The notes under the pieces: model-generated | The model's input: the letters and a program-made list of their open reading frames with translations, nothing else | Told to the model about the DNA's origin: nothing | Database searches by the model: none | Shown here: one piece after another, positions 1 through 64,000 of the stretch | How positions within the stretch are numbered: the first letter of the stretch is position 1 | Layout of the letters: each line of letters opens with the position of its first letter | Position numbers and translations under genes: made by a program | DNA from: a phage | Strand: one strand, 5' to 3' | DNA: 64,000 bases | NCBI GenBank assembly: GCA_033580375.1 | Contig: GCA_033580375.1_4527.1

Positions 1-63
1 CGCAGAAGCTCTGGTGTGGTCAAGACGACGATTGATTTTGTTAATTTTATTATTTGATAACAT
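1..63 (-). CDS. hypothetical protein, N-terminal fragment (gene runs off window start)
   Basis: ATG at 63..61 on minus strand preceded by GAGGA-like SD; frame open to window edge (MLSNNKINKINRRLDHT...). Confidence 0.3.
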   Translation of the reverse strand, partial: MLSNNKINKINRRLDHTRASA

Positions 64-215
64 AATATTTTCCTCTGTCTTACGGACGTTAGGTCATTTA
101 GCTGATAAGCTTATAATATCATGCCCTCAGGCAGTGTACACTCTTTTTTCATAAAATGCTTTAATTTTTTATGTGTTATAATGGTTCTGAGTTCCATCCG
201 GTTATTCCAATCCAG

Positions 216-824
216 TCAGTAACTGACAATAGTCAGATTCCAGATTGTATAATTTCCGTCTTGAATAATAGAATCTACACGCAGTGTAGTCCCTATAGGG
301 AGCATAAATTCACATTCGTCAGATATAAGTCTAGCATTAGACCGTCTTGTCGCTTCAGGGAAAGCTCCATTGAACTCACAAGACGGCGCAGCCAGAATCA
401 TATTAAGCATATGTTCACGGAAGTTGAAAGCAAATGGTGCATCTTTGATGCAGAACATATTAAATGTTCCGTAAAAATTATACGAAGCGAAGTTACGTGC
501 TACACCGAACACCGGGCTGAAGCTCATTACTCTATCAAATTTAATAATACTACCAACGCCTTTATCATCAAGTGTGGCCATAGTTTTCTTAGAGATTCCA
601 CGATACATTGTCTCAGGAACAGAAGACGACCAATTTCTACGAACAATTGCACTTAAATCTTGTTGGATGCTATCAGGCTTGTTTTCCATACACTGCCATA
701 GTACACTTTGTTCAATGTCGCTGAATTGCTCATCGATTTTGTACTGAAGCATATCTTGATAATCTGGACATTGAGCACGTCGAACCATTTCCTCAATTTC
801 ACATTCATTATACGGCATAAACAT
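216..824 (-). CDS. ADP-ribosyltransferase, ModA/ModB-like
   Basis: 202 aa; R (YRGISKK), S-x-S (SFSPVF) and E-x-E (DECEF) motifs in the order expected for Arg-specific ARTs; sits near soc as mod genes do in T4. Confidence 0.5.
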   Translation of the reverse strand: MFMPYNECEIEEMVRRAQCPDYQDMLQYKIDEQFSDIEQSVLWQCMENKPDSIQQDLSAIVRRNWSSSVPETMYRGISKKTMATLDDKGVGSIIKFDRVMSFSPVFGVARNFASYNFYGTFNMFCIKDAPFAFNFREHMLNMILAAPSCEFNGAFPEATRRSNARLISDECEFMLPIGTTLRVDSIIQDGNYTIWNLTIVSY

Positions 825-1232
825 TTTGGTTTCTCCTATGGTTGATAAAGGTATAGTATCATCATCGGAAGAGTTTGTACACTAAAAATTCAACATTTTC
901 AAATGAATGATTTTGTATAATCGAGATAAAGGGATATATTCTAAGTCTTCAATTTCCACAATCTCAAATCTAGAGATACTTGAGACCATGTACTCTTATT
1001 CAGATTGACATGTCATGATAGACCTCCATTTAAAGATAAGCCTATCATAACACGAAAGGAGGGAATGTAAACTACTTTTTAAGCTTTCCTACTAAAGGAC
1101 CGTCAGGCCCAGGTTGTTCTAACATGAATGGTGATGCTTTAAGAAGCAATGCCAACCCTTTCACCATTCGATACCATATCTCAAAGTCCTTTTTCTTGGT
1201 TTCCACTAAGAATTGCTCTTTCAAATGCTCTT

Positions 1233-1421
1233 TCATTTCCAAGGACTCCACGGTGGTGGGTCGTCATAATAAGAGGCTAGGTCTTTCAGGACTTCTAATG
1301 GTAAACTAAAACCATGACGTTGTATAATACTATCAATTTCATTGACAAGTTCACCACGTTGTTCTTTAGGAGCCTTGACTTCAGGCTCATCAAACATACT
1401 CATCAAGTCCATATTATTCAC
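1233..1421 (-). CDS. hypothetical protein
   Basis: 62-aa ORF on dominant strand, overlaps next gene by 8 nt. Confidence 0.35.
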   Translation of the reverse strand: MNNMDLMSMFDEPEVKAPKEQRGELVNEIDSIIQRHGFSLPLEVLKDLASYYDDPPPWSPWK

Positions 1422-1878
1422 CGAGATAAAAACTAGCCGGTTCAGAGAATGTTTCTAGTGCTACACCTTTTGTCTTAAAAAATTTCCAAATAGCTCGTTG
1501 CAAATGGATTAAATCTGCTAATGATGTAATAAAGTATTTTTTGGCAAAATACTTATGGTCTCGCTTTTCAAACAGGTCTAAACGCTTTTCAGGATTCACA
1601 TAAACAGCATTTTCTGTAGATTCGTACCCTAAATCCTTTATGCCTTCTTCAAGACTAAATGGAGAATTTTTAGAATGAGTAATAGCTCCAACTCGCTCTA
1701 CACGAATTTTGTAACCTTTAGGAATCTGCAATTTACAGAATTCTTCTACGATATATTGCGGATTATTTAGACTTTTGTTAATGAGAATAGCTATTTCTAG
1801 TGGAGTCTTATCTTCTACTGGTATATGTTTAAATGACTTGGCTTCAAGCAAATACATTTTAAATAACATAGCATCCAT
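1414..1878 (-). CDS. hypothetical protein
   Basis: 154-aa ORF on dominant coding strand; no recognisable motif. Confidence 0.5.
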   Translation of the reverse strand: MDAMLFKMYLLEAKSFKHIPVEDKTPLEIAILINKSLNNPQYIVEEFCKLQIPKGYKIRVERVGAITHSKNSPFSLEEGIKDLGYESTENAVYVNPEKRLDLFEKRDHKYFAKKYFITSLADLIHLQRAIWKFFKTKGVALETFSEPASFYLGE

Positions 1879-2053
1879 TATAATTTCCTCAATGGTTCAC
1901 CCATATAAAGTTTTACAATACGTTCGCCTTCATCTTCGACGAGCTTTTCTTCATGTTTCTGGAGTTCTTTGACCATTTTCTCTTCAAAAACATCTAACCA
2001 ATCTTCTGGACCGACACCATCATTCAAGCTTTTAAACCATTTTACTATTCTGT

Positions 2054-2377
2054 TCATTCACAGCTCCCTGAGCTTGAACTACAATCAGAATCACTTGTCC
2101 CAGAATCACCAGGCCAAGACGATACGTATGAATGATTATAACTTGAAGAGCTTGAAGCATTAACCTGTTTTGTTTTTGGACGAATAATTTCTTCCATCAT
2201 TCCGTCACCGATATATTCCCAACTTTTTTCATGTGTATCAGGAATAGGCATCATCCCCTCGCCTGGTTTAGCAGCAAACAACTTCTTCAGCATCGTAAGC
2301 ATTAATTGTTCCTCGAACAAAACGAACACCACCATCATCCCAACGGATTTCGGCATTAAATTTGACGTCTTCACCAT
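2054..2377 (-). CDS. hypothetical protein, Ser-rich C-terminus (start uncertain; internal ATGs possible)
   Basis: 107-aa ORF; 5' end overlaps ORF 2268..2495 in another frame, so true start is probably internal. Confidence 0.35.
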   Translation of the reverse strand: MVKTSNLMPKSVGMMVVFVLFEEQLMLTMLKKLFAAKPGEGMMPIPDTHEKSWEYIGDGMMEEIIRPKTKQVNASSSSSYNHSYVSSWPGDSGTSDSDCSSSSGSCE

Positions 2378-2495
2378 CCATCATGAATGAGTGTACGACT
2401 ACATCATCGTAATATCCAAGACCGTATTTCAACGAAACTTCTTGAGCAATCAAAGCACCTAATGTGTTATTAGGTTTAATCCAACGATTTAACAT
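2268..2495 (-). CDS. hypothetical protein
   Basis: 75-aa ORF on dominant strand. Confidence 0.35.
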   Translation of the reverse strand: MLNRWIKPNNTLGALIAQEVSLKYGLGYYDDVVVHSFMMDGEDVKFNAEIRWDDGGVRFVRGTINAYDAEEVVCC

Positions 2496-2562
2496 ATTGT
2501 TCTCCTCTTGAGTAAGTAAGAATATCTTAACATAGTTTTTAGTGGTTGTAAACTCTAGAAAC

Positions 2563-2588
2563 GAAAAAAGGAATCCCGAAGGATTCCT
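2563..2588 (-). terminator. rho-independent terminator, UUCG-tetraloop hairpin plus U-tract
   Basis: minus-strand RNA AGGAAUCC-UUCG-GGAUUCCU followed by UUUUUU, just after soc stop. Confidence 0.6.
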
Positions 2589-2596
2589 TAAATTAT

Positions 2597-2833
2597 TTAA
2601 CCACTTACTGGTGTAGGGGTAAACATTGTAGCGTTCTTAGTACGCCAATCTTCTGCGCTTGACACTACCGTAGTGTAAGCAGCTTTTTCAGATGGGAAAG
2701 TCTGATAATGAGCATCAGCAATTCGGTGCTCATTTGAGTAAATCTCAAACGGAACCGAAACTTCCATACCTTTAACTTCTTTGCCTTCACCAGCAGGATG
2801 CGTAAAGGTTTTGATGTTTACATAACCACCCAT
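2597..2833 (-). CDS. soc: small outer capsid protein Soc
   Basis: 78 aa; GYVNIKTF...AHYQTFPSEKAAY matches T4 Soc as I recall it. Confidence 0.8.
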   Translation of the reverse strand: MGGYVNIKTFTHPAGEGKEVKGMEVSVPFEIYSNEHRIADAHYQTFPSEKAAYTTVVSSAEDWRTKNATMFTPTPVSG

Positions 2834-2864
2834 AATTAACTCCTTTGTTGTTTAATTACAGGTG

Positions 2865-2872
2865 TATTTATA
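2865..2872 (-). promoter_or_regulatory. T4-type late promoter TATAAATA upstream of soc
   Basis: plus tatttata = minus TATAAATA about 30 nt upstream of soc ATG. Confidence 0.5.
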
Positions 2873-2878
2873 ACTTAA

Positions 2879-3400
2879 TTAGTACCCATTATCCTGACGT
2901 TCAAAGTTGTGTTGGTTTTTCAAGTAGTAAAGTTTAAAGATTTCTTCAGCCGAAAGACCTAGACCCTGGAACATATTTAGAACGAAATGCAGAATATCAA
3001 TCATTTCAAATTTAATTTCAAGTTGGTCTTCAGGAGACAGTTCATCGATACGACGATTTCGATATTCAGCATGTTGTGCTTTCCAAGGCTTCCATACACT
3101 GCTGGCAGCTTTTTCACCATTGCTCATACCACCAAGTGAAGTCAGCAGTTCACGGAATTCATCATCAATATAATCTTTCTGATTACGCAGCCAATCAACA
3201 ACATCGCCAGCAGTGACCAATTCATCAGGATGTTTGTTATGTTCAGGCTTGTCATTTGCCAGACGAACCTGTAAAGATTTCTGCATATCAAGCATTACCT
3301 GCAGTGGGTCTTTATCTTCGTGAATCAGAGCATTAAAATAAGCTTCTTCTGCTTTATCAACACCAGAAATAAGTTGTGAACATTCATTAAAGTGTGCCAT
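2879..3400 (-). CDS. 56: dCTP pyrophosphatase (dCTPase/dUTPase) gp56
   Basis: MAHFNEC...DPLQVMLDMQ...DDEFRELLTSLG...KFE..DI.HFVLNMF..LG..AEEIFKLYYLKN matches T4 gp56; start set at ATG 3400 (173 aa). Confidence 0.85.
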   Translation of the reverse strand: MAHFNECSQLISGVDKAEEAYFNALIHEDKDPLQVMLDMQKSLQVRLANDKPEHNKHPDELVTAGDVVDWLRNQKDYIDDEFRELLTSLGGMSNGEKAASSVWKPWKAQHAEYRNRRIDELSPEDQLEIKFEMIDILHFVLNMFQGLGLSAEEIFKLYYLKNQHNFERQDNGY

Positions 3401-3489
3401 TATTTTTCCTTTCAATTCAGTATAAGAGAGTTAATTCTAACATTAATTTTATAAAGCGTAATAAATAATAAGGTAACTAAGGAGATATT

Positions 3490-3687
3490 ATGTTTAAACT
3501 TCCATCGTTAATCAATGCTATTAAAGGCAATAAAAAGAAAACTGCTATCGCTGCAATAGTTGTAGGTGGCATTATTTCATGGAACTTCGGTATCGCACCG
3601 GTGTTAGTTGCTAATGGTATTATAGTTCCTTCTGTTCCGTTGGATACTGTTGTTGACCTAGCTTTTGCTGTTATAGGGCTAGTCTAA
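3490..3687 (+). CDS. small hydrophobic (membrane) protein, plus strand
   Basis: 65 aa, strong SD AAGGAG 8 nt upstream of ATG, two predicted TM segments; late-promoter-like ATAAATA upstream. Confidence 0.5.
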   Translation: MFKLPSLINAIKGNKKKTAIAAIVVGGIISWNFGIAPVLVANGIIVPSVPLDTVVDLAFAVIGLV

Positions 3688-4718
3688 ATTTTAGAATACC
3701 GAGATAATCTCATTTTAGCATGCAACCCACTTGAAATATTCTGTTTCATATATTCTAAAATTTCTTGTGGTGTTGCATTTTCTTTCATTACCATATCATT
3801 CACATCCTTTGATCTCCATGGAGCTCTATCCCAGAACATGACACGTTCGCCTGCATCAACTAATCGCTTCATACGAGCTATAGTATCCGGATGCCTAGGT
3901 TCATTATCCATTACCCATACCCGACGTTCTTTAAATGGTACCACATCTAAATCTATTGAGCCGCCTGTAATAGCGATTGCATTAGGTATGAATAAACTAT
4001 CAATAGGGCCTTCCATTACCCAGACGTCTCCTTCCTTAACACGTTCAACACCATAAATTTTTGTTGCGGACTCAAAAGCTTTAATAGTGATATATTTTTG
4101 AGGAGCATCTTTGCGAAGTGCACGTCCTTGAAATGACTCGGCCTTCCCGTCTTTATTAAAAATAGGAATCACTAAACGCGGTTCGGGAATCTCTTTCTTA
4201 TACGTACCAGGTTGAATCTTGTTGACCAATTTAGGCCATTCTAATGTGAACCATAATCTGTTCCACGATTCTTTAGGAATACACCGAGACTTAACATATT
4301 TCACAATAGGATGCTCTTCAGGCAACTTGTCCAGACGAGAACAAGACGGCAAAGAATTTATAGTCTTTTTCTCCGGTTCTGGTTTATGTTCAGGAACCTT
4401 TTCGATCTTTGGTTCCATTCTAGCTTTTTCTTTACGAACTTCCATTAGATATTCGCGATAAAGCTCTTCGTCATACTCTTTTAAGTATCCAGAAATCGTA
4501 TTATGATATTGGCAGTTATAGCAATGCACATTACCTGGAGTACCGCCATAATACCATCCGCGGGCTTTCATTGCATCTGTCTGAGAGTCGCCACAAACTG
4601 GACAACGAAACGTTAATTTAAATGTGCTTGAATTATTGATTTGTCTAAAACGAGGTAGGTGAGAAAACGCACGATAAGCAAATTCATTATCTATCCATTC
4701 AGCCATAGTATTCTCCAA
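3684..4718 (-). CDS. 61: DNA primase gp61
   Basis: WIDNEFAYRA...NNSSTFKL.FRCPVCGDS..D..KARGWYYG zinc-ribbon N-terminus matches T4 gp61. Confidence 0.9.
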   Translation of the reverse strand: MENTMAEWIDNEFAYRAFSHLPRFRQINNSSTFKLTFRCPVCGDSQTDAMKARGWYYGGTPGNVHCYNCQYHNTISGYLKEYDEELYREYLMEVRKEKARMEPKIEKVPEHKPEPEKKTINSLPSCSRLDKLPEEHPIVKYVKSRCIPKESWNRLWFTLEWPKLVNKIQPGTYKKEIPEPRLVIPIFNKDGKAESFQGRALRKDAPQKYITIKAFESATKIYGVERVKEGDVWVMEGPIDSLFIPNAIAITGGSIDLDVVPFKERRVWVMDNEPRHPDTIARMKRLVDAGERVMFWDRAPWRSKDVNDMVMKENATPQEILEYMKQNISSGLHAKMRLSRYSKI

Positions 4719-4745
4719 AGGCCTTAAATTAATAAGGCCATCATA

Positions 4746-5240
4746 TCACAACTTATTGATATTTACTTTAATTCGCTTTCTTTTCTTGTAAGGAATTTGT
4801 TCTGGACCTTTATTTACGACTGCACCTGTAGTTGTTCCTGATGCAATAGCTTGAGGGCTGCCACCTGAATCACCGGCCACCATATCCTCAAATAAAGGGA
4901 GTTCTTTAAATATTTCTTTCTGTTGTTCTTCAGTAATGTTATAGCGTGAAGCTACAGCACTCCAAGCAGACATCATTGAGGCCATTCCATTAAGACCCGG
5001 AACAGTGCTCATCATTCGCTTCATTGAACGAACTGAAGCATGAAAAGGTGTATAAGCCGCTTTCTCTTCAGGAGTAGAAGGACGTTTAAGAACACTTCCA
5101 CGTTCGTCGATTATTTTGGCTTCGTACGCTTTCCATTCTGTAAAAGGTTTTTGCATTAGTCGAATAAACTTATATGCATAAACTGAATCTATTGCAGTGT
5201 TAATAATACCCATAGGTACCTCCTGAGTATATTTAATCAA
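4746..5240 (-). CDS. hypothetical protein
   Basis: 164-aa ORF between primase and helicase genes. Confidence 0.5.
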   Translation of the reverse strand: MIKYTQEVPMGIINTAIDSVYAYKFIRLMQKPFTEWKAYEAKIIDERGSVLKRPSTPEEKAAYTPFHASVRSMKRMMSTVPGLNGMASMMSAWSAVASRYNITEEQQKEIFKELPLFEDMVAGDSGGSPQAIASGTTTGAVVNKGPEQIPYKKRKRIKVNINKL

Positions 5241-5430
5241 TCACAAAGATCGCTTTATCGCCGTTCGCATCTGTGACTTCATATGTAGTGTCTTCATAGT
5301 GTGGAATATTCCAAATTACACCATCATTAGCTTTTACGCTAATATGACATTGGTGTTTTGAAACAACTTCATAATCTTCAAAACTTGTAAAAACACTAAT
5401 TTTAGAACCAGTGCAAATTGCAGTAGTCAT
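5233..5430 (-). CDS. hypothetical protein
   Basis: 65-aa ORF, tightly packed with neighbours. Confidence 0.4.
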   Translation of the reverse strand: MTTAICTGSKISVFTSFEDYEVVSKHQCHISVKANDGVIWNIPHYEDTTYEVTDANGDKAIFVID

Positions 5431-5431
5431 T

Positions 5432-6091
5432 TTAACCTCGATTCATAAATGCATTAAATATTTGGTCATCAACAGAAATTTCTAATTCGACTTCAATTGC
5501 TTCAGCCTTTTCTTCAGGTGGTAATTCGTATCCACACACTACAATTTTTTCATCGATATCAAAATATACAGAAGCAATATGATTAATGTTATTTTCAGTT
5601 AAGTCTAAATCAACATCAACATCTTTTTGACCTACACTTAAAGGATAACTAATACGGGTTATTTTATTATCTTTAACAAAGAGTCCACCAACATACTCTG
5701 TACTACGTTTGAAGTTTACACGTTTCCGAATTGAAAGATATGATGCATCTTTACCGTGGGCTCGGCTCATAGGACATAATGAATAACTAGAATAAGAGAT
5801 ATCAAATCCTACGCCTTCAACATGTGCCAGAGTATCATGAGTAAACCAATTATAGTCGTATGCCAAATCCATTAAATTATAATATGTGAATGGAACCGGA
5901 TTAACGTCATACGTTGTACCTTTAAAATCTGCCCAGGCAACGATTTCGTTATCTTTAACAATTACAAAAATTACACCAATATGGTATCCGTTATTATTTT
6001 CATTCGGCGTTATATTATAACATTGTGCATTAGGAAATTTACCATATTTAAATGGCGCGTTTTTGTGCATATAATAAATCATATTATTCAC
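5432..6091 (-). CDS. hypothetical protein
   Basis: 219-aa ORF, no recognisable motif. Confidence 0.5.
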   Translation of the reverse strand: MNNMIYYMHKNAPFKYGKFPNAQCYNITPNENNNGYHIGVIFVIVKDNEIVAWADFKGTTYDVNPVPFTYYNLMDLAYDYNWFTHDTLAHVEGVGFDISYSSYSLCPMSRAHGKDASYLSIRKRVNFKRSTEYVGGLFVKDNKITRISYPLSVGQKDVDVDLDLTENNINHIASVYFDIDEKIVVCGYELPPEEKAEAIEVELEISVDDQIFNAFMNRG

Positions 6092-6377
6092 CTGTGATTT
6101 CGGTTACGATATCTTTGTTATCGAAATTAGGGTCACAATACAAAACATAGTTGTACTGCATGATACCGCCAGACTTAAGTTGTTCAACAACTTTATTAAC
6201 CATATTAGGACGGTCTCGTTTAGTGATGTTCATGATATCAGAGAAGATTTGTTGTTCAACATCTTCTTGATTTGCAGTCATTGACCACTCACAGAGGTCT
6301 TTATCATAACCTGCTGTAACTGGAGCTGGTGCACATGATACTGCAAGTAAGATTGCTGCCAATGATAACTTTTTCAT
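6084..6377 (-). CDS. sp: Spackle periplasmic protein (superinfection exclusion)
   Basis: 97 aa with signal peptide; AGYDKDLCEWSMTA...DIMNI.KRDRP...QLKSGG.MQYNYVLYCD.NF.NK matches T4 Sp. Confidence 0.8.
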   Translation of the reverse strand: MKKLSLAAILLAVSCAPAPVTAGYDKDLCEWSMTANQEDVEQQIFSDIMNITKRDRPNMVNKVVEQLKSGGIMQYNYVLYCDPNFDNKDIVTEITGE

Positions 6378-6394
6378 TTTAACTCCTTAGTTGA

Positions 6395-6436
6395 TTTGAT
6401 AGGACTACTATACTATAGTCCATCTATAATGTAAAC
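6395..6436 (-). promoter_or_regulatory. T4-type early promoter (GTTTAC -35, TATAGT -10) with inverted repeat
   Basis: minus-strand GTTTAC...TATAGT upstream of sp; ggacta/tagtcc inverted repeat around the -10. Confidence 0.5.
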
Positions 6437-6440
6437 AAGT

Positions 6441-6689
6441 TTATTCTTTTTCGCGAATAATAATTACTTGTTGAGGCTGCTGAGCAGATTTCTTTTCGGC
6501 AACGATAGACCAAATTAAAGTTCCAATCCAACCAACCATCGTCCAGTTAAAGAGCAAAGATACAAAGAAGATTGCTGTTGTGCTTTTTGTGCCACGAATA
6601 AGTGCGATTACCCAAGGCAACATGTAAATGATGATTGAACCAATACCTGCGATTAAAACTGCTACTGAACTAGCTACGAATAATTCCAT
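6441..6689 (-). CDS. small inner-membrane protein
   Basis: 82 aa, two long hydrophobic segments. Confidence 0.5.
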   Translation of the reverse strand: MELFVASSVAVLIAGIGSIIIYMLPWVIALIRGTKSTTAIFFVSLLFNWTMVGWIGTLIWSIVAEKKSAQQPQQVIIIREKE

Positions 6690-6750
6690 GTTAATTTCCT
6701 CTTGATTTGTTATGTTTATAGTATCTTGTTTTAACTTTGGCGTAAACCAA

Positions 6751-7119
6751 TTAATTAAATTTGTTTAAACGTTCAATACACTGGACGTAGTTATTCGCGA
6801 TTTGTTTCTGGGTAGGCTCTTTACCAGTTGTTTCAACATAGCGAATGAATGCGATTTCAGTAGCCTGTAGACAATGTTCTTTAACGCGTTGTTCTTTTGT
6901 CAATGCTACAGTATCAGAGTCACGATAACGTTGAGCATGGGCATCGGCTTGAATCATTCGATTACCTACAGTAACCGGGTCTTCCACTTCAACTTTAGGT
7001 TGGTTGTACTGTTTAACATTCGGGTTATAAATCAATTGGCCAACATTATTAGGGATAAAGCCATGAGCACCACATCCAGTTAATCCGAATACCATTGCTA
7101 AAGCTATTAATTTTTTCAT
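6751..7119 (-). CDS. predicted lipoprotein
   Basis: 122 aa; signal peptide with lipobox LTGC. Confidence 0.5.
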   Translation of the reverse strand: MKKLIALAMVFGLTGCGAHGFIPNNVGQLIYNPNVKQYNQPKVEVEDPVTVGNRMIQADAHAQRYRDSDTVALTKEQRVKEHCLQATEIAFIRYVETTGKEPTQKQIANNYVQCIERLNKFN

Positions 7120-7190
7120 TTCAATTTCCTCTGTAGTTGATAGAAAGATAGTAACACAGTATGCGGTGCTTGTAAACAGTTATTTTAAAA

Positions 7191-7379
7191 TTATCGAAAA
7201 TCTGCTTCAAAAACTTTCTCGTCATTAATAAATGCTTTAACTAATGCGTTGTTCACTTCAGCAAGTTGTACCGCAACCCACTCGATTTCTTCACGATCAC
7301 CTGATAACATGATATCTTTAGTGAACATCTCACCGCTTTTAAACCAGCCAATAAAAGTAATTTTAGTTAATTTGCTCAT
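7191..7379 (-). CDS. dmd: Dmd-like antitoxin (inhibitor of RnlA/LsoA-type toxins)
   Basis: FIGWFKSGEMFTKDI...AEVNNALVKAFIND resembles T4 Dmd as recalled; start taken at internal Met. Confidence 0.5.
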   Translation of the reverse strand: MSKLTKITFIGWFKSGEMFTKDIMLSGDREEIEWVAVQLAEVNNALVKAFINDEKVFEADFR

Positions 7380-7693
7380 ATTTCCTCGCAAAATGCCCAT
7401 TCAGCGTGATAAACTGTAGCACCTTTAGTATCATTCATTTGAACTACATCTACCGGAGAAATTACTCGATAGAGACGTGGTTCACCTCCATAAGAGCGTG
7501 CTGCTCGTCCTGCATAAATCTTTGCTAAACCGATATCTTCAGTAAAGAATACACGATCCAAGTTTTTCTTACGTCCGGTTTCAGACAGAACTCCTGTTTC
7601 TTCAGGAGGACAAAGCATGTTTTCGATGTTAGCTGAACTACTTGAACCGTGATAAAAAATCTTAAATTCTGCTTTACAATCAATGGTTTTCAT
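7376..7693 (-). CDS. hypothetical protein
   Basis: 105-aa ORF with SD GGAGAA. Confidence 0.45.
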   Translation of the reverse strand: MKTIDCKAEFKIFYHGSSSSANIENMLCPPEETGVLSETGRKKNLDRVFFTEDIGLAKIYAGRAARSYGGEPRLYRVISPVDVVQMNDTKGATVYHAEWAFCEEI

Positions 7694-7699
7694 TTTGTT

Positions 7700-7748
7700 C
7701 TCCAGTAGTTGATATGTCTATAATAACACAACTACTGGAGAAGTAAAC
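7700..7748 (-). promoter_or_regulatory. early promoter embedded in 12-bp inverted repeat that can sequester the downstream SD
   Basis: minus GTTTAC-tt-CTCCAGTAGTTG-[loop with TGTTATTAT]-CAACTACTGGAG-aacaaa-ATG; 3' arm contains GGAG of the SD. Confidence 0.6.
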
Positions 7749-8123
7749 TTAAAAACGTAATTTAGATATATCTGCGTTGATTTCGTTTTGGTTTGCGTCG
7801 TATGCAATTAAACGAACCGCTTTAGATGGGTCATTCAATGCATAGAAATGATGGAACATTGCTCGAACGATATCACCATTTACGAGTTCTACCTGGATAG
7901 GAGAACCTTTTTCGAGTTGGAAATGTTCATAAGCTTTGATGGTTCGCAGATAATCAAGTTTTTGATTTCCGGCTCCAACGATTTGTACGATACGTTTGCC
8001 CATGTTTTCCATACGAGATACAATAGTTTTAGGAGCAAGAATAACGTAGGTTGCCAGCGGAGAAACTACTTCAACAGTTGTGTTTTCGGTGATTGCAGTA
8101 AAAATTGCTTGAGACATATTCAT
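7749..8123 (-). CDS. hypothetical protein
   Basis: 124-aa ORF. Confidence 0.45.
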   Translation of the reverse strand: MNMSQAIFTAITENTTVEVVSPLATYVILAPKTIVSRMENMGKRIVQIVGAGNQKLDYLRTIKAYEHFQLEKGSPIQVELVNGDIVRAMFHHFYALNDPSKAVRLIAYDANQNEINADISKLRF

Positions 8124-8185
8124 AATGTTTTCCTCTTGGTTGGTGTAAGTACATCATATCATGCCTAGAGGAAGATGTAAACCCC

Positions 8186-8210
8186 GAAAGGAGACCGAAG
8201 TCTCCTTTTT
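8186..8210. terminator. hairpin terminator (GGAGAC-CGAA-GTCTCC) next to gp41 stop
   Basis: perfect 6-bp stem with tetraloop, T5 run on plus side, weaker U-run on minus side. Confidence 0.45.
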
Positions 8211-8211
8211 A

Positions 8212-9654
8212 TTAAAATTTTAACTCATTGGCTAAGCTATCTAGGTCAGCCCGTGTTGCCTTGGCTTTACCTACGCGTTCCGTGCGATTCACCTCTGCCT
8301 GACGCATCTGAGCACCTGCGTTTTCATTTACCGTGTTAGGTGTGTTCATGCCTTCTTGCTCAATCTCAACCCATTTCTGATTGCCTTTACGTACACCCAT
8401 CAAGAACTTGTTCCACTTATTCTTATCACCATATCGTGATTTGATTTGTTTGATAAGTTGTTGTTCAGCTTGTGCAAGTTCTTCGGTTTCAATTACGGCC
8501 AACATGAAATCTGCTGTCGCCGGTAAACCTGCTGATTCTGCAATATCACTCATGTTCATGTCTGAAGCATCCCATGCTGCACGTCCTACTTGAGCTGCAG
8601 TCCATAGAACTGTTTCAGATTCTACTGCTAATGCACGAAGTTCTTCTGCGATAGCTTTAACTAATGTGTAACTATTTTCAGTGTAAACTCTGATACGACA
8701 AGACCCACAAATACCTAAGTAATCGACTATAATTACAGACGGCACAAAGTTCTTCTTAAGTTTCAATTCATTAAGCAATGCACGGAATGTATTAGCATTA
8801 GCTCCACCAGTAGGATACTGTTTAACTACTAAACGTCCTAATGTTGATTTTGAACGCCATTTTTCCATCTTGGCTTTATATTCAGCATAAGATACGTTAC
8901 CATCATCGATATCATCGAGTGATACGTCAAGCATGTTTGCATCTATACGCTTAGCACAAACTTCTTCAGCCATTTCCATGGAAATATAAAGAACATTATG
9001 TCCTGTTTGAAGATAATCTGCAGCAAGTGAACAAAGGCCTAAAGATTTACCAACGTTAACACCAGCCATTAAAACGTTTAGTGTACCTGTTTCTGCACCA
9101 CCTTTAGTGATTTTATTCAGAATGTTTAATTTGAACGGGACCTTACGTGCTTTATTTAGATAAGAAAGCCAGCGTGATTCGTAGTCTTCCATCCAGTCAT
9201 GACCAACATAACTATCAAACGAAATTGAAAGTGCTTGACGCATAATATCAGGAATAGCTCCTACGTCAGGCATTTTCTTGTTACGTTGTTCTGGAGGTAG
9301 TTCGGCATTAGTCTGAATCTCAATGATTTTGGACGTGGCATTATACATCGCTTTTTGCTGGACATATTTCTCAGTTTCTTTAACCAACCATTCGTGGTCT
9401 TCAGGAGTATCAGCCAATTTTTCAATTAGGTCTGAAGTTCCTTTATATTCGGCTTCAGTTAAAGAACTGTTATCTAAAGCCACCTTTAATGCATTGATAG
9501 ATGGCATTGCATTATATTCGTTAACGTGGCTCTTTATAATTTTAAAGACATTTTTTGCCGGTCCACGCTCAAAATACTCAGAATCCATATAAGGCCAGAC
9601 CTTAGAAAAATAAGCCTGGTCGTATACGAGATGAGACAAAATAATTTCTACCAC
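8212..9654 (-). CDS. 41: replicative DNA helicase gp41 (DnaB-like)
   Basis: 480 aa; Walker A GVNVGKS, DnaB-family layout, matches T4 gp41. Confidence 0.9.
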   Translation of the reverse strand: MVEIILSHLVYDQAYFSKVWPYMDSEYFERGPAKNVFKIIKSHVNEYNAMPSINALKVALDNSSLTEAEYKGTSDLIEKLADTPEDHEWLVKETEKYVQQKAMYNATSKIIEIQTNAELPPEQRNKKMPDVGAIPDIMRQALSISFDSYVGHDWMEDYESRWLSYLNKARKVPFKLNILNKITKGGAETGTLNVLMAGVNVGKSLGLCSLAADYLQTGHNVLYISMEMAEEVCAKRIDANMLDVSLDDIDDGNVSYAEYKAKMEKWRSKSTLGRLVVKQYPTGGANANTFRALLNELKLKKNFVPSVIIVDYLGICGSCRIRVYTENSYTLVKAIAEELRALAVESETVLWTAAQVGRAAWDASDMNMSDIAESAGLPATADFMLAVIETEELAQAEQQLIKQIKSRYGDKNKWNKFLMGVRKGNQKWVEIEQEGMNTPNTVNENAGAQMRQAEVNRTERVGKAKATRADLDSLANELKF

Positions 9655-9663
9655 GATAACTCC

Positions 9664-10026
9664 TTAAAAGAATTTAAATTTTTTCTTGGTTCGTTCATTA
9701 AAAGCTTGTTGTACCTGCATTGTAACACATTTTTCAACATGCGGCGCAAGTTCTGCTTTTCTGTCCTGGTCAAGAACTGCAAAGTCCATTACGATTTTAC
9801 CATCAACCCAGTCTAGTTTTGTAATATAGACTATATGATGAGAACCGTCTTCAAGTGTAATCAGAATCTCTTGAATGACGTTTTCCATTGCTGAACGGAT
9901 AATTTTAAGAGATTCATTAAACACTCGTTCTTTGCGAATGTCTTCCCCTTCCGAAGAAGGGGATTCATCAACGATTTCTAGATTTAAATCATCGAGATTA
10001 TTCATCGAAATCTTCCATTTCGTCAA
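9664..10026 (-). CDS. 40: gp40-like protein (head vertex assembly chaperone)
   Basis: 120-aa ORF in the conserved 41-40-uvsX position; call by synteny only. Confidence 0.45.
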   Translation of the reverse strand: MTKWKISMNNLDDLNLEIVDESPSSEGEDIRKERVFNESLKIIRSAMENVIQEILITLEDGSHHIVYITKLDWVDGKIVMDFAVLDQDRKAELAPHVEKCVTMQVQQAFNERTKKKFKFF

Positions 10027-11170
10027 GGTCGTTTTCTATATCTGCTGCAGATGGAGCATCAGAAGTTTTAACCGGAACTTTAGTTGTTGCTTTGCAATTA
10101 ATAAGGTCGTTAACTGCGTCATCAACTTCTTTAATAGAAGAGATAGCGCCTAGTTTATATTTAGTTTCAATTGCATCTCGGAAAGGTTTGTGTTTAAACA
10201 ACGGTCCCCAGAATTCTACGCAATCAGTAGCTTTAGCACGCCATGATTTCTCTTCACGAATCATTTCACCTGTTTCTTCGTCAAGGAATTCACGAGCATA
10301 CCAACCGGCTTTAGGTTTAACCACAAAACCAATTTCAGTTGCCATTTCTAACAAGCCACTGAATGGGTCAATACCGCCATCAAAATTAACCGTGATCGGG
10401 AAAGTAGATTTCTCTTTAACAGTACGAGATTTTTCTGCTTTCAACGTGAAGTCATAACCGGTCAATTCTGTACCTTCTTTAACCTGACGTTTAGAGATAA
10501 AGAATACAGTGTTAGCAGAGTAAAGAATACCTGTACCACCACCCATAATCTCTTTAGGATATAGTCCACCGATTTCCATTGCTGTATGGTTAATTGCAAC
10601 ACATGGAATATCTTTAATAGTCAGATACGGGGTCACAATACGGAACAGAGATTTAAGTGCCTTAGCACGAGACATATCACCTACGACTTTCTCGTTCAAT
10701 GCATCTTCGGTTTCTTTCTTAGATGCAGTATTACCGATTGAATCGATAAAGATAATAACTTTATCACCGCGTTCAATAGCGTCAAGCTGATTAGTCATAT
10801 CAACTTTAAGTTGTTCGACGGACTGAATTGGTGTGTGAACTACACGGTCTAAATCAACACCCATTGAACGAAAATAAGATTCTGAAGCACCGAATTCTGA
10901 ATCATAGAACAAACAAATTGCATCTTTATATTTCTTCATATACGCTGCAACCATGGTCAGCCCAAACAATGTTTTAAAATGTTTAGAAGGTGCAGCAAAA
11001 ATAGTCAAGCCTGATTGCAATCCTGCATTCAGAGCACCACCTAGTGCAATATTCAACATCGGAATACGAGTAGGGACTTCATCGCGATTATTAAACAGCT
11101 TAGACTTAGTCAAGTCTGCAGTCATTTTAGAAGTAGAAGCTTTAATCAGACGAGATTTTAAATCAGACAT
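9998..11170 (-). CDS. uvsX: recombinase UvsX (RecA-like)
   Basis: MSDLKSRLIKASTSK...RIPMLNIALGG...NHT...WYAREFLDEETGEMIREEKSWRAK nearly co-linear with T4 UvsX. Confidence 0.9.
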   Translation of the reverse strand: MSDLKSRLIKASTSKMTADLTKSKLFNNRDEVPTRIPMLNIALGGALNAGLQSGLTIFAAPSKHFKTLFGLTMVAAYMKKYKDAICLFYDSEFGASESYFRSMGVDLDRVVHTPIQSVEQLKVDMTNQLDAIERGDKVIIFIDSIGNTASKKETEDALNEKVVGDMSRAKALKSLFRIVTPYLTIKDIPCVAINHTAMEIGGLYPKEIMGGGTGILYSANTVFFISKRQVKEGTELTGYDFTLKAEKSRTVKEKSTFPITVNFDGGIDPFSGLLEMATEIGFVVKPKAGWYAREFLDEETGEMIREEKSWRAKATDCVEFWGPLFKHKPFRDAIETKYKLGAISSIKEVDDAVNDLINCKATTKVPVKTSDAPSAADIENDLDEMEDFDE

Positions 11171-11269
11171 TGTATTTTTCCATAGGCATCATTATATTTT
11201 ACTCATGTTTAAAAGATAAGATGATTATATACTAATGATTATACAGCATTTAAAACTTTAAACAGGCTC

Positions 11270-11818
11270 TTAACGAGCCCATTTGATGATTTCTGTAATC
11301 AAATCATTACGTTCGCTTGCATTAAATCCTATAACTTTGTTAGCACCATCATGATTAAGTAATTGATACGTTTGGATTTTGTTATGAATTGCAAACTCTT
11401 CAAAATGTGAAATGACTGTATTAAAACTGAGTGAAGACAAAGTAATAAGATCGTCTTCAAAACTTTCAGTCATTTCGTTACGTGTTAAAATAATTGTGAA
11501 CACGTCATGGTTTTGGCAAAGACGAACATAATCCTGCTCATAAACATCAAGAACCGAGTCCGCATCTTGTCGAATACGTCCATAAACCCAGTTACTAATA
11601 TATCCACGGTCTAACAGATAAATCTTAGTAGGGTCTAAATAATTCAACATCGTTTCGAAACAACCAACTTCATTTCGAGACTTAACATCGAAACGTCCAT
11701 CAACTGTTCGTTTAGGGAAATCAATCTTTACATATCTTTCACTAATTTCCATTATGACATTAATGAAAGTTGTTTTGCCGGCATTATCTGGGCCATCTAC
11801 TAAAATAATTTTAGCCAT
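11270..11818 (-). CDS. thymidylate-kinase-like P-loop nucleotide kinase
   Basis: 182 aa; ILVDGPDNAGKTT Walker A and DRGYISNWVYG resembling the Tmk DR motif. Confidence 0.5.
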   Translation of the reverse strand: MAKIILVDGPDNAGKTTFINVIMEISERYVKIDFPKRTVDGRFDVKSRNEVGCFETMLNYLDPTKIYLLDRGYISNWVYGRIRQDADSVLDVYEQDYVRLCQNHDVFTIILTRNEMTESFEDDLITLSSLSFNTVISHFEEFAIHNKIQTYQLLNHDGANKVIGFNASERNDLITEIIKWAR

Positions 11819-11819
11819 T

Positions 11820-12716
11820 TTATTCCTCGATTACGACATCTTCGTATTTAGGTATATTATACGGCGAAGAAATTAAAGCATTAAAGTAGATGAACTCACC
11901 AAGACCTGGATGGAATACTTCTTCAGGATTTTCGAAATATTGAATCTTCGGACGTCCTTTAAGAATTTGATAGTACTCAGTTTTAGTTGGTTTAAAAATT
12001 CGAATCAGCGCTTCTTCAGGATACTTATTTCTGTCGAAGCTATTATTTGGATCGGTTATATAAAGTGGTTGTCCTAATTGAATTGCACATTCAACCACTT
12101 GTTCAAAATGATAACACGGATCACTAATTCGAAATGGATGAAAAATACCATCTACATGAATAGGAGCCAAATCACCTACAAGACGCTGCATGATGGAAGG
12201 ACGTATAACTTTCTGCGTTACGATAATCTTATTATCTGCGCCAGCGTTAACCAGCACTTCTTTTTGACGTTCATTCAACACAGTAGTTTGAAGTGAACGA
12301 TTAACCGACAACATGTCGGTTTTTAAGAATTCGTCAATATAAAAACGTGGTTTATTAGGGTCTGCAGTGATATTGAAATTGAATTCTACATCAAAAGCGC
12401 CGTCATATCCAGTGATATCTGTGATTAGAAAATCACAATCATAATAAGCAATTAATGAATCAACAACAAATTCATTTTCAGACCAGAAATATTTACGAGT
12501 GTTATACGCGTTATCTTTATACCATAATGGAACAAACTTAAATTCTGGGAAAAGACGTTCACATTCTTTAATATCAGATGCATTACGTGGATATGTAATC
12601 ACATCACCCGGATTAGCACGGTGCAAATGAAGTTGGAAGTTGCCATCCTTAAGGATAGCATACTGTCCAGTTTCATAAGACCGCATACTCAAGATTGGTA
12701 CGCGGAAAATAGCCAT
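11820..12716 (-). CDS. hypothetical protein at the T4 beta-gt position; candidate DNA-modifying transferase
   Basis: 298-aa ORF; no similarity to T4 beta-gt recognisable by eye. Confidence 0.45.
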   Translation of the reverse strand: MAIFRVPILSMRSYETGQYAILKDGNFQLHLHRANPGDVITYPRNASDIKECERLFPEFKFVPLWYKDNAYNTRKYFWSENEFVVDSLIAYYDCDFLITDITGYDGAFDVEFNFNITADPNKPRFYIDEFLKTDMLSVNRSLQTTVLNERQKEVLVNAGADNKIIVTQKVIRPSIMQRLVGDLAPIHVDGIFHPFRISDPCYHFEQVVECAIQLGQPLYITDPNNSFDRNKYPEEALIRIFKPTKTEYYQILKGRPKIQYFENPEEVFHPGLGEFIYFNALISSPYNIPKYEDVVIEE

Positions 12717-13432
12717 TAGTCAAGGAATCCTTTAACATAATCAAAATCACGTTCAAACACATGGGCACTTACCATGGTATGAGTATAATCACCAACTTCT
12801 ACACCGCATTCGTTAGCGATATAATGAAGTAATTTTCCTTGGAGATAAAAATCCAACTGCATAACAACAGCACAGTTCTGAGAACGCATATGACAGTGGG
12901 TATAAAGCTTACCATCACGAATATAATAAGTCACTGAGTCAGTACATGGATATTCAAGTGTTTCATCTGAATCAAGCAAAGCCTGATCAGAACTTTCTAG
13001 AATTTGGAACACAACTCTTCGAGAGTTAGGTTTTTCTTTAAGTTCTTTTAGAAGAGCTGGTAATTGAGCCGCAATGCGAGGACCATAGAAAGTGTTGAAG
13101 TTTGCAGGCAAAGCATCTGATTTTGGTTTAGAAATAAATTTAGCGACATTAGGATATGCCTTAAACGCTTCTTCTGCATCAGTACCACCGGAAATCATAA
13201 ACTTCCAGAAGTCTTCGGCATATTCATAAGATATGCGATTAATACGTGGGTCGGTCATTTTGAATGATGATGGAGTGTCAACAACTACTGTCATAGACCC
13301 AATTTCATTACAACGTCCAATACGAGAATCAGTTACGAATTCTGGGTTTTCTAAAATTTCACGATTGACTGCTTTAAATGCGGTTTGAAAATCTGCGGCT
13401 TTGATATATTTCATTGTGTTATGTTTTCCCAT
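12716..13432 (-). CDS. 42: dCMP hydroxymethylase gp42 (thymidylate-synthase fold)
   Basis: 238 aa; YPCTDSVTYYIRDGKL (catalytic Cys) and HMRSQNCAVVMQLDF resemble T4 gp42/ThyA motifs; syntenic position. Confidence 0.8.
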   Translation of the reverse strand: MGKHNTMKYIKAADFQTAFKAVNREILENPEFVTDSRIGRCNEIGSMTVVVDTPSSFKMTDPRINRISYEYAEDFWKFMISGGTDAEEAFKAYPNVAKFISKPKSDALPANFNTFYGPRIAAQLPALLKELKEKPNSRRVVFQILESSDQALLDSDETLEYPCTDSVTYYIRDGKLYTHCHMRSQNCAVVMQLDFYLQGKLLHYIANECGVEVGDYTHTMVSAHVFERDFDYVKGFLD

Positions 13433-13710
13433 GTTTACCTCAATACAATTTATTATATACTCAATTCGTAAAGCTTATTTGAATTTCTTGGCAATGTTGA
13501 TATAACGTAAAGCTTCAGCATCGATACTTCCAAGAACACTATGAAGAAATGCATCAGCTTAGTATTCTAATTGAACAGGTTCTTTAATCACTTTAGCCGC
13601 TTTGGTTTCAAACAGGCCCATAAGGGCCTTTTTAAGAATTTGTTCGTTAGTGTTCAGTTTCATAGTCAAAATCTCTTCATTAAGTTTATAATTAAAAGCT
13701 TTTCTAGAAA

Positions 13711-14871
13711 TCATTCCGGGTACCTCAAAGCGTCATCAGAGTTAGTTATATCAATAATAGATATGGAGTTTTCTGCTAACCCGTTTTTAGATAATTGACG
13801 TTTGTAATATCTTTCACAATATGTACACGTTGACCCACAGATTTCATTAGCACAATCGAAATCCGGATGTCTGAACCACCTTTTTTCTAAAAAGCCATCT
13901 AACAAAGAGGTTTCAATATTTACTGTATGTGAAAACTCAGTCTCATTTTCAAGAGTGAAAATAGTCTCTAAAGGCTTCCACAGTTCTAACAAATTACCTT
14001 CAAACTTTTCAGAAGCGTATGCTTCAAGAACTTTCAAAATGTAGTCTGTGCTACCTGTACGTCCTGAAACTTTGAATTGAGTGATACCAATATCATTATA
14101 AAGTTTCAAATCTTGAGGACGAACAAAACGAGTTCTCAGCCAGTTAAATGGGTCTGTATCACGAGCTTTAATGCAGTGTTGCATTGGATATCCATTTAAG
14201 GATTTAGCATCATCAGCGGTAACATCAGTACTATGGAAAATATAGCAAGAGTCACGATAACTACAATGTGTTGTATACCCTTTACCAGCATTAGAACAGA
14301 ACTCATTTACAAGAACTTCAAATATTATATTGTTCTTATTGCAAAACTCTGCTGCACGCTTCAGGAAAGAAACTGAACGGTTCTTATGAATTCCACAGCA
14401 GACCTTTTTGATATTATATTGGTCATGCAAGTATTTGATTTGAGTTACGGCATCAACATGTAGAATTGTTGAAACTTCAATCTCAATATCTTTATTGACT
14501 TCACGAACAATTTCCATAACAACAGGGTTAGCGATAGTAATACGCCATACACCTATTGACCAAAGATACTGAACATAATCCTGAATAGCTTTCTTCTTCC
14601 ACTCAACTAGTTCTCTTTTTGAACCAGGATTTATCGTGTTGAGTGTATAGTTAAAGCAAATACCTAATTCGTTACAACGTTTAACATAGTCTTCTAACAT
14701 TTTTTTGTCAACGTCAGGAAGCCTAAAATCAGGTCTGGCTGCTACAAAAGCCATTTCTCTTGTAGAGCCATATACTTCGTTTATCAAGCTATTAGGATAA
14801 GTTTTATTGAGCTCTACGATTTTATCAAGAAGAGCTAAATCAAAATTCGTTCCGATTTTAAAAGTATTCAT
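13711..14871 (-). CDS. hypothetical Cys-rich protein, function unknown
   Basis: 386 aa; C-terminal CANEICGSTCTYC cluster plus further conserved-looking Cys; lies between gene 42 and the sugar-nucleotide genes. Confidence 0.5.
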   Translation of the reverse strand: MNTFKIGTNFDLALLDKIVELNKTYPNSLINEVYGSTREMAFVAARPDFRLPDVDKKMLEDYVKRCNELGICFNYTLNTINPGSKRELVEWKKKAIQDYVQYLWSIGVWRITIANPVVMEIVREVNKDIEIEVSTILHVDAVTQIKYLHDQYNIKKVCCGIHKNRSVSFLKRAAEFCNKNNIIFEVLVNEFCSNAGKGYTTHCSYRDSCYIFHSTDVTADDAKSLNGYPMQHCIKARDTDPFNWLRTRFVRPQDLKLYNDIGITQFKVSGRTGSTDYILKVLEAYASEKFEGNLLELWKPLETIFTLENETEFSHTVNIETSLLDGFLEKRWFRHPDFDCANEICGSTCTYCERYYKRQLSKNGLAENSISIIDITNSDDALRYPE

Positions 14872-14929
14872 TTTTTTGCATCTCGCGTTAATTGATGCGA
14901 TGGGTTTTTTGCAGGTCTTACTTAAATTA

Positions 14930-15331
14930 TTATAGATTCGGTTTATACGATTTAAATGTTTCGAATTCGCCTTTATTCATAAGAGCTTTGAATTCGTCAG
15001 GACGCATAGCTTTGTCGTCGATAATCCAATCATATACTGGTTTATGTGTTAGCAAATTATGGTACTTCAAACCAATGTTTTCCAAGTTCTGAATCAGACT
15101 TGGGAGAATGTCAATTGCTATACGACCAGGACCTACTGACTTCATACCACGAGCAGTGTAAAGCGTTATGGTATGCCCTGCATCATACAGGGCATTAATG
15201 GCGGTCACCATTTCGACGTCTGGTTTGAAGTTCGCGTAATCACGATTGTTATTCCATTCCGTGATGCAATCATCGACATCAAAACAAAGATTAAGCATGT
15301 TTTCTACACGGCGCATTAGATTCGTTCCCAT
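14930..15331 (-). CDS. small HAD-superfamily sugar-phosphate phosphatase (KdsC/GmhB-like)
   Basis: 133 aa; FDVDDCI DxD nucleophile motif near N-terminus, TARG motif II. Confidence 0.55.
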   Translation of the reverse strand: MGTNLMRRVENMLNLCFDVDDCITEWNNNRDYANFKPDVEMVTAINALYDAGHTITLYTARGMKSVGPGRIAIDILPSLIQNLENIGLKYHNLLTHKPVYDWIIDDKAMRPDEFKALMNKGEFETFKSYKPNL

Positions 15332-17001
15332 TGATGAGTGATATCGCCACCGATTGGACGATAGGAAACACCAGTTTCTTTATCAGTTAGTACCCATTTA
15401 CCAGGATTTTTTGTAATCAGAGTAGCCGTTACAGGTTCTGCTACGTCATAACTAATAGAGCCGTCTTGAAGTACACGACCCATGTTACGTAATTGCTTAG
15501 TCAGAAGTTCCATACCTTTATAATATGCGGCTACCGCTTTAAGTGGATTATTCTTGAAATAACCACCTAATGCAATCCAGATAATCGCCACTGCCAAATG
15601 ATGATACTCGTTAAACGAACTCATCTTTCCATATTTGTAAACTAATGGATTGATGTTAATAGTCACATTACAAGTTGTTTCGTCAATAGTAAACTGTCCC
15701 CAGGTCGGATTAGCATTGAATTCATCATAACCTGAAACAGCATAAAGCACTTTAGCTTCATCGTACAATTTTGGCCCGTAAATCTTGGTTTCACCAAAAT
15801 ATCCACGAGGGTCGATAAACTTGACTTCGCCGTTATCAGTAATCATAGTATTACTGAAGTTCGGGTCACCGTGAATAACAGAGTACTGTCCCTGAGAACG
15901 GTTATGATAACGAATAAGGTGTTCTAAAGCTTGTTTCAACATTGGCTTCAGACGTCCAATCTTAGTGTAGTTCACATGTGTGATTTTACCAAATGAATCA
16001 ATCAATGGTTGAATGCTTTCACAACGATCAATAACTTTCGTATAGAATTCTTTAGTGAAATCACGACGAACAGTTTCAGGACTTACAAAATAAATGTCTG
16101 TGCTGAATTTCAGTGCATCTAAAATTGCATCAACAATTTGTGGACGAGCAAGACTTGATTTGGATTTAATATATTCAAATGCTGGCTTACCTTTAATGCG
16201 TTCCATTTCAAAGTTATTTTCATTAACAGAAACTAACTGAGGAACTGAATCTGATTTTACTTTCAAATACCATGAAATCTCATCTTTTTGAAGAGCTCGT
16301 CCCTGTTCTGTTAATGCGAATTTAGTTACAGTTTCTTCACCAATTTCAACTGCATTAAAACTACGATTAAGTTCACGAACTTCATGAGCCTTTTCAAGTT
16401 TAGGCATATCACCTAAATCAATTAGATTCATAAGCTCTGATTTATTGAATGCACTGCCGTAAAGGAATTCTACAAAATCACGTCCTTTACAGTATTCGTG
16501 AATTTCCTCGTCAGTAGAACCCATGTAGAATTCCCAGTCTTTGAACTGATAAATTCCTACAACATTACCGCCTGTTGAACCTACGTTAGTGATATTTTCA
16601 CCATCGAAATTATATCGACATTCATCACCCTTAACATAGATTGCGTTAACATTCCAAGACCATGAACCAAAATCTGGAATAATATCACACCAGTTAACAA
16701 CTACGTTATGGCCGTCTAAATCTTTATGTAATTTAGCAAGAGCATAAGCAGAACCATACGCTTCATCAACTGTACGAATAGTCACATTGAACCCTTCTTG
16801 CTCACAATAAGCTCGAACAGTTTCAGCAAATTTTGAATGAACTACTACAATAATTTCATCTGCACCAAGGTCAGAATAAATTGTATACAAATTGCTCAGA
16901 ATAGTGTCTTGTTTATAGTTCACAAGAACTTTTGGAATATGGTGAGTAATTGGATATAAACGAGTTGCCAGTCCAGCACCAAGAATAACAGCTTTTTTCA
17001 T
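15316..17001 (-). CDS. bifunctional sugar-1-phosphate nucleotidyltransferase (N-term) / APH-type sugar kinase (C-term)
   Basis: 561 aa; N-term ILGAGLATRLYPIT (RmlA/GalU-like G-x-G-x-R), C-term HGDPNFSN Brenner motif and FIDPRG as in choline/aminoglycoside-kinase fold. Confidence 0.65.
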   Translation of the reverse strand: MKKAVILGAGLATRLYPITHHIPKVLVNYKQDTILSNLYTIYSDLGADEIIVVVHSKFAETVRAYCEQEGFNVTIRTVDEAYGSAYALAKLHKDLDGHNVVVNWCDIIPDFGSWSWNVNAIYVKGDECRYNFDGENITNVGSTGGNVVGIYQFKDWEFYMGSTDEEIHEYCKGRDFVEFLYGSAFNKSELMNLIDLGDMPKLEKAHEVRELNRSFNAVEIGEETVTKFALTEQGRALQKDEISWYLKVKSDSVPQLVSVNENNFEMERIKGKPAFEYIKSKSSLARPQIVDAILDALKFSTDIYFVSPETVRRDFTKEFYTKVIDRCESIQPLIDSFGKITHVNYTKIGRLKPMLKQALEHLIRYHNRSQGQYSVIHGDPNFSNTMITDNGEVKFIDPRGYFGETKIYGPKLYDEAKVLYAVSGYDEFNANPTWGQFTIDETTCNVTININPLVYKYGKMSSFNEYHHLAVAIIWIALGGYFKNNPLKAVAAYYKGMELLTKQLRNMGRVLQDGSISYDVAEPVTATLITKNPGKWVLTDKETGVSYRPIGGDITHQWERI

Positions 17002-17042
17002 GTTGAAGTCCTCATTGGTAAGTAGGAGTATTGTACACTATT

Positions 17043-17186
17043 CTAGTTAAAGCATTCATACTTTGCTTGTAGTCCAATCATAATCCATCCAATTACAAGT
17101 GTTGGAATCATTACTGGAGCCGTTAAGCTCCAGTAGATAGTCATGACAAGCATCAATAGTAAAAGTCCTATTGTTATTGCTTTCAT
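17043..17186 (-). CDS. small hydrophobic peptide at the T4 imm position
   Basis: 47 aa, below track threshold; ATG with GAGG SD, entirely hydrophobic. Confidence 0.3.
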   Translation of the reverse strand: MKAITIGLLLLMLVMTIYWSLTAPVMIPTLVIGWIMIGLQAKYECFN

Positions 17187-17818
17187 TGCTCGCCTCGTAA
17201 CATGGCACCTAGAGCACCGCCAGGGTGGAACTTAAGGAAATCATTAGAGGTAAATCCACGTTCAGACGAAAGGTTGATAGCAAACGTATCGATAAGCGCT
17301 AACAACAATGTAGTGGACATGGTCGGAGCTAAAGAGTTCTCGTCAACTTCTACCGCGATACCGGTACAGAACGTATAATCAAAAAGAGCTTCGTATTCTT
17401 GCGGAATGTCAGGGTTACAATGTAACAGAATCTGTTTAACCTGAGGACGAATCATACGAAGATGTTTAGCAACACCTATCATTTCTTCAGTCTTACCAGA
17501 ACGACTGATGTGAACTAATACATCATTAGGTGCAATAAATCCTGCGTCGCCATGAGAATAATGCCCAGTGTTCAAATACATGCTAGGAATACCGAGTGAA
17601 GCAAATGTCTCAGAAGCTTTAGTTGCAATATTAGCATTCTTACCAACACCTGTAATAATTACACGACTTTCATAATTACTCAGTCCAGGGCGTCGAAGAG
17701 TTTCAAGAATAGCATTATAACGAGCAGGGTTTTGACTAATTACTTTGGCCATAGCGGCCAAAGAAGAAGCTTGTTTTATGATTGCGTCAATAGCGATAGT
17801 AATAGGAGTAGTTTTCAT
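17183..17818 (-). CDS. SIS-domain sugar-phosphate isomerase (KdsD/GutQ-like arabinose-5-phosphate isomerase, single domain)
   Basis: 211 aa; ITGVGKNANIATKASETFASLG...HGDAGFIAPNDVLVHISRSGKTEE matches KdsD-type SIS motifs. Confidence 0.65.
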   Translation of the reverse strand: MKTTPITIAIDAIIKQASSLAAMAKVISQNPARYNAILETLRRPGLSNYESRVIITGVGKNANIATKASETFASLGIPSMYLNTGHYSHGDAGFIAPNDVLVHISRSGKTEEMIGVAKHLRMIRPQVKQILLHCNPDIPQEYEALFDYTFCTGIAVEVDENSLAPTMSTTLLLALIDTFAINLSSERGFTSNDFLKFHPGGALGAMLRGEQ

Positions 17819-17858
17819 ATTTCTCTCATTTAATTAGTTTACCGTCCTTGGCATTATA

Positions 17859-20570
17859 TCAAAAATCGAACATATCGAATAGAGATGCTTTCTTCTCGTA
17901 ATCGAGTTTCGCTGCTGATGTGAATCCTTCAAGTGGTTTAATAAATGTCTTCTCAAGGAGAACAGTGTAGTCCATCCAATGAAGTACATCATCTTTGATT
18001 AAATCAGTGATTTCAGTACCAGAAGGCCATGCGATACATTTATCACCGAACGGGTTTCCTTCACGTAAAGGCAGAACATATACTTTTTCACCTTCTACAA
18101 CTTGTGGTGCATCGATATTACCTTTGATAGCCCGGTTATACGTCAGAATTCCACGAATATGGAACGGACATTTAGGACCAGGGAATCCACCTACATCATA
18201 TTTAGCAATGTTATTCGCAGAAGATACCGACGCGATGCTAATATAATTCAATTGACGGAATTCTTTTTCAAACTCTTTAAAATATTCTTGTAATGATTCT
18301 TCACCTTCTTGAAGCATACGACGAATACATTCTTTAAGAGCTTTCTGTACCGCTTTAGGAGTTGAAGATTTCTGTGTTTCGAGACCCATGATTTTGAGTT
18401 TAGGCTCAGCGTAACGAGTACCTTCCATATCCCACACGTTTAATGCATAACGTTTCTTACCAGTCCAGAATCCGCCAATACCTTTAGAACCGAGCGGAGG
18501 ACCAGCGATAGCTTCTCGGTCCATGAACATTAAGTGTTGTTTATTGTTCATGTATTCACACATTTCACGGAAACCTCTATCAATAGCCGGTTCCATACGT
18601 TCACGAGCGAACTTATCTAAGAAGTCTACCCAATGGTTGGTATCACGGAATTTAGATTCACCAACCTTATCAATAATTTTATCTGCAGATACATAAATGG
18701 AGTCTGTATCACCATAAAGAACGAAAGCTTCACCTTCTGTACCACAAACTTCGTTCAGATATTCATTAACTTTACGTTCAATCCACTGTAAAGCCATTTG
18801 CCCGAATGTTGTGATTGCAGTAGCATTACGCAAATCGTAATAACGGAACCAAACGTTTCCAAGTGCACCATAAAGCGAGTTGATGAGTAATTTACGGTTA
18901 ATCTGTGCAGTCATACCTGCAACTTCAGTACGTTGAGCTCTAAACAACATTTCATTAAGAGATTTAGCAGACAACTTTTTAATCTTTTCTTTAATCTCGT
19001 CAGTGAAGTCGAAACGATAATCAACATCTAATGGTTCATCAACAGAAAGATTAGGATTATGCAATGCCTCTTTAATTATTTCACCATTACGTTGAGCTGC
19101 AAGCATGTAACCTTTATGTTCTTTACGCTGATTAAAGACCTTAGTGATTTCGGTTGGAACTACACCATCACGGTCTTTATAATACATCATGCCATTAGGA
19201 GAGCAACTGTACACATCTGAAGGACGTTCAGCAACAGCGTTAATATAATCATGCAATGGAGCTACTTTAAACGTTCCTGCTATTGTTTCTGGGCTAATAT
19301 TCACTTGGCGAATAATACTTGGATACAGAGATGTAAGGTCGAAACTCATTACATATTTGTATCGATTTGGAATAGGTTCCTTAACAAAAGCGCCAGGATA
19401 AGGTTGAACCGGGTGAGAACGACCTTGTGGAATCACCTTGTTCTGCTCTTTAAGGCTATTAAAAATAATAGCATCCCATGTTTTAATTGGGCTAAACACA
19501 GATTGAATCTGTATCTTAGCATAATAACCCATGTCCAAACTCAAGTTGATGAACTGACGCTTAGCATCAATTTGCAATACACGATACACGTCGATAATGT
19601 TATAAGAAATATATCGTTGGTGATTGCTTTCACGAAGCTTAGAAATAGGGCCTTCATATTTCAGTTTACCAACGTTCAATTCAAATTCTGAAATGTAATC
19701 CAGAGAATACGACGGTTGATTGGTAAAAGAGAATTTTTTGTAAAGGTCAATGTAATCAAGAACAGAGATACCGAACAATGTAATGATTTCACGAGAACCA
19801 TACATGTTTTCGATAACTTTAACACGAGTTTTACGATGTGGTGATAAACGTTTCGCAGTAGATTCGCCAAAAATATTCTTGATTCGGTTATACACATATG
19901 GAATATCAAATGACTCAACGTTCCATCCAGTCAAAATGACAGGAGTTTTCTGTTGCCAGAAGTTGAGATATTCCATCAACAATTCTTTTTCGTTATCGAA
20001 CGGCATATAAATGATTTTATCAATAATTTCGGATGGAACTTCATCACCACCTTGTTCTTGAAGCTTAGCCGCAATTTCGATAGACCATTCTTCCACATTA
20101 CCATATGGAGAATTCAATAGATCAAATACGTAGAACCTGTCGTCAATTGAGTCATAATGGGTGATAGCATCAATCGGATGTTTTGCTTGTGACGGCTCAG
20201 GGAACCCATCCGGAGATGTTACTTCGATGTCGAAGTTAGCCACACGAATTTTTGTATGGTCGTATTTGATTTCATAGTTATAAGTGTCAGACAAATACGC
20301 TAATTTGAAATCGTCCATGCCAAGTGCTTCAAGTCCGATATCTTCCATGCGTTTAATCCATTGGGAGGCATCACGCATATTAGCGAACAACTTACGAGTA
20401 CATGGCTTACCGTAGATATCGAAATATTTCGTAGCCTGACTTTCTGGACAATGAGCAAACAGTGATGGTTTATATTCTACTTCACGAGTACGTTCACGGC
20501 CGTTAGAATCGATGTAACGTTCAAAAATTGAATCACCGATCTGTTCAACCGTTAAGTAAAATTCTTTCAT
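17859..20570 (-). CDS. 43: DNA polymerase gp43 (family B)
   Basis: 903 aa; MKEFYLTVEQIGDSIFERYIDSNGRERTREVEYKPSLFAHCPESQATKYFDIYGKPCTRKLF... matches the RB69 gp43 sequence from structural studies; exo and pol motifs (LYGDTDS) present. Confidence 0.95.
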   Translation of the reverse strand: MKEFYLTVEQIGDSIFERYIDSNGRERTREVEYKPSLFAHCPESQATKYFDIYGKPCTRKLFANMRDASQWIKRMEDIGLEALGMDDFKLAYLSDTYNYEIKYDHTKIRVANFDIEVTSPDGFPEPSQAKHPIDAITHYDSIDDRFYVFDLLNSPYGNVEEWSIEIAAKLQEQGGDEVPSEIIDKIIYMPFDNEKELLMEYLNFWQQKTPVILTGWNVESFDIPYVYNRIKNIFGESTAKRLSPHRKTRVKVIENMYGSREIITLFGISVLDYIDLYKKFSFTNQPSYSLDYISEFELNVGKLKYEGPISKLRESNHQRYISYNIIDVYRVLQIDAKRQFINLSLDMGYYAKIQIQSVFSPIKTWDAIIFNSLKEQNKVIPQGRSHPVQPYPGAFVKEPIPNRYKYVMSFDLTSLYPSIIRQVNISPETIAGTFKVAPLHDYINAVAERPSDVYSCSPNGMMYYKDRDGVVPTEITKVFNQRKEHKGYMLAAQRNGEIIKEALHNPNLSVDEPLDVDYRFDFTDEIKEKIKKLSAKSLNEMLFRAQRTEVAGMTAQINRKLLINSLYGALGNVWFRYYDLRNATAITTFGQMALQWIERKVNEYLNEVCGTEGEAFVLYGDTDSIYVSADKIIDKVGESKFRDTNHWVDFLDKFARERMEPAIDRGFREMCEYMNNKQHLMFMDREAIAGPPLGSKGIGGFWTGKKRYALNVWDMEGTRYAEPKLKIMGLETQKSSTPKAVQKALKECIRRMLQEGEESLQEYFKEFEKEFRQLNYISIASVSSANNIAKYDVGGFPGPKCPFHIRGILTYNRAIKGNIDAPQVVEGEKVYVLPLREGNPFGDKCIAWPSGTEITDLIKDDVLHWMDYTVLLEKTFIKPLEGFTSAAKLDYEKKASLFDMFDF

Positions 20571-20630
20571 TTAATTTCCTTTAGACGAGTTATTGTCTTT
20601 TGTTTGTTGATGAACTTATTATACTCCAAA

Positions 20631-20648
20631 TGGGACCGAAGTCCCATT
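20631..20648 (-). promoter_or_regulatory. UUCG-tetraloop hairpin between regA and gene 43 (terminator or translational-operator candidate)
   Basis: minus RNA AUGGGAC-UUCG-GUCCCAU; lies in the leader of gene 43. Confidence 0.4.
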
Positions 20649-20651
20649 GCT

Positions 20652-21020
20652 TTAATTACCAATTGTATATTTTGCTTTCAAAGTCCAGTCATCTTTCTGT
20701 TTAAAAGAGATAACACGGAAGTTATTAGTCAGGCTAAATAGATCTTCACGAGCAGAGTCTTCAATAACAATTAATCCCCAGTCTTCAAGCAACTGAGCAA
20801 TCGAATCACGTCGCTGATAGTCTTCACCATCAATATCAACCTGACGTCCGTCCATACGCAGCATTTCTTTAAAGTGGACGATGTAATATTTACCTTGCTT
20901 TTGGAGGATATGACAGGACTGATAAAGGATTTTATCCTTGTTATTAGCGATGCCCATACGGGTCAAAGTCTCTTTGACTTTCAGAAAATCTTCAGGGTTC
21001 TTCAATTTAATTTCAATCAT
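20652..21020 (-). CDS. regA: translational repressor RegA
   Basis: MIEIKLKNPEDFLKVKETLTRMGIANNKDK.LYQSCHILQK.G.YYIVHFKEMLRMDGRQV matches T4 RegA; 122 aa from ATG 21020. Confidence 0.9.
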   Translation of the reverse strand: MIEIKLKNPEDFLKVKETLTRMGIANNKDKILYQSCHILQKQGKYYIVHFKEMLRMDGRQVDIDGEDYQRRDSIAQLLEDWGLIVIEDSAREDLFSLTNNFRVISFKQKDDWTLKAKYTIGN

Positions 21021-21022
21021 TT

Positions 21023-21586
21023 TTACCATTCCAATGCTAATTTTTTAAATTGTTTTTGTTCTTTTACGTTTTTAGTAACTTCTTTGAGAAATTCATCAGT
21101 GACCATGGCCTTCAGTTCTTTAAGGACTATTGGCAGCTTGTTATTTTTTTCAAGGAGCCGCTTATACTCGGTAGCATCATTCATGTTGATTGTGTAATGT
21201 TTCATCAACAGTTTGATAACTAGTAACTCTGAAGTGTCTTCGACTAGTTTAGCCCATTTAGAGAATCGACGACCACGCGGAATTGCCGCCATCATATAGT
21301 TGAAGTGCGCTTCATCACTTAATTCAGAACCGACTAAGTTCATCATGTAAACGGCTGGCATACATTCTGGGAACTGGGATAATGAGTTCTCAATCATAAA
21401 TTTTGAGTAGTCGACCTGAGCAATTGACATAGATTTCTTTTCATTAATGGCATTAATGATTTTAAAGAATTCATTCTCAGGTTTTTCTTTAAACATATCA
21501 GCACATTTTTGAATCGCATCAGCGTCATTAGACTTCCATGCAATTTGGTGCTCGTTAAGCTGGACGTCATCATCGAATAAGTTCAT
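21023..21586 (-). CDS. 62: clamp-loader small subunit gp62
   Basis: 187 aa, same length and position as T4 gp62. Confidence 0.8.
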
Positions 21587-21587
21587 A

Positions 21588-22550
21588 TTATTTCCAAGTC
21601 AGTTCACAGGTCAGTTGAAGAAGCATATACATAACATGTAATTCAATATTACTTGCTAGTCCATGAAACTTATTATTTTCGCCTGCAATTTCGTAAAGCG
21701 AAATAATACTTTTACCAGGTGCAACTTGGTCATAACATTCTGAAACTAATTTATCGATGAACCACGAATAATCTGCAGCATATTTTGGAGCTAATGCACG
21801 AAGCTGTTTGATATCTTTGTTCTTCATTGCTTCGATAACATCAGAGACTGTTCCACGGTCATTAGTTACGATAGACAGAATACCTGCATCAAGAACACCT
21901 TTAGACGAGTACTGGTCTAATTGGCCGATTGTGCGACGAAAGTCTGGGAAGTTCTTTTTAACCAGAGCTGCAACAACTTTCATATCAGCGATTTCGATAT
22001 TTTCATTCTTACAGATTTCAACCATACGATGAATCATTTTCTTCATCATCGAGATTTTATCTTCTTCGGTCGGACGACCGAATTCGATAACTCGACAACG
22101 GCTACGTAATGGTTCAATAATTCCATCGATGTTGTTAGCAGTAATAATAATAGAACAGTTACTAGAGAATTCTTCCATGAATGTACGAAGGTGACGTTGT
22201 GATTCGGCGAGGCCACTACGGTCAAATTCATCAATAACAATAACTTTAGGCTTGCCTTCCATTGAGACTGAACGAGCGAATGCAGTTAACGGACCACGCA
22301 CAAAATCAATTTTACAATCAGAACCGTTGACGAACATCATTTCGGCATTGATATCATTACATAATGCTTTTGCTACGGTTGTTTTACCTGTACCAGGAGA
22401 TGGAGAGTGTAAAATAATATGAGGAAGTTTTCCTTTAGATACTAAAGACTTGAATGTTTCATGGTCATACGCAGGCAGAATACATTCGTCAATGGAAGAA
22501 GGACGATATTTCTGTTCTAGAATGTGTTCTTTGGAATTGATAGTAATCAT
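21588..22550 (-). CDS. 44: clamp-loader large subunit gp44 (AAA+)
   Basis: [11 protein letters not shown] Walker [10 protein letters not shown] Walker B; near-identical to T4 gp44. Confidence 0.9.
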
Positions 22551-22625
22551 GTAATTTTCCTCATTATCATTAAACTGGAGGATTTCTCCTCCATAATCGT
22601 ACTACATTAAACGTAAAGCTTTAAC

Positions 22626-23312
22626 TTAGAAGTCGTGGGTAGAATCGGCTTCCATCGCAATAACATAACTTACTTGAGAGCTTTCAAACTTAGCTGCAAC
22701 TTTATCACCAGCTCCCCACAACATTACTTTATAGTTACCTGGCTGGATTTTCATATTAGCCATATTGATTACGAAGTTAAAGTTATTAGAACCATCATAA
22801 TCGGTAAGAGTCAAAGAATACTTAGGACGAGTTAGTCCAGAATCTTCAACTTTATTATAACCGTTGATAACAATTTTACCATCTTTATTTGTAATAGCAA
22901 TTGTATCAATCTGAAGACCACGTGAAACTCGAAGCAATTGTTGAAGGTCTTCAGCTTTAATTTCAGTAATCACCGAAGCCACTGGGAATTGAATTGGCTT
23001 ATTAGGAAAAACAATGGTGCTCTTGTCGGCAGCAGGCCAATAAACTGTGGAACGTGTATCTGCAATTTTAATATTGCCATCGGTGTGCATTGAAATTTCA
23101 GCATCATCAGACACTAGACTCAAAATGCTTAAGAAGCTATTCAAATCATAAAGTGCTACGTCAAAATCAATTTCATCAGAGATATTTGCTTCCGCATAAG
23201 TGGTGCCATTAACTGCACGGGTCATAATAAATTTACCTTGACTCAGCAGAATGCCGGAGTTAATAGAGGCAAAGTTTTTCAGAATAGCGATAGTATCTTT
23301 AGACAGTTTCAT
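22626..23312 (-). CDS. 45: sliding clamp gp45
   Basis: MKLSKDT.A.LKNFA.INSGI.L..G.FIMTRAVNGTTYAEANISD matches T4 gp45; 228 aa from ATG 23312. Confidence 0.9.
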   Translation of the reverse strand: MKLSKDTIAILKNFASINSGILLSQGKFIMTRAVNGTTYAEANISDEIDFDVALYDLNSFLSILSLVSDDAEISMHTDGNIKIADTRSTVYWPAADKSTIVFPNKPIQFPVASVITEIKAEDLQQLLRVSRGLQIDTIAITNKDGKIVINGYNKVEDSGLTRPKYSLTLTDYDGSNNFNFVINMANMKIQPGNYKVMLWGAGDKVAAKFESSQVSYVIAMEADSTHDF

Positions 23313-23354
23313 TTTATTTCCTTTCAAGACAATTCAAAGTTTAAAAAAAATTTA

Positions 23355-23771
23355 TTATGCAGCAACCATCTGCTTTTTAATAGCTTCAGGCAGTGATTCA
23401 ATATATTCTGGAATTTTAGAAGCAACAATTTCGCCGGCTGCAATTAATTGTTCGTCGGCATCAACACAGTAGAAATCTTCCAGACGCTCAGAACCATCTT
23501 TATCAAGAACGATTTTTCCACCAGCTTCAATAGAATCTTTATAGTGCTTACGCATCAGATGAATCCACATATCAGATACATCGTTGTCGATAAAACCATA
23601 AATCATAAAACGAGTTTCTTGTGGCAAAGATTGAAGCTTTTTAGCACTTGCGTCATCACAATGCAGGACCCATGCTTTACGAACACGATTATGGTTATGT
23701 GGGTTAGCGTCAGTACGGATAGAAGTAACTTTCAGATCAGCAGCAGTAAAACCTTTAGCAGTAGTAAACAT
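23355..23771 (-). CDS. rpbA: RNA polymerase-binding protein RpbA-like
   Basis: 138-aa ORF directly downstream of gene 45 as in T4; call by synteny. Confidence 0.45.
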   Translation of the reverse strand: MFTTAKGFTAADLKVTSIRTDANPHNHNRVRKAWVLHCDDASAKKLQSLPQETRFMIYGFIDNDVSDMWIHLMRKHYKDSIEAGGKIVLDKDGSERLEDFYCVDADEQLIAAGEIVASKIPEYIESLPEAIKKQMVAA

Positions 23772-23783
23772 ATTATTTCTCTC

Positions 23784-23984
23784 TTATTCGTAGAAGTCGG
23801 TAACTGTCCATGCGGAATTGCGATTAGACATTATTTTATTATACTCATCTTTAAAAGCAGATTTGAGCATTTGTTCAGTAACAATATGTTCTTCACCTGA
23901 AAACGTATTGGTCAAAACATATTTTTTAATTTCAGGGACAACAAGAAGATGTTGTCCGGTTGAATACTCCATGTTGTTCTCCAT
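23784..23984 (-). CDS. hypothetical protein
   Basis: 66-aa ORF. Confidence 0.4.
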   Translation of the reverse strand: MENNMEYSTGQHLLVVPEIKKYVLTNTFSGEEHIVTEQMLKSAFKDEYNKIMSNRNSAWTVTDFYE

Positions 23985-24026
23985 TTAATTTGATGTGGTC
24001 ATTATAACCACATCGTGTTAAAGCGT

Positions 24027-25715
24027 TTATGAAACAGTCATTACCGTAAATCGTCCAACTTTGCTCATCTGAAGATGTTGTCCATAAGCTTGTGGGTCAT
24101 GGTCTCTGTGACTAATTATAAACACGTTTGCATCGGTTAGAGAGTTAAGAATTGTTGAAATAGCTTTAATACCTTCAGAATCAGTCGCGGAATCCATGAC
24201 TTCGTCCATAATTAATGTATTGATTCTAACACCAGAAACCTTTTCAGCAATATCTCGCCATGTAAACAACAATGCGATATCGATACGTGCTTTTTCACCT
24301 TGACTAAATGAAGCATAACTAAAATCTTCACGGCCGCGTGATTTTATAGATTCATTGAATTCTTCGTCAATAGAAAACACATAATCAGCTTCCATGATTT
24401 TAAGATAATGGTTAATCTGCTTGTTGAACAGAGGCACATATTTTTTAATGATAGCACCTTTAATACCAGAATCTTTTAACATATCTGTGATAATACCACG
24501 ATGGTATTTTTCAAGAACGATATCCGATTTTGTTTTAATGATTTTATCAAGTTCTTTTTGAAGCAAAGCTATCTCATCGGCATGGTCGATAAATTCCGCC
24601 GAGGCTTGTTCTATTGCAGCTTTAACTTTCTTAGCTTTATCAATAGTGGCAATCATTGCTTGTTTCTTGGTACGAATATCGGATGCAAGGTCCTGTTTAG
24701 TCTTAACATTAGCTCGATATTCGTCCACTAGGACACTCAGATTATCTCTGTGACAGGTAAGTTGCTCGAATGAGTGATTACATTCATGAAGCTTATCGGT
24801 AATCTTAGAGACAATAGGATCACCCTGGTGCAACTGCGATGCACAAGTAGGACATGTGCCACCATCGTGATACATCTTAATAACTTTGTTATATGAGTCA
24901 ATTTTAGATTTAATCAAGAATGCTTCTTGTCCGATCTTGTTGAACGCCTCAGTAGGGTCTTCATCAAGAACGATATTAAGTAGACGCTCATTAGCTTCTT
25001 CGATTTCTGCTTTTAATGAACGAGCTTCTTTGGCTAGGTCGTCATACATATTCTGTAGACGTGCTACATTATCGCCAGATAATTTCTTTTGACGTTCGAT
25101 ATTCTCGTTATAAATCTTAATTTGTTGGATAATACCATCTTTCTTGGCATCGAGAACTTGTCCCTGGGAATTAAGTTCGCGAACTTGAGACTTATTGATT
25201 TTATCCATTTCAGCGAGTGTGCCGACTTCTAAAAGGTCTTCGACAAGTTTTCTACGAGCAGGGGTGCTAAGAGCCATGAAAGGGGTATACCCTGCCGTCC
25301 CAAGCACAACGATTTGTTTAAAAGACGCGTATGACATTCCGATGCTACGTTCAAATTCTTCTTGGAAGTCACGACTGCTGGCAGATTCATCGAGACGAAC
25401 ACCGTCAACGGAGATTTCGAAAATATTGGGCTTTTGGCCACGTTTAATGAAGTATTTTTTACCATCGAATTCCATCCAAAGCTCAACTAAGAGCTCTTTC
25501 TTGTTCGTGCTATTAATGATTTGTCCTTTCTTAACATCACGAAATGGTTTACCGAAAAGTCCGAAAGTAATGGCTTCTAACATCGTAGATTTACCACCGC
25601 CATTTTTACCAGTGATTAATGTCTTTTGGACTTTATCTAATTGGATATCGATAGGATTCCCACCTACCGACATGATGTTTTGATAACGAACACGATTTAA
25701 TTTAAATGATTTCAT
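24027..25715 (-). CDS. 46: recombination endonuclease subunit gp46 (Rad50/SbcC-like ATPase)
   Basis: 562 aa; GKNGGGKST Walker A, long coiled coil, CPTC zinc hook, C-terminal signature; near-identical to T4 gp46. Confidence 0.9.
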   Translation of the reverse strand: MKSFKLNRVRYQNIMSVGGNPIDIQLDKVQKTLITGKNGGGKSTMLEAITFGLFGKPFRDVKKGQIINSTNKKELLVELWMEFDGKKYFIKRGQKPNIFEISVDGVRLDESASSRDFQEEFERSIGMSYASFKQIVVLGTAGYTPFMALSTPARRKLVEDLLEVGTLAEMDKINKSQVRELNSQGQVLDAKKDGIIQQIKIYNENIERQKKLSGDNVARLQNMYDDLAKEARSLKAEIEEANERLLNIVLDEDPTEAFNKIGQEAFLIKSKIDSYNKVIKMYHDGGTCPTCASQLHQGDPIVSKITDKLHECNHSFEQLTCHRDNLSVLVDEYRANVKTKQDLASDIRTKKQAMIATIDKAKKVKAAIEQASAEFIDHADEIALLQKELDKIIKTKSDIVLEKYHRGIITDMLKDSGIKGAIIKKYVPLFNKQINHYLKIMEADYVFSIDEEFNESIKSRGREDFSYASFSQGEKARIDIALLFTWRDIAEKVSGVRINTLIMDEVMDSATDSEGIKAISTILNSLTDANVFIISHRDHDPQAYGQHLQMSKVGRFTVMTVS

Positions 25716-25960
25716 ATGTATTCTCTTCGAATGAAGTCCTCTACATATTTTAACATGTCATCCCTATCAGCAAAATATTCATCTAGTTCTGCATACATAA
25801 CAACACCCGGTGCATACTCACAGGTAACATACATTGTTCCAAAGAAACGAGGAGATGATTCCTCGTAATTCTCAGTCCATTCAACGATACCAATATAACC
25901 GTCGCCAATACTAAATTCATGACGATGGATTTCATAGTCAGTCTTCGTCATTATACGCAT
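25712..25960 (-). CDS. hypothetical protein
   Basis: 82-aa ORF between 46 and 47. Confidence 0.45.
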   Translation of the reverse strand: MRIMTKTDYEIHRHEFSIGDGYIGIVEWTENYEESSPRFFGTMYVTCEYAPGVVMYAELDEYFADRDDMLKYVEDFIRREYI

Positions 25961-26195
25961 CCTCGATACATGCTTCAGCCATTTTAAGAATAGAGCCAGG
26001 AGTATCGTTGTCCATTATATTAAAGCTAAATTCAATAGCCCAGTCGGTACAGACATGAACGGCTTTAACTTCATTGCCTTCAACGCGTAATGGCTCAATC
26101 CAATACTTGATGGTGTTCTCGAATCCATCATCATCTTTAACGTCTATTTCAGCTTCAAGTCCGAGCCCAGCATTGTTAAATTCATCTAAAGTCAT
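25938..26195 (-). CDS. hypothetical protein
   Basis: 85-aa acidic ORF. Confidence 0.45.
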   Translation of the reverse strand: MTLDEFNNAGLGLEAEIDVKDDDGFENTIKYWIEPLRVEGNEVKAVHVCTDWAIEFSFNIMDNDTPGSILKMAEACIEDAYNDED

Positions 26196-27211
26196 TGTGT
26201 TGCCTCAATATAAAGTTCGTTGGAATATTTGACCAGCGCTTCTCTGTCTTCGTCTGAGATATCTGGAATCGCGTCAATATATTCTTTAATGATATCTTGA
26301 AGTGATTTAATCTCGATTTCCTGGTCGTCATCAGATTCAACACTGTTATCAACTTTAGAAACCATACGAAGAGAGTGAACTACTTTTTCAAGTTCAGATT
26401 CAAACTTAGTCAACTCTGAATCAATTTCTGATACTATAACACGTACGGCTAGATTAGTATAATCAGAATAATTGATTTTGCCTTTAAACGGATAAGTGAT
26501 TCGTCGATGCCATGTTGTTTCATTAGGAATAAATTCCATACGTTCAACATCAGTGTCAAATACCCAGAATCCGCGCGGGTCGTTCTCGTCACCTGCAGTA
26601 AGGGTCCATGGTGTCCCAATATATTTGACGTTAGCAGCTTCAGAGATTGTGTGGAAGTGGCCAGACCAGACTTGTTTATAGGTCTTTAAGAAATCAGGTT
26701 CAAGCCCATGAGACTTCATTCCTTTATAGAAATAAAAGCCATTCAGTTCCCAGTGCCCAACACAATATGCCGCAGAAGAAGTCTTGATGTGCTCTAAGAT
26801 TTCACCTGTATTTTCTTCACACATCCACGGAACGATATCAATCAGACATCCGTCAAAATCTACAGTAGTTGGATGTTCGTAAATAGTAAAGTTTTCAAAT
26901 TGAGTTAACAATTCAGAAACAGTGTTAGGTGTTATTGTATTCTTAAACGCCATGTCATGGTTTCCTATCGTGACATGAACGTGAATGCCTGCTTTAGAAA
27001 TCATATCAACGATTTCACGATTGAATTCCATTGTACGATGTGTAATTGCTTTACGGACGTCAAACCAATCACCGTACTGAATCCAAGTTTTAATCCCGTG
27101 TTTCTTAGAGTATTCAATTGCTTGACGAATACCATCACGTTGAATATCTTGAACCCATGGGTCATCTTGTTTGACTCCGATATGGAAGTCGCCTAAGTGC
27201 AAAATTTTCAT
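26192..27211 (-). CDS. 47: recombination endonuclease subunit gp47 (Mre11/SbcD-like phosphoesterase)
   Basis: 339 aa; MKILHLGD.H.G, GNHD, GHWE phosphoesterase motifs; near-identical to T4 gp47. Confidence 0.9.
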   Translation of the reverse strand: MKILHLGDFHIGVKQDDPWVQDIQRDGIRQAIEYSKKHGIKTWIQYGDWFDVRKAITHRTMEFNREIVDMISKAGIHVHVTIGNHDMAFKNTITPNTVSELLTQFENFTIYEHPTTVDFDGCLIDIVPWMCEENTGEILEHIKTSSAAYCVGHWELNGFYFYKGMKSHGLEPDFLKTYKQVWSGHFHTISEAANVKYIGTPWTLTAGDENDPRGFWVFDTDVERMEFIPNETTWHRRITYPFKGKINYSDYTNLAVRVIVSEIDSELTKFESELEKVVHSLRMVSKVDNSVESDDDQEIEIKSLQDIIKEYIDAIPDISDEDREALVKYSNELYIEATQ

Positions 27212-27247
27212 ATTATTTCCTCATTAGTTAATTCATTCTATCATCCG

Positions 27248-27457
27248 TTTATAAAGCAAAAAAAAAAGAACTCCGAAGAGTTCCTATCCACATAGTACAC
27301 CGTACAGAGGCTCATTTGAACTTTTAAATCGAATGGGCTTGTGCGTAATAGTTCCTTCGGCTTTAGCTTTATCATAAGACTCTTTAAAACGTCTCATTCT
27401 TTCTGCTTTGCCTTTACGGATTTTATCGAAATTTTCAGAGGTCAGGTCGTTCGTCAT
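27248..27457 (-). CDS. small basic protein (ORF not in supplied track)
   Basis: 69-codon ATG ORF with GAGAGG SD, checked triplet by triplet; 3' end runs through the terminator hairpin. Confidence 0.3.
27257..27282 (-). terminator. rho-independent terminator (GAACUC-UUCG-GAGUUC + U10)
   Basis: UUCG tetraloop hairpin followed by ten U on minus-strand RNA, upstream of gene 47. Confidence 0.65.
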
Positions 27458-27496
27458 GCATAAGCACCTCTCAGAAAATGCCTAAATCGATTTCTC

Positions 27497-27718
27497 TCAT
27501 CGTTTCCACCATTTCTTAACTTGAAATGAATCGACCCACACGAGTTGTTTTGGGTCTGCCTTTACAATAGGCGGACAAATTTCTGTAATAGAACCGTCGT
27601 GATATTCCTTTTCAGAAATTTTAACACAAAGAGGACCACCCAATTTAATGGTGAACCCTGCGTTCAGCTTCAGACGTTTAAATTTTGTTTGAACTAGCGC
27701 CATTAATGATGTCCTCAA
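27497..27718 (-). CDS. hypothetical protein
   Basis: 73-aa ORF. Confidence 0.4.
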   Translation of the reverse strand: MRTSLMALVQTKFKRLKLNAGFTIKLGGPLCVKISEKEYHDGSITEICPPIVKADPKQLVWVDSFQVKKWWKR

Positions 27719-28001
27719 TAGCCTGACGAGTAGTAATCCACTGGATTTTAATTAACTTGTCATTATATGGTTGTCGTAGAATATCCCGAGATTTCTTAAT
27801 AGCATATTCGTAAGCTTCGAAGTTGTTTTGAATTGCTGCTTCTTGAGCATGTGCATAAAGACGGTTTAGTTCAAAACGATTCTTTTTAAGAATCTTTTCA
27901 GATTTTTTACGTGCTTCAGCTTCATTTTTCTTTTGGATTTCTTGTAGCATTTTAGCCACTGCATCTTCTGCTTCTTTATTTTCAATAATCTCGGTAGTCA
28001 T
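27678..28001 (-). CDS. hypothetical protein
   Basis: 107-aa ORF, helical/charged. Confidence 0.45.
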   Translation of the reverse strand: MTTEIIENKEAEDAVAKMLQEIQKKNEAEARKKSEKILKKNRFELNRLYAHAQEAAIQNNFEAYEYAIKKSRDILRQPYNDKLIKIQWITTRQAIEDIINGASSNKI

Positions 28002-28002
28002 A

Positions 28003-28212
28003 TTATCTCATTAAATTAAAATAAAAACGTCCGTCCTCTTCAATACAGAACTCGTACTCAACTGGAGTCCCATTTATCGAAAATGACACGTCATGTGGGT
28101 TCAAAGGGTCGATGTCAAAATTAATTTTAAATTCTCGACCCAACAGTTTTACCAAATAAGGGATTGCTTCGTCAAAAGGTTCTTCTAAGTAGTTAGAGAT
28201 ATCAATTGTCAT
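28003..28212 (-). CDS. hypothetical protein (start trimmed to internal ATG to avoid 95-nt overlap with gene 55)
   Basis: ORF 28003..28296 overlaps gp55 3' end; internal Met at 28212. Confidence 0.35.
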
Positions 28213-28777
28213 CCTCATATAAAAAATCCAAACTAGGTGAATCGCTAACAACTTCCTTCTTTTCAGCCCCAGGAGCTTTATAAGCGGATTCTTCATAATG
28301 CGTCATTTTATCGTAGATGTCTTGAATAAACGTTTCATCTACCAACGCTACCATATCATCGTCATGACTGTCGTAGACGTTATGAACGAAGTAACTATAT
28401 TTCTTTGCAACTTCCTTACGTTCTTTTTTGATACGTTGGACAAAAGCATTAAAACAAGCTCGAGTTATGTATGCATGTGGGTTATTGTACTTAGTTTCGT
28501 CGAAATTATGAAGTCCCTTAATAGAGGCTTCAATCCCATCTGCAATCATCTCCTGCTTCCAAGACTGGGTATATCCTGAAAAGTTGAAACGTTTGGACAG
28601 GCCTTCGGCGATAAGCATAATTGCTAAACCGATGGTATCATTCTGACGAATAATTTTGTTTGGGTCTTTATTATTTAAGAGCTCCTTTTTCCACTCGATT
28701 ATAGCGGCGAGAAGCTCTTTATTATTCACATAGTTATTTTTAGGTTTTTGTTCAGTCATAAGTACCTCTTGGCTCAA
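28202..28777 (-). CDS. 55: late-transcription sigma factor gp55
   Basis: [77 protein letters not shown] matches T4 gp55. Confidence 0.9.
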
Positions 28778-28914
28778 TTCATAGGTCTATTATATCATAA
28801 TATTTAGAGACCTATCTTAAAGCACGAGATACTATCAAAGATACGTAACTTTCATAAAGTTGACGACTTAAAATTCACCAAACTTTTCTTCGGTTATAGC
28901 AATTCGAGATAGTT

Positions 28915-29142
28915 TCATTCTAATTCCTTCGCTGCAAATAAGGCAGCATCCAACGAATCAAATTGGTCAACGAAATCAATATTCAACGCATCGTCAACCG
29001 TAGCATATAACCACCATTGTTTGAATTCGTATTCTAGAATAAATCCAGGACCTTCAATCTGAGGAAGACCTAGGCTATTTGTACCAACTTCGTAACCAGC
29101 TAGACGCAGGTCATTAATCAAAGTTTCTGTTAATACGCTCAT
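28915..29142 (-). CDS. hypothetical protein
   Basis: 75-aa ORF. Confidence 0.4.
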   Translation of the reverse strand: MSVLTETLINDLRLAGYEVGTNSLGLPQIEGPGFILEYEFKQWWLYATVDDALNIDFVDQFDSLDAALFAAKELE

Positions 29143-29519
29143 TTTACCGCCTTAACAATTTTCAGGTCAACGAATTTTTTCTTACGTTGATTTTTCATAC
29201 GACGGATAGTCTTTTCAGAGATTTCATGTTTCTGATAAGCTTTAGATTCAACACCAAATGCAGCAACGTCAAATTCAGAAAGAATATATTGTACTAGAAT
29301 TTCGCGAATAGAATTACGTCCAATTTTCTGGTCGTGTTTTTGCATGATTTCATAAAGACGGAATTCCCACGCATCAAGAACTTGAGGAGTAACAATATTG
29401 CCGGATTCCAGAAGAGCAACAACTTTATCGAAAGCGAAAGAATTAACTACGTTTTTGATTTTAGTAGACATATTATTTTCCTCGGTTATTTTATTATCCA
29501 ATGAGAGAATTATACTCAT
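29139..29519 (-). CDS. hypothetical protein
   Basis: 126-aa ORF. Confidence 0.45.
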   Translation of the reverse strand: MSIILSLDNKITEENNMSTKIKNVVNSFAFDKVVALLESGNIVTPQVLDAWEFRLYEIMQKHDQKIGRNSIREILVQYILSEFDVAAFGVESKAYQKHEISEKTIRRMKNQRKKKFVDLKIVKAVK

Positions 29520-29776
29520 CTCTCAAGAGTTTCTATACTATTTTTAAGCATGAAAAGTAAGTAATTTGTATCACGTGGAGTAATATCAACACCCATATCA
29601 AAGATGCCTTTATAGATTGGGTATTTGTTTTCGGTTGTATCGAAGCTGAAACTATTTCCATCACATCTAACAGTAATAGCATCTGTTAAAATGTCATACT
29701 CAATCCTAACAATTGAATCCCCAATTTTAACGTCGAGGTGTTTTTTGAATTTGATAAAATCTAATTCTTCGGCCAC
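29516..29776 (-). CDS. hypothetical protein
   Basis: 86-aa ORF. Confidence 0.4.
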   Translation of the reverse strand: MAEELDFIKFKKHLDVKIGDSIVRIEYDILTDAITVRCDGNSFSFDTTENKYPIYKGIFDMGVDITPRDTNYLLFMLKNSIETLER

Positions 29777-29839
29777 GATATTTTCCTCATTTTAAGACGA
29801 TAGGAAGATAATAACATGTCTTCCTATCGTTGTACATTA

Positions 29840-30040
29840 TTAACCGAACTTTTTAGCGCCTTTCCAGCCTTCGTACATAACTGCACAAGTCAGTAGTACA
29901 GCGTGCTGGCATTCTTTGTATTTGTAAATCCAGAACCAGCGTAAGAAGTCTTCGTCCTCAACACCATTGAGTTTCATATTGGCAAAGAATTCTGCACGTT
30001 CTTCACGAAGTTGCCATGACACAATATTTTCAGGATTCAT
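29840..30040 (-). CDS. hypothetical protein
   Basis: 66-aa ORF. Confidence 0.35.
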   Translation of the reverse strand: MNPENIVSWQLREERAEFFANMKLNGVEDEDFLRWFWIYKYKECQHAVLLTCAVMYEGWKGAKKFG

Positions 30041-30265
30041 TTAAATTTTCCAGTTACCGTTTTCATCAATAAATTTAATCCAGTCATTTACTGACCACTT
30101 AGTTGTATCGCCTTTTGGAGCAGAATTTAAAGTGTAGAACCCTTGCTTAAAAAGCCAGCGTTTGATATTCATAATTTCCTCAACTGTAACGATAACATTC
30201 GTTAGCTTTACGTTTGGCTTCAGTATGAGAAGTATTATAATCATACTCTTCTTTACTGTAAACAT
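30041..30265 (-). CDS. hypothetical protein
   Basis: 74-aa ORF. Confidence 0.35.
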   Translation of the reverse strand: MFTVKKSMIIILLILKPNVKLTNVIVTVEEIMNIKRWLFKQGFYTLNSAPKGDTTKWSVNDWIKFIDENGNWKI

Positions 30266-30500
30266 CTTTTTTCAACTTACGAACTTCTTTGCGGAGTTGT
30301 CGATTCATTTCATTCTTGACTTCAGAATCAACGCCTTTCATACGTTTCCATTTATCTGAGCGGAAGATGTTTTCAACCATGTCTTTGTGGCTAACACCGT
30401 CAGGAGCTTTACGCTTACCAAAATAGTCGTAATCGCGAACTTTCAAATCTTTACGACGATATGTTTTACCCATAAGTACCTCAGAGGTTGATTGATACAA
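30180..30500 (-). CDS. hypothetical basic protein
   Basis: 106-aa Lys/Arg-rich ORF; overlaps the neighbouring ORF, start uncertain. Confidence 0.35.
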   Translation of the reverse strand: MYQSTSEVLMGKTYRRKDLKVRDYDYFGKRKAPDGVSHKDMVENIFRSDKWKRMKGVDSEVKNEMNRQLRKEVRKLKKDVYSKEEYDYNTSHTEAKRKANECYRYS

Positions 30501-30729
30501 TGCGTTTGATAAAATTCACTTCACTTACTGAAAGGTCTTTAAGACCGATTGATTCTAAACGCTGAGTAAGCGTCAACATTGGGATATAGTCCCAATGAGT
30601 TTTATTTGCTTGATAAGTACGAACGTCATTAGCAATTTCAACATGCAAATCGGAAATGGTAATGAATACCTGATGCTCGTCATTAACTTTAAGGGTTAGA
30701 ACAACCTTCTTTGAATCTAAACTAATCAT
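30481..30729 (-). CDS. hypothetical protein
   Basis: 82-aa ORF. Confidence 0.4.
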   Translation of the reverse strand: MISLDSKKVVLTLKVNDEHQVFITISDLHVEIANDVRTYQANKTHWDYIPMLTLTQRLESIGLKDLSVSEVNFIKRIVSINL

Positions 30730-31070
30730 GGCTTAATTTCCTTCGCAATTGAACAGAAGATACTACGGTCACAAAGCATTTCACCAATTTCTGGATATTT
30801 GATTGAACGGTACCAAACATCCAGGCTTGAAACTCTGGTTATCTGTACTGCGTTACCGTTGACAGAATAGTACTGCTCAACCTTAATTTCTTTATCTTCA
30901 ATTGTCATTTTGTTTTCCTCTATAGCAGTTGGTTTAATCTTAACACATCTATCGAGGATGTAAACTGTTTTATGAAAAATATTTTTGATTTGAGAGGGGC
31001 ACAAGGAGATAGTGAAGTGAAGATTCCAATGGATTATATTAGAAATAGGATAAAGAAGACCAGGCGGCAC
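30726..31070 (-). CDS. hypothetical protein
   Basis: 114-aa ORF. Confidence 0.4.
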   Translation of the reverse strand: MPPGLLYPISNIIHWNLHFTISLCPSQIKNIFHKTVYILDRCVKIKPTAIEENKMTIEDKEIKVEQYYSVNGNAVQITRVSSLDVWYRSIKYPEIGEMLCDRSIFCSIAKEIKP

Positions 31071-31074
31071 CTGG

Positions 31075-31398
31075 TCAATCTTCTATGATATCAGAGTCGT
31101 ATCCTAATGAAATCAAGGACTTTTTAAACTCTGCAATATTCTTTTGTTTCTTATCATTTAAAAATATGACAGGATAACGAATATTAAGTGAAGTGAATCC
31201 TGCACGTTTAGCAAGAGATACGATTAAAGGACGGTCGTATTCAATCTTACCATTATTAGTGAGGACTTTATAAAATGTATAAGGAACATTGAGCTCCTTT
31301 AAAAGTTTTGTAACAGTATAACATCCTGGACAACGTCCAACTTCTTCAGGGATGCCATAAATTTCAATCTTGTTCTTTAAGTTCGAGTTTTGTTCCAC
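31075..31398 (-). CDS. nrdH: glutaredoxin/thioredoxin-fold protein, NrdH-like (start uncertain, possibly GTG)
   Basis: CPGC active-site motif in a roughly 100-aa thioredoxin-fold region; sits upstream of nrdG as nrdH does in T4. Confidence 0.45.
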   Translation of the reverse strand: MEQNSNLKNKIEIYGIPEEVGRCPGCYTVTKLLKELNVPYTFYKVLTNNGKIEYDRPLIVSLAKRAGFTSLNIRYPVIFLNDKKQKNIAEFKKSLISLGYDSDIIED

Positions 31399-31681
31399 GA
31401 GAAATAATTCCTTGGTAAGCCCAATAAGGAGGATTAACAGAATCCTCACCCGAGTTTTCTTCAGGAAAATAAACCTGGATAACGAAGCCGGATTCATCAA
31501 ATGTAAAATAAACTGTAGGCAGTTCACCTAACAATTCGGCGCGAGCATTAATTTCTTCGAGATCTCGTTCACGTCCAGCCCAAAAACTAGGATTTAGATT
31601 ACATTCGTAAAAATAATAGTCATTACCGAACATATCAAACCCATTCCAACTCTCTACCACGTACCGCTCAAAACTAATCAT
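31364..31681 (-). CDS. hypothetical protein
   Basis: 105-aa acidic ORF. Confidence 0.4.
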   Translation of the reverse strand: MISFERYVVESWNGFDMFGNDYYFYECNLNPSFWAGRERDLEEINARAELLGELPTVYFTFDESGFVIQVYFPEENSGEDSVNPPYWAYQGIISRGTKLELKEQD

Positions 31682-31683
31682 AA

Positions 31684-31899
31684 TTAAGCCTTTTTATCAA
31701 GAACAGAATTCAGTTTGTTAGTAATTTTATCCAGACGCTCATTGAACTCATTAGAAGATAAGCCCTTTTCTGGAGAAATTAAACTAATCACGAAAAATAC
31801 ACCAGTAAAAGGAATAAGAAAAATAGCTCCAACTGCCATAAACAAAAAGAACGTTACAGTTGTAAGAAAATCAGCTAAACCTTTACGAAATTTATACAT
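31684..31899 (-). CDS. small membrane protein
   Basis: 71 aa with one long hydrophobic segment. Confidence 0.4.
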   Translation of the reverse strand: MYKFRKGLADFLTTVTFFLFMAVGAIFLIPFTGVFFVISLISPEKGLSSNEFNERLDKITNKLNSVLDKKA

Positions 31900-32013
31900 A
31901 TTTACCCTTAATTAATTAACCAAGCATTGATAAGCACTAAACTATATTGCGAATAAAATTCTGGACCAAAATGAAAAATCATATCATTTATAGTATCCAT
32001 AATGTAGTTCAAT

Positions 32014-32484
32014 TTAATCATGTTTCCACACCCCATCGGTATTTGACCAAAGTCGCTGATTATCTGATCCTCGCCATAGCTTTTTGGTCGGAAGATTTTT
32101 CTCATACTTCCCATCAATAATAACATCAACATATTTAAGCATTTCTAGCTGTTTAATATCTTCAAACTTATATCCTGTCCACAACCAAATGCTTTTATTG
32201 GGATAAAGATTTTTAATAGTTTGAACCACAGAATGAATAACATCTCGGTTGTCAGGATAGAGAGGGTCTCCTCCAGATATAGTTAATCCTTCTATATAAT
32301 CATTATTCAAACATTCAATTAATTGTTCTAGTGTCTCTCCGGTGAATGGAGCACCATTTCTAGCGTTCCATGTTGATTTATTATAACACCCTTCACATTT
32401 ATGCAAACACCCTGTAACGAAAAGAACGACCCTACAACCAGGGCCATTAACAAAATCGCAAGGATAAAATCTATCATAATTCAT
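32014..32484 (-). CDS. nrdG: anaerobic ribonucleotide reductase activating protein NrdG
   Basis: 156 aa; Cys cluster near N-terminus (GCLHKCEGCYN) typical of NrdG; same length as T4 NrdG. Confidence 0.85.
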   Translation of the reverse strand: MNYDRFYPCDFVNGPGCRVVLFVTGCLHKCEGCYNKSTWNARNGAPFTGETLEQLIECLNNDYIEGLTISGGDPLYPDNRDVIHSVVQTIKNLYPNKSIWLWTGYKFEDIKQLEMLKYVDVIIDGKYEKNLPTKKLWRGSDNQRLWSNTDGVWKHD

Positions 32485-34298
32485 TGGTGTTTAACCCTAT
32501 GCATGATTTCTTTATTTTTACCGAGATTAAATCCGCGTTCGTTCGGATTTCCAAGATAACCGCATGTTCTTCTTATGGTGTTCATCTTTTTAGGATCAGT
32601 TTCTCCGCAAACTGAACAAACAAATCCATTTTCAGTAGGAGTCATTTCATGAGTACTTCCACATGTAAAACATTTATCTACTGGCATATTAACACCAAAA
32701 TAATCTAAATGTTGTGCAGCATAATCCCAGACAGCCTCAAGTCCCTTTAAATTGTTTTTCATATCAGGAAGTTCAACATAAGAAATGTGACCACCTGTCG
32801 CAATGAAATGATATGGCGCTTCACGAGAAATCTTTTCAAACGGAGTAATATTTTCTTCTACTGAAACGTGGAAACTATTAGTGTACCAGCCTTTATCGGT
32901 AACATCTTTTACACTTCCGTATTTTTCTGTATCAAGTTTACAGAAGCGATAACAAAGGTTTTCAGCAGGAGTCGAATATAAACTAAAAGCAAATCCAGTT
33001 CTTTCAGTCCACTGTTTAAGATGAGCATTCATTTTAGTTAAAATTTCTTGCCCAATATCACGACCGACAAGAATATTCAATTCGTGAATACCAATGTATC
33101 CCAAAGACACTGAACTTCTACCGTTTTTAAATAACTCAATTATGTCGTCATCTGGTTTAAGACGAACCCCGAATGCACCTTCTTGGTAAAGAATAGGAGC
33201 AACAGTCGCTTTAACTCCTTTTAAGGAACTAATTCTACACATCAAAGCTTCAAAACATAAATCCATTCGTTCATTGAATAATTCAACAAATTTCTGTTCA
33301 TTGAACTGTGTTCCAATATAAGAATCTAATGCGATACGAGGAAGATTCAGCGTTACAACACCGAGATTATTACGCCCATCAAGAATTTCATTACTGGTTG
33401 AATCTTTCCATACGCTCAAGAAACTACGGCAACCCATTGGAGAAACTGGAACTGAAGAACCGGTAATAACTTTGTTATTCTTAACCGAAATGATGTCAGG
33501 ATACATTCTTTTGCTTGCACATTCTAACGCAAGCTGCTTAATATCATAGTTCGGGTCGTCTTTATAAAGATTAACACCTTCTTCAATGAACATAACAAGT
33601 TTAGGGAAAATAGGAGTTATTCCATCACGACCAAGACCTTTAATCCGATTTTTCAGAATTGCTTTCTGAATCATTCGTTCAGTCCAATCGGTTCCCGTAC
33701 CAAATGTAATTGTTACAAAAGGCGTTTGTCCATTTGAACTAAAGAGAGTATTTACTTCATATTCATAAGCTTGGAATGCATCGTATACGTCTTTTTCTGT
33801 TTTAGATTGAGCATAATTCAACGCATCAGCGATTTGCCATTTTTCTGCATCCTCAATATGTTTTGCATAGGTGCGTTTAACATAAGGAGAAAGTACTTTA
33901 TCTACATTAGCAAAAGTCGTTCCGCCGTATTGATGTGAAGCAACTTGTGCAGTAATTTGTGCCATAATTGCAGTAGCAACACCAATCGATTTAGGCGTTT
34001 CAATTTGAGCATTGCCTAATTTAAAACCATTCTCAAGCATCCCCTTTAAATCGACTAAACAGCAATTGGTAAACGGAAGAGCAGGAGAATAATCAATATC
34101 ATGCATATGAATGATTCCGCTTTCATGCGCATTCATAATAAAAGACGGGACCATATTTTTGGCAATGTGCTTAGACACAATACCAGCCATAAGGTCCCGT
34201 TGAGTTGGAAAAACACGAGAATCTTTATTAGCATTCTCGTTCAAAAGATCTTTATTAGTTTTATAAATTAATCCTTCAATTTCTTTTTCAATTTTCAT
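32481..34298 (-). CDS. nrdD: anaerobic ribonucleoside-triphosphate reductase NrdD
   Basis: 605 aa; C-terminal glycyl-radical motif RTCGYLG and Zn-ribbon cysteines; uninterrupted ORF. Confidence 0.9.
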   Translation of the reverse strand: MKIEKEIEGLIYKTNKDLLNENANKDSRVFPTQRDLMAGIVSKHIAKNMVPSFIMNAHESGIIHMHDIDYSPALPFTNCCLVDLKGMLENGFKLGNAQIETPKSIGVATAIMAQITAQVASHQYGGTTFANVDKVLSPYVKRTYAKHIEDAEKWQIADALNYAQSKTEKDVYDAFQAYEYEVNTLFSSNGQTPFVTITFGTGTDWTERMIQKAILKNRIKGLGRDGITPIFPKLVMFIEEGVNLYKDDPNYDIKQLALECASKRMYPDIISVKNNKVITGSSVPVSPMGCRSFLSVWKDSTSNEILDGRNNLGVVTLNLPRIALDSYIGTQFNEQKFVELFNERMDLCFEALMCRISSLKGVKATVAPILYQEGAFGVRLKPDDDIIELFKNGRSSVSLGYIGIHELNILVGRDIGQEILTKMNAHLKQWTERTGFAFSLYSTPAENLCYRFCKLDTEKYGSVKDVTDKGWYTNSFHVSVEENITPFEKISREAPYHFIATGGHISYVELPDMKNNLKGLEAVWDYAAQHLDYFGVNMPVDKCFTCGSTHEMTPTENGFVCSVCGETDPKKMNTIRRTCGYLGNPNERGFNLGKNKEIMHRVKHQ

Positions 34299-34768
34299 TT
34301 TAAACTCTTTCTAAGCTGCTTTTTGAATGAAGCTATTAATTGTGTTTTAGTATCAGATTCATTATATTCAAATCCTCTTTGAAGCATCTCAGCCATCATT
34401 TCCTCTTTACCTAGTCTTGAGAACTCTTTAGTTTTGTCTGGAACAAAATTAGGATGTATATTATTATCAGAATAATCTTGTTTCAAATAAGCAAGAAGAG
34501 CTTCAAGCCATTCGAGGTAGTCGACATCACGACCTTTAAGACCAGAACGGTTGAACTTATGCTTCATTTGGCCTTCTGCTGCGTTGCACAGAGAACAGAG
34601 TAACCCACGAACTCTACCGGCTTTTGGCCCGTTTAATTCATGGTCGTGGTCAAGATGGTTACCTTGAACATCAGAGTCTAATTCACGGTGGCAAATAGGA
34701 CACTTACCGTTCTGTGCATCATAAAATTTTTGTTTTTCTTCTTTATATTTTGCGCCTGATAATAACAT
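34295..34768 (-). CDS. 49: endonuclease VII gp49 (Holliday-junction resolvase)
   Basis: 157 aa; KYKEEKQKFYDAQNGKC.IC.REL...HLDHDHELNGPKAG.VRGLLC.LCNAAEGQMKHKFNRSGLKG...LGKEEMMAEMLQRGFEYNESDTKTQLIASFKKQLRKSLK near-identical to T4 endo VII. Confidence 0.9.
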   Translation of the reverse strand: MLLSGAKYKEEKQKFYDAQNGKCPICHRELDSDVQGNHLDHDHELNGPKAGRVRGLLCSLCNAAEGQMKHKFNRSGLKGRDVDYLEWLEALLAYLKQDYSDNNIHPNFVPDKTKEFSRLGKEEMMAEMLQRGFEYNESDTKTQLIASFKKQLRKSLK

Positions 34769-34807
34769 GATAAACCCTTACCTTAAATAGATAAGGGTAT
34801 TTATAAT

Positions 34808-35005
34808 TTAGTAAACTTTATAAAAGTTACGATGAGAACGTTTAGCTTTGCGAAGCTGACGTTTAGTAGGACGAACTGTAAATGGTTGTCCAGAGAAAAA
34901 ATTCGGATCGGTTTTAATAAGCAAATACCAATCATGCTTGCCATTTTTTAATAAACGGTACAATAATTTAACTTGCATAATAATCTCTTCCCATTTCCAT
35001 ATCAA
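34808..35005 (-). CDS. hypothetical basic protein
   Basis: 65-aa ORF. Confidence 0.35.
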   Translation of the reverse strand: MIWKWEEIIMQVKLLYRLLKNGKHDWYLLIKTDPNFFSGQPFTVRPTKRQLRKAKRSHRNFYKVY

Positions 35006-35106
35006 TTAATTCATTTATTGAAGGTTCATCATAACACGGTTCTTCGTCGTTGTAAACAGTTTCGACGTCTGGCTCGACAGTCTCCCATCGAGCAGAATAC
35101 CACGGT

Positions 35107-35463
35107 TTAACCCCGGAGTTTATTGAGCTCTTCATAATCAATCCAGGATTCTAGTCCGGATGGCAGGTCACATTCAATGTTCCACAGAAGCTCTTCAATG
35201 GCTTGCAGGCGATTATATTCTTCAACGGTAATGGTAACCATTGGTGCAACCGGTTCTGCCTTTTTAACCATCATATCGTTCATCAGGACGTAAAGGTCAT
35301 CACGAACGACAGTGTCGTTCCAACCCCATGATTTGGCTTCGTAAGCTAATGATGAAGGGAGCACATTTAAAACTTCAATAATAGTTGGAGCATCAGGACC
35401 AAGTTCATTGGCACAAACTTCGTATACATCTTGGAAATCTTTAAGATTTAATGAATATGTCAT
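35107..35463 (-). CDS. hypothetical protein
   Basis: 118-aa acidic ORF. Confidence 0.45.
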   Translation of the reverse strand: MTYSLNLKDFQDVYEVCANELGPDAPTIIEVLNVLPSSLAYEAKSWGWNDTVVRDDLYVLMNDMMVKKAEPVAPMVTITVEEYNRLQAIEELLWNIECDLPSGLESWIDYEELNKLRG

Positions 35464-35723
35464 TTAAAATATTCTCGTAGTTGGTCAAAGCCACCGATCG
35501 AAGTTCCATCAGGAGCAAACACCTGAGGCATAGTCAATCCAACTTGTGATTCACGTCCAAGCTTAACCAGAAGCTCAGCAATTTTCTCATCATCGAACAC
35601 ACCTTTTTCTGGCATCACGTTAATGAATTCGAACGGCTGTTTCTTAACAGTCAGCAATCGTTTCGCATTATCACAATAAATGCATTTATGAATAGTAGAG
35701 TCATACCCGTACACTTTAAACAT
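35460..35723 (-). CDS. nrdC: thioredoxin NrdC (glutaredoxin-like)
   Basis: MFKVYGYDS.IHKC.YCDNAKRLLTVKKQPFEFIN.MPEKGVFDDEKIAELL.KLGR matches T4 NrdC; 87 aa from ATG 35723. Confidence 0.85.
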   Translation of the reverse strand: MFKVYGYDSTIHKCIYCDNAKRLLTVKKQPFEFINVMPEKGVFDDEKIAELLVKLGRESQVGLTMPQVFAPDGTSIGGFDQLREYFK

Positions 35724-36129
35724 TATTTTTCCTTTCGTCAATTAAGCAATTAACACCCAATACAATACATGTAATAAAACCTGTGATACCGATAGAAAAC
35801 ATCAACACTGTACCAAAGAACCAAATGATGTTATCTCGAGTATTTTGCTGAATATCCATCTCACGAATTTCTATAGCTATAGTATCACCTTTATTCAGAA
35901 GCGTATAAAACGATGGTGATACATGCCTGTCAAAAACTCGTCCTTGCTCATCTTTATAGACTGCAATAAATTCTAATTTAGAATATTTTCCTGTAGATTG
36001 GCCTGAGATTAATTCCACTACCTCCACAGGAATTACTTTAGTTTCCATATAAGTATTCTGGCTGTTCCAAATGAATGGAATAACAGCAAAAACTAAAGCT
36101 GCGATAAAACAACGAAGGCTATATCTCAT
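35716..36129 (-). CDS. membrane protein
   Basis: 137 aa with N- and C-terminal hydrophobic segments. Confidence 0.45.
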   Translation of the reverse strand: MRYSLRCFIAALVFAVIPFIWNSQNTYMETKVIPVEVVELISGQSTGKYSKLEFIAVYKDEQGRVFDRHVSPSFYTLLNKGDTIAIEIREMDIQQNTRDNIIWFFGTVLMFSIGITGFITCIVLGVNCLIDERKNNV

Positions 36130-36434
36130 TATAATGTTCTCTCAAATTTGTGGAAGCATTTACGGCATTTCAATTTCAAGTTATCAGTGGTCCAGTTAAC
36201 CAATTGGACTTGGATAGTTCCACATTCCGGACATGGATGTTTTGCTGCCGATTTGGCAGCATTTTCACGTCGTTCAACCATTTTCATTATTTCGTTCCAT
36301 GCCGGAGGAACGAACTCTTCTTCACCATGGATTTTATCTCGCTGAACAAATTCAATCTTTGAACTATCATCAATAAACTTAACTAAGCCATGATTAGTGT
36401 TCATATCAATATCCTCTAGAAGACGTAGGTTCAT
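36129..36434 (-). CDS. zinc-ribbon protein
   Basis: 101 aa; CPECG...CRKC Cys4 arrangement. Confidence 0.45.
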   Translation of the reverse strand: MNLRLLEDIDMNTNHGLVKFIDDSSKIEFVQRDKIHGEEEFVPPAWNEIMKMVERRENAAKSAAKHPCPECGTIQVQLVNWTTDNLKLKCRKCFHKFERTL

Positions 36435-37375
36435 TATAACACCTCAATGGCATTTCGTAAACCGTCCGCTTTCGCATTCAGAGCTTTTAACGATTTAGTC
36501 TGTTCTTTAATCTGAGCTTCGACTTCTTTCAGACGAGATTTGAGATATTCACGTTCTTCGCTCAGGTTATCAACCTTTTCAACTTTAGGTTCTTTAGGCT
36601 TATACTCGTTAGGATTCTTCAGTTTAATTCGAATTCGAGAACTGAATAACATTGAACCGTTATCTTCGGTTTCGTCGAACATTTCAACAACATCCATAGT
36701 CTGTAACATCACGCAGAGTTTATAAGACAACGAACGAATAGTTTTGTTGTGCTTATTAATTTCTTCGGCTTTCATGGTACCGAGATTACGTGAGTAGTAA
36801 TAAGGAACCTGGATATCAATTGATAATGATGCGTTACCATTACCAGTTGGTTTGAATACTGCAGTAACCCAATCTTTAACATGAACTTTATTTGTACGAC
36901 CATCACCGCCTGTGAATAATTTACGAGAATGTTTAAAAAGCATATTCACTTGTTTATTGAATTCACAAGCAAATTTATCAGCAAATTTAGTTTCAGGAAT
37001 GGTAGATAACCAATCAGCCAAATGAGTCTTTTTAACATCATTAACAATAGTGAATTCAACCAAATCGGTTTTAGATGTCACAGATTTAATAAAGCTCGGT
37101 TTCATAAAGTTTTTAATGTTATCACGAGCTACAGTAGAAGATAATAAACGAGAACGTTTGAACCATTGAAGCAGCGTCCCTAATGAATGAGAATACGCAT
37201 TCTGAGTATCTTTACAGATATGATTTTCTTGGCCTGTGTATGTACCAAAATCTCGAAGAATACCACTTACTACATCTCGGTGTGGAACATCAAATCCTAG
37301 TGCACCAGAAGCGCGCTGAGCATGAACGTTAGCGATAAGACCGGCAAAGTATTCAATGTAATGTGAACGCGTCAT
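36434..37375 (-). CDS. hypothetical protein with C-terminal coiled coil
   Basis: 313 aa; heptad-like C-terminus; preceded by conserved promoter cassette. Confidence 0.5.
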   Translation of the reverse strand: MTRSHYIEYFAGLIANVHAQRASGALGFDVPHRDVVSGILRDFGTYTGQENHICKDTQNAYSHSLGTLLQWFKRSRLLSSTVARDNIKNFMKPSFIKSVTSKTDLVEFTIVNDVKKTHLADWLSTIPETKFADKFACEFNKQVNMLFKHSRKLFTGGDGRTNKVHVKDWVTAVFKPTGNGNASLSIDIQVPYYYSRNLGTMKAEEINKHNKTIRSLSYKLCVMLQTMDVVEMFDETEDNGSMLFSSRIRIKLKNPNEYKPKEPKVEKVDNLSEEREYLKSRLKEVEAQIKEQTKSLKALNAKADGLRNAIEVL

Positions 37376-37403
37376 AATATTTTCCTCTCGTTAAGATAGA
37401 AAG

Positions 37404-37435
37404 ATTATACTCCAACCATCCTTGGTTGTAAACTG
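37404..37435 (-). promoter_or_regulatory. early promoter GTTTAC-N18-TATAAT with inverted repeat in spacer
   Basis: minus GTTTACaaccaaggatggttggagTATAAT; 26-nt core identical to copy at 38423..38448. Confidence 0.6.
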
Positions 37436-37437
37436 AT

Positions 37438-38397
37438 TTATGATTTTAATGCATTCATTGCGTTAAAAAGTTTAGAGTACTGCAACTGGAGATTGGTCAC
37501 CACCTGTTGAGCATCACGAAGCTTAGCTTGTGCTTTATCAAGTTCAACGGATAGTTGGTCTACAGTGGCCTTGATTTGATTATAATGGTAGTCTTCGGCA
37601 GGAAGAAGGTCATTAGAAACATTTAGTTTTACTGCAGACAGTTTGCACACATTTGGCAAACCTTTAAACATACCAGATTGTGCTGGAGAATATGCACCTA
37701 GAACCTCTGCATTACCGACTGGTGTTGCTGTAATATTGCCTTCAAACAATGCATTTTCCTTTTTAAGATTTTGATAGTATTCAGAGTCTTTGTGCCACCA
37801 TGGTGCAGGAACCTTTTTACCAATAGATACACGAGCTTGGATAGCGATATGGCCCTTATTCTTGATAAGGTCGACAATATTAAGCTCACGAGAATAAATT
37901 GCTTTAATCTGGTGGATATTATCACCTAAAACTTCCAACGCTTGGTGGAATACACGAGCAACGTTATCATTCTTAGGTTTATACGTAAGAGTGAACTCAT
38001 TCTCACTGATAACCATGATTTCCAACTTATCGTAAGTATATTTCAAATGTTTCATGTTAATTGCTTGAGGACGAATACGAGAAGCAATGGCCATCAGATT
38101 GTTAAGGTTATTCCGGAACTGCTTAGCGAAATATTGTCCTTCACCGTCAATACAAAAATTACGAAGTTTCTGTTTGGCTAATAAACGGCTGAACTCACCA
38201 TTTTTAATGAACTCTTTAACGGGTGTGTTAGTAACGCATTCAAATTGAGTAAACTTACGAGAAGTAATCCCATAATACGAACAGACTTCCTCAATCTCTT
38301 CAGGAGTCTTTACAGGCATACGGATAGGATTAGGTCCTGGAGTATATGCGTTCGAGGTAAATTCTTTGATAAGTTCTCTACGTGTAATAAAAGACAT
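37438..38397 (-). CDS. hypothetical protein with C-terminal coiled coil
   Basis: 319-aa ORF. Confidence 0.5.
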   Translation of the reverse strand: MSFITRRELIKEFTSNAYTPGPNPIRMPVKTPEEIEEVCSYYGITSRKFTQFECVTNTPVKEFIKNGEFSRLLAKQKLRNFCIDGEGQYFAKQFRNNLNNLMAIASRIRPQAINMKHLKYTYDKLEIMVISENEFTLTYKPKNDNVARVFHQALEVLGDNIHQIKAIYSRELNIVDLIKNKGHIAIQARVSIGKKVPAPWWHKDSEYYQNLKKENALFEGNITATPVGNAEVLGAYSPAQSGMFKGLPNVCKLSAVKLNVSNDLLPAEDYHYNQIKATVDQLSVELDKAQAKLRDAQQVVTNLQLQYSKLFNAMNALKS

Positions 38398-38422
38398 TTT
38401 ATATTCCTCATGTTGAAAAAAT

Positions 38423-38452
38423 TATTATACTCCAACCATCCTTGGTTGTACA
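38423..38452 (-). promoter_or_regulatory. early promoter, duplicate of 37404..37435 cassette
   Basis: attatactccaaccatccttggttgta identical 26-mer. Confidence 0.55.
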
Positions 38453-39448
38453 TCATTCCTTAAGAAGTTTTACTACTTGAATAAGATTAGCTCGTTCTGT
38501 TTTATTTTTACCGTTTAAGCCTGCTAATCGTGAGATTTCATCGTCAGTCTGTTGAATAGTTACATTAAGTTCGTTAATCAAAGCTTCAAAGTATTTGATT
38601 TGCTCAGCATGTTTTGATTCAAATTTCTGAACCGGAATAACGTCTTGGTTCAGTTCATCAATAAGGTCTTTAAGAGCATCTTCTTGGTTGATATCGTATT
38701 CAACTTCTTTTATTTCTTCAACGAGCTCGTCTTTATATCTAACGTCTTTTAGTCCTGGTGCTGGTCCTGAAATCTCTTCTTTAAGAGTACAAACATACCC
38801 AATACGGTATCCAATGCCGTCTCGCTTGATATCAACTTCGTCGATAAATCCACAATGTTTAAGTCCAGAGCCGATTATGTCAAAATATCCTTGACGTCGT
38901 CCTTCAAACGTTACACGAACTACTAAGACAGTTTTGCCACCAACCTTTTGAAGCTCACATTTATAAAAGTCTGTTGAACCTGAATAACGTGGATGAGTTT
39001 TAAAGTTCATCTGACGATCTAGGCCCATTTGTAAACGTGCTGTTACAGCCATAAAACGTGTTTGGTTCTCGTTAAGATGAGCAACGATCCATTTCAAAGG
39101 CATTTTACACTGTTCACGACCGAACAAGTCGGTATGTCCTAGATTACGCAGGATGTTGTTAGAGTTAATCATCGACAGAACGTTAAGTTTATTCAGCGCG
39201 CTGAAGATTCCATCAGCCATTGATTTTCCATAACCTTTACACGCTTTAATAAGTGCTCGCGGCAGATTAGTATAGATTTCGGACGGCATATGAAAATCAA
39301 ATTTACTAGTCAGTAATTGATGAACCTGGATAGCAATTTGCTCATAATTAAGTGCTCTGCGATCGTTATGGTCTTTAAACCACACTTTAATCTGTGAAGC
39401 ACATAAACCGTTAATTTCATGTTTTACCGCATCAGATGTAATGCTCAT
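38453..39448 (-). CDS. hypothetical protein with C-terminal coiled coil
   Basis: 331-aa ORF. Confidence 0.5.
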   Translation of the reverse strand: MSITSDAVKHEINGLCASQIKVWFKDHNDRRALNYEQIAIQVHQLLTSKFDFHMPSEIYTNLPRALIKACKGYGKSMADGIFSALNKLNVLSMINSNNILRNLGHTDLFGREQCKMPLKWIVAHLNENQTRFMAVTARLQMGLDRQMNFKTHPRYSGSTDFYKCELQKVGGKTVLVVRVTFEGRRQGYFDIIGSGLKHCGFIDEVDIKRDGIGYRIGYVCTLKEEISGPAPGLKDVRYKDELVEEIKEVEYDINQEDALKDLIDELNQDVIPVQKFESKHAEQIKYFEALINELNVTIQQTDDEISRLAGLNGKNKTERANLIQVVKLLKE

Positions 39449-39510
39449 AACTATTTCCTCAGATTGAATTGGAACTCAAAACCATTATAACCCGTCCTTG
39501 GGTAAAGCGT

Positions 39511-40038
39511 TTATGCGTGAACCGTCTTTAAACGTTCTTCAAATTTCCGAAGAGTACTAATACGTTCTGCTTTCTGTTTTGTGTAGTTTGCAATACGTTC
39601 TGAAGTGAGAGCGTATCGTTCGTTTACTGTTTCTTTCATGAAGTCAGGGATTTCACGAGAAGCTTTAATTTCATCAAACTTATCGAGTACTGCCTGGTCT
39701 TCAGCAATTAAATTTTCGTACATCTCGATATCTTTCTTAATGAACTCGATATCTTCCTGGGTTACTTTGGATAAACGAAATGCTTTATCCTTTTTGTACT
39801 GCTCGTTGGTTTCACGAGACCAGAATAATGTACGTTTTTTATTAGTGTTTTTGTAGACTTCCACAATTCCAACTAAATCGATGATAACAATCCAATTCCA
39901 GCGAGATTTGAAAATCTGACCTCCGTCCACGGTAATCTCGTTACCATAAGCAACGTCATTAAAGAACTTGCTTTGTGCTTCAGATTTAAATTTACCGTCG
40001 TTATAATTTACCAGGTTGAAAATATCTTTAGCGTTCAT
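39511..40038 (-). CDS. hypothetical protein
   Basis: 175-aa ORF. Confidence 0.5.
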   Translation of the reverse strand: MNAKDIFNLVNYNDGKFKSEAQSKFFNDVAYGNEITVDGGQIFKSRWNWIVIIDLVGIVEVYKNTNKKRTLFWSRETNEQYKKDKAFRLSKVTQEDIEFIKKDIEMYENLIAEDQAVLDKFDEIKASREIPDFMKETVNERYALTSERIANYTKQKAERISTLRKFEERLKTVHA

Positions 40039-40045
40039 GTTTTAC

Positions 40046-40094
40046 CTCCAGTAGTTGATAGGTCTATAATAACATAACCATAGACCTTGTAAAC
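40046..40094 (-). promoter_or_regulatory. early promoter with inverted repeat (aggtctat / atagacct)
   Basis: minus GTTTAC...TGTTATTATAGACC; arm contains SD of downstream gene. Confidence 0.5.
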
Positions 40095-40096
40095 AA

Positions 40097-40372
40097 CTAA
40101 AAGAAACTTTTTTCGGTATTTTTTCCACTGAACCAAACAGACTTCGGGATTTTTTGTAATTTTTCAGATTTAAGTTTCTCTTCCTGTTCTTTCTTATACG
40201 CATCCTTGTCGTACTGGAGCATCTCTATGGCATTCTTTTGCAAACGATCTAAGGTAATTAAGGCTTTAGTTTTTCCTTTCAAGGAAGAGTCCTGGCGAAC
40301 CTCCTCGCTATATTGTTCTGTTGCACTAATCATACGATGGGCATATAATTCACGACTGGCTTGGATATTCAT
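40097..40372 (-). CDS. hypothetical protein
   Basis: 91-aa ORF. Confidence 0.4.
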   Translation of the reverse strand: MNIQASRELYAHRMISATEQYSEEVRQDSSLKGKTKALITLDRLQKNAIEMLQYDKDAYKKEQEEKLKSEKLQKIPKSVWFSGKNTEKSFF

Positions 40373-40379
40373 AATTTCC

Positions 40380-41372
40380 TCATTTCAGTAAAGTTACTTC
40401 GGAGATTTCCTCCCAACCATCTTTATCAGTTGAAATAAAATCTGCTACATAAAGAGCCGTACGTAATGATACATTGCGAAGACGAGATATGTTAGCCTTC
40501 ATCCAGGACAATGCTTTGTACGTTTCTGCATCCGTCAGGCCACGTTTCTGCATCATGTCAGTAGATAATATTACATCTTCAACTCGGACCATAATCTCTT
40601 CATTAGAGTGTACTCCAAGGTCCAAATACACTGAACGAGATACTAAAGCTTGAAGGTGTGGAGCAAGTTTCGAACCGCGTTCTAACTCTTTATCGATATC
40701 AACGTTTGTAATGAAAACGATAGTACCTTCAAACTCAAATTCTTTATCTATACCCTTATCATCAAGATAAGATGATGCAGTGCTCCAGCAAACTTTGCGT
40801 TTATCGCCAGTATCTAATGCTGCTTTAAGAAGGTTCAAGATGTCCATATCAGAGAATACGTCAACGTCATCGATTAAGAGAACGCTGTCTGCATCACGGT
40901 TGAGCCAAAGTTGTTCGTAAAGGCCAATACCAGAGATTTTGCCATTAATGCTTTTGTATTTGATGAAACCATTATCATTAGCATTATTAAGCGCTTTATC
41001 CAGAGAATATGTCTTACCAATACCGGCTGCACCTGAAATAATGAGTGAACGAATTTTGCCATCGATAATGCCATTCGTCATCATGTTCATTACTTTAAAG
41101 CGTTTGTTGATACGAGTTTTCATATCTTCAGCGTTTTCAACAACTGCAACTGGTGATGTCTCAACTCCTTCCATTACGATGTCTGATTTGAAGACCCATA
41201 CTCCACGTTCAGAACCATCAATCATAACGAAAATTTTACCGTCACCTAAGTGGGAACATTCAGGATTAAGCTTTGCCGGGAACCATGTCTTTGTGGCAAC
41301 ATAAGAACCAGAGATTTCGTTATTACGATAGATACCTTTTTTGATTTGAACGTTGAACATTTTATTCTCCAA
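40380..41372 (-). CDS. P-loop NTPase (AAA-like)
   Basis: 330 aa; Walker A SGAAGIGKT and Walker B LLIDDVD. Confidence 0.55.
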   Translation of the reverse strand: MENKMFNVQIKKGIYRNNEISGSYVATKTWFPAKLNPECSHLGDGKIFVMIDGSERGVWVFKSDIVMEGVETSPVAVVENAEDMKTRINKRFKVMNMMTNGIIDGKIRSLIISGAAGIGKTYSLDKALNNANDNGFIKYKSINGKISGIGLYEQLWLNRDADSVLLIDDVDVFSDMDILNLLKAALDTGDKRKVCWSTASSYLDDKGIDKEFEFEGTIVFITNVDIDKELERGSKLAPHLQALVSRSVYLDLGVHSNEEIMVRVEDVILSTDMMQKRGLTDAETYKALSWMKANISRLRNVSLRTALYVADFISTDKDGWEEISEVTLLK

Positions 41373-41430
41373 ATTTACTCATTTCGTTTCGATAGGTCTA
41401 TAATAACATGTTTAAAGCAAAAGTAAACAA

Positions 41431-41649
41431 TTATTTGCGACGAGATTTTTTGGTAAGAGGTTGAAAGAACACTGCTTTACCAGCAGGAGTCAAAGTGACT
41501 CGTAATGCATTACCGATTCCTAAGGATGCTTTAACTAGACCTTTAGCTTTCAGTTCACCGAATGCTTGACGTTGGTCTGCATCACGAGTGTTAACCATAA
41601 GACCTTTATCACCAGCTTCACGAATCATTTCTAACATTTTGGTTTTCAT
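41431..41649 (-). CDS. hypothetical protein
   Basis: 72-aa ORF. Confidence 0.4.
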   Translation of the reverse strand: MKTKMLEMIREAGDKGLMVNTRDADQRQAFGELKAKGLVKASLGIGNALRVTLTPAGKAVFFQPLTKKSRRK

Positions 41650-41730
41650 TTTGTTTTCTCCTCTTGTTTTGATAGGTCTATAATAACATATCCTAAAAGC
41701 ATGTACACTACTTTTTAAAAATATTTTGAC

Positions 41731-41752
41731 CCCCTAAAGGGCCCGAAGGCCC
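41731..41752 (-). terminator. UUCG-tetraloop hairpin after gene stop (terminator-like)
   Basis: minus RNA GGGCC-UUCG-GGCCC then U-rich tract. Confidence 0.45.
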
Positions 41753-41755
41753 TTA

Positions 41756-42745
41756 TCATTTATAGTATGAATTGTGGTTTTCTAAGTAGACTTGCTCAAG
41801 GAAGTCATCCCAGAAACTCATATCTACTTTTTGCTGCATACCGTTCTTAGCAGCTTGTTCTGCCGCATGTTCAACTTGGTCAACGATATCTTCTAGGAAT
41901 TCTTGTACGGTTTTAAACGTATGTTTACCAAGCTTAACATCGAGAATAAATGGAGCATCCTGAAGCGGGTAAACCAGGTCGCCGGTTTTGTAAATTTCTA
42001 AGAGCTGAAGTCCACCACGGCATGCGTGACTCAATGCTTTCCAATCAATACCTTCATTGGCTTCTGCCTTACGAGCACGTTCACCGTAGTTCTCTTCAAG
42101 TTTAACCAGGATGGCATTGAACTCTTTGTTAGTTAACGTATCTTGGAATTTACGGTCTAACAGATTATAGAATGTTTGCTTACCTGTTTTCTCGTTTTCG
42201 GTTTCAACCCATGAAGCAAATTCACCTACAGGCAGAACATTCTTCATATGTGATAAACGAATTACTGCACCATTATCAAAGTATTGTCCCCATTCATTAG
42301 AACGTTTAAGGGCTTGACGAAGAACAGCCAGTCGAGAACCCTTGACACCGTATTTAGAAGCTTGCTTACGGACATACCCTAAATAAGATTTCATGTTAGT
42401 AGTATAGAAACGAGACCTGTTATCTTGAATATACTTCCATACATCAGGCAAATCAGATTTAACTACTAGACTTGGTGGAGTGTGAAGCATATCTAATGCG
42501 ACAGTTTCACCATCTGCAGCTAGTTTAAAGAAATATTTGAGACTATATAACTCATGGTCCACGTCGTCTTTTGTGTTCTTAGAAGATGTGTTATTCGTGT
42601 TCTTGCTCATATGTTCTTTAACGTTACCGGTCAAAATATCACGAGCATGAGGGACATAAATTTCTTTAAAATCGACGTCAGATTCAGGAGTAGACGTTCC
42701 ATAAAGGTGGCTACCAAAGTAGCCTTTCATAATTGTTTTCATCAT
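41756..42745 (-). CDS. nucleotidyltransferase-fold protein (Pol-beta superfamily)
   Basis: 329 aa; N-terminal GSHLYGTSTPESDVDF resembles the G-S...D-x-D minimal NTase signature. Confidence 0.45.
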   Translation of the reverse strand: MMKTIMKGYFGSHLYGTSTPESDVDFKEIYVPHARDILTGNVKEHMSKNTNNTSSKNTKDDVDHELYSLKYFFKLAADGETVALDMLHTPPSLVVKSDLPDVWKYIQDNRSRFYTTNMKSYLGYVRKQASKYGVKGSRLAVLRQALKRSNEWGQYFDNGAVIRLSHMKNVLPVGEFASWVETENEKTGKQTFYNLLDRKFQDTLTNKEFNAILVKLEENYGERARKAEANEGIDWKALSHACRGGLQLLEIYKTGDLVYPLQDAPFILDVKLGKHTFKTVQEFLEDIVDQVEHAAEQAAKNGMQQKVDMSFWDDFLEQVYLENHNSYYK

Positions 42746-43215
42746 TTAGCCTTATATTCAAGAGTAGGACAGACTTTTTCTTTACGAGCTTTAAGGTATT
42801 CACCTATTAATGATTTCTTACGTTCAATAGGCTCAAGTCCATTTTTAATTCGTTCTTGGTTTTGTGCAATGAGCTCAACTTCTTTATAATACTTCCGCTC
42901 TCTGTATAAGTCGATTAGCCATGGTATGCCTAATACTAAAACTATAGAAATACCAACACATAATGCAATGAATAAAACACCTACACCAATTGAGGCCGGA
43001 ACTAATGTCCATAAACTACTAAAGACAAAGAATTTAGTTAAAATTTCCTGGCCAATGATTGTGGCTGCTGCTAAAATCGCAAATCCAATAATCGAAACAA
43101 ACAATACAGGGAGAAACGTTTTCCAAAAATAAGCACACAGCGTTTTCGGACGATTCCATGTACTATTGAACGCGGCATAAATTTTAAAGTGCCAAGAGTT
43201 TTCATTGATAATCAT
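42742..43215 (-). CDS. membrane protein
   Basis: 157 aa with three or four hydrophobic helices. Confidence 0.45.
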   Translation of the reverse strand: MIINENSWHFKIYAAFNSTWNRPKTLCAYFWKTFLPVLFVSIIGFAILAAATIIGQEILTKFFVFSSLWTLVPASIGVGVLFIALCVGISIVLVLGIPWLIDLYRERKYYKEVELIAQNQERIKNGLEPIERKKSLIGEYLKARKEKVCPTLEYKAK

Positions 43216-43224
43216 AATAATTCC

Positions 43225-43767
43225 TTATTTCAAAGTCGGGATAACAGAATCAAGATAAGCTTTAAGAGCAACAGCTTCGTCTTTGGTAAACGTAGTAATA
43301 TGTGAACGTAAATCATCAATTTGGCGAATAACTACGACATCACCGTCTTCATAAGAAGGATTAACGCCCAAGACAGTTGTAGAGTCAGGGTTGGCCAGAT
43401 TTGTAATAAAAGCATTACGGCATTTAGCCCATTGAAGTTTGGCCTTTTTGGCTGTTTCAGATTCAATGAATTCTTTCACCTTAGTGACGAATGTTTTCCA
43501 ATTATTAATAGAAAAACATTCGTCTTCAGTTTCGATATTAACCCCACTATAAAGTCCGTGATAAAAACGAACTTGAAGGTCTTCATCAATGTTAATTACA
43601 GATGCATGGCCTGGTGGATTTAGTTTCAAAATCTTGTCCAGTTCCATAGGAAGAATAGTAACAGCATCATCTTCTTGTGTCAGAACGTAAGCGTAACCAC
43701 GTTTTTCGATACATAAATCACCAAACAACTCAGTTGTTTCAATTACAGTTTTCATATTATTCACCAA
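43225..43767 (-). CDS. hypothetical protein
   Basis: 180-aa ORF. Confidence 0.5.
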   Translation of the reverse strand: MVNNMKTVIETTELFGDLCIEKRGYAYVLTQEDDAVTILPMELDKILKLNPPGHASVINIDEDLQVRFYHGLYSGVNIETEDECFSINNWKTFVTKVKEFIESETAKKAKLQWAKCRNAFITNLANPDSTTVLGVNPSYEDGDVVVIRQIDDLRSHITTFTKDEAVALKAYLDSVIPTLK

Positions 43768-43936
43768 TTAAAGTTTCAACAAAATTCACCAAATCATTCA
43801 GACAAGCATCAACCTGATTTTCATAAAACTCTTCGTTATCATTTACCGCATGATAAGCTACATCATTCAAATCTGAATCGGCTTCACGTAAGTTACGGAT
43901 AAGTTCCATCAATTTATTAGCTTGTTCACGGGTCAT
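43757..43936 (-). CDS. small acidic protein (below track threshold)
   Basis: 59-aa ATG ORF; its ATG overlaps the TGA of the upstream 36-aa ORF (ATGA). Confidence 0.3.
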   Translation of the reverse strand: MTREQANKLMELIRNLREADSDLNDVAYHAVNDNEEFYENQVDACLNDLVNFVETLIGE

Positions 43937-44043
43937 TTTACCATACTCGTTTCAATAAGATTCACTATGCCGTTTACCATGTTATAAGTAAACATCGGAT
44001 AATTGTATTGTACTACAACATAAGCGATAAGCAAAAGTTTCAT
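43934..44043 (-). CDS. small hydrophobic peptide
   Basis: 36-aa ORF with strong SD GGAGAA directly downstream of an early promoter. Confidence 0.3.
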
Positions 44044-44064
44044 TTTGTTCTCCATTCGTTTTAG

Positions 44065-44101
44065 TAGGACTACTATAACATAGTCCTACCAAGATGTAAA
44101 C
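44065..44101 (-). promoter_or_regulatory. early promoter with TAGGACTA / TAGTCCTA inverted repeat
   Basis: minus GTTTACatcttggTAGGACTAtgttatagTAGTCCTA; same cassette at 55166, 56457, 63389, 63713. Confidence 0.55.
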
Positions 44102-44337
44102 TACCGATTGTGTTTTAAATGTTGATAAAGTTCTTCAACTTGTTTAGGGTCCAAAACAATTAAGTCATTTTCTTGACGAAGATAAATCCATCCCTTATCC
44201 CCAGGACCATTTTTACAAAACATCACCGTCGTCATATCATCATCTTCAGCGCTTTCAGGTAAAAGTTCAAGTACGCCGTCTTCAGATTTTCCAGTATAAT
44301 CGTAAAGCATAATGTCCTCACATAATCTCGTTAACAT
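44101..44337 (-). CDS. hypothetical protein
   Basis: 78-aa ORF. Confidence 0.4.
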   Translation of the reverse strand: MLTRLCEDIMLYDYTGKSEDGVLELLPESAEDDDMTTVMFCKNGPGDKGWIYLRQENDLIVLDPKQVEELYQHLKHNR

Positions 44338-44536
44338 ACATTTGCAATTCAGTGTGCGTATCAGCCATCTTTTTCATTGCCTTATTGATATCGATATCAC
44401 CGTCTTCACACCCATGGGCATTTTCCCAATCAGATACAGCATTAGCATACTCTTCAATCAAAAACATTAACTTAGAAATTTTTTCTTTACGTGACATAAC
44501 GTTCTCCTCTAGTAAGTAAGGTCTACTATAACACAA
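44318..44536 (-). CDS. hypothetical protein
   Basis: 72-aa ORF. Confidence 0.4.
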   Translation of the reverse strand: MCYSRPYLLEENVMSRKEKISKLMFLIEEYANAVSDWENAHGCEDGDIDINKAMKKMADTHTELQMYVNEIM

Positions 44537-44563
44537 CCTGAGGAGAAGTAAACTGATAGATAC

Positions 44564-44592
44564 AAAAAAGCCCCAACCTTTCGGAAGGGGCT
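44564..44592 (-). terminator. rho-independent terminator
   Basis: hairpin AGCCCC...GGGGCU followed by U6 on minus RNA; identical hairpin at 61057..61085. Confidence 0.6.
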
Positions 44593-44598
44593 AGTAAA

Positions 44599-44901
44599 TT
44601 AGATAGATGTAGGCTCTAATTTTATTTTCATGAACTCGGCAAATTGTCTGGCAGTTTTTATGCCTTGTTCCTGGCATTCAAATGCATCATCACAGGGGCT
44701 ATTTTTGTAATGCTTTGCCATATACTTATAAAATTTTTCAGAATTCTCAACATTTTGAATTTCGAACAAAGTATATACGTTTTTAATCCCTGATTCCATA
44801 AAGTTATCAAAGTACGGGTCAACATATGCAGTACCAACAATAGGAGTCGTTGCTGCAAAAAACCCCAGCATCGCCACAATGGCTATCGCTCTTAAGGCCA
44901 T
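44599..44901 (-). CDS. secreted protein (signal peptide)
   Basis: 100 aa; N-terminal hydrophobic signal-like segment, Cys pairs. Confidence 0.45.
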   Translation of the reverse strand: MALRAIAIVAMLGFFAATTPIVGTAYVDPYFDNFMESGIKNVYTLFEIQNVENSEKFYKYMAKHYKNSPCDDAFECQEQGIKTARQFAEFMKIKLEPTSI

Positions 44902-44913
44902 ATAGGCCTCCTG

Positions 44914-45126
44914 TTAATTTTGGCCAGTATTTATTTTTCGCCTTTGAACGGCCTTAACATCTGCGAGGTATTTTTCCAGCTTGCGCTTGCGTGTATAATC
45001 AGCTTTAGAACCAGTTTGACGGATATCCTCGTTTAAATGAGAAATAGAATGTCCTAATTCTCTTCGGATTTCATCCAATTGGGTTACAGTAAGATTACGA
45101 AGTTGTCTTTCGTTTAATTGCTGCAT
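44914..45126 (-). CDS. hypothetical protein
   Basis: 70-aa basic ORF. Confidence 0.4.
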
Positions 45127-45153
45127 ATATACCTCTTGGTTAGATATTAGTAT

Positions 45154-45735
45154 TTATAACAACCCTGTCAAATCATTCCAATGCTTCCGGCATAATGACA
45201 CATATCTATCGGTATCACCAATTTCAATTTGTCCACCGTCTGTAATTGGAAGTCCATCTTCCGTGACTCTAGCTACCATAGTGGCCTTTTTACCACAATG
45301 ACAGACACCTTTAAGTTCAACAAGCTTGTCGGCAATAGCCATTAATGCTTGAGAACCTTCAAATAGATTACCTTTAAAATCTGTTCGTAGTCCATATGCC
45401 ATTACTGGCACATTGTATACGTCAACAATACGACTAAGTTGATACACCTTTTCAGTAGTTAAGAACTGAGCTTCGTCAACAAATACACAGTGAATATCCT
45501 TTTGTGCTGCAGCCCATTTATAGAATTCAAAGATATCCATGTCTTTTGTAATTATATTGGCATCCTGACGAATACCAATACGAGAGACTATTTCACCTTT
45601 TGAATCACGAGTATCAATATCCGGTTTAAGAACTAATACACCCATGCCACGTTCTTTATAGTTATGTGCGGCAGTAAGTAATGAAGCAGACTTACCAGCG
45701 TTCATTGCTGCATAAGTAAAAATTAAACTCGCCAT
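45154..45735 (-). CDS. tk: thymidine kinase
   Basis: 193 aa; YAAMNAGKS Walker A, VDEAQF, C-terminal CxCG...C zinc motif; same length as T4 Tk. Confidence 0.9.
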   Translation of the reverse strand: MASLIFTYAAMNAGKSASLLTAAHNYKERGMGVLVLKPDIDTRDSKGEIVSRIGIRQDANIITKDMDIFEFYKWAAAQKDIHCVFVDEAQFLTTEKVYQLSRIVDVYNVPVMAYGLRTDFKGNLFEGSQALMAIADKLVELKGVCHCGKKATMVARVTEDGLPITDGGQIEIGDTDRYVSLCRKHWNDLTGLL

Positions 45736-45744
45736 AAGAGTCCC

Positions 45745-45927
45745 TTATAATGAATTCACATAGTCAATGAGTTCTTGTTCTTTCCTGTCAAATGATTCCA
45801 ACAACGCTTGATATTCTTCATCTGTTAAAGGAGCATATTCATCGTACGCATTGGTGGCTGCTTGCTCATCCAATAGGTCATGGATAAGTTCGAACAGTTT
45901 AGCTTTCTCTTCTTTAGTCAATTTCAT
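45745..45927 (-). CDS. hypothetical protein
   Basis: 60-aa acidic ORF. Confidence 0.35.
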   Translation of the reverse strand: MKLTKEEKAKLFELIHDLLDEQAATNAYDEYAPLTDEEYQALLESFDRKEQELIDYVNSL

Positions 45928-46151
45928 TTAGGTTCACCTTCTTTAACGAAATCTGGGTAAGGGTAAAATCCTGAGTAAAACCCTTCACCTTTGTGATTGC
46001 TACAACCTTTGTTCGAACAGTAGCACCAATAATCAAAATCACAAGCCATTTCATCATTGCATAAAGCAAAAACTACAGGCCATTCACATCTTTCGCATTT
46101 AGCACCTGTAAGAATTTTTGTTTGACTCATAACCATTTGACCTGCATGCAA
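45924..46151 (-). CDS. small Cys-rich protein
   Basis: 75 aa with about 10 Cys (possible Zn binding). Confidence 0.4.
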   Translation of the reverse strand: MHAGQMVMSQTKILTGAKCERCEWPVVFALCNDEMACDFDYWCYCSNKGCSNHKGEGFYSGFYPYPDFVKEGEPK

Positions 46152-46339
46152 TATTCTTCGACATGCTTTTTACGACCTTTCTTATCAATAAAGGTGTATT
46201 CCATAAAGCGTCCATGATAACGACGTTCAACATCGTGAGGGGTGTTAATAGGACACTTAGTCTGACGAATTTCTTCCCATTCACGAATAATAACTGCTTT
46301 ATTCTTTGGGTCATACGGGTGAGGATAATGCACATTCAT
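46127..46339 (-). CDS. hypothetical protein
   Basis: ATG at 46339 overlaps the TGA of the macro-domain gene (ATGA). Confidence 0.4.
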   Translation of the reverse strand: MNVHYPHPYDPKNKAVIIREWEEIRQTKCPINTPHDVERRYHGRFMEYTFIDKKGRKKHVEEYCMQVKWL

Positions 46340-46833
46340 AATAATGGTTCCCAATCAACAATCACAATTTCTAGTTTAGTGGAATATGTATCAAGAATTT
46401 CTTCGATAACGTCCCAGTTTCCACCACCGATACCTGCACCAATTCTTGGCATATAAATTACAGGCTTTGTTATCTTATTCTTTCCGAATTCATTTAATTC
46501 TATTATACAATTCATTAAAGCAGAGTACTCAAAATTAGGTCCCGGCTCAAACTGTGTATAAAGATTAAAGCAATAAGCTTTATGGGTCTTAAAATATTTT
46601 TCATAAACTGAATAAGACCCGAGTTTAGACTCGTCTCCGAATTCGGTTTGAAGTTTATCAGCTTCCAGAATTTTTGGATAAGCCTTTGCTAATTGTCCTG
46701 CCACACCAGCGCCCATTGTATGAAAACAATTACACCCATGAGCAATATTGTTACCTTTAGAAAACAGGGCGACAATATCGCCCTTGATATAGTTTTTAAT
46801 CACTTGCTGCAAGTCCTCTAGTATAAGAGTCAA
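46336..46833 (-). CDS. macro-domain protein (ADP-ribose binding / hydrolase fold)
   Basis: 165 aa; AHGCNCFHTMGAGVAGQLAKAYP and MPRIGAGIGGG resemble macro-domain glycine-rich motifs. Confidence 0.55.
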   Translation of the reverse strand: MTLILEDLQQVIKNYIKGDIVALFSKGNNIAHGCNCFHTMGAGVAGQLAKAYPKILEADKLQTEFGDESKLGSYSVYEKYFKTHKAYCFNLYTQFEPGPNFEYSALMNCIIELNEFGKNKITKPVIYMPRIGAGIGGGNWDVIEEILDTYSTKLEIVIVDWEPLL

Positions 46834-47143
46834 CTAGACGGTCCACCATAGAATTGCATGCTGCCTTATCTTTAGGTTCCGCCACCGAGCATTCTAATAT
46901 TTGCCATTTTTTATGATATCGTTTAATTAAGGTAGACGCCTTGAACCTACTAGACGCCCCATCTTTTTCTCCGTCTTTATATGCGTATAACAATTTTTGT
47001 GAAAAATCTACTTTACACTCTTGACTTTTACCACAATAATCAGACGCCGTTCTGTTTGTATACTCCGTTACATCAGTATATGTAGTATTAGCAAGAGCGT
47101 TAAATGAAACCAAGCCAACTATTAAAGCCAACATTTTGGTCAT
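46796..47143 (-). CDS. secreted protein (signal peptide)
   Basis: 115 aa; hydrophobic N-terminus, ends ALA-NT. Confidence 0.45.
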   Translation of the reverse strand: MTKMLALIVGLVSFNALANTTYTDVTEYTNRTASDYCGKSQECKVDFSQKLLYAYKDGEKDGASSRFKASTLIKRYHKKWQILECSVAEPKDKAACNSMVDRLVDSYTRGLAASD

Positions 47144-47682
47144 TCTTTTACTTCCAGTAGTTTATTTGATTTAAGGTAATTAGCCTTTTCTAGGACTTCA
47201 GAAGCATATTTACTTCCAGCACTTGTCTTCCATCCCGCATTATATGAGGATATAGCTTTTCTTATATCCCCGTTATGTATATTTAACCAATAAGAAAATT
47301 CGATATAAGCCCATCTGGCTGAATTAGACCGCTTAGATAGCATTTTCTTAATTTGGGCATCAGTCATATTATAACCAAGCTGGTTAATTCTTGCCCTCAT
47401 TGTTGGTAGATAGTTTTGGAACATTCCATACGCATGGTGACCTTTCTTATCTTTAAGATTAACACCGGCAGATGATTCCTGCCATAGTATTGCGGCCATT
47501 ATGTATCCAAGTCCTTTCTTATGCATATTTTCATGCGTTTTAAATTTTCCGTCCTTAGAAAACTGTTCCCCAAACTGATAAGCATAATTCAAGTTATCGA
47601 GTTGGACATTACTAAAAGTATGCTCGGAGCTATGTGCTGATAACGAAAGAGCAAATAGACCAGCGAGTAGTGCTTTTCTCAT
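47140..47682 (-). CDS. periplasmic lytic transglycosylase-like (SLT domain) protein
   Basis: 180 aa; signal peptide; QESSAG (catalytic E-S) and SSYNAG motifs typical of SLT/goose-lysozyme fold. Confidence 0.5.
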   Translation of the reverse strand: MRKALLAGLFALSLSAHSSEHTFSNVQLDNLNYAYQFGEQFSKDGKFKTHENMHKKGLGYIMAAILWQESSAGVNLKDKKGHHAYGMFQNYLPTMRARINQLGYNMTDAQIKKMLSKRSNSARWAYIEFSYWLNIHNGDIRKAISSYNAGWKTSAGSKYASEVLEKANYLKSNKLLEVKE

Positions 47683-47690
47683 GTTTACCT

Positions 47691-48149
47691 CTAGATTTTA
47701 ATAACTGCTTTAGAAGCTTTTCCTGGTAGTCGTTTACTGTTAATAATAGCCATTCTACATTGAAGAGTCTTCATTTTGAATGCCGGATTTTCGCGACAAA
47801 CTGTAAGGCCTAGCCAAAGATTTCCATCAGTTATTTCTAAACGGCCTGGGCGGTATTCGACACCTTCGACAAAATCTTCATCAACATCTGGACGTGCCGG
47901 CATTGATAAAAATTCTGCAACTTCTTTAACGTGATTTTTTACTTTACGAAATAATTCAAAAACGTAATTCTCATCTATTTCTCTCTGGATGGCACGATCT
48001 AAGAGATGTTGAGAATACTTGATATGAAAGCCTGGTAGTCCAAGAGACTTTGCAGCATCTTTTATACCGGCATTTATTTTGCGGAACTCCGTTTCAAAGA
48101 TTCGACGGAGTTTATTACGGCGGATAAAAACTTCCGAATTGATAGTCAT
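47691..48149 (-). CDS. regB: endoribonuclease RegB
   Basis: MTIN.EVFIRRNKLRR.FE.EFR.IN...YSQHLLDRAIQREIDE.YVFELF...PGRLEITDGNLWLG.TVC...LQCRMAIINS.RLPGKASKAVIK matches T4 RegB. Confidence 0.9.
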   Translation of the reverse strand: MTINSEVFIRRNKLRRIFETEFRKINAGIKDAAKSLGLPGFHIKYSQHLLDRAIQREIDENYVFELFRKVKNHVKEVAEFLSMPARPDVDEDFVEGVEYRPGRLEITDGNLWLGLTVCRENPAFKMKTLQCRMAIINSKRLPGKASKAVIKI

Positions 48150-48157
48150 TTTGATTT

Positions 48158-48206
48158 CTCCTCTAGTTGACAGGTCTATAGTAACACAACTAGAGGAGAA
48201 GTAAAC
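48158..48206 (-). promoter_or_regulatory. early promoter embedded in 12-bp inverted repeat sequestering regB SD
   Basis: minus GTTTACtt-CTCCTCTAGTTG-[loop TGTTACTATAGACCTG]-CAACTAGAGGAG-aaatcaaa-ATG. Confidence 0.6.
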
Positions 48207-48210
48207 TACT

Positions 48211-48426
48211 TTATTGATAAAATGGAGTTAAAGCCCAAGATTCTTTAGATACCATATCGGCGAAATGCCTCATCTCTTCGATTTGGCGACGACGCTGGTC
48301 AGCATAGTCTTCTTCGCCTTCTTCTTTACAATCTTCAAGGTCTTCTTCAAGATACTTTAAGTATTCACTACAAATTTTGTTGATCTTTTCCTGGAAGTCC
48401 AATAACCCAGTAATAGTAGAAGCCAT
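48211..48426 (-). CDS. hypothetical protein
   Basis: 71-aa acidic ORF. Confidence 0.4.
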   Translation of the reverse strand: MASTITGLLDFQEKINKICSEYLKYLEEDLEDCKEEGEEDYADQRRRQIEEMRHFADMVSKESWALTPFYQ

Positions 48427-48692
48427 TAGTATTTTTCCTCAGGTCGAAATACTGCGCGGCATGCCCACATGCTGGCTTCTTTTAGATGTTGCTTAGCATA
48501 CTTAAGAGCCTGCACTGCATCCATATCTTCTTTGGTTTGTTGCTCTGTTTCATTTTCTTTCAAGATATATGCTTCTTCAATCAGAGCATCAAACAACAAT
48601 CCAAGACGGACTTCAGCATCTTTAATAGCGTTCACTTTACCAATTTTATCATCGGTATGCGGCTTGTAGCCTTTGATGTCTTCAATCGACAT
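48426..48692 (-). CDS. hypothetical protein (start trimmed to internal ATG)
   Basis: ORF 48426..48860 overlaps 48682..48906; internal Met MSIEDIKGYK gives compact arrangement. Confidence 0.4.
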   Translation of the reverse strand: MSIEDIKGYKPHTDDKIGKVNAIKDAEVRLGLLFDALIEEAYILKENETEQQTKEDMDAVQALKYAKQHLKEASMWACRAVFRPEEKY

Positions 48693-48906
48693 AAGGAATT
48701 TCCTCATCGGTGGCAAGGTCATATTCGACCAATTGGATAGGCTCATTAATACCATATCCACGTACAGTGATATCAGTTGTCGGATAGTTTCCAGTAATAT
48801 CACCCATTCTAAATGCTTCAATGAATGATTGCTCGCCTGAGCAACTAAACCAGGCGGCAAAACATTTTAAAACATCTTCAGACCCTTCTATAATCAATTT
48901 AGCCAT
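48682..48906 (-). CDS. hypothetical protein
   Basis: 74-aa ORF starting right at the GrcA-like stop. Confidence 0.4.
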   Translation of the reverse strand: MAKLIIEGSEDVLKCFAAWFSCSGEQSFIEAFRMGDITGNYPTTDITVRGYGINEPIQLVEYDLATDEEIPYVD

Positions 48907-49268
48907 TATAGACTCTCAGTAAAGGTACGAGCGATAACGTCGCGCTGCTGTTCTGGAGTCAGAGAGTTAAAGCGAACTGCATAACCGGATACACGAATGG
49001 TCAGCTGAGGATATTTTTCCGGATGCTTAACTGCATCTTCCAGAGTTTCACGACGCAGAACGTTAACGTTCAGATGTTGACCACCTTCAATTTTAACTTT
49101 AGGTTGATGTTCAATTTCAATTTCACGGGCATTCAAACCGTAGAAAATTTCAGGGTCTACAATAGCGTCTTCTTTAAAAGTCTTAGAGACAATAATCCGG
49201 GCTTGAGTACCGTCTTCAAAATAAATAGTGCCTTTATGTGCACCTTCAAGAATTTGATATGCTTTCAT
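48906..49268 (-). CDS. autonomous glycyl-radical cofactor, GrcA (YfiD)-like
   Basis: 120 aa; C-terminal [58 protein letters not shown] matches the E. coli GrcA C-terminus as recalled, including the RVSGY glycyl-radical motif. Confidence 0.85.
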
Positions 49269-49274
49269 ATAACC

Positions 49275-49583
49275 TCAATTAGAAAATAAATTTATCCAAG
49301 TTTTTTCTTTAATCAAAAATGGGTCGGAATTAAACGCCATTAAACTTTGAGTGATTAATCCCTTAAATGGCCCATCAATAAATTCCATTTTGAAATGCGG
49401 AATACTAGTCATCAACCGTGCATTAGGAGCAGTACAAAGAACCTGCTGACCTGCGAATGGACCTTTAGTCAAACGATATCGTTTAGGTTTAAAATGGTAG
49501 ATCTCGTAATTTTCTACAAGAGCCCTTTTATTGCATACTGGGCTATTATAACAATATTCAAAAACTTCAATAGTGGTCATCAT
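49275..49583 (-). CDS. hypothetical protein (start uncertain)
   Basis: ORF 49275..49646 trimmed to internal Met to avoid overlap. Confidence 0.4.
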   Translation of the reverse strand: MMTTIEVFEYCYNSPVCNKRALVENYEIYHFKPKRYRLTKGPFAGQQVLCTAPNARLMTSIPHFKMEFIDGPFKGLITQSLMAFNSDPFLIKEKTWINLFSN

Positions 49584-50119
49584 TGCATTCCAATCACAAA
49601 AAATTGAGGACGAGCAATACCGCCGATGCAATATTTGCTTTTGCAACAGTGTTGGACTGTTTTAATATGTATGTTATAAATCTTATCCATATCAGGAGCT
49701 TTAATAGGCTCGTCAATTATATACAGAATACGAGAAAGCGTTAATCCACGGAATTTAGAACCTTCGTTGCCAATAAAACTACGGACAGAATCAGTAAATA
49801 AACGGAATCGAATATCGTCGCTAGAATAACGAGAAAATTCTTTTTTAATGTTGCCAGCAGAAATTTTAGAATAAGCTGAAGTATTAGAAAGAATAATAAC
49901 TGTTCCACCATCATACAGCCAATTAACAGCAAAATTAGTTACTGCGGTCGATTTACCTGATTGTCTGCCGCCGTCTAAACGAAGTGTACAGTACTGCTTG
50001 AGTACGTCTTCAAATGGTGGGGCATAACCGTTCTTACAAATTTCTTCTACTCTAGCATCAGAATGGTGTGTAAAAGCATTCATCAGGGATAGATAAGGTC
50101 CAGTTAAAAATGTTCTCAT
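49580..50119 (-). CDS. small P-loop ATPase (start uncertain)
   Basis: Walker A GGRQSGKST and Walker B ILYIIDEP; ATG at 50119 chosen, ORF could extend to 50233. Confidence 0.45.
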   Translation of the reverse strand: MRTFLTGPYLSLMNAFTHHSDARVEEICKNGYAPPFEDVLKQYCTLRLDGGRQSGKSTAVTNFAVNWLYDGGTVIILSNTSAYSKISAGNIKKEFSRYSSDDIRFRLFTDSVRSFIGNEGSKFRGLTLSRILYIIDEPIKAPDMDKIYNIHIKTVQHCCKSKYCIGGIARPQFFVIGMQ

Positions 50120-50282
50120 ATTATTTCTCTTAAGGTTGGGGGCCATTCCATGGCGCATGAATTGTCCATTTCTGTATTTACCCATTACCGCACTTGGGCT
50201 CGACCTTATTACAGGTTGGCGGGAATCCCTCATAGAATCATGAGGTCCAGGTTGTTCCCATTTTATTTGAATGTAAATATTT

Positions 50283-50328
50283 TTGCCACGTGTTTACGAA
50301 TTATACCAAAAAAAAAACACGTGGCAAT
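50283..50328 (-). promoter_or_regulatory. sigma70-like promoter (TTGCCA-16-TGgTATAAT) inside a perfect 12-bp inverted repeat
   Basis: plus ttgccacgtgtt...aacacgtggcaa; minus strand reads TTGCCAcgtg-T10-gg-TATAAT. Confidence 0.45.
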
Positions 50329-50452
50329 TCACAGTATTCGGCGATTAAATGTTGATCAGCAAATTTAGATACTAAAGTCAAATTAATATAAGTCATTTAC
50401 CCATCCAAGTAATTATGAATATACTATCACAATTCTAGGAGAAAGTAAACTG

Positions 50453-50755
50453 TTATTTACCTTTAATTACTTTAGCTGCTTCGATAGCCGCTTGCTGAAG
50501 GTCATCCATAGACATACCGAATTTAGAAGCAAAGTTATCAATTTTCTTTTCGACAGCATTCAAAGGCTTGGCCTGTTTACCTTCATTAGCGCCAGGAAGA
50601 GCGAGAATACGCTCTTTGTCAATATAAAGGCTTACAAGTTTCTTACGGTCTTTATCGGACAAATCATGAAATGAATGGGCCTTTTTATTTATAGCGGCTT
50701 CTAATTTACCTGCACTCACTCGAGCTTCAGTAATAAATTCTTGATATGTTTTCAT
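50453..50755 (-). CDS. ipII: internal protein IPII-like (capsid-targeting N-terminus)
   Basis: 100 aa; N-terminal MKTYQEFITEA matches the T4 internal-protein targeting sequence cleaved by the prohead protease. Confidence 0.65.
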   Translation of the reverse strand: MKTYQEFITEARVSAGKLEAAINKKAHSFHDLSDKDRKKLVSLYIDKERILALPGANEGKQAKPLNAVEKKIDNFASKFGMSMDDLQQAAIEAAKVIKGK

Positions 50756-50796
50756 ATGTTTCCTTTAAATGTAAATAGGCCTATACTTAGACCTTA

Positions 50797-51375
50797 TTAA
50801 TTACCACGGGCTGCATTAGCAACGGCGTAAGCGTACTGAACATTAGCGTCTTTAAACGTACCTTTAGATGTATCTATTTCTGCCTTAAAGCCACCTTTAG
50901 CCATAACATCGGCAAATTCTTTACGGAAAGCCATTGCATCAAGACCTTTCCATGATGATTTATGCTTGGCAAATTCAAGACCAGCGTAGTTGACAGCTTT
51001 AGCTAATTTATTATCAATAACCCATTTACCGGCTTTAGGCACAAACTTCGGGCCTTTTTGTTTAGAGAACAGTTTTAAATTCCAGCGACGAAGGTCACTG
51101 TCGGCTTTAACAAAAGCTGCGTCTAAGTTACTAGCAACAACATCTTCAATATGAGCAAATTTAAGTCCGTCAACTTCAATATTTAGATCGTTACGCCAGC
51201 GTAGTCCTTCCCAAGCGAAGGCTTTAAAATCAGAAGCCTTTGTAGCTAAGTACCGTTCAATAGGAGCTGTTTTAGGGTCAAAGCCGTTTCCGCCACGATA
51301 AGTCCACTCGTCCTTATTAATGCCTTGAGCTTTTCCTGCAAAGGCCTCGGCGATAAATTCTTTATACGTTTTCAT
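50797..51375 (-). CDS. ipIII: internal protein IPIII-like
   Basis: 192 aa; N-terminal MKTYKEFIAEA. Confidence 0.65.
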   Translation of the reverse strand: MKTYKEFIAEAFAGKAQGINKDEWTYRGGNGFDPKTAPIERYLATKASDFKAFAWEGLRWRNDLNIEVDGLKFAHIEDVVASNLDAAFVKADSDLRRWNLKLFSKQKGPKFVPKAGKWVIDNKLAKAVNYAGLEFAKHKSSWKGLDAMAFRKEFADVMAKGGFKAEIDTSKGTFKDANVQYAYAVANAARGN

Positions 51376-51438
51376 TTTTGTTTCCTTGTTTGTTTTGATA
51401 GAGTAATTATACCATATTAATACTTAAGCGTAAACAAT

Positions 51439-51699
51439 TTAAGCTTTACCGCCAGAAATAATTCCGAAGTTGTTAAAATCGTATCCAATATCGTCAGCAT
51501 CTACTTTAGGACTTGCTACAACATAAGCAATTTCACTACGTTTTGCATAGGTGTTGATTTCTTTACCATCGCCACCTAAGAAAGAATACCCATTACGTTT
51601 TAATGAGCCAAAGTCTTCCGCATCACCAATGAAAGCTTTAACTTTAAATTTGGGGTCTTTGGCATCCGCTTCAGTGATAAATTCTTGATACATTTTCAT
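51439..51699 (-). CDS. internal-protein-like (CTS-bearing) small protein
   Basis: 86 aa; N-terminal MKMYQEFITEA. Confidence 0.55.
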   Translation of the reverse strand: MKMYQEFITEADAKDPKFKVKAFIGDAEDFGSLKRNGYSFLGGDGKEINTYAKRSEIAYVVASPKVDADDIGYDFNNFGIISGGKA

Positions 51700-51705
51700 T
51701 TTTCC

Positions 51706-52119
51706 TTAGTAAATTGATTTACCATAGTATTTGTACCAAGTGGGACGTTGAGCAATTTTTTCATCTAAGCGTGCTTGACTTATCGCAATGGACGCTTCGG
51801 ACGGGACATAATTATTACGAAATTCTACAGGAATGTCGGAAATATCCTGGACTGTCGTGTCCTTGATTTTGAAACCACGTTTCAAACATTCAGCTATTAG
51901 CTCGATTTGACGTAAACGTAAAAATTCGAGTTTGTCGTAAAAGAATGTTACGTGGCCCGTGCCTAAAATAAATGTTGGAGAGATTTTAAAATCTTTTACA
52001 CGTTTACCATTTTGAACATGTTTACGGACTGCACCGAATACACGAGGTAATTCACGATACTCAGCCATAAGATGTTGGTCGGTCAGTTCAGAAACAAGTG
52101 TTAAATTGATACGGGTCAT
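51706..52119 (-). CDS. denV: endonuclease V (pyrimidine-dimer DNA glycosylase) DenV
   Basis: [91 protein letters not shown] near-identical to T4 DenV. Confidence 0.9.
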
Positions 52120-52177
52120 AATTTCCTCCAAGTAGTTGATAGATGTATAGTATCAAAACCCTTGGAGGAAGTAAACA
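52120..52177 (-). promoter_or_regulatory. early promoter with inverted repeat (cctccaag / cttggagg)
   Basis: minus GTTTACttCCTCCAAGggttttgatactatacatctatcaactaCTTGGAGG. Confidence 0.45.
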
Positions 52178-52459
52178 CTATTTTTCTGAAGCGCCTGAAA
52201 TATATTTTTCAAGACGTTGTTTCATCAGCGAGCCGTTCTTAGCGATTTCTTCGGGTTTATCGCACATACGCAACAGTGCTTCAAGCTTAACGATATCACT
52301 GGTGCGCTCAAATTTGCGAGTATCTATCTTACTGGCAAGTTCAGAAATACGTGCTAATAGACTTTCAGCTTCGACCAAAGCTGCACCTAGCTTAGTTGCA
52401 AATGTGTCAGTAGCTTCATTAAGAATAGATTCTGATAAAAATTCATTATATGTTTTCAT
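52178..52459 (-). CDS. internal-protein-like (CTS-bearing) protein
   Basis: [11 protein letters not shown] from ATG 52459, which overlaps the lysozyme TGA (ATGA). Confidence 0.5.
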
Positions 52460-52944
52460 ATATACGCTTTCCAAGTTCCTGTTTTAAATGTTGAGATTAC
52501 GCGTTTCGCGCGATTAGGTGTCTGACGATACCATTTAGATTGGGCGAGATTTACTGCCGCTTCATCCCAACGTTTCTGTTGAAGCATACGAAGAGAATTA
52601 GTAAAACCAGCAACGCCTGCTACACCCATTTGGAAGACCATATTGACCAATGCACATCGACGAACTGCATCTAAAGAATCATATACCGGTTTAAGTTTAG
52701 CATTACCCAAGATTCCGCGAACGGCTTTATCAACATCTTCATTAAATAGCTTTTCAGCCTCATCAAGGGTAATTGTACCGTTGCATTTACGACCGATCAT
52801 TCTATCAAGTTCAGCTTTAGCTACGGCTAAAGACGGGTTCTTTGTTACCAAATGGCCTATGCCAATAGTCCAAAAGCCTTCGGTGTCTTTGTATAAAGAC
52901 AGTCTAAGACCTTCGTCATTACGAAGCATTTCAAATATATTCAT
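52456..52944 (-). CDS. e: lysozyme (endolysin) e
   Basis: [37 protein letters not shown]...[50 protein letters not shown] near-identical to T4 lysozyme. Confidence 0.9.
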
Positions 52945-52949
52945 AATAC

Positions 52950-52975
52950 CTCCCACGTTTATAGGAGGTATTTAT
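52950..52975 (-). promoter_or_regulatory. hairpin sequestering the gene e SD, with late-promoter-like TATAAAC in loop
   Basis: plus tacctcc-cacgtttata-ggaggta; minus RNA ACCUCC pairs with GGAGGU (SD) just 5' of AUG, as in the classical T4 gene e arrangement. Confidence 0.55.
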
Positions 52976-52978
52976 TAC

Positions 52979-53437
52979 TTATAGGAGTGTAGTGAGCACC
53001 TTATATAATGATTTGCCCATCACATATTCCCATTGAGAAGGTTTAATTAAAGCGAATGCATCAAATTCAGGAATCTGTCGTCCGTCTGGGAATGTATGAT
53101 AGGAATTACAAACACTGTTTCTGAATTGCTCGTGCTCTACAGGGATGGTATATAGGAACAGATGAATATTCTTATTGTCTGAGTAATGATGTTCGCCTAG
53201 GTCTTTCAGGAAGGCAGGGTCATATTGTGTAAACCCAGTTTCTTCTTCGCATTCACGAATAGCGGCTTCGATAGGAGATTCGCCGGGTTCGACACGGCCT
53301 TTAGGAATATCCCACCGATGAGCTAAAGAACCTTTAGGACGAGAACCAGTTACACGGCCCATGAATAACTCTTTATCTTCGGTAAGGAAAATAATACCGG
53401 CTGATAGCTCTTTCACTTTATTTTTCTTACTCATCAT
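52979..53437 (-). CDS. nudE: Nudix hydrolase NudE
   Basis: 152 aa; Nudix box GRVEPGESPIEAAIRECEEETGF. Confidence 0.8.
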   Translation of the reverse strand: MMSKKNKVKELSAGIIFLTEDKELFMGRVTGSRPKGSLAHRWDIPKGRVEPGESPIEAAIRECEEETGFTQYDPAFLKDLGEHHYSDNKNIHLFLYTIPVEHEQFRNSVCNSYHTFPDGRQIPEFDAFALIKPSQWEYVMGKSLYKVLTTLL

Positions 53438-53678
53438 CTCGGTCCCATGATTTAGCCATTAATTCGGACATAAATTCTTCAATGCGCGTTTCTTTAGATG
53501 GACTTTCACTATTAGAGACCGCAAGTTTGTAATCTGCAATAGGACGGAACAAATCAAGGTCCATATTAAGATCGTCTTTGATTTTTTCTTCTGACACATC
53601 TTTATCATATGTGTACAGATAACTATCACATGATTCTGATTTAATGTAAATTGCTATACTCATCTCAAATTCCTGCAT
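53427..53678 (-). CDS. hypothetical protein
   Basis: 83-aa acidic ORF. Confidence 0.4.
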   Translation of the reverse strand: MQEFEMSIAIYIKSESCDSYLYTYDKDVSEEKIKDDLNMDLDLFRPIADYKLAVSNSESPSKETRIEEFMSELMAKSWDRDDE

Positions 53679-54151
53679 TCGGTAATAAAACGTTCAACTT
53701 CATTATTCTTGGCTTTTATCTTGTCTTTACGTTCCTGTAAACTACTTTTAACAAGATTAATAATGATGCCTATAGTACCTCCACCAATAATACCACCAAT
53801 AATACTTACGATAGTAGATGCTAATAATATAGCGATAATATCTGGTATGGCAAAGGCACTTACTTTAGTACTAAAAAACCATACCGACGGTGCAAATATA
53901 ATCCATCCTGTTATCCATTGGCACTTATTGAAAAACTTTTCAAGCTCAGCTTGAGTTGTTCGTATTACTTCATCGATAGGTTGATATCCATTAATGTATC
54001 TGTTCACGATAATACCTGCTGGCTGGTCGATTTTAAATTCTTGGCAAATACGTTTCACTAAGTAGGATGGACATCCTGTCCAATCTACTGAGTAGTACGA
54101 AATACCTTCATTACCGTCGTCTATATTAGACCAATATGTTTTGTTAATCAT
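53660..54151 (-). CDS. membrane-anchored protein
   Basis: 163 aa; hydrophobic segments in C-terminal half including Gly-zipper IIGGIIGGGTIGII. Confidence 0.45.
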   Translation of the reverse strand: MINKTYWSNIDDGNEGISYYSVDWTGCPSYLVKRICQEFKIDQPAGIIVNRYINGYQPIDEVIRTTQAELEKFFNKCQWITGWIIFAPSVWFFSTKVSAFAIPDIIAILLASTIVSIIGGIIGGGTIGIIINLVKSSLQERKDKIKAKNNEVERFITECRNLR

Positions 54152-54837
54152 TACCAGCCTTCCATAGGGAATTCCAGATAAACTTGGGCATTGACACGAA
54201 TTTCATTGGTAATCTTTTTAACTCGGTCTGTATTACGAGATACACGTCCGAACCAACGCCATCCATTACTAATTGCACGAGAACCAGTGTGCCATGTTTG
54301 CCAATCAAACTGAAGAAGAGTACGGTCTGGAGCTTCCCATTTCTCTAGTTCACCTTTTTCAATTTTTTCGAGGACTTCTTTGTGCCATTGTCGATAGATA
54401 AGTTCGCCATCAGGAATCTGACTGAACTCTGCAGTTCCTGTTGCAAAATGAGTAGGACACACGTCAGCGTTAACAAGGCCAAGAATATGTTCAGACAAAT
54501 AGCGAGGATTGTCATAATCAGGTTGTCCTGCAGTAATAAAATGTTGACCAACTGGAATATCCGGGCGTGGTACATCGTCATGGTGATAACCTGGGATAGC
54601 AGGGTACCAACCAGGCATCAGCATGTGGACTCGTGAATCAAATACCACATCCGAGCCTTTCCAATCGTCAGGGAGATTTTGGATAAAGCTACGAGTAATT
54701 GGGCCGCCATTATCAAAAGCAAAATTCAAATCGCAGTTAAAGAACATAGGCTCGTTTTTAATCTGGTCATTTTTAATCGCATGAGCAAAACCACCTACTG
54801 CACGAGCTTGACTATTAAACACTTTAGAACTATTCAT
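54151..54837 (-). CDS. hypothetical protein
   Basis: 228-aa ORF. Confidence 0.45.
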   Translation of the reverse strand: MNSSKVFNSQARAVGGFAHAIKNDQIKNEPMFFNCDLNFAFDNGGPITRSFIQNLPDDWKGSDVVFDSRVHMLMPGWYPAIPGYHHDDVPRPDIPVGQHFITAGQPDYDNPRYLSEHILGLVNADVCPTHFATGTAEFSQIPDGELIYRQWHKEVLEKIEKGELEKWEAPDRTLLQFDWQTWHTGSRAISNGWRWFGRVSRNTDRVKKITNEIRVNAQVYLEFPMEGW

Positions 54838-54838
54838 A

Positions 54839-55144
54839 TTATTTTCCTCGACATTCTTTAATGAAATTTTCTAGATTGGTAGATTCAATAGCTTTTTTAC
54901 GAGCTTCTGCATGTTCTTCTTCAGACAATTTACATTTATAATTAACCCAGACGTTATGGTCAAAACTAGTCGTGGCGTATAATAACAAAGCCCCGACAAA
55001 TAATAAAAATGGTGATAAGAATACAAAACCAGGAACACCATCCATATCGTAAGCCTTTTGTAATACTGCAACAGAAAGAGCTGCATAAAAAGGTGATGCA
55101 AATATTGTTAAAAGACCAATTCGGTTGGTTTCTGTTAATTTCAT
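54839..55144 (-). CDS. membrane protein
   Basis: 101 aa with two hydrophobic helices. Confidence 0.45.
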   Translation of the reverse strand: MKLTETNRIGLLTIFASPFYAALSVAVLQKAYDMDGVPGFVFLSPFLLFVGALLLYATTSFDHNVWVNYKCKLSEEEHAEARKKAIESTNLENFIKECRGK

Positions 55145-55165
55145 AATATTCTCCTCATGTTTTAA

Positions 55166-55202
55166 TAGGACTACTATAACATAGTCCTATAATTGTGTAA
55201 AC
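55166..55202 (-). promoter_or_regulatory. early promoter with TAGGACTA / TAGTCCTA inverted repeat
   Basis: taggactactataacatagtccta + gtaaac; copy of the 44065 cassette. Confidence 0.55.
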
Positions 55203-55214
55203 AGTTTTGCGAAA

Positions 55215-56171
55215 TTATTTGAAAGGTTTTACCATATGGAAATTTTGTTTGAAACGTTTGACGTAATCATCATGTCCTAAGCTTTGGTACATACTTACTA
55301 CTTTGCTGTAGTTTTCCCAAGCGTATTCACGGAACCAACCGGAGGTGATGCTTGTGCAGACTTTTTCTAATGCCATCATAAAACTGGCTTCAGGGTTAAT
55401 TTTAAAGTCATTAGGAATCTGAGAACGTTCTAATGCTAGTACACATGATTCTTCGTATACACCGGCCAATTTGACCATTTCTGGTAATGATTCGAACTTC
55501 TCGCGTGAGGTCATGACTTCAGAACCATCTTTCATGTAAAACGTATAAGCAGGGCGGTCTGTTAGTGCAATGGCTTCGTGAATAGTATCATGGACATACG
55601 TATAGATGTCATCTTTAAAGAATGCGCTTTTAGAAGTGTCAAGAACTGGGTGAGCATAGTTCAAGGTTTCTTTCTGGCGTTTCAGCATAATTTCAGTAAG
55701 TTCATCGTTCAGTGTAACACCTTTACCACGAAGATACTGAATATGGTTCATAGTCTTTAAAAAGAATGGATTATTTTTCTTGAAACGATGAGACATCTTA
55801 ATTGCAAGACACATCTCAGGAGTTGCCCAGTAAAACCCGTTCAAACGGTCTTTAGTCAAATTTTTCTTGGCGTATTTTAAAAGGTCATAAGAAGACGTGA
55901 AATCTTCAGGAGTGAGTTCACCGACTAATTCACGGACATTAGTGATTGCCGGAACAATATATGCTTCAAAATGAGTTTCGCGTCCATTATGGAAGCATTT
56001 GAAAACTTGGACATCAGGATTATCTTGGTGAACATATACACCCATCATTTGATTTTTGAATGCATTCCAAGAACCTTGGTCCGCAATAAAGTCCCAGTCA
56101 CTATTTTTAATAGCGCTAGAATCAATAAGGCCGTGATAGTGAAGTGCACGAGAACCAATAACTAACATCAT
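55215..56171 (-). CDS. hypothetical protein
   Basis: 318-aa ORF, no motif recognised. Confidence 0.5.
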   Translation of the reverse strand: MMLVIGSRALHYHGLIDSSAIKNSDWDFIADQGSWNAFKNQMMGVYVHQDNPDVQVFKCFHNGRETHFEAYIVPAITNVRELVGELTPEDFTSSYDLLKYAKKNLTKDRLNGFYWATPEMCLAIKMSHRFKKNNPFFLKTMNHIQYLRGKGVTLNDELTEIMLKRQKETLNYAHPVLDTSKSAFFKDDIYTYVHDTIHEAIALTDRPAYTFYMKDGSEVMTSREKFESLPEMVKLAGVYEESCVLALERSQIPNDFKINPEASFMMALEKVCTSITSGWFREYAWENYSKVVSMYQSLGHDDYVKRFKQNFHMVKPFK

Positions 56172-56196
56172 AATAATTTCCTCGAATTTAGATTAC

Positions 56197-56448
56197 TTAA
56201 ATTTCGCGACATGCGATATTATATTCATCCCAGAGGTCATCGTGTGAAGCCTCTACCAATGGAACGATTGTACCGTTTATGTCTTCATTATAAGGACAAA
56301 TTGTACAGTGCGCATCTTCGAATCGTATGCCTTTGTGTTCAGATTTTTTATAACGCATATCGAATATCTTTGCAAACTTTTCACGAGTAATGGTTTTACC
56401 AACCACTTTGGTTCCGATACTTTCGTAATAAATCATTGTGGACTCCAT
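56197..56448 (-). CDS. hypothetical protein
   Basis: 83-aa ORF. Confidence 0.4.
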   Translation of the reverse strand: MESTMIYYESIGTKVVGKTITREKFAKIFDMRYKKSEHKGIRFEDAHCTICPYNEDINGTIVPLVEASHDDLWDEYNIACREI

Positions 56449-56456
56449 TTAATTTG

Positions 56457-56494
56457 ATAGGACTACTATAACATAGCCCTATCTTGTTGTAAAC
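56457..56494 (-). promoter_or_regulatory. early promoter cassette (taggactactataacatagccctat)
   Basis: near-copy of the 44065 cassette with GTTTAC. Confidence 0.5.
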
Positions 56495-56498
56495 TGTT

Positions 56499-56696
56499 TT
56501 AGCAAGAATAACTAGACGATACCCAGCCTTGAACAGTAATACTATTATTGGATAATGAGATTGCGTTCTGGAGATTCAGACCTGCGTTATCTTCAATCCA
56601 CAATGTAACTTCTTCGCGTTCTTCTGTTGCAATTTGGAACAGGTTTTCCAGAGCAGCTACTGCCGTACGTACAGCACAATCTAATTCACGAGACAT
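56499..56696 (-). CDS. small protein, paralog family with C-terminal GWVSSS..C (member 3)
   Basis: 65 aa ending QGWVSSSYSC. Confidence 0.45.
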   Translation of the reverse strand: MSRELDCAVRTAVAALENLFQIATEEREEVTLWIEDNAGLNLQNAISLSNNSITVQGWVSSSYSC

Positions 56697-56705
56697 ATGG
56701 TTTCC

Positions 56706-56978
56706 TTAGCAAGTGTGAGAAGATGCAACCCAACCGCCGTCTTCAAGGCTCAGGTTGTAGTCGTATTGGTAAACGTCAGCCCATTCAGCATAACCGTTTT
56801 TTGTACAACGTTCAAGATCGGCTTTAAGATGTCCAGGTGAATGATAGGTTCCACCCATACCATAAGCTGGATACAAGTCGAATGTTGTGTTTTGTTTATT
56901 AGCAATTTCTTTGGCTGCCTCAATAGCTGCATAGATTTTTGCTACGGCTTCAGCCAGTTCGGTTTGTTCTTTAGACAT
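56706..56978 (-). CDS. small protein, paralog family with C-terminal GWVSSS..C (member 2)
   Basis: 90 aa ending GGWVASSHTC. Confidence 0.45.
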   Translation of the reverse strand: MSKEQTELAEAVAKIYAAIEAAKEIANKQNTTFDLYPAYGMGGTYHSPGHLKADLERCTKNGYAEWADVYQYDYNLSLEDGGWVASSHTC

Positions 56979-56987
56979 AATGATTCC

Positions 56988-57293
56988 TTAGCACAATGCA
57001 GAAGAGGAAACCCAAGCACCTTCAGTAATAACGTAACCATTACCTTCACGCTTAACATCGCCACCATTATTTTCAATTTCATCTTTCATCCACTGGGATA
57101 CAATTTCACCCTTAGGATAATAAGTACGACCGCTACCATAATCACCTACAGAAAACGATACGGCGTATTGGTCTGCGATCTTTGTTGCTTCTTCTTCGAT
57201 ACGTTCAGCTTGATTCAGAAGTTTATAAATTGCATCTGAAGCGGATTTGGCATCATTAAACTCTGGTACTTTAATTTCGATAATCTTACTCAT
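56988..57293 (-). CDS. small protein, paralog family with C-terminal GWVSSS..C (member 1)
   Basis: 101 aa ending GAWVSSSALC. Confidence 0.45.
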   Translation of the reverse strand: MSKIIEIKVPEFNDAKSASDAIYKLLNQAERIEEEATKIADQYAVSFSVGDYGSGRTYYPKGEIVSQWMKDEIENNGGDVKREGNGYVITEGAWVSSSALC

Positions 57294-57649
57294 TTTCTAC
57301 ATTCCTTAATAAAGTTTTCGATTGTTTCATTTTCACGTTTAGCTAGGAGTTCATTATAACTAATCATTTGAGAAGCGTAAACCTTTTTATTTTTCTTGTT
57401 ATGGTTTATAAAATCGTAGTAAAAATAGACTACAGTACAAAATGATGCGATGGATGCAAAGGCTTGGGTATACCGTAAGTCCTGCCATTGGTCTGTGAAT
57501 CCACCAGTGTTCCCTATAAATCCTAACACAACGCCGTCAATAATAAATCCAACTAATCCAAAGGCAAATCCCATGCCAATACTCATAATAAAAATTAGAA
57601 TGTTCTCGCCAAGAGAAGGCCATACGGTTAAGAGTTGAGGCTTTTGCAT
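57290..57649 (-). CDS. membrane protein
   Basis: 119 aa with about three TM helices. Confidence 0.45.
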   Translation of the reverse strand: MQKPQLLTVWPSLGENILIFIMSIGMGFAFGLVGFIIDGVVLGFIGNTGGFTDQWQDLRYTQAFASIASFCTVVYFYYDFINHNKKNKKVYASQMISYNELLAKRENETIENFIKECRK

Positions 57650-58053
57650 CTTATTTCCTTAACGAATTCCATAGCTTCTTCATATTCATACTTTTTAACA
57701 GCTTCATCATACTGAGCTTGGGCTTTTGCGCACTGAACTTTCCATTCTCTTAATCGGGCTCTGTGATGACGGCCTTGGTGCCAATATCCGGCCCAATTAA
57801 TAGGCATTAATAAAAACGGTACAATAAGTGGTGCGACGAACATTAATGAAAACGCTGCATCAGACGATATAACTTTATTGGAATCTAAAATAGCTCCTAT
57901 AATCATAAAGATTAAAAATGCTAAAGCTAAAATAGGACCAAACAACACTTCATTTGGGATTAATTTACGCTTGTATTCATACGCCCAGGGCTTACTTGGC
58001 ATGTATAGGGTTGGCTTTGACATATTCTCTACATTCCATAATAAATTGCTCAA
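57628..58053 (-). CDS. membrane protein (start uncertain)
   Basis: 141 aa with two TM helices and basic C-terminus. Confidence 0.4.
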   Translation of the reverse strand: MSNLLWNVENMSKPTLYMPSKPWAYEYKRKLIPNEVLFGPILALAFLIFMIIGAILDSNKVISSDAAFSLMFVAPLIVPFLLMPINWAGYWHQGRHHRARLREWKVQCAKAQAQYDEAVKKYEYEEAMEFVKEIRCKSLNS

Positions 58054-58594
58054 GGATTAAATTGTTAGTGAAATTAGGACTAACAACCATAGTTTCATAA
58101 AGCGCATCAATAGCACTTAAAGCATCAACTCTTTTAAGCAAAGGCTTGCCTTCATACATAGTTTCAGAATCTACGATTAACGTAAAGTAATATTTTTTAT
58201 TATCGACTAGAACTTCAGTATCGATATAAAACATGTTAGACCTTAAAAGCTTATCTCTAAAACCATAATAATCTTCAGAGCGTTCGCTGATATATTCCCA
58301 TTCGGTGTTTAAACAACAAACAGACCACGTAGGAGCAACGAAATCAGTGAATCTAATATCATGGTCTGCAACTAGTTTAGCAATAGCTCCGATATCATTA
58401 ATCATAATACCTGGGGCTAATAAAGATTTTCTGCTATGGCTAGCCGTTTTCTCAGTAGTCTCATAAGAAGACGACCAGTACCATTTACGTCCAGTTGCAA
58501 CATATCGTAATGAATCAACTAAAGACGTAGGTGGATTTACCTTATCTCGGAACTCTTCGAACATTGAGTCAATATCATTATTTTGGTTTCGCAT
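57992..58594 (-). CDS. hypothetical protein
   Basis: ATG at 58594 with AAGGAG SD (track ORF starts further upstream on a non-ATG codon). Confidence 0.45.
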   Translation of the reverse strand: MRNQNNDIDSMFEEFRDKVNPPTSLVDSLRYVATGRKWYWSSSYETTEKTASHSRKSLLAPGIMINDIGAIAKLVADHDIRFTDFVAPTWSVCCLNTEWEYISERSEDYYGFRDKLLRSNMFYIDTEVLVDNKKYYFTLIVDSETMYEGKPLLKRVDALSAIDALYETMVVSPNFTNNLILEQFIMECREYVKANPIHAK

Positions 58595-58611
58595 GTTAAC
58601 TCCTTTATTAT

Positions 58612-58635
58612 CCAAAAGGAGGACCGGAGTCCTCC
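58612..58635 (-). terminator. rho-independent terminator
   Basis: minus RNA GGAGGAC-UCCG-GUCCUCC followed by UUUU. Confidence 0.55.
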
Positions 58636-58643
58636 GTATTATT

Positions 58644-59237
58644 TTATTTCAAAGAGTTAATATATTCTTGTACATCAGCAGAAGTGGTTTCGACACCAGC
58701 TGGAGCGCCATTGAACGTTTCAACACGAGTCAGAGTGTCTTCGATATCAACCTTAGTCAGTGCAGCGATTTCAATTACATCATCAGCCGTAGAGATACCA
58801 AGGGCATTGGCTGCTCGAGTTTCACGAATGTATTCGAGTTTGATTGCCAGGTTCTGACGAGCATCGTCAAGTTCAACCACCTTACGAGCAATTTCAATTC
58901 GCATAGCGGCATACCCGTCAGCTTTTGTATTAAGTTGTTCGGCAGTTCGACGATACAGAAGACCAAGCTTAGCATGCATGGTAACATCTTGTCCTTCAGC
59001 CAGGAGCTTACGAATTTCACGTTCTTTAGAAGCGGCTTGCTTGTTCTTTTCATTAACAAGTTCTCGAATACGTTTTTCTTCGTTAATAGATTTAACAGAA
59101 GCAGTTTTTAGTTCTTTGATTTGGGTAATCAACTTATCTGCGGCTGCGTTATACTGTTCTTCGACAGTCAGATTTTTAGCCATAGCAGTACCCAGTTTAG
59201 TGCGGATGAATTCAACAAGTTTCTTCAGTGTGTTCAT
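58644..59237 (-). CDS. PspA/IM30-like coiled-coil protein
   Basis: about 197 aa, all-helical heptad-rich sequence resembling phage-shock protein A. Confidence 0.4.
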
Positions 59238-59307
59238 ATTATTACCTTTCAATTGGTGGTTTATTATCCAACGAGAGCATTATACTCTGCTCTCAAGAGT
59301 TTGTACA

Positions 59308-59535
59308 TTATTTTTTAATCAAATTGACATAAAACTCTGCGTCTTCCGGGTGCATGCCTTCGCAGTATTCTTCAACCATGAACTTCTTAACAGCTTCATA
59401 AGGACCACTCAGATTAAGCTCAGTTGTCCAAAACTTGGAATCTTGGGCTGAATCGATACGAACTTCAGGGTGACGGTTGCGAATAACTTCTTCGGTGTAT
59501 TCATAATCAACGACATCAATACTAACTTTAGCCAT
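59308..59535 (-). CDS. hypothetical protein
   Basis: 75-aa acidic ORF. Confidence 0.4.
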   Translation of the reverse strand: MAKVSIDVVDYEYTEEVIRNRHPEVRIDSAQDSKFWTTELNLSGPYEAVKKFMVEEYCEGMHPEDAEFYVNLIKK

Positions 59536-59602
59536 TTTGTTTCTCCTCTGTAGTTGATAAGTTTATAGTATCACCATCATTGGTGCTTGTACATCATTAT
59601 TT

Positions 59603-59935
59603 TTAATTTTTCCAACTTAACAACTTGTAGTGTCCTTCATTCGTACGAGGTTTATCCCAAGAAATACTAATATATGATTCGCTGTCAATAGAAGTCGCCG
59701 GGTTTTTCTCTACAGTAAGACCTTCGCTTTCCAGCCATTCAATAGTGTTTGCGCATAAATCAGAAGAACACCTCATTGGAAACTGACAAGATTTTTCACC
59801 TTTAGCTGCAGTGTTATACATCTTTTCTAAAATACGCTTTTGCACGTTTTTAAAAATAGTTTCAGCAGATTCTTCAGATTTTTTATTCAGTTCAGTATAA
59901 AGACTCATAACATTCTTCTCGTTAATAGGGCTCAT
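59603..59935 (-). CDS. hypothetical protein
   Basis: 110-aa ORF. Confidence 0.45.
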   Translation of the reverse strand: MSPINEKNVMSLYTELNKKSEESAETIFKNVQKRILEKMYNTAAKGEKSCQFPMRCSSDLCANTIEWLESEGLTVEKNPATSIDSESYISISWDKPRTNEGHYKLLSWKN

Positions 59936-59965
59936 AATATCTTAATCATGAGCCCATGTAAACAA

Positions 59966-60241
59966 TTATTTCATATTATTGAAATAATCTTCCGCATCAA
60001 AATCGTTATCATGATAAACTTTGGTAGACGATTTGGCGTAGCCTTCAGCTGAGAACATATTAATCACAACTTTAATTGTATACCACTGCCCGTCTTCATT
60101 ACCCATTACTGCGTAGGTTTCATACACTGGGTGTTCAGGTCCAATAACTTTAATATCATTCACCGTACGTCCGAAATCTTCTGGAACGCATTTCATAAAG
60201 AAGTTGAACAGTTCACCGTAATTATCCATTTCATTCTCCAA
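59966..60241 (-). CDS. hypothetical protein
   Basis: 91-aa acidic ORF. Confidence 0.4.
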   Translation of the reverse strand: MENEMDNYGELFNFFMKCVPEDFGRTVNDIKVIGPEHPVYETYAVMGNEDGQWYTIKVVINMFSAEGYAKSSTKVYHDNDFDAEDYFNNMK

Positions 60242-60371
60242 GGTTTTTCTGTATCGGTAGTTGATAGTTGTATAGTACCACGGAAGAACAGGGATGTAAA
60301 CAGTTTTGTGAAAAAAATTTTTAAAAAGTTTTGGGGAATTCTAGGACAGGGAGAGGAAAGGCCTAGATACC

Positions 60372-60398
60372 AAAAAGCCCTATCTAAATGATAGGGCT
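60372..60398 (-). terminator. rho-independent terminator
   Basis: minus RNA AGCCCUAUC-AUUUA-GAUAGGGCU followed by UUUUU. Confidence 0.55.
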
Positions 60399-60403
60399 TA
60401 AAA

Positions 60404-60967
60404 TTATTTACCTAGTTTAGTTATTATAGCTTCGGCAGCAGCTTTTAGCTTAGATGCAGTGTTAATACGATTTTTAATTTCAGTATACGCATCGCCAAGA
60501 ACATCAAGGCTATCAGAATAAACACTTACACTATTGCGTTCGCTATTTGAAATAGAACCTTTAGTTTTACGATCAAAATCAGTGTACACGTCTTGAAGAT
60601 CACGGGCTGCCTTCTTTGCATCATCCAATGCATCAAGAGCTTTATTCAAAGCATTGACATATTTTTTAGTGTCAAACATATTCTTAGAAATTTTAACAGG
60701 TGCACGTTCAGGAGTAGCTAAGGCGGATTTAGGAACCTGCGTGCCAGATGCCAGTTTCTTAGAAATTTTGAAAAACGCTTTATTGAAACTATTTTCTTGA
60801 CTCATCGTAAAAGAACTAGTATCGATGTTATACATTTCAATAGCTTTAGCTTTCCACTTAAGAAAATCGCCACGGTCTTTTGGATCCAAGTTGAAGAATA
60901 CTTTAGTAAGATCTGCTTCAGATGGTAATTTTGCTGCTTCGGTTAAAAATTCGGCGTAGGTTTTCAT
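60404..60967 (-). CDS. internal-protein-like (CTS-bearing) protein
   Basis: 187 aa; N-terminal MKTYAEFLTEA. Confidence 0.55.
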   Translation of the reverse strand: MKTYAEFLTEAAKLPSEADLTKVFFNLDPKDRGDFLKWKAKAIEMYNIDTSSFTMSQENSFNKAFFKISKKLASGTQVPKSALATPERAPVKISKNMFDTKKYVNALNKALDALDDAKKAARDLQDVYTDFDRKTKGSISNSERNSVSVYSDSLDVLGDAYTEIKNRINTASKLKAAAEAIITKLGK

Positions 60968-61056
60968 TTAAAATCCTTGAAATAATTTATCGGTTGGTTA
61001 TTAATTATTTATTACTTTGGTATTATCAGTAACAGCATTCTCTGAGAGATTCAAAC

Positions 61057-61085
61057 TAAAAAGCCCCAACCTTTCGGAAGGGGCT
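61057..61085 (-). terminator. rho-independent terminator (same hairpin as 44564..44592)
   Basis: AGCCCCAACCTTTCGGAAGGGGCT with A-run on plus = U-run on minus RNA. Confidence 0.6.
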
Positions 61086-61398
61086 AAGCCTTGCGGCGAC
61101 CTTGTCGGGGTTCCACCTGCTAAGGCAAGTGTTTGTACGAAACGCCGGGATTCGAACCCGGTTATTAAGCAGTTGACGCTACTCAATATTTTTAAAAGGC
61201 CATATCTCGACCATATCCGAACGTTCCGTCAAAAACGCTACTCGGCTTACGGCAAAGATATTTCCTCGAATCGATAATTCTGTGCGCCGTTTCTGCTGTG
61301 ATGTAAGGGGATATTAACGAATCATAAAGATTTATTAAGACCAGTCCTTACTCAGGGAACATCAGTCCGACGACTTGCCGGTAGCGACCCGGCTTCTC

Positions 61399-61743
61399 TT
61401 ATTTTGGCATATCATCAATTTGCTCTCTACGCCGACGCCATAGATTAATCGCTTCATAGGCACATTCTGCGTTTGGTATATGACGGCAATAATATAATGA
61501 TTCACGTTTCTGAAACCGATGTTGCAATGGGATTTCGTTTAAAAGGTCTTTACGATCAAAGTATTCAAAACTAGTTAACCCTGAACGGTTTTTAATGAAC
61601 TTCCAATGACCGAATTCATTTTGAACATAGATGTAATCAGCGTGTTGATAAAGTGAATTAATCAATCGGTCTGAAATAACTGTATCATGTTCGTTAAAAT
61701 AAAACGTTAAATCATGAACTACTAAATAGACATTACCTTTCAT
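61399..61743 (-). CDS. hypothetical protein (start trimmed so it does not overlap tRNA-Arg)
   Basis: ATG at 61743 with GAGGA SD; track ORF start 61791 would overlap the tRNA. Confidence 0.45.
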   Translation of the reverse strand: MKGNVYLVVHDLTFYFNEHDTVISDRLINSLYQHADYIYVQNEFGHWKFIKNRSGLTSFEYFDRKDLLNEIPLQHRFQKRESLYYCRHIPNAECAYEAINLWRRRREQIDDMPK

Positions 61744-61761
61744 ATTTTCCTCACTTATAAT

Positions 61762-61838
<77 letters not shown>

Positions 61839-61844
61839 AATATA

Positions 61845-61918
61845 TGACCCAGACCAGATTCGAACTGGTAACCTTTCCCTTATGAGGGGACTGCTACTAA
61901 CCGTTGAGCTACAGGGCC
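61845..61918 (-). tRNA. tRNA with CAU anticodon (Met or Ile2)
   Basis: hand-folded: T-arm ACCAG-TTCGAAT-CTGGT, anticodon loop CTCATAA, acceptor GGCCCTG/CTGGGTC with one mismatch; no encoded CCA. Confidence 0.55.
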
Positions 61919-61997
61919 TAAATAACTTTCTATTATGAAAGGCACTTTAGAGCACCTTTGGTAATAGAGGGTATGAGTTAATAATAACACATAATTC

Positions 61998-62513
61998 TTA
62001 AAGCAAATCAATCATTTTAACAGTCGGCAAAACGATTTCTTCTTCAATATAAGCAAATTCAACACATTCAACTACACGCAAGAAATCATAATCATAATAT
62101 TCAGAAGCATAGCCAAGAATATCAATGAGACCTTCTGATACTAAATATCCATTCTCACGGAACAGGTCAAATACACGTGATTCATCTTCTTCAGATTTAT
62201 TACCGAGGTCGACTTCAATATCAAAGACCTTTTTAATGAATTCTGGATAAAGCTGGTCTGAGAACAATCCTTCAACCAAGTATTCATAGATTAAAAGCGA
62301 GCAATCACTGAATGGTGTATTACCACAGTAACGTTCAGCTTTAGTGCTAGAATGACGACTCTTAAATTTCTTCAAAAGATATTTAAACTGTTGGAGCTCA
62401 TGCTCTTCCACTTCAAACAATGTTTTGGTTTTATAGTTGTCACCATCATTTTCATAGGTAGTGACATCAATTACATAACCCTTAGGAATTGTACTGCCTA
62501 AACAAATATTCAT
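61998..62513 (-). CDS. hypothetical protein
   Basis: 171-aa acidic ORF. Confidence 0.5.
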   Translation of the reverse strand: MNICLGSTIPKGYVIDVTTYENDGDNYKTKTLFEVEEHELQQFKYLLKKFKSRHSSTKAERYCGNTPFSDCSLLIYEYLVEGLFSDQLYPEFIKKVFDIEVDLGNKSEEDESRVFDLFRENGYLVSEGLIDILGYASEYYDYDFLRVVECVEFAYIEEEIVLPTVKMIDLL

Positions 62514-62517
62514 TTAC

Positions 62518-62808
62518 TCACCGTACCATATTAATGTAATTATATTCAATGCAACGTAATTTCAAAGGATTCTTGAAAATATCATATTCAAGAGGACCTT
62601 TTTCTGTTTCAATAAAGAAATCAAAGTTAACTGTATTAAATTTATCATCTTCACAGAGTAATTTAACTTGCGAAGATGAACGGTCGATATAAACCTTTTC
62701 AACCTCAAAGTTAGTCAGAATACCGTAGTCATCAACTAGTGCTTTAGCTGCACGTTGGTCGCTTTCGTATCCGTTCTCAATAGATGACACTTTAGCATAA
62801 AGAATCAT
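62518..62808 (-). CDS. hypothetical protein
   Basis: 96-aa ORF. Confidence 0.45.
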   Translation of the reverse strand: MILYAKVSSIENGYESDQRAAKALVDDYGILTNFEVEKVYIDRSSSQVKLLCEDDKFNTVNFDFFIETEKGPLEYDIFKNPLKLRCIEYNYINMVR

Positions 62809-63167
62809 GAATGTTCCACCACTTCAAAGCTATGAGCATCAACAATATGATACCAGTCAAAATTTTCTTCTGCGTTTTTATAAATTTCGCGAAGAGCTTC
62901 AACAGTTTTTCCTGTAGCAACAAGATCATCAATACCACCAAGAGGATAACAGTCATAACCAGCAAACAGAAGGAAATTAATAGTTTCTGTAGGTTCTGGA
63001 TGCAGAACACCGTTATCATCTACCACTTCAAAGAAAGTGTAAGAAGGAGTACAAGTTTTAATCCAAGCCCATGCTTGAGATGCCGAATCAAATGGTCTAC
63101 GTATCAAACGACAATCAGGGTCTTTAGAAGGATTTGCTTCAAAATCTGCATATACATGATATTTCAT
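62805..63167 (-). CDS. hypothetical protein
   Basis: 120-aa ORF; preferred over overlapping 62792..63019. Confidence 0.45.
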   Translation of the reverse strand: MKYHVYADFEANPSKDPDCRLIRRPFDSASQAWAWIKTCTPSYTFFEVVDDNGVLHPEPTETINFLLFAGYDCYPLGGIDDLVATGKTVEALREIYKNAEENFDWYHIVDAHSFEVVEHS

Positions 63168-63374
63168 TTACTCACCTTTTGCAATTTTATCCATAACAAT
63201 AGCGATTAAACCGATTAGAAATGCTACTACCAATGAGATAGAATTTTCGGTTGTTGTCAGTAGTCCGCAAATGAATCCTACAAACATCGAAAAACTAAAA
63301 GCCATTGAAGCAATTACTACAGCAACATTACGAATCAGTTCAGCGCGTTTCATTTTATTTCTCCATTTACTCAT
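63168..63374 (-). CDS. small membrane protein
   Basis: 68 aa, two TM helices. Confidence 0.45.
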   Translation of the reverse strand: MSKWRNKMKRAELIRNVAVVIASMAFSFSMFVGFICGLLTTTENSISLVVAFLIGLIAIVMDKIAKGE

Positions 63375-63388
63375 TTTGTTTTGATAGG

Positions 63389-63420
63389 ACTACTATAACA
63401 TATCCATATAGGCTTGTATA
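63389..63420 (-). promoter_or_regulatory. early promoter cassette (taggactactataacatatccatat)
   Basis: same -10-region cassette, -35 variant GTATAC. Confidence 0.45.
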
Positions 63421-63423
63421 CCT

Positions 63424-63687
63424 TTATTTCAAATATATTGCGTATTTTTTATAGCCACCAGGCTCATGTCGAAGACCTTTATCATTCGCAAAACGTTGAA
63501 TGTTATTGAACTGATTTTCGTCAAGTTCGGATGTGTCAAATATGAAAAAGTTTCGTTTGTTACCAAGCGTGATATGCGGAGTTAAGTCAATGTTATACAA
63601 ATTAAGAATATCAGCAATAACCTGATTGACCGCTTTGTTAATTTTCACACCAGACGATTCTGAGATGAATTCGTTGAAAGTTTTCAT
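63424..63687 (-). CDS. internal-protein-like (CTS-bearing) small protein, possibly IPI-like
   Basis: MKTFNEFISES from ATG 63687; located just past the tRNAs, where ipI lies in T4. Confidence 0.5.
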   Translation of the reverse strand: MKTFNEFISESSGVKINKAVNQVIADILNLYNIDLTPHITLGNKRNFFIFDTSELDENQFNNIQRFANDKGLRHEPGGYKKYAIYLK

Positions 63688-63712
63688 TTTAGGTTCCATT
63701 TGGTTGTTTTGT

Positions 63713-63750
63713 TAGGACTACTATAACATAGTCCTACAAAGATGTAAACT
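63713..63750 (-). promoter_or_regulatory. early promoter with TAGGACTA / TAGTCCTA inverted repeat
   Basis: ttaggactactataacatagtcctacaaagatgtaaac. Confidence 0.55.
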
Positions 63751-64000
63751 ATTTTATGCCTTTAGATGAAATAGTGTTCTGGCGTTTAACCCCAGTTTGT
63801 GAAAAATCATGGTTATCAATTTGGTCAACTCGCATAACACCAAACGCAGATTTAATTTTGGCCTTTGAACCTTTTTTGATACTAATTACCATATAAGTGT
63901 CATTTTTCTTATATTCGTAATTTGATACTTCAACGCCTTGATTAGAAATTGACTTAATAATAGCATTAGCGTATTCATCATCTAACGGGCCGTTAGTGTT
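63745..64000 (-). CDS. hypothetical protein, C-terminal fragment (start beyond window end)
   Basis: open frame from window edge to TAA at 63745 (...KGSKAKIKSAFGVMRVDQIDNHDFSQTGVKRQNTISSKGI). Confidence 0.4.

What the first reader, a model, noticed from the sequence alone, without database searches (positions are those of the whole stretch)
56499..57293. Tandem trio of small paralogs ending in a conserved GWVSSS..C motif
Three adjacent genes of 101, 90 and 65 aa have divergent bodies but C-termini GAWVSSSALC, GGWVASSHTC and QGWVSSSYSC, each with Cys as the last residue. A conserved C-terminal tail on tandem paralogs suggests a shared processing, modification or targeting signal with variable cargo.
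Basis: seen in the sequence. Interest (0 to 1): 0.6.

Follow-up and report, generated by a model that had tools for sequence, protein, structure and literature searches.

The report
Cys-tailed small proteins paired with nucleotidyltransferase
The three small genes are real. They carry a short C-terminal tag (Trp-x-x-Ser-Ser-x-x-Cys) that almost always sits just upstream of one uncharacterised nucleotidyltransferase gene in hundreds of phage genomes, so they look like an undescribed two-part phage module.

Summary
Three tightly packed minus-strand genes (101, 90 and 65 aa) end in WVSSSALC, WVASSHTC and WVSSSYSC. No other reading frame in the 64-kb window has such an end.

The window is an RB69-like (Mosigvirus) T4-type coliphage. 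The 101- and 90-aa proteins are true paralogs of a large, phage-only, acidic family. That family is absent from Pfam and NCBIfam, and its confident AF2 model matches no solved fold. The 65-aa protein shares only the tail.

The main new result is a genetic link. Tail-bearing genes (1-5 per locus) lie upstream, on the same strand, of a DUF7277+DUF7275 protein (window 55215..56171).
- 87 of 90 dereplicated enzyme loci have them.
- 35 of 37 loci fetched through the small family have the enzyme.
- No other neighbour is conserved.

The enzyme keeps an invariant Pol-beta nucleotidyltransferase triad. Its model is closest to the MenT1/MenT3/MenT4 toxins and to ANT(2'').

My best reading is that the tail is the interface with this enzyme, most likely as an acceptor tag modified on Ser. 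An antitoxin-like inhibitor role, as in MenA1-MenT1, is a close rival. Neither role has been tested. I found no literature on the module.

The parts
56988..57293 (-). 101-aa small acidic protein, type A (..ADQYAVSFSVGDYGSGRTYYP..GAWVSSSALC). Counterpart of RB69ORF139c.
56706..56978 (-). 90-aa small acidic protein, type B (..AYGMGGTYHSPG..GGWVASSHTC). Type B is the commonest family type.
   Evidence: With the tail removed it scores 59.6 bits against the type-B HMM and 20.3 bits against the type-A HMM; shuffles reach at most 6 bits.
56499..56696 (-). 65-aa protein, type D (phrog_4882). It shares the tail but no detectable body homology with types A and B.
   Evidence: Orthologs at the same position in related T4-like phages all keep the W[VQAT]SSSxxC end. 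With the tail removed it scores 1-2 bits against the A/B HMMs, and hhalign probability is 1-3%.
56991..57014 (-). Tail of the 101-aa protein: W-V-S-S-S-A-L-C, followed by the stop codon.
   Evidence: Family tail logo: W, S and S (positions -4 and -3) and the terminal C are invariant in 183 Cys-ended members (that set was pre-filtered on the tail, and the unfiltered count is).
56709..56732 (-). Tail of the 90-aa protein: W-V-A-S-S-H-T-C.
56502..56525 (-). Tail of the 65-aa protein: W-V-S-S-S-Y-S-C.
57117..57143 (-). Second family motif in the 101-aa protein: the Gly-rich loop DYGSGRTYY.
   Evidence: Y52, G53, G55, T57 and Y58 are at least 90% conserved in alignment A3.
56841..56867 (-). The same loop in the 90-aa protein: AYGMGGTYH.
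55215..56171 (-). Partner gene: 318-aa DUF7277+DUF7275 protein, a predicted Pol-beta-type nucleotidyltransferase with a MenT/ANT-like fold.
56197..56448 (-). 83-aa gene lying between the trio and the enzyme gene. It is not a conserved part of the module.
   Evidence: phrog_3723, unknown function. In many loci the enzyme gene follows the last small gene directly, and no third family is a conserved neighbour.
57353..57381 (-). Promoter-like site inside e.3, upstream of the trio.
   Evidence: TTTACG-17-TATAAT. A T4 middle promoter is annotated at the equivalent place in phage SA79RD. The number of such sites in the region is not above the shuffle expectation.
56465..56493 (-). Promoter-like site between the 65-aa gene and the 83-aa and enzyme genes.
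   Evidence: TTTACA-17-TATAGT with an upstream TG. SA79RD has a terminator annotated here. This is a consensus match only.

Best explanation
The trio is the small-protein half of a phage-specific two-component module. The other half is the DUF7277+DUF7275 nucleotidyltransferase encoded two genes downstream. The shared tail, W-x-x-S-S-(x-x)-Cys-COOH, is the element through which these otherwise diverse, acidic small proteins engage that enzyme.

Shown here:
- The tail is conserved.
- It occurs on bodies with no detectable similarity to each other.
- Tail-bearing genes and the enzyme gene are almost always adjacent.
- The enzyme has an intact Pol-beta catalytic triad and a MenT/ANT-like predicted fold.

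Inferred:
- The tail docks in the enzyme's active-site cleft.
- One of the two invariant serines (less likely the terminal Cys) serves as acceptor for a nucleotidyl or phosphoryl group. The small proteins would then be tagged substrates, and their variable bodies would carry out different tasks early to mid infection.

My rough confidence by layer is 0.85 for the functional partnership, 0.6 for the tail as interface, and 0.35 for covalent modification of the tail.
For: Synteny:
- 72 of 80 viral loci fetched through the enzyme have 1-4 family members within 2.7 kb upstream on the same strand.
- After dereplication, and with a tail regex plus tblastn, 87 of 90 loci have an adjacent tail-bearing ORF.
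- In the reverse direction, 35 of 37 loci fetched through the YGMGG motif have the enzyme within about 1.5 kb downstream.
- The tail motif occurs in 278 of 1363 ORFs in the upstream zone and in 11 of 7128 elsewhere.
- No other conserved neighbour exists across 50 enzyme clusters.
- The pairing holds from coliphages to 370-kb jumbo-phage contigs.

Portable tag:
- Type D (the 65-aa protein) shares only the tail.
- Type E proteins carry the motif twice, once internally and once at the end.
- Two fixed spacings exist, WxxSSxxC (76%) and WxxSSC (19%).

Chemistry:
- The invariant tail residues are nucleophiles (Ser, Ser, Cys) plus a Trp anchor, and Ser is replaced by Thr in some members.
- The enzyme's structural neighbours transfer NMP to hydroxyl groups: tRNA 3'-OH for MenT, drug hydroxyls for ANT(2'') and LnuA.
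- MenT enzymes can phosphorylate a protein Ser/Thr, namely their own (PMC11375011).

Evolution:
- The enzyme evolves slowly and the small proteins fast (45-55% against about 30% identity).
- Several paralog types are kept side by side across genera. That fits several distinct substrates better than one inhibitor.
Against: - There is no biochemical evidence of any kind.
- AF2 puts the tail inside the fold (last strand plus a short helix, pLDDT about 87) rather than as a free tail.
- In this phage a terminator or promoter-like site and an unrelated gene separate the trio from the enzyme gene.
- Phage CC31 and locus L081 keep an intact enzyme with no tail-bearing neighbour.
- Distant enzyme branches in actinophages and a roseophage have none either, so the enzyme does not need these proteins to exist.
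Confidence: 0.45

Rival explanations
1. The small proteins are antitoxin-like inhibitors or regulators. They bind the MenT-like nucleotidyltransferase and block or tune it, with the tail acting as a pseudo-substrate plug in the active site. This would resemble the 68-aa MenA1, which is encoded upstream of MenT1 and blocks it. The enzyme's real substrate would be RNA, such as tRNA 3' ends.
For: - The best structural matches of the enzyme are the MenT1, MenT3 and MenT4 toxins.
- MenA1 is small, is encoded upstream, blocks the MenT1 active site and induces its auto-phosphorylation (PMC10435456; PMC11375011).
- The gene order here is the same, with small genes upstream on the same strand and near-obligate co-occurrence.
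- The small proteins are strongly acidic (median pI 4.5, net charge -8), which would suit an electropositive RNA-binding cleft.
- RNA-repair genes (Rnl1, PNKP, Rnl2, metallophosphoesterase) or tRNA genes lie nearby in some loci.
Against: - Up to five distinct tail-bearing gene types are kept in parallel in one genome, although one inhibitor would be enough.
- The tail sits on bodies with no detectable similarity to each other.
- Unrelated genes, and in this phage a terminator or promoter-like site, often lie between the small genes and the enzyme gene.
- CC31 and L081 keep an intact enzyme without any such gene.
- There is no sequence or fold similarity to MenA1. The fold matches nothing solved.
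Confidence: 0.3
2. The tail is intrinsic to the small proteins' own function or fold: a buried Trp, Ser residues capping the last helix, and a terminal Cys used for metal binding or dimerisation. The proteins would act on host targets independently of the enzyme, and the adjacency would reflect co-inheritance in one accessory cassette or a shared pathway without direct contact.
For: - AF2 places the tail within the folded core at high confidence.
- The A/B types have a second invariant motif (YGxGGTY) and an invariant Asp, which could form a ligand or metal site together with the tail.
- In 95 of 185 members the terminal Cys is the only Cys.
- Intervening genes and separate promoter-like sites occur.
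Against: - Co-occurrence of about 97% across very distant phages, with no other conserved neighbour, is hard to explain without a functional dependence.
- The tail is also kept on type D and type E proteins, which lack detectable fold-level sequence similarity.
- The fixed upstream, same-strand order is maintained across these loci.
Confidence: 0.15
3. The tail is a RiPP-like or lipidation-like site. Examples would be a Ser-to-Cys thioether (lanthionine), an AviCys-type C-terminal ring, or a CaaX-like modification, carried out by host or other phage enzymes.
For: The S-x-x-C-COOH spacing resembles lanthionine or AviCys ring spacing (from my own knowledge of epidermin and cypemycin-type peptides; not tested here). 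Ser and Cys are the residues such chemistry uses.
Against: - No dehydratase, cyclase, LanD-type decarboxylase or prenyltransferase is a conserved neighbour; only the nucleotidyltransferase is.
- About 19% of tails have the WxxSSC spacing, which leaves no room for such a ring.
- Cys is the last residue, not fourth from the end as in CaaX.
- The proteins are predicted to be folded and not leader-plus-core peptides.
Confidence: 0.05

Closest known systems
MenAT1 toxin-antitoxin pair (MenT1 nucleotidyltransferase plus the 68-aa MenA1), Mycobacterium tuberculosis
   Different: - The enzyme gives no hit to any Pfam family other than DUF7277 and DUF7275, and it carries a much larger, highly conserved C-terminal domain.
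- The partners have no similarity to MenA1. They are helix-plus-sheet proteins with an invariant Cys-terminal tail.
- There are 1-5 partner genes of different types per locus.
- The module is found in lytic phages and not in bacterial chromosomes.
MNT-HEPN type VII toxin-antitoxin (MntA-HepT), and GlnD/GlnE-type protein nucleotidylylation
   Same: A Pol-beta-superfamily nucleotidyltransferase covalently modifies a cognate partner protein on a hydroxyl side chain. That is the mechanism I favour here (general knowledge; not tested).
   Different: - Those systems modify Tyr. Here the candidate acceptors are Ser, Ser or Cys in a C-terminal tag.
- The partners have no HEPN domain or any other Pfam domain.
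RlaP (PF10127) and CCA-adding enzymes: phage and bacterial RNA-repair nucleotidyltransferases
   Same: Both are Pol-beta nucleotidyltransferases found in large phages, sometimes beside RNA ligase, PNKP and metallophosphoesterase genes, as in loci L003 and L134 (PMC7824862; bioRxiv 10.64898/2025.12.29.696909).
   Different: - The enzyme gives no PF10127 hit.
- RNA-repair genes are neighbours in only a few enzyme clusters.
- The sources I read on RlaP mention no tail-bearing small partners.
C-terminal tag systems: CaaX prenylation, ThiS/MoaD-GG adenylation, MccA-MccB, AviCys/lanthipeptide ends
   Same: A short conserved C-terminal motif on otherwise variable proteins or peptides is read by a dedicated enzyme.
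   Different: - The motif differs: Cys is the very last residue and is preceded by W-x-x-S-S.
- The associated enzyme class differs: Pol-beta nucleotidyltransferase, not an E1-like enzyme, a prenyltransferase or a Lan enzyme.
- The tag is predicted to be structured.
PHROG families phrog_899 and phrog_4882; Pfam DUF7277 and DUF7275
   Same: These are the database families that the window proteins belong to.
   Different: All are labelled 'unknown function'. The libraries list them as separate families and assign none of them a function. The tail, the link between the small families and the link to the enzyme come from the analyses here.

Membership tests
Small Cys-tailed phage protein family (phrog_899-like, types A and B) | N-terminal helix ending in ..AD.., a YGxG(G/R)TY loop, an acidic linker and a W-x-[SAP]-S-S-x-x-C end | tested here: met
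   The 101- and 90-aa proteins hit phrog_899 at E 1e-22 and 2e-18. They align with all motifs. With tails removed, cross-type HMM scores are 45 and 20 bits against at most 6 bits for shuffles.
Small Cys-tailed phage protein family (phrog_899-like, types A and B) | The same body features, tested for the 65-aa protein | tested here: not met
   It lacks the YGxGxTY loop. With the tail removed it scores 1-2 bits, no better than shuffles, and hhalign probability is 1-3%. It belongs to phrog_4882 and shares only the tail and the genomic position.
Pol-beta superfamily nucleotidyltransferase (the partner enzyme) | hG[GS] motif, [DE]x[DE] motif and a third acidic residue on the core sheet | tested here: met
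MenT/AbiEii (DUF1814, PF08843) toxins | Sequence membership in the Pfam family | tested here: not met
   Only DUF7277 and DUF7275 were found at E up to 1 for the full-length protein. At E up to 10, neither the N-terminal domain nor three homologs gave a PF08843 hit.
MenT/AbiEii (DUF1814, PF08843) toxins | Bilobed MenT-type fold | tested here: inconclusive
MenT/AbiEii (DUF1814, PF08843) toxins | Toxicity through NMP addition to tRNA 3' ends, neutralised by the cognate upstream antitoxin | not testable with these tools
   Only the gene order (small genes upstream) can be seen.
RlaP (PF10127) | Sequence membership, and a genomic link to an RNA ligase gene | tested here: not met
   No PF10127 hit. 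RNA ligase or PNKP neighbours occur in only a few enzyme clusters.
MNT-HEPN type VII toxin-antitoxin | Partner protein is a HEPN-domain RNase | tested here: not met
   The small proteins have no Pfam domain, and their fold matches nothing solved.
Lanthipeptide / AviCys RiPPs | Dehydratase, cyclase or LanD-type enzyme in the gene cluster, and a leader-core peptide architecture | tested here: not met
   The only conserved neighbour is the nucleotidyltransferase. The protein is predicted to be folded. The WxxSSC spacing variant cannot form such a ring.
CaaX-type prenylation signal | Cys at the fourth position from the C-terminus | tested here: not met
   Cys is the last residue in 129 of 138 representatives.

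The most novel reading that the evidence does not exclude
W-x-x-S-S-(x-x)-Cys-COOH is a portable acceptor tag, and the DUF7277+DUF7275 enzyme is a dedicated protein-tail nucleotidyl- or phosphoryl-transferase. A lytic phage would then post-translationally tag a set of unrelated small effector proteins with a MenT-like enzyme, possibly followed by further chemistry involving the terminal Cys. That would be a protein-tagging system of a kind I found no description of in phages, present in at least 712 sequenced phage genomes.
Probability: 0.3. Interest if true: 0.85.

Novelty: new variant of a known kind. Interest (0 to 1): 0.68.

Why it matters
Both halves of the module are annotated only as 'hypothetical' or 'DUF'. 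The enzyme occurs in 712 records of the phage collection, and the small family has 636 clusters at 50% identity. It spans T4-like, rV5/phi92-like and jumbo phages of Escherichia, Klebsiella, Acinetobacter, Aeromonas and Pseudomonas, including many phages of therapeutic interest.

- If the tail is an enzyme-read tag, this is a new way for phages to modify their own early proteins. It would also be a new activity for MenT-type nucleotidyltransferases, which so far are known as tRNA-modifying toxins.
- If the small proteins are inhibitors, lytic phages carry a regulated MenT-like enzyme with an unusual, multi-copy set of regulators.

Either way the finding turns several unknown phage gene families into one testable two-gene system, with clear point mutants to make: SS to AA, deletion of the terminal Cys, and the D25/D27 catalytic residues.

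Tried and rejected
- **Domain libraries.** Pfam, NCBIfam and PADLOC scans of the three proteins and of distant family members found no named family. The weak hits (Peptidase_S78_2, E217_Gp32, PDC-S49) are far below cut-off and I ignored them.
- **Weak enzyme hit.** A hisJ/PHP hit of the enzyme (18.5 bits against a cut-off of 90) conflicts with the all-helical prediction for that region, so I rejected it.
- **Solved structures.** Sequence searches of the PDB with the enzyme and with its profile found nothing.
- **Literature.** Searches for the RB69 ORF names, the DUF names, MenT/AbiEii in phages, RlaP, and AMPylation or counter-defence found nothing on these genes. I opened a phage toxicity-screen paper, but it gave no usable link.
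- **RlaP identity.** Rejected, because there is no PF10127 hit.
- **Bacterial origin.** A scan of 185,579 species genomes gave 8 loci, all on metagenome-assembled (MAG) contigs and probably phage-derived.
- **A third conserved component.** Rejected. The 83-aa gene here and the 218-aa gene in L003 are not conserved.
- **Faulty regex.** My first tail regex was one residue too short and returned nothing. I corrected it.
- **Not attempted.** Complex prediction and coordinate-level inspection of the models were not possible with these tools.

Full report
**1. The observation.** The window carries three adjacent minus-strand ORFs:
- 56988..57293, 101 aa, ending GAWVSSSALC
- 56706..56978, 90 aa, ending GGWVASSHTC
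- 56499..56696, 65 aa, ending QGWVSSSYSC

They are packed with 9-nt spacers. Each junction reads TGC-TAA-GGAA.., so the Cys codon and stop codon are followed at once by a Shine-Dalgarno-like AAGGAA for the next gene. Among 960 stop-to-stop segments of at least 30 aa in all six frames of the window, 30 end in Cys, and only these three carry a W..SS..C end.

**2. Where we are.** The region is 97% identical to many Mosigvirus (RB69-like, T4-type) coliphages. The genes lie in the block between e/nudE/e.2 and e.3-e.5. The 101-aa and 65-aa genes are annotated as similar to RB69ORF139c and RB69ORF136c, and the downstream enzyme gene as similar to RB69ORF134c. All are annotated 'hypothetical'.

**3. 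What the proteins are.**
- Pfam, NCBIfam and PADLOC have no family for them.
- PHROGs places the 101- and 90-aa proteins in phrog_899 and the 65-aa protein in phrog_4882. Both are of unknown function.
- Word-indexed searches and an exhaustive profile search show a large family: 636 clusters at 50% identity with E at most 1e-3.
- The family signature is an N-terminal helix ending ..(I)AD.., then G(V/I)xFxF, a Gly-rich loop (AYGMGGTYYP or GDYGSGRTYYP), an acidic and aromatic linker, and G-x-W-x-[S/A/P]-S-S-x-x-C.
- 129 of the 138 newly listed representatives end exactly at that Cys.
- The proteins are acidic (median pI 4.5, net charge -8). The terminal Cys is the only Cys in 95 of 185 members.
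- An AF2 model of the 101-aa protein is confident (pLDDT 90.4). It has one long helix (15-43) and a small sheet. WVSS forms the last strand and SALC a short helix.

**4. Are they paralogs?** I removed the tails and scored each protein against an HMM of the other type.
- The 101-aa protein scores 45 bits against the tail-less type-B model.
- The 90-aa protein scores 20 bits against the tail-less type-A model.
- Shuffled sequences reach at most 6 bits, so these two are true paralogs.
- The 65-aa body scores 1-2 bits, and profile-profile probability is 1-3%. It shares only the tail.

Related T4-like phages carry up to five tail-bearing gene types in this cluster:
- A, B and D are the types present here.
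- C ends ..GFWYSSSMxxC and is homologous to A/B at 93-96% hhalign probability.
- E carries the motif twice, internally as DWLNSSC-YGEE and at the end as IWxPSSC.

Two tail spacings exist, WxxSSxxC (76%) and WxxSSC (19%). They can co-occur in one locus. The tail therefore behaves as a portable element.

**5. The key finding: a fixed partner.**
- A family member on a 370-kb jumbo-phage contig, and another on a short metagenome contig, both lie just upstream of a DUF7275 protein. The same family is encoded at window 55215..56171.
- Of 80 viral loci fetched by similarity to that protein, 72 have 1-4 family members within 2.7 kb upstream on the same strand.
- After dereplication at 90% identity, and adding a tail regex and tblastn, 87 of 90 loci have an adjacent tail-bearing ORF. 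The copy number seen by the HMM is 1-5.
- In the reverse direction, 35 of 37 loci fetched through the YGMGG motif have the enzyme gene within about 1.5 kb downstream. One exception is a truncated locus. In the other, the enzyme gene lies about 30 kb away on the same contig.
- The tail motif occurs in 278 of 1363 ORFs in the 3-kb upstream same-strand zone and in 11 of 7128 ORFs elsewhere.
- Clustering of all neighbouring ORFs finds no other family conserved across the 50 enzyme clusters.
- The module is restricted to phages. A scan of 185,579 species genomes gave 8 loci, all on metagenome-assembled (MAG) contigs.
- The enzyme is present in 712 phage records.
- Exceptions: phage CC31 and locus L081 keep an intact enzyme without any tail-bearing gene. 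Distant enzyme branches (27-34% identity; Gordonia and Mycobacterium phages, DSS3_PM1) have none either.

**6. What the partner is.**
- In 43 diverse homologs, G6-S7, D25-x-D27 and E69 are invariant. This is the Pol-beta nucleotidyltransferase signature.
- Many residues of the large C-terminal domain are also invariant, including K125, S127, H128, R129, H174, H194, D195, H198, C272 and the block TSITSGWFRE.
- The AF2 model is confident (pLDDT 90).
- By sequence it belongs neither to PF08843 (AbiEii/MenT) nor to PF10127 (RlaP).
- It evolves more slowly than the small proteins. Where enzymes are 45-55% identical, the best small-protein pairs are about 30% identical.

**7. Mechanism.** The evidence shows a conserved, portable tail, near-obligate adjacency to one enzyme gene, and an enzyme that is probably catalytically competent. 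The rest is inference.

I favour the tail as the enzyme's recognition element and acceptor tag, for these reasons:
- It is the only feature shared by bodies with no detectable similarity to each other.
- Its invariant residues are nucleophiles plus an aromatic anchor.
- Several paralog types persist side by side.
- Enzymes of this structural group transfer NMP to hydroxyl groups.
- MenT enzymes can phosphorylate a protein Ser/Thr (PMC11375011).

The main rival is an antitoxin-like inhibitor or pseudo-substrate role, modelled on MenA1-MenT1 (PMC10435456). That rival fits the gene order, the acidity of the small proteins and the toxin-like fold. It explains less well the multiplicity and diversity of tail-bearing genes and the existence of enzymes without partners.

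A purely structural or independent role for the tail is possible, because AF2 puts it inside the fold. That reading does not explain the linkage. RiPP-like or CaaX-like readings fail their defining features.

**8. Novelty.** I found no description of the small family, the tail or the pairing in the searchable literature or in the curated libraries. The enzyme belongs to a known kind (MenT/ANT-like Pol-beta nucleotidyltransferase). The partner family, its fold, the tag and the multi-copy arrangement appear to be new. I therefore class it as a new variant of a known kind. I give about a 30% chance that it is a genuinely new protein-tagging system.

Noticed in passing
window 53660..54202, 54839..55144, 57290..57649 (e.3), 57628..58053 (e.4), 57992..58615 (e.5), all minus strand: Five genes flanking the trio share a different C-terminal motif, (E)xF(I/V)xE(C/I)R, near their ends..ERFITECRNLR..ENFIKECRGK..ENFIKECRK..EFVKEIRCKSLNS and ..EQFIMECREYVKANPIHAK. 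Several of them look like membrane proteins. This is a second recurrent C-terminal signature in the same gene block.
   Followed up: partly
RB69ORF139c (P0002), the counterpart of window 56988..57293: The RB69 reference copy of the 101-aa gene is annotated as a 71-aa protein that ends ..VSQWYEK, before the tail. This is probably a frameshift or a sequencing or annotation error in RB69.
   Followed up: no
L024 (Enterobacter phage CC31), upstream of 5001..5918: CC31 keeps an intact nucleotidyltransferase directly after its e.3-like gene but has lost all tail-bearing small genes. Its Karamvirus relatives (L026, L027, L031) have one. This makes CC31 a natural partner-less control.
   Followed up: partly
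L009-L023, type E genes, for example L010 4105..4329: A 74-77 aa protein type that is absent from this window carries the tail motif twice. An internal DWLNSSC lies directly before a YGEEAGRT loop, and IWxPSSC sits at the C-terminus. This hints that the tail and the Gly-rich loop form a single site.
   Followed up: partly
L003 689..3478 and 8647..12249; L134 1..1310; window 61762..61918: In some distant loci the module sits among RNA-repair genes: Rnl1, PNKP, a metallophosphoesterase and a DNA ligase in L003, and Rnl2 plus a metallophosphoesterase in DSS3_PM1. tRNA genes lie about 5.6 kb from the enzyme gene in this window (4.5 kb from the trio) and about 1.2 kb away in Gordonia phage Cucurbita. 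The association is not general.
   Followed up: partly
window 56197..56448, minus strand: An 83-aa gene (phrog_3723, unknown function, contains CTICP and ACREI) lies between the trio and the enzyme gene, behind a promoter-like TTTACA-17-TATAGT at 56493-56465. It is not conserved in the module elsewhere.
   Followed up: partly
L001 5632..6027 (Shigella phage JK45), equivalent to the window e.4 gene at 57628..58053: The e.4-like membrane protein is annotated 'sulfurtransferase' in the JK36, JK42 and JK45 records. The Pfam and PHROG scans give no support for this, so it is probably an annotation artefact.
   Followed up: no

Follow-up and report, generated by a model that had tools for sequence, protein, structure and literature searches.

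PHROG 2280, a protein family labeled "unknown function," is probably a group of internal proteins that are targeted to the capsid, encoded at a third locus of T4-like phages and so far not annotated as such. The member on which this analysis centers is a 187-amino-acid (aa) open reading frame (ORF) at positions 60404 to 60967 (minus strand, beginning MKTYAEFLTEAAKLP) of the window, the 64,000-nucleotide stretch of phage DNA that was analyzed. The capsid-targeting sequence (CTS), its portability to foreign proteins, and the polymorphism of ip genes are established (PMC9026906, PMC3012670, PMC9391042, PMC12373910), and the concept of one tag on diverse cargo is attributed to Repoila 1994 and to Mullaney and Black 1996, as cited in PMC12373910 and PMC9026906. 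The new part is probably the assignment of PHROG 2280 as a capsid-targeted family at a third locus, the portability of the tag being already known; a 2025 paper still counts "the two Ip loci" (PMC12373910).

The 5 kb around the 187-aa ORF and a second tagged ORF of 87 aa (63424 to 63687, minus strand) showed 95 to 97% identity to RB69-type phages (phiE142, ESh27, RB69, and PhAPEC2), which places the window in a Mosigvirus-like genome of the T4 type. The minus-strand gene order was that of the RB69 and T4 maps: e.6, frd.3, e.8, the 187-aa ORF, the rnaC/rnaD-like RNAs, RB69ORF150c, and then tRNA-Arg, tRNA-Met, tRNA.2-4, the ip genes, and 57B. Two tRNA genes, at 61762 to 61918, lie between the surroundings of the 187-aa ORF and those of the 87-aa ORF. 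The first-pass annotation had stated that both ORFs carry the same tag and sit in the region around the tRNAs, and both points were confirmed: the minus-strand ORFs open with MKTYAEFLTE/A and MKTFNEFISE/S (the slash marking the predicted cut) and stand on either side of the tRNA genes. The same annotation had described both ORFs as cargo genes far from the ipII/ipIII locus. The 187-aa ORF, between rnaC and e.8, is outside both recognized ip loci (denV-e and tRNA.4-57B), but the 87-aa ORF is not remote from them: it lies between tRNA.4 and 57B, inside the classical polymorphic ipI locus.

The 187-aa gene at the rnaC-e.8 junction

The leader MKTYAEFLTE occupies codons 1 to 10 of the 187-aa ORF (60938 to 60967, minus strand), with a predicted gp21 cut after Glu10. 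Like MKTFNEFISE of the 87-aa ORF, it resembles the 10-residue leader MKT(Y/F)xEF(I/L)xE of T4 IPI, IPII, and IPIII, which ends in a gp21 motif (Mullaney and Black 1996; for reviews, see PMC9026906 and PMC3012670). In each leader, position 4 is aromatic and position 7 is Phe, and residues 8 to 10 read L-T-E in the 187-aa ORF and I-S-E in the 87-aa ORF; positions 4 and 7 and an [L/I]-x-E at positions 8 to 10 are reported to govern targeting and processing (PMC9026906). In a six-frame translation of the window, the strict motif MK[TS][YFW]x[ED][FYL][ILV]xE was found five times, always at the start of a minus-strand ORF with a ribosome binding site (RBS), compared with a mean of 0 in 100 mononucleotide shuffles. 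The five ORFs were the 187-aa ORF, the 87-aa ORF, and the ipII-like, ipIII-like, and Ip5-like genes beside the lysozyme gene e, and a looser scan added a sixth match, MKMYQEFITE, in an 86-aa ORF starting at 51699. Across the five leaders, 24 of 73 codon pairs for identical residues differed in codon, which argues that the peptide, under selection, is what is conserved and not recently copied DNA.

Removal of the leader would give a mature product of 177 residues (19.6 kDa; pI 9.5) with Ala11 as its predicted N terminus (AAKLPSEADLTK). The mature protein contains no internal [L/I]-x-E site and should therefore survive the gp21 protease intact, and it is basic, like the ipII-like and ipIII-like proteins of the window. 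T4 IPI, IPII, and IPIII are likewise small, basic, and nonessential, with unrelated mature parts behind a common leader. The 187-aa protein differs from them in that its mature part has no detectable similarity to theirs, that it is about twice the size of most T4 internal proteins, and that its gene is outside both recognized loci.

Read from its sequence, the gene is a self-contained cassette consisting of the rnaC terminator, a late-type promoter motif, an RBS, the tagged ORF, and its own terminator. The upstream boundary is a hairpin with a T-run (61058 to 61084, minus strand; -17.1 kcal/mol, z = -2.7) at the 3' end of the rnaC-like RNA. The late-promoter-type octamer AATAAATA (61006 to 61013, minus strand) lies 38 nt 5' of the ATG, and a putative RBS, AAGGA (60974 to 60978, minus strand), lies 6 nt before it. 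An intrinsic terminator just past the stop codon (60375 to 60399, minus strand; -15.7 kcal/mol, z = -4.0) forms the downstream boundary and is followed by ggtatctaggcctttcc, the sequence that stands directly 3' of the rnaC terminator in T4.

The insertion point is defined by the rnaC and rnaD stable-RNA homologues (61055 to 61398, minus strand), which are 92% identical to T4 rnaC/rnaD. In T4, the rnaC terminator (…ccgaaaggttggggcTTTTT) runs straight into ggtatctaagcctttcc and the e.8 promoter; the window differs in having, behind this terminator, an insert of about 680 bp that contains a gtAATAAATA spacer, the AAGGA RBS, the ORF, and a second hairpin (AAGCCCTATC…GATAGGGCTTTTT) before ggtatctaggcctttcc resumes. 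Both T4 and PST are empty at this exact point, with the rnaC terminator followed directly by ggtatcta.gcctttcc. Two tandem paralogues occupy the site in PhAPEC2 and phiE142, a 154-aa gene coming first and the 187-aa gene second; in PhAPEC2, the 154-aa gene is enclosed by two copies of the rnaC hairpin, and the duplicated terminator separates it from the 187-aa gene. The presence of the 187-aa gene is therefore variable: T4 and PST lack it, RB69 has it with a frameshift, the window and RB14 have it as the only gene at the site, and in PhAPEC2 and phiE142 it is one of two. The rnaC/rnaD-like region (61055 to 61398) also contains a tRNA T-loop-like sequence, GGTTCGAATCC, and its 3' end is the hairpin that marks the insertion point of the cassette; a search of Rfam returned no family match for this region.

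This arrangement resembles PeSL cassettes (Arbiol 2010; Comeau 2014, PMC4122927), which are single-gene cassettes bounded by short conserved regulatory hairpins. Presence/absence polymorphism exactly at the hairpins is a further likeness, and in PhAPEC2 the direct-repeat hairpin flanks the neighboring paralogue. By analogy with PeSL shuffling (PMC4122927), such cassettes are probably gained, lost, and duplicated when the terminator hairpins on either side recombine. The 187-aa ORF is not itself a PeSL cassette as defined in PMC4122927, since its hairpin is a terminator, its promoter motif is late-type, and no early sigma-70 promoter was found.

The octamer AATAAATA differs from the canonical T4 late-promoter consensus, TATAAATA, at the first base. 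The heptamer ATAAATA was threefold depleted in the window (9 observed versus 29.8 expected), and seven of the nine copies (sites 2865, 3461, 34798, 44928, 45151, 52969, and 61006) stood 22 to 38 nt before an RBS and ATG, so that it is a fairly clean late-type promoter marker in this genome. The lysozyme gene e (MNIFEMLR…) is preceded by gtAATAAATA, the same octamer as for the 187-aa ORF, and not by the canonical form. At the equivalent place, directly after a hairpin, TATAAATA was found in phiD1 (g140), KMB19, and JQD51; GATAAATA in EcS1 and before the homologue P0013 on the metagenome contig L004; and CATAAATA in HMGUkp2 and before an ART-PolyVal gene that follows P0013 on L004. No candidate middle (MotA-box) or early promoter with convincing spacing was present upstream of the 187-aa ORF. 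At the motif level, the 187-aa ORF is thus late-type and the 87-aa ORF early-type, like T4 ipI, ipII, and ipIII; the 187-aa gene apparently has a late-type promoter only, whereas the ip genes examined have an early-type promoter with an overlapping stem-loop. Late expression, as predicted from these motifs, would fit a protein required during prohead assembly.

The 187-aa gene was 96.5% identical in nucleotide sequence to its RB14 counterpart, with 15 synonymous and 4 nonsynonymous codon changes, whereas the coding genes flanking it were just 69 to 87% identical between the same two genomes, a pattern that indicates purifying selection on the 187-aa gene. Recent exchange between genera probably also contributed to the high identity with RB14, yet the adjacent rnaC/rnaD region is itself about 92 to 94% conserved. 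Searches placed the protein in 165 phage records (coverage of 80% or more, 85 to 100% protein identity), all but one of them at 95% identity or above. These records span Mosigvirus and Tequatrovirus (RB14, Shfl2, fPS-65, and others), and the label of the protein is "hypothetical" in every one of the records listed. In the RB69 reference, a 1-nt deletion at about codon 122 splits the gene into the overlapping ORF149c and ORF148c (4682 to 5244 of contig L001, corresponding to RB69 73428 to 73990), meaning either that the gene is dispensable there and a real pseudogene or that the deletion is an old sequencing error. Shortened versions of the protein were P0010, P0012, and a 106-aa form in OE5505.

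AlphaFold models of the 187-aa protein were of low confidence (pLDDT 62 and 65) and point to an N-terminal domain that is small and helical, followed by a disordered linker and, at the C terminus, a long helical hairpin. Pfam gave only subthreshold matches to helical proteins, NCBIfam and PADLOC gave no match, and a PDB profile search gave nothing significant (E = 0.47). In Foldseek searches with the model, the best PDB match had an E value of 0.33, and BFVD yielded only family members and weak matches from T4-like phages. No enzymatic domain was detectable in the protein by these comparisons.

PHROG 2280 across the Tevenvirinae

The 187-aa ORF matched PHROG 2280 with an E value of 3.8e-53, residues 1 to 181 aligning with profile positions 1 to 178 of 178. 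End-to-end matches with E values of 1e-36 to 1e-60 were likewise obtained for phiD1 g140 (157 aa; E = 4e-60), PhAPEC2 gp134 (154 aa; E = 2e-53), and the Karamvirus, Kagamiyamavirus, and Klebsiella-phage homologues. When phiD1 g140 and PhAPEC2 gp134 were compared with the 187-aa protein by BLASTP, only the leader aligned (11 residues for phiD1 g140). The possibility that g140 is an unrelated cargo behind the same tag was nevertheless rejected, because g140 and the 187-aa protein both match PHROG 2280 from end to end. The rnaC-e.8 locus thus holds divergent paralogues of one family and not unrelated cargo, and the comparison of this locus across T4-like phages, proposed in the first-pass annotation as a check for cargo swapping behind a constant tag, turned up remote PHROG 2280 paralogues instead.

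An exhaustive HMMER single-sequence search of 1.84 billion representatives returned near-identical copies and one distant homologue, P0013 (31% identity), and the wider family surfaced only through the bridge provided by P0013 and through the PHROG profile. Searches with tblastn bridged by P0013 identified 351 phage records, including Karamvirus, Kagamiyamavirus, Dhakavirus, Klebsiella and Enterobacter phages, and other Mosigvirus members, and the g140 subfamily comprised 512 records. The named members of three subfamily clusters are hypothetical or uncharacterized, bar one evidently spurious label. In four additional phage genomes, the gene followed the tRNA cluster (or lay in the equivalent interval where tRNAs were unannotated), preceded e.8/e.6-type genes, and was called hypothetical. 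The leader of the distant homologues has the form M-x-x-(F/Y)-x-(E/D)-(F/I)-(L/I)-x-E and is retained even though these homologues are only 21 to 27% identical to the 187-aa protein overall and the length of the Pro/Ala/Lys-rich linker varies. Position, promoter motif, and leader were all kept by members in several Tevenvirinae genera.

PHROG 2280 carries no functional label, and the present analysis adds to it the leader, a motif of the late-promoter type, a constant location behind the tRNAs and rnaC, and the virion detection of one member. No mention of RB69ORF148c/149c, RB14ORF136, RB32ORF133c, or Shfl2p135 was found in the main texts of openly accessible papers, so that a prior description is possible; internal proteins are not a topic of Nolan 2006 or Petrov 2010.

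A neighboring gene was observed on the T4-like metagenome contig that encodes P0013 (SRR28624380_555336; L004). At 2092 to 2526 (plus strand), a 144-aa protein combines a CTS-like leader, MITFKQFLNE/S, with an ART-PolyVal domain (Pfam PF18760, 45 bits; PHROG 4700). Its gene lies directly 3' of the PHROG 2280 homologue, behind a hairpin and CATAAATA, and the two share the leader variant. T4 Alt is an ADP-ribosyltransferase that is packaged in the head and processed by gp21, and it shows that enzymes, and not just small inhibitors, travel in the head. The pairing of leader and ART-PolyVal domain on L004 is comparable, and the 144-aa protein may be a packaged ART enzyme distinct from Alt, although Alt has a different propeptide and belongs to a different ART family.

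Packaging and possible roles

One family member has been detected in particles. By LC-MS/MS of purified virions, fD1 Gp140 was particle-associated (PMC8309999, Table S3), within a permissive set of 113 to 137 of 277 gene products; Gp140 is a remote paralogue of the 187-aa protein and not its orthologue. The RB69 paper PMC6024577 contains no virion proteomics. With this detection and the leaders in view, we consider it quite likely that both ORFs encode T4-type internal head proteins, predicted to be packaged and processed. The N-terminal decapeptide M-K-T-Y/F-x-E-F-L/I-x-E would steer each protein into the scaffold core while the prohead assembles, the gp21 prohead protease would cut it off after Glu10, and the mature protein would remain in the filled head and enter the host cell with the DNA. 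The 87-aa protein would be expressed, as an Ip9 allele, from an early-type promoter with an overlapping, PeSL-like stem-loop, and the 187-aa protein from a cassette of late promoter, RBS, tagged ORF, and terminator at a third site, the junction of the rnaC terminator and e.8. The 187-aa protein is most likely made late, cleaved by gp21, and injected with the DNA; packaging, cleavage, and injection are here inferred.

Three other explanations of the 187-aa gene were weighed against this reading. An unlikely one is that the protein is a prohead-core component or accessory, or a basic DNA-condensing protein, with no role in the newly infected cell. The all-helical predicted fold, with its long C-terminal hairpin and Pro/Ala/Lys-rich linker, does recall scaffold-like proteins, and the basic mature protein (pI 9.5) and the exclusively late-type promoter motif would suit such a role. 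However, a gene that is absent from T4 and PST and frameshifted in RB69 is not needed for assembly, and the mature protein lacks internal gp21 sites, unlike a core protein destined for degradation. Basicity is also shared by the ipII-like and ipIII-like proteins of the window, and T4 Ip2 and Ip3 are defense inhibitors (PMC12373910).

It is still less probable that the leader was inherited or arose by convergence and no longer works, the product being an unpackaged late protein that stays in the cytoplasm like any other. Starts of the MKT… type are common in AT-rich phage genes, and the annotations of the family read "hypothetical" or "uncharacterized" apart from the one spurious label, but the full 10-residue motif (positions 4, 7, 8, and 10) is kept in homologues of 21 to 27% identity, the strict motif occurs in the window only at the starts of internal-protein-type ORFs and never in the shuffles, and LC-MS/MS picked up a paralogue in virions. 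Gene decay, with a nascent pseudogene carried passively beside stable RNA genes, appears very improbable: the RB69 frameshift and the shortened forms (P0010, P0012, and the 106-aa form of OE5505) are what such decay would look like, whereas the ORF is intact in the 165 phage records at 85 to 100% protein identity, the 15:4 ratio of synonymous to nonsynonymous changes reflects purifying selection, and promoter, RBS, and terminator are all intact.

Ip1, Ip2, and Ip3 are prepackaged inhibitors of GmrSD type IV restriction enzymes (PMC12373910), and no other internal protein has a known target. By analogy with Ip1 to Ip3, our guess is that the 187-aa cargo disarms a host defense that acts immediately on entry. 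A wider proposal, which we advance tentatively and regard as somewhat doubtful, is that the rnaC-e.8 junction is an unrecognized third internal-protein locus of the Tevenvirinae, with zero to two copies of fast-diverging PHROG 2280 in several hundred phages of at least four named genera, whose members would be expressed late, loaded by means of the CTS, cleaved by gp21, and injected, and would neutralize a host defense that lacks a matched phage inhibitor, such as additional GmrSD-type systems or other first-response ones. If PHROG 2280 is taken as a probable capsid-targeted family at such a locus, hundreds of "hypothetical" genes would gain a testable role, the list of candidates for antidefense screens would lengthen, and a natural tag on a larger, two-domain cargo would be relevant to protein delivery with engineered T4.

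The 87-aa Ip9 gene and other tagged genes

The 87-aa gene (63424 to 63687, minus strand, beginning MKTFNEFISESSG) matched PHROG 7673, "internal head protein" (E = 7e-49), and carries the leader MKTFNEFISE in codons 1 to 10 (63658 to 63687, minus strand), with a predicted cut after Glu10. An upstream ATG at 63699, which would give a 91-aa product, was disfavored as the start because Ip9 homologues begin at MKT. RB15 Ip9 (UniProt Q38376) matched with E = 3.9e-31 and had 71% identity over 100% of the query by BLASTP (74% in the alignment), and homologues are annotated as ip9, ipI, or internal head protein. By this homology the gene is an already known one, an Ip9 allele or homologue in the ipI locus. 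It falls within the Ip4-Ip13 series of that locus (Repoila et al. 1994, EMBO J, as described in papers that cite it), with a leader and length class like those of RB15 Ip9, and differs from RB15 Ip9 as a divergent allele in which Phe replaces Tyr at leader position 4. Neither the series nor the locus includes the 187-aa ORF.

Upstream of the 87-aa gene, an early sigma-70-type promoter (TTTACA-17-TATAGT) with a stem-loop over the -10 element (63720 to 63748, minus strand; -14.4 kcal/mol, z = -3.6) forms a PeSL-like element. T4 ipI, ipII, and ipIII have an early promoter and stem-loop upstream in the same layout. The combination of early promoter and stem-loop that defines PeSL cassettes is therefore present at the 87-aa ORF.

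The first-pass annotation had also inferred that the tag is a portable module attached to diverse cargo. Tag and cargo are indeed separable, as the Ip9-type mature part exists without the tag and one leader variant heads both a PHROG 2280 homologue and the ART-PolyVal gene, but the idea itself is established T4 biology. An untagged Ip9 mature part (57% identity) was found as a 72-aa protein of SHAK7858, a 44.5-kb phage that is not T4-like (contig L009, 3007 to 3225, plus strand). This protein is encoded in an accessory-gene region and is automatically annotated as "internal head protein," and in the alignment its Met falls 10 residues inside the predicted mature part of the 87-aa protein. The Ip9 mature domain also forms, again without the tag, the C-terminal domain (residues 874 to 931) of a 950-aa Kuttervirus protein (contig L016, 2590 to 5442, plus strand). 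The untagged Ip9-like protein suggests that a cargo can start as an ordinary early accessory protein and gain the tag later, or the reverse.

Further tagged genes were observed in the window. The 86-aa ORF (51442 to 51699, minus strand; MKMYQEFITE/ADAKDPKF) has the 93-aa Ip5-like gene on one side and the ipIII-like gene on the other, and, counting it, the e-to-ipII interval contains four tagged genes in a row. The 3' part of a seventh ip gene, cut by the end of the window (63749 to 64000, minus strand), resembles the "internal head protein" of RB69 (RB69p156) and of phiE142, which in full-length form opens with MKTYQEFIAE/MKTYKEFIAE. In phage OLB35, the 77-aa Ip7 protein (P0032) looks chimeric: its N-terminal half is like the C-terminal part of the adjacent RB69p156-like ip protein, and some 30 residues at its C-terminal end match the end of the window's Ip9-like protein exactly. 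This pattern suggests that two neighboring ip genes were joined by a deletion.

Follow-up and report, generated by a model that had tools for sequence, protein, structure and literature searches.

A locus behind two tRNA genes of an RB69-like phage encodes orthologs of T4 RNA D and RNA C, the latter built like the top half of a tRNA

The GC-rich stretch of 300 nt examined here lies on the window, that is, the whole 64,000-nt stretch of phage DNA that was analysed (contig GCA_033580375.1_4527.1). Sequence comparison identifies in it two non-coding RNAs on the minus strand, which are orthologs of T4 RNA D and RNA C. The locus is a known RNA gene pair, already described, and not a decayed tRNA, and the phage carrying it is RB69-like. 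T4 RNA C and RNA D are small stable RNAs that were first described in the 1970s. RNA C is a tRNA "top-half" mimic, so called because its acceptor-like stem and canonical T-arm are conserved, whereas the cloverleaf obtained under relaxed search settings is not. We regard the identity of the two RNAs and the fold of RNA C as almost certain, and the whole explanation, in which identity, fold, processing and mimicry are taken together, as very likely. The function of T4 RNA C and RNA D is stated as unknown in reviews (PMC3014915, PMC4933390).

The minus strand from 61400 to 61136 aligns nearly base for base with the annotated T4 genes rnaD (species 2 RNA) and rnaC (species 1 RNA) (Table 1). The alignment of rnaC with T4 (NC_000866, 70908-71046) is gapless, with 137 of 139 positions identical (98.6%), and 138 of 139 positions agree with RB69. 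Moreover, rnaD, rnaC and the trailer jointly show 92% identity to T4, compared with 69-86% for the flanking genes. The gene, its position, strand, trailer and terminator all match those of T4 RNA C; what differs is the two substitutions and the RB69-like phage, whose reference record annotates neither RNA C nor RNA D at this locus. The homologous region is present in 806 phage records, some of which annotate rnaC. Covariance model R1 gave a single match in the window, RNA C, at 148.9 bits, a high score that is to be expected because the window sequence was in the seed alignment. For T4, an RNA-seq study detected both RNAC and RNAD and reported a northern blot with an RNAC probe as validation (PMC9697503). 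The 58-nt template oligo for this northern matches 61217-61274 of the window with 0 mismatches. A discrete stable transcript of ~140 nt has been shown for T4; in the phage of the window it is predicted from the sequence alone.

Table 1 Features of the RNA C/RNA D locus and their window coordinates
Feature	Coordinates	Strand	Description and basis
tRNA, CAT anticodon (Met/CAT by scan)	61845-61918	-	ARAGORN, Rfam
tRNA-Arg, TCT	61762-61838	-	ARAGORN, Rfam
114-aa ORF (RB69ORF150c homolog, phrog_3355)	61399..61743	-	ORF list, RB69 annotation, PHROGs match
RNA D ortholog (T4 rnaD, species 2 RNA)	61281..61400	-	~120 nt; aligned to T4 71053-71171
RNA D 5' hairpin	61393..61377	-	co-varying
RNA D long irregular hairpin, invariant core	61376..61353 + 61302..61283	-	plus variable apical stem
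RNA C ortholog (T4 rnaC, species 1 RNA)	61136..61274	-	139 nt; homology to T4 rnaC
RNA C acceptor-like stem, 5' strand (positions 2-8, CGAUUCG)	61267..61273	-	MFE fold, RNAalifold consensus, pair counts
RNA C long arm (positions 14-73, 60 nt)	61202..61261	-	three stacked helices
RNA C hairpin 2 (positions 87-112)	61163..61188	-	~10-bp stem, loop CGUCAA
RNA C T-arm (positions 114-130)	61145..61161	-	5-bp stem, T-loop UUCGAAU; read from sequence
RNA C acceptor-like stem, 3' strand (positions 131-137, CGUUUCG)	61138..61144	-	pairs with positions 2-8
tRNA/RNA operon, 3' trailer with intrinsic terminator	61058..61135	-	read from sequence

Several observations in the first-pass annotation of this DNA were confirmed. 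The minus-strand T-arm CCGGG-TTCGAAT-CCCGG, which it had placed at about 61147..61163, is present 2 nt away at 61161..61145. The duplicated motif it had noticed is real as well: the 64-kb window contains GAGTAGCGT at two sites and no more, each on the minus strand (61176-61184 and 61235-61243), compared with a chance expectation of 0.27, and 3 of 100 shuffles reach two matches. The copy at 61235-61243 belongs to the long arm (RNA C positions 32-40) and that at 61176-61184 to hairpin 2 (positions 91-99). The GC content is 0.43-0.47 over 61000-61400 versus 0.33-0.38 in the flanking coding DNA, as had been remarked. It had also mentioned two small stable RNAs at this locus of T4, which are the annotated rnaD and rnaC, and had offered "a stable RNA of another kind" as one possibility, which the presence of both orthologs bears out.

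The operon reads, on the minus strand, tRNA(CAT), tRNA-Arg, a small ORF, RNA D, RNA C, trailer and terminator. Rfam at gathering thresholds and ARAGORN at default settings both found only these two tRNAs in the window, in agreement with the earlier count, and the CAT tRNA is 95% identical to a T4 gene annotated as tRNA-Ile. In comparison, the T4 operon contains eight tRNAs and segB, whereas that of the window contains two tRNAs and the inserted ORF, the stop codon of which overlaps the first nucleotide of RNA D. T4 lacks an ORF of the RB69ORF150c type, and RNA D there directly follows tRNA-Arg. Searches of Pfam and PHROGs returned no known function for the neighbouring ORFs. The trailer corresponds colinearly to the one that follows rnaC in T4 and ends in a terminator hairpin (61084..61063) and a U tract (61062..61058), and homologous terminator sites are annotated in phages PhAPEC2 and G29. 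A simple scan missed this terminator due to the U·U mismatches in its stem. No T4 late promoter (TATAAATA) was found near the locus.

Position p of RNA C corresponds to window coordinate 61275-p. Its ends pair to form a 7-bp acceptor-like stem (61273..61267 with 61144..61138) adjoining the T-arm, and the 3' strand of this stem is followed by an invariant U138 at the discriminator position and then by A139. The encoded 3' tail is U-ACA in both the window and T4, and U-CCA in Marfavirus homologs. After the 5' strand, AGG (positions 9-11) pairs with CCU (positions 76-78). In place of the D and anticodon arms of a tRNA, there is a short 3-bp stem bearing the 60-nt arm, together with the 10-bp hairpin 2. 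The minimum-free-energy fold of RNA C has a z score of -4.55. The first-pass annotation had been unable to build an acceptor, D or anticodon arm around the T-arm. This still stands for the D and anticodon arms, as neither of tRNA type is present, but not for the acceptor, which was overlooked because its two strands are the very ends, 5' and 3', of an RNA of 139 nt, so that the 5' strand lies ~130 nt upstream.

This fold is strongly supported by covariation. Over a set of 29 distinct homologs, which represent at least six phage genera, standard pairs make up 98.4% of the pair cells and 27 of the 46 pairs are compensated, values that none of 500 shuffles reached, while slid controls were 37-48% paired. 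The RNAalifold consensus likewise contains compensatory changes in 23 of 41 pairs, and compensation holds in rnaC homologs that are only 56-60% identical overall. All T-arm cells are paired in the 29 homologs, the third pair being G-C in 14, U-A in 14 and A-U in one, and the T-loop reads UUCRANY in all RNA C homologs. This compensatory third pair, kept in every homolog examined, indicates that the T-arm is not a chance match. In the acceptor-like stem, A4-U135 is replaced by G4-C135 in 15 of the 29 homologs, and U5, U6, U133 and U134 are invariant, forming a tandem U·U mismatch. Compensatory changes were also found in 16 of 18 pairs of long arm helices 3-5 and in 8 of 9 counted stem pairs of hairpin 2. 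As a point against, T4-type sequences are also able to pair positions 46-53 with 131-138 into an alternative 8-bp acceptor, and may therefore undergo a conformational switch.

RNA D would be an independent module composed of a 5' hairpin and a long hairpin with an invariant internal-loop core of ~45 nt. As in T4, rnaC follows it after a spacer of 6 nt; upstream of it, in the window, comes the 114-aa ORF, which separates RNA D from the tRNA-Arg that directly precedes it in T4; phage G29 likewise has a 114-aa ORF between tRNA-Arg and RNA D. Overall, 98 of 121 positions (81%) are identical to T4 rnaD (71053-71171). The 5' hairpin and the internal-loop core, including the segments AAGUCGUCGGACUGAUGUUCCCUG and AUCACAGCAGAAACGGCGCA, are identical to those of T4, whereas the apical hairpin is rewritten and the 3' end is CACAG rather than CACCA. 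The 5' hairpin and apical stem co-vary (7 of 19 pairs with compensatory changes), and the architecture was recovered by folding in 5 of 6 homologs, with an unremarkable folding energy (z from -2.5 to +0.9). Because the core is invariant, its pairing is beyond the reach of covariation; the same invariance suggests that RNA D may be a protein-binding platform. A hammerhead ribozyme (CUGAUG...GAAAC) was considered for RNA D and rejected, as the motifs flank only a two-way junction where a three-way junction is required, position 7 of the core holds U or G instead of A, and no Rfam match was obtained at E<=10; a K-turn was considered for this core too, as a speculative reading. When a T4-like phage was adapted to E. 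coli ECOR34, rnaD was the site of the sole convergent mutation (PMC12685909), which is a hint of a host-specific role.

We consider it rather probable that the acceptor/T-arm minihelix serves as a handle by which host tRNA-maturation enzymes excise RNA C from the polycistronic transcript and thereby stabilise it. RNase P would generate the 5' end, and 3' trimming would halt just past the stem. The processing context agrees with this, in that rnaC resides in tRNA arrays, its sequence conservation begins and ends at the annotated T4 mature ends, and Marfavirus homologs encode the U-CCA tail. By mimicking tRNA and binding protein, mature RNA C, a compact molecule, might then titrate or recruit a tRNA-binding factor of the host or the phage, a mode of action that we put forward tentatively and still find doubtful. 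RNA C would be non-decoding, and antisense pairing is probably not its way of acting. It is unlikely, in our view, that RNA C represents an uncatalogued class of phage tRNA top-half mimics, locked by a contact between loops and marked by the invariant tandem U·U in the acceptor stem, and that it is, together with RNA D, a host-specific effector of counter-defence or host takeover. If it were such an effector, a tRNA-binding nuclease, sensor or maturation enzyme could be what RNA C binds as a ligand or misleads as a decoy, the RNA C of U-CCA lineages might be CCA-tailed or aminoacylated, and the ECOR34-rescuing rnaD mutation (PMC12685909) would be the first phenotype of the system.

The apical loops of RNA C bear directly on whether it and/or RNA D are trans-acting base-pairing sRNAs, directed at phage or host mRNAs, with the tRNA-like part used for processing or stability. 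The long-arm loop UUGACG (positions 43-48, 61232..61227) and the hairpin 2 loop CGUCAA (positions 97-102, 61178..61173) are mutually complementary, and for this reason a loop-loop contact is proposed; the two loops probably kiss. The pairing is UUGACG/CGUCAA in 23 sequences and UUGGCG/CGCCAA in 6, with no discordant case. Both 6-nt loops are otherwise invariant while their stems vary, the sole change being the concerted A46G and U99C in six distinct Marfavirus-type sequences (from two Marfavirus phages and from viral and metagenome contigs). The support for the contact thus consists of invariance and a single evolutionary event, and the complementarity could equally be intermolecular, leading to dimerisation, or reflect an alternative fold. 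An sRNA role would fit the naming of both RNAs as small regulatory RNAs in PMC9697503, where this was given without a test, the linkage of the rnaD SNP to host adaptation (PMC12685909), and some conserved single strands (GGCCUU and AAAAU in RNA C, GUUCCCUG in RNA D). However, the two best-conserved loops of RNA C are those complementary to each other and are therefore probably occupied intramolecularly, the other invariant single strands are short and located at junctions, as is typical for tertiary structure, and no trans-acting RNA has been characterised in T4 (PMC3014915). We therefore consider the sRNA reading unlikely.

The distribution of the two RNAs is informative for another alternative, according to which they act only in cis, as 3' processing punctuation or exonuclease protection for the tRNA operon and the ORF150c-like mRNA. 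In phages EcS1, EnA02, KaAlpha and AS6, rnaC lies within tRNA arrays with 4-9-nt spacers on both sides, and phages of Karamvirus and Kagamiyamavirus carry it inside such arrays without rnaD. Conversely, rnaD is present without rnaC in Dhakavirus phages and in one Vequintavirinae phage, and phage AV115 has neither. Such separate movement among genera argues for two separate functions rather than one two-part system. Moreover, since natural phages lack one or both RNAs, the function must be dispensable in at least some settings; deletions of the T4 tRNA region are viable. A role only in cis would be in keeping with this dispensability, with the location of the RNAs at the 3' end of the operon just ahead of the terminator, and with RNA D usually following directly after a tRNA (T4, IME08 and LTH01). 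However, rnaC sits mid-array and not 3'-terminally in Karamvirus and Kagamiyamavirus, the invariant loops, the tandem U·U and the 45-nt invariant core exceed what a stability hairpin needs, and the processed RNAs themselves accumulate in T4 (PMC9697503), which together make a purely cis-acting role quite improbable.

A decayed tRNA, as the first-pass annotation had suspected, would be a pseudogene whose T-arm is a relic left after the loss of most T4-type tRNAs. Consistent with this, the phage of the window retains two tRNAs versus eight in T4, default ARAGORN reported nothing at the T-arm, and the Rfam tRNA model RF00005 (threshold 29 bits) had no match on 61136-61274 even at E<=10. The missing covariance-model hit, which had been named in advance as speaking against an RNA, was indeed found to be missing, but an RNA gene is present nonetheless; the Rfam match is absent because Rfam has no family for RNA C or RNA D, and not because the RNA gene is absent. 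Against decay, T4 carries the same sequence beside its full tRNA set, rnaC is far closer to T4 than its neighbours are (98.6% versus 69-86%), its helices are kept by compensatory changes (27 of 46 pairs) in homologs down to 56% identity, and the RNA is expressed in T4 (PMC9697503). Decay is thus a very remote prospect.

The same high improbability applies to a genuine class II decoding tRNA with a long variable arm. With -ps, ARAGORN does fold 61135-61229 into a cloverleaf of 95 nt, in which a perfect T-arm is combined with a long variable arm and an acceptor of 8 bp (ACGGAACG/CGUUUCGU). In the annotation of phage G29 this piece appears as a 94-nt tRNA-Lys(ttt), and the Rfam tRNA-Sec model scores 16.6 bits. 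However, this 8-bp acceptor helix is 85% paired across homologs with 0 compensatory changes, and 10 of 15 sequences have lost pair 49/135, since the double change found there re-establishes the competing pairing of the 5' end. In addition, the D and anticodon stems are weak, the "anticodon loop" varies in length among close relatives, the score is far under the Rfam tRNA gathering threshold, and the T4 annotation gives the mature RNA a length of 139 nt rather than ~95 nt. The relaxed ARAGORN models, both the class II cloverleaf and intron-containing variants, are unconserved across homologs and were rejected because their acceptor helix fails there. In the relaxed Rfam search (E<=10, 60900-61800), no fitting tRNA, tmRNA, ribozyme or sRNA family was found. 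The only overlapping same-strand matches were tRNA-Sec (16.6 bits, threshold 47) and ceN54 (16.3 bits), far below their gathering scores, and the tRNA-Sec, isrK and ceN matches were taken as noise.

Finally, a protein-coding region (a plus-strand ORF of 86 aa at 61017-61277 and a minus-strand ORF of 61 aa at 61001-61186) can be practically dismissed. These frames are in the ORF list, and the records of AS6, VAC36 and Kosakonia phage 305 have rnaC covered by hypothetical CDSs, but both ORFs start with TTG, only TTG-start ORFs overlap the RNAs, the annotated CDSs differ in strand and frame between phages, substitutions follow the pattern of paired RNA helices, and the curated T4 annotation gives rnaC and rnaD as RNAs.

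As these records illustrate, phage genome annotation routinely overlooks RNA C and RNA D or labels them wrongly. A pattern scan of 185,579 bacterial species genomes returned 60 matches, and the inspected ones were an ordinary tRNA or weak, with no more than 25 bits under the covariance model; blastn of 5,426 complete E. coli genomes found none; and pattern scans of metagenomes and IMG/VR revealed no divergent homologs beyond relatives of the enterobacterial T4-like phages, all true matches scoring >125 bits. The alignments (A5, A4) and covariance model R1 could seed an Rfam family, and the comparative model offers elements for mutation, namely the true-end acceptor stem, the tandem U·U, the co-varying loops and the RNA D core.

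Compared with known tRNA-like systems, RNA C shares with tRNA (RF00005) the canonical T-arm, the 7-bp end-formed stem adjoining it, the U discriminator and a gene located in a tRNA operon, and in other genera between tRNA genes. In contrast to tRNA, it is 139 nt long and lacks a D arm, an anticodon arm and an anticodon, its acceptor contains the tandem U·U mismatch, and CCA is not encoded in the window. With the tRNA-like domain of tmRNA, it shares ends that form an acceptor stem beside a T-arm and a remainder that replaces the tRNA body; it differs in having no tag reading frame, pseudoknot ring, G3·U70 pair or GCCACCA end. Correspondingly, ARAGORN -m found no tmRNA in 61000-61500, and no Rfam tmRNA match was obtained. 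In MALAT1 mascRNA, the tRNA-like RNAs of gammaherpesvirus 68 and the bacterial Y-RNA-like YrlA RNAs, RNase P and tRNA enzymes recognise a tRNA-shaped module, by which a non-decoding RNA is excised or stabilised; the resemblance of RNA C to them is one of concept. We know of no sequence relation between RNA C and any of these, and families of these types gave no Rfam match in the relaxed search (E<=10). The topology of YrlA is opposite to that of RNA C: in YrlA the Ro-binding stem is what the RNA ends pair into, and a loop closes the tRNA-like acceptor, whereas in RNA C the ends themselves form the acceptor-like stem.

The stretch at 61090-61400, which the first-pass annotation had taken for a tRNA-like relic, is a real feature: a known gene pair consisting of the orthologs of T4 RNA C (rnaC, 'species 1 RNA') and RNA D (rnaD, 'species 2 RNA'). 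Blastn against the phage collection identified the window as an RB69-like T4-type phage, with a locus 97-98.5% identical to those of phiE142, phiC120 and RB69 and a region present in 806 phage records. The T4 record carries two misc_RNAs at the colinear site, downstream of tRNA-Arg, and 61400..61058 on the minus strand could be aligned nearly base by base with the T4 sequence from rnaD through rnaC and the 3' trailer to the terminator. The rnaC of the window is identical to that of RB69 at 138/139 positions and to that of T4 at 137/139, and its rnaD shares 81% identity with that of T4, the core being invariant and the apical hairpin rewritten. The protein genes on either side reach just 69-86% identity between the window and T4, indicating that the RNAs are under stronger constraint than their neighbours. 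Many records matched the 451-nt query as two pieces ~550 bp apart because an extra ~465-nt CDS lies between the rnaC terminator and the gene after it in phiE142 (L003 1941-2405), phiC120 and many T4-type phages; this CDS was absent from the window (compared stretch 60968-61057) and RB69.

Features of the RNA C/RNA D locus and of related loci. Bare coordinates refer to the window; RNA C position p is window coordinate 61275-p on the minus strand; L-numbers are stretches of relatives' DNA with their own coordinates.
Feature	Position	Strand	Remark
MotA-box-like TTTGCTTTA	62007..61999	minus	upstream of tRNA genes
TATTAT	61986..61981	minus	12 nt after TTTGCTTTA
114-aa ORF	61399-61743	minus	RB69ORF150c homolog, phrog_3355; between tRNA-Arg and RNA D
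RNA D ortholog	61400..61281	minus	T4 alignment
RNA C ortholog	61274..61136	minus	T4 alignment
Terminator hairpin	61084..61063	minus	U tract after; terminator to 61058
RNA C acceptor-like stem	C2-G8 with C131-G137		true ends of the 139-nt RNA paired
RNA C short stem	A9-G11 with C76-U78
RNA C long arm	positions 14-73		followed by A-rich linker
RNA C hairpin 2	positions 87-112		~10 bp, loop CGUCAA
RNA C T-arm	positions 114-130		single A between hairpin 2 and T-arm
RNA C discriminator position	U138
T4 rnaD	T4 71053-71171		T4 record annotation
T4 rnaC	T4 70908-71046		T4 record annotation
CDS-covered rnaC loci	L021 727-834; L019 817-954; L008 1232-1360
Dhakavirus rnaD	MX01: L035 697-816; IME08: L007 1197-1316

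The T-arm that had been noticed, CCGGG-TTCGAAT-CCCGG, is present on the minus strand at 61161..61145, 2 nt away from where it was first placed, and falls within the 3' portion of rnaC. The GC content of 61000-61400 is indeed raised (0.43-0.47 versus 0.33-0.38 in the flanks), and ARAGORN and Rfam agreed with the earlier count of two tRNAs, one with anticodon CAT at 61845-61918 and tRNA-Arg (TCT) at 61762-61838, each on the minus strand. The former was called tRNA-Met by ARAGORN and is 95% identical to T4 'tRNA-Ile' (T4 71960-72033); it is probably a CAU isoleucine tRNA requiring lysidine modification, and the 'Met' label may be misleading. The duplicated motif GAGTAGCGT has just two copies in the 64 kb, against a chance expectation of 0.27, at 61243..61235 and 61184..61176 on the minus strand. 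The second copy (RNA C positions 91-99) is accounted for by the conserved hairpin-2 loop, which its final bases make; the first (positions 32-40, 5' strand of the long arm) is not kept in distant homologs, so that the duplication, judged from the homologs compared, is restricted to the T4/RB69 lineage. At gathering thresholds, no Rfam 15 family matched RNA C or RNA D; at E<=10, the only same-strand matches over both RNAs were tRNA-Sec, whose 16.6 bits were due to the T-arm, and ceN54 (16.3 bits), which were dismissed as noise.

Homologs of rnaC came from Tequatrovirus, Mosigvirus, Kagamiyamavirus (EcS1), Karamvirus (EnA02, AS6 and KaAlpha), Kanagawavirus (Kosakonia phage 305) and Marfavirus (VAC36 and PWKp18), as well as from IMG/VR and metagenome contigs, with a lowest identity of 56%. 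The minimum-free-energy fold of the single RNA C sequence (-50.2 kcal/mol, z = -4.55) was concordant with the RNAalifold consensus. Across 29 distinct sequences, 98.4% of the pair cells were standard and 27 of the 46 pairs had changed on both sides, values reached by none of 500 shuffles; sliding the partners by 1-3 columns lowered pairing to 37-48%, and a 15-sequence set gave the same picture. The acceptor-like stem encloses an invariant tandem U·U mismatch (U5, U6, U133 and U134) and displays a diagnostic change from A4-U135 to G4-C135, while the third pair of the T-arm is G-C, U-A or A-U across homologs and the T-loop is always UUCRANY. These data show that RNA C combines a covariation-supported acceptor/T-arm top half with a body unlike any tRNA. 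An acceptor arm, which had been reported as missing, does exist, with its 5' strand ~130 nt upstream; D and anticodon arms of tRNA type are absent, as had been stated.

In the long arm, the apical loop (U43-G48, UUGACG) is exactly complementary to the loop of hairpin 2 (C97-A102, CGUCAA). The two loops stay invariant among homologs whose stems are rewritten, the sole loop variant being a concerted one, with 23 sequences carrying UUGACG/CGUCAA, six distinct Marfavirus-type sequences carrying UUGGCG/CGCCAA and none discordant. Such a pattern points to a 6-bp kissing interaction, either intra- or intermolecular, which we regard as likely rather than shown because a single evolutionary event lies behind it.

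The rnaC genes of EcS1, EnA02, AS6 and KaAlpha are flanked on both sides by tRNA genes at a distance of 4-9 nt, as is usual within a tRNA array. Conservation of rnaC starts at U1/C2 and stops at CGU[A/C]CAA, in agreement with the mature ends annotated for T4. U138 is followed by ACA in T4-type sequences and by CCA in Marfavirus ones, the latter reading as a canonical encoded tRNA 3' end. Since an acceptor/T-arm minihelix is recognised by RNase P, by the exonucleases that trim 3' ends and by the CCA-adding enzyme, this module probably provides the handle by which RNA C would be excised and stabilised, and excision by tRNA-processing enzymes seems fairly likely. We tentatively suggest that the RNA could work through tRNA mimicry or as a ligand of proteins, not as a decoder or antisense RNA. 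That it is a base-pairing sRNA appears unlikely, and that it is a purely cis-acting processing or stability element, unlikelier still.

For the RNA C stretch, ARAGORN found no tRNA under default settings and, in relaxed mode, a 95-nt class-II cloverleaf at 61135-61229, in which an 8-bp acceptor (ACGGAACG/CGUUUCGU) and the perfect T-arm are combined with a long variable arm and with D and anticodon arms that are both weak. However, this cloverleaf is not conserved, its acceptor helix being 85% paired with no compensatory changes and its acceptor pair 49/135 broken in 10 of 15 sequences. The changes U135C and G49A break the ARAGORN-type acceptor, whereas U135C fits the G4-C135 pairing. A genuine class-II tRNA is therefore highly improbable, and so is the decayed tRNA that had been proposed, which conservation and covariation contradict; the other guess made at the time, a stable RNA of another kind, proved right. 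In G29 (L004 1365-1458), the rnaC piece matching the ARAGORN cloverleaf is mis-annotated as tRNA-Lys(ttt). A protein-coding region is the least credible reading. Hypothetical CDSs on differing strands are annotated over rnaC in AS6, VAC36 and Kosakonia phage 305.

Homologs of rnaD were found in T4-type, RB69-type, Dhakavirus (IME08 and MX01) and Marfavirus phages and in the Vequintavirinae phage LTH01. Two elements recur in all of them: a compensated 5' hairpin with a 5-bp stem and a 7-nt loop, and a long irregular hairpin with an invariant internal-loop core of ~45 nt (AAGUCGUCGRACUGAnGUUCCCUG paired with AUCACAGCnGAAaCGGCGCA) and a variable, compensated apical stem. The invariant core lies outside the reach of the covariation test, and the folding energies do not stand out (z from -2.5 to +0.9). 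The motif CUGAUG...GAAAC was considered as a hammerhead, a reading rejected because the two-way junction does not fit. We infer that RNA D is an independent structured RNA, probably serving as a platform for protein binding. In Dhakavirus phages, rnaC is precisely absent and rnaD runs straight into the trailer found after rnaC in T4; in MX01, a degenerate ~45-nt mini-copy of the rnaD core (L035 650-696) lies just upstream of the full copy. In the Escherichia phage LTH01, an rnaD-like RNA (L036 697-797) directly follows tRNA-Met; it shares the invariant core, its 5' hairpin co-varies and its apical stem is shorter. LTH01 is outside Straboviridae, suggesting that rnaD has spread horizontally as a module.

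R1, a covariance model built from RNA C homologs, detected a single copy in the window, itself part of the seed alignment, at 148.9 bits. A pattern scan of 185,579 bacterial/archaeal species returned 60 stretches, nine of which scored against R1 at all, at <=25 bits, the best being an ordinary tRNA-Cys, and blastn against 5,426 complete E. coli genomes gave no match to the RNAs. Both RNAs thus appear phage-specific at this sensitivity, their carriers being mostly Straboviridae, plus Marfavirus and one Vequintavirinae phage. They are not universal: in the Escherichia phage AV115 (Mosigvirus), a deletion has removed tRNA-Arg, the ORF150c homolog, rnaD and the greater part of rnaC, which shows that both RNAs are dispensable for that phage. 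The deletion junction, inside the T-loop, left a chimeric 'tRNA-Asn' (L112 651-722) with an Asn-type 5' part and the rnaC 3' end, followed by the trailer and terminator; the event resembles a natural deletion that went by way of homology in the T-loop.

RNA C and RNA D, reported in the 1970s, have been called the sole small RNAs known from a virulent phage (PMC4933390). In a 2022 dual RNA-seq study, both accumulated late in T4, with an RNAC-probe northern blot reported as validation (PMC9697503); one of the two RNAC template oligos published there (58 nt) matches window 61274..61217 with 0 mismatches. The gene pair is missing from Rfam and from the RB69 reference record, which annotates neither RNA and nothing between ORF150c and ORF149c, and would not surprise a T4 specialist. 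Its remaining interest lies in its function and in the concrete structural hypotheses arising from this analysis.

The minus-strand order is tRNA(CAT), tRNA-Arg, the 114-aa ORF, RNA D, a 6-nt spacer, RNA C, the conserved trailer and the terminator. TTTGCTTTA and TATTAT form a plausible candidate middle promoter for the whole tRNA/RNA D/RNA C unit, and the segment around them, 61970-62017, matches T4 72589-72636, immediately before the T4 tRNA cluster, at 90% identity; no T4 late-promoter box was found near the locus. The consensus terminator scan missed the minus-strand terminator (61084..61058) because of U·U mismatches in its stem, and its only terminator-like match here, at 61377-61393 on the plus strand, corresponds to the RNA D 5' hairpin in reverse complement followed by a T-rich run, probably an opposite-strand artefact. 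The T4 tRNA cluster is thought to give a single ~1.75 kb precursor ending past the species I gene (PMC2330249). The 114-aa ORF, which has no Pfam match, overlaps the first nucleotide of RNA D with its stop codon. In contrast, T4 lacks this ORF, although its tRNA cluster includes the homing endonuclease segB at another site.
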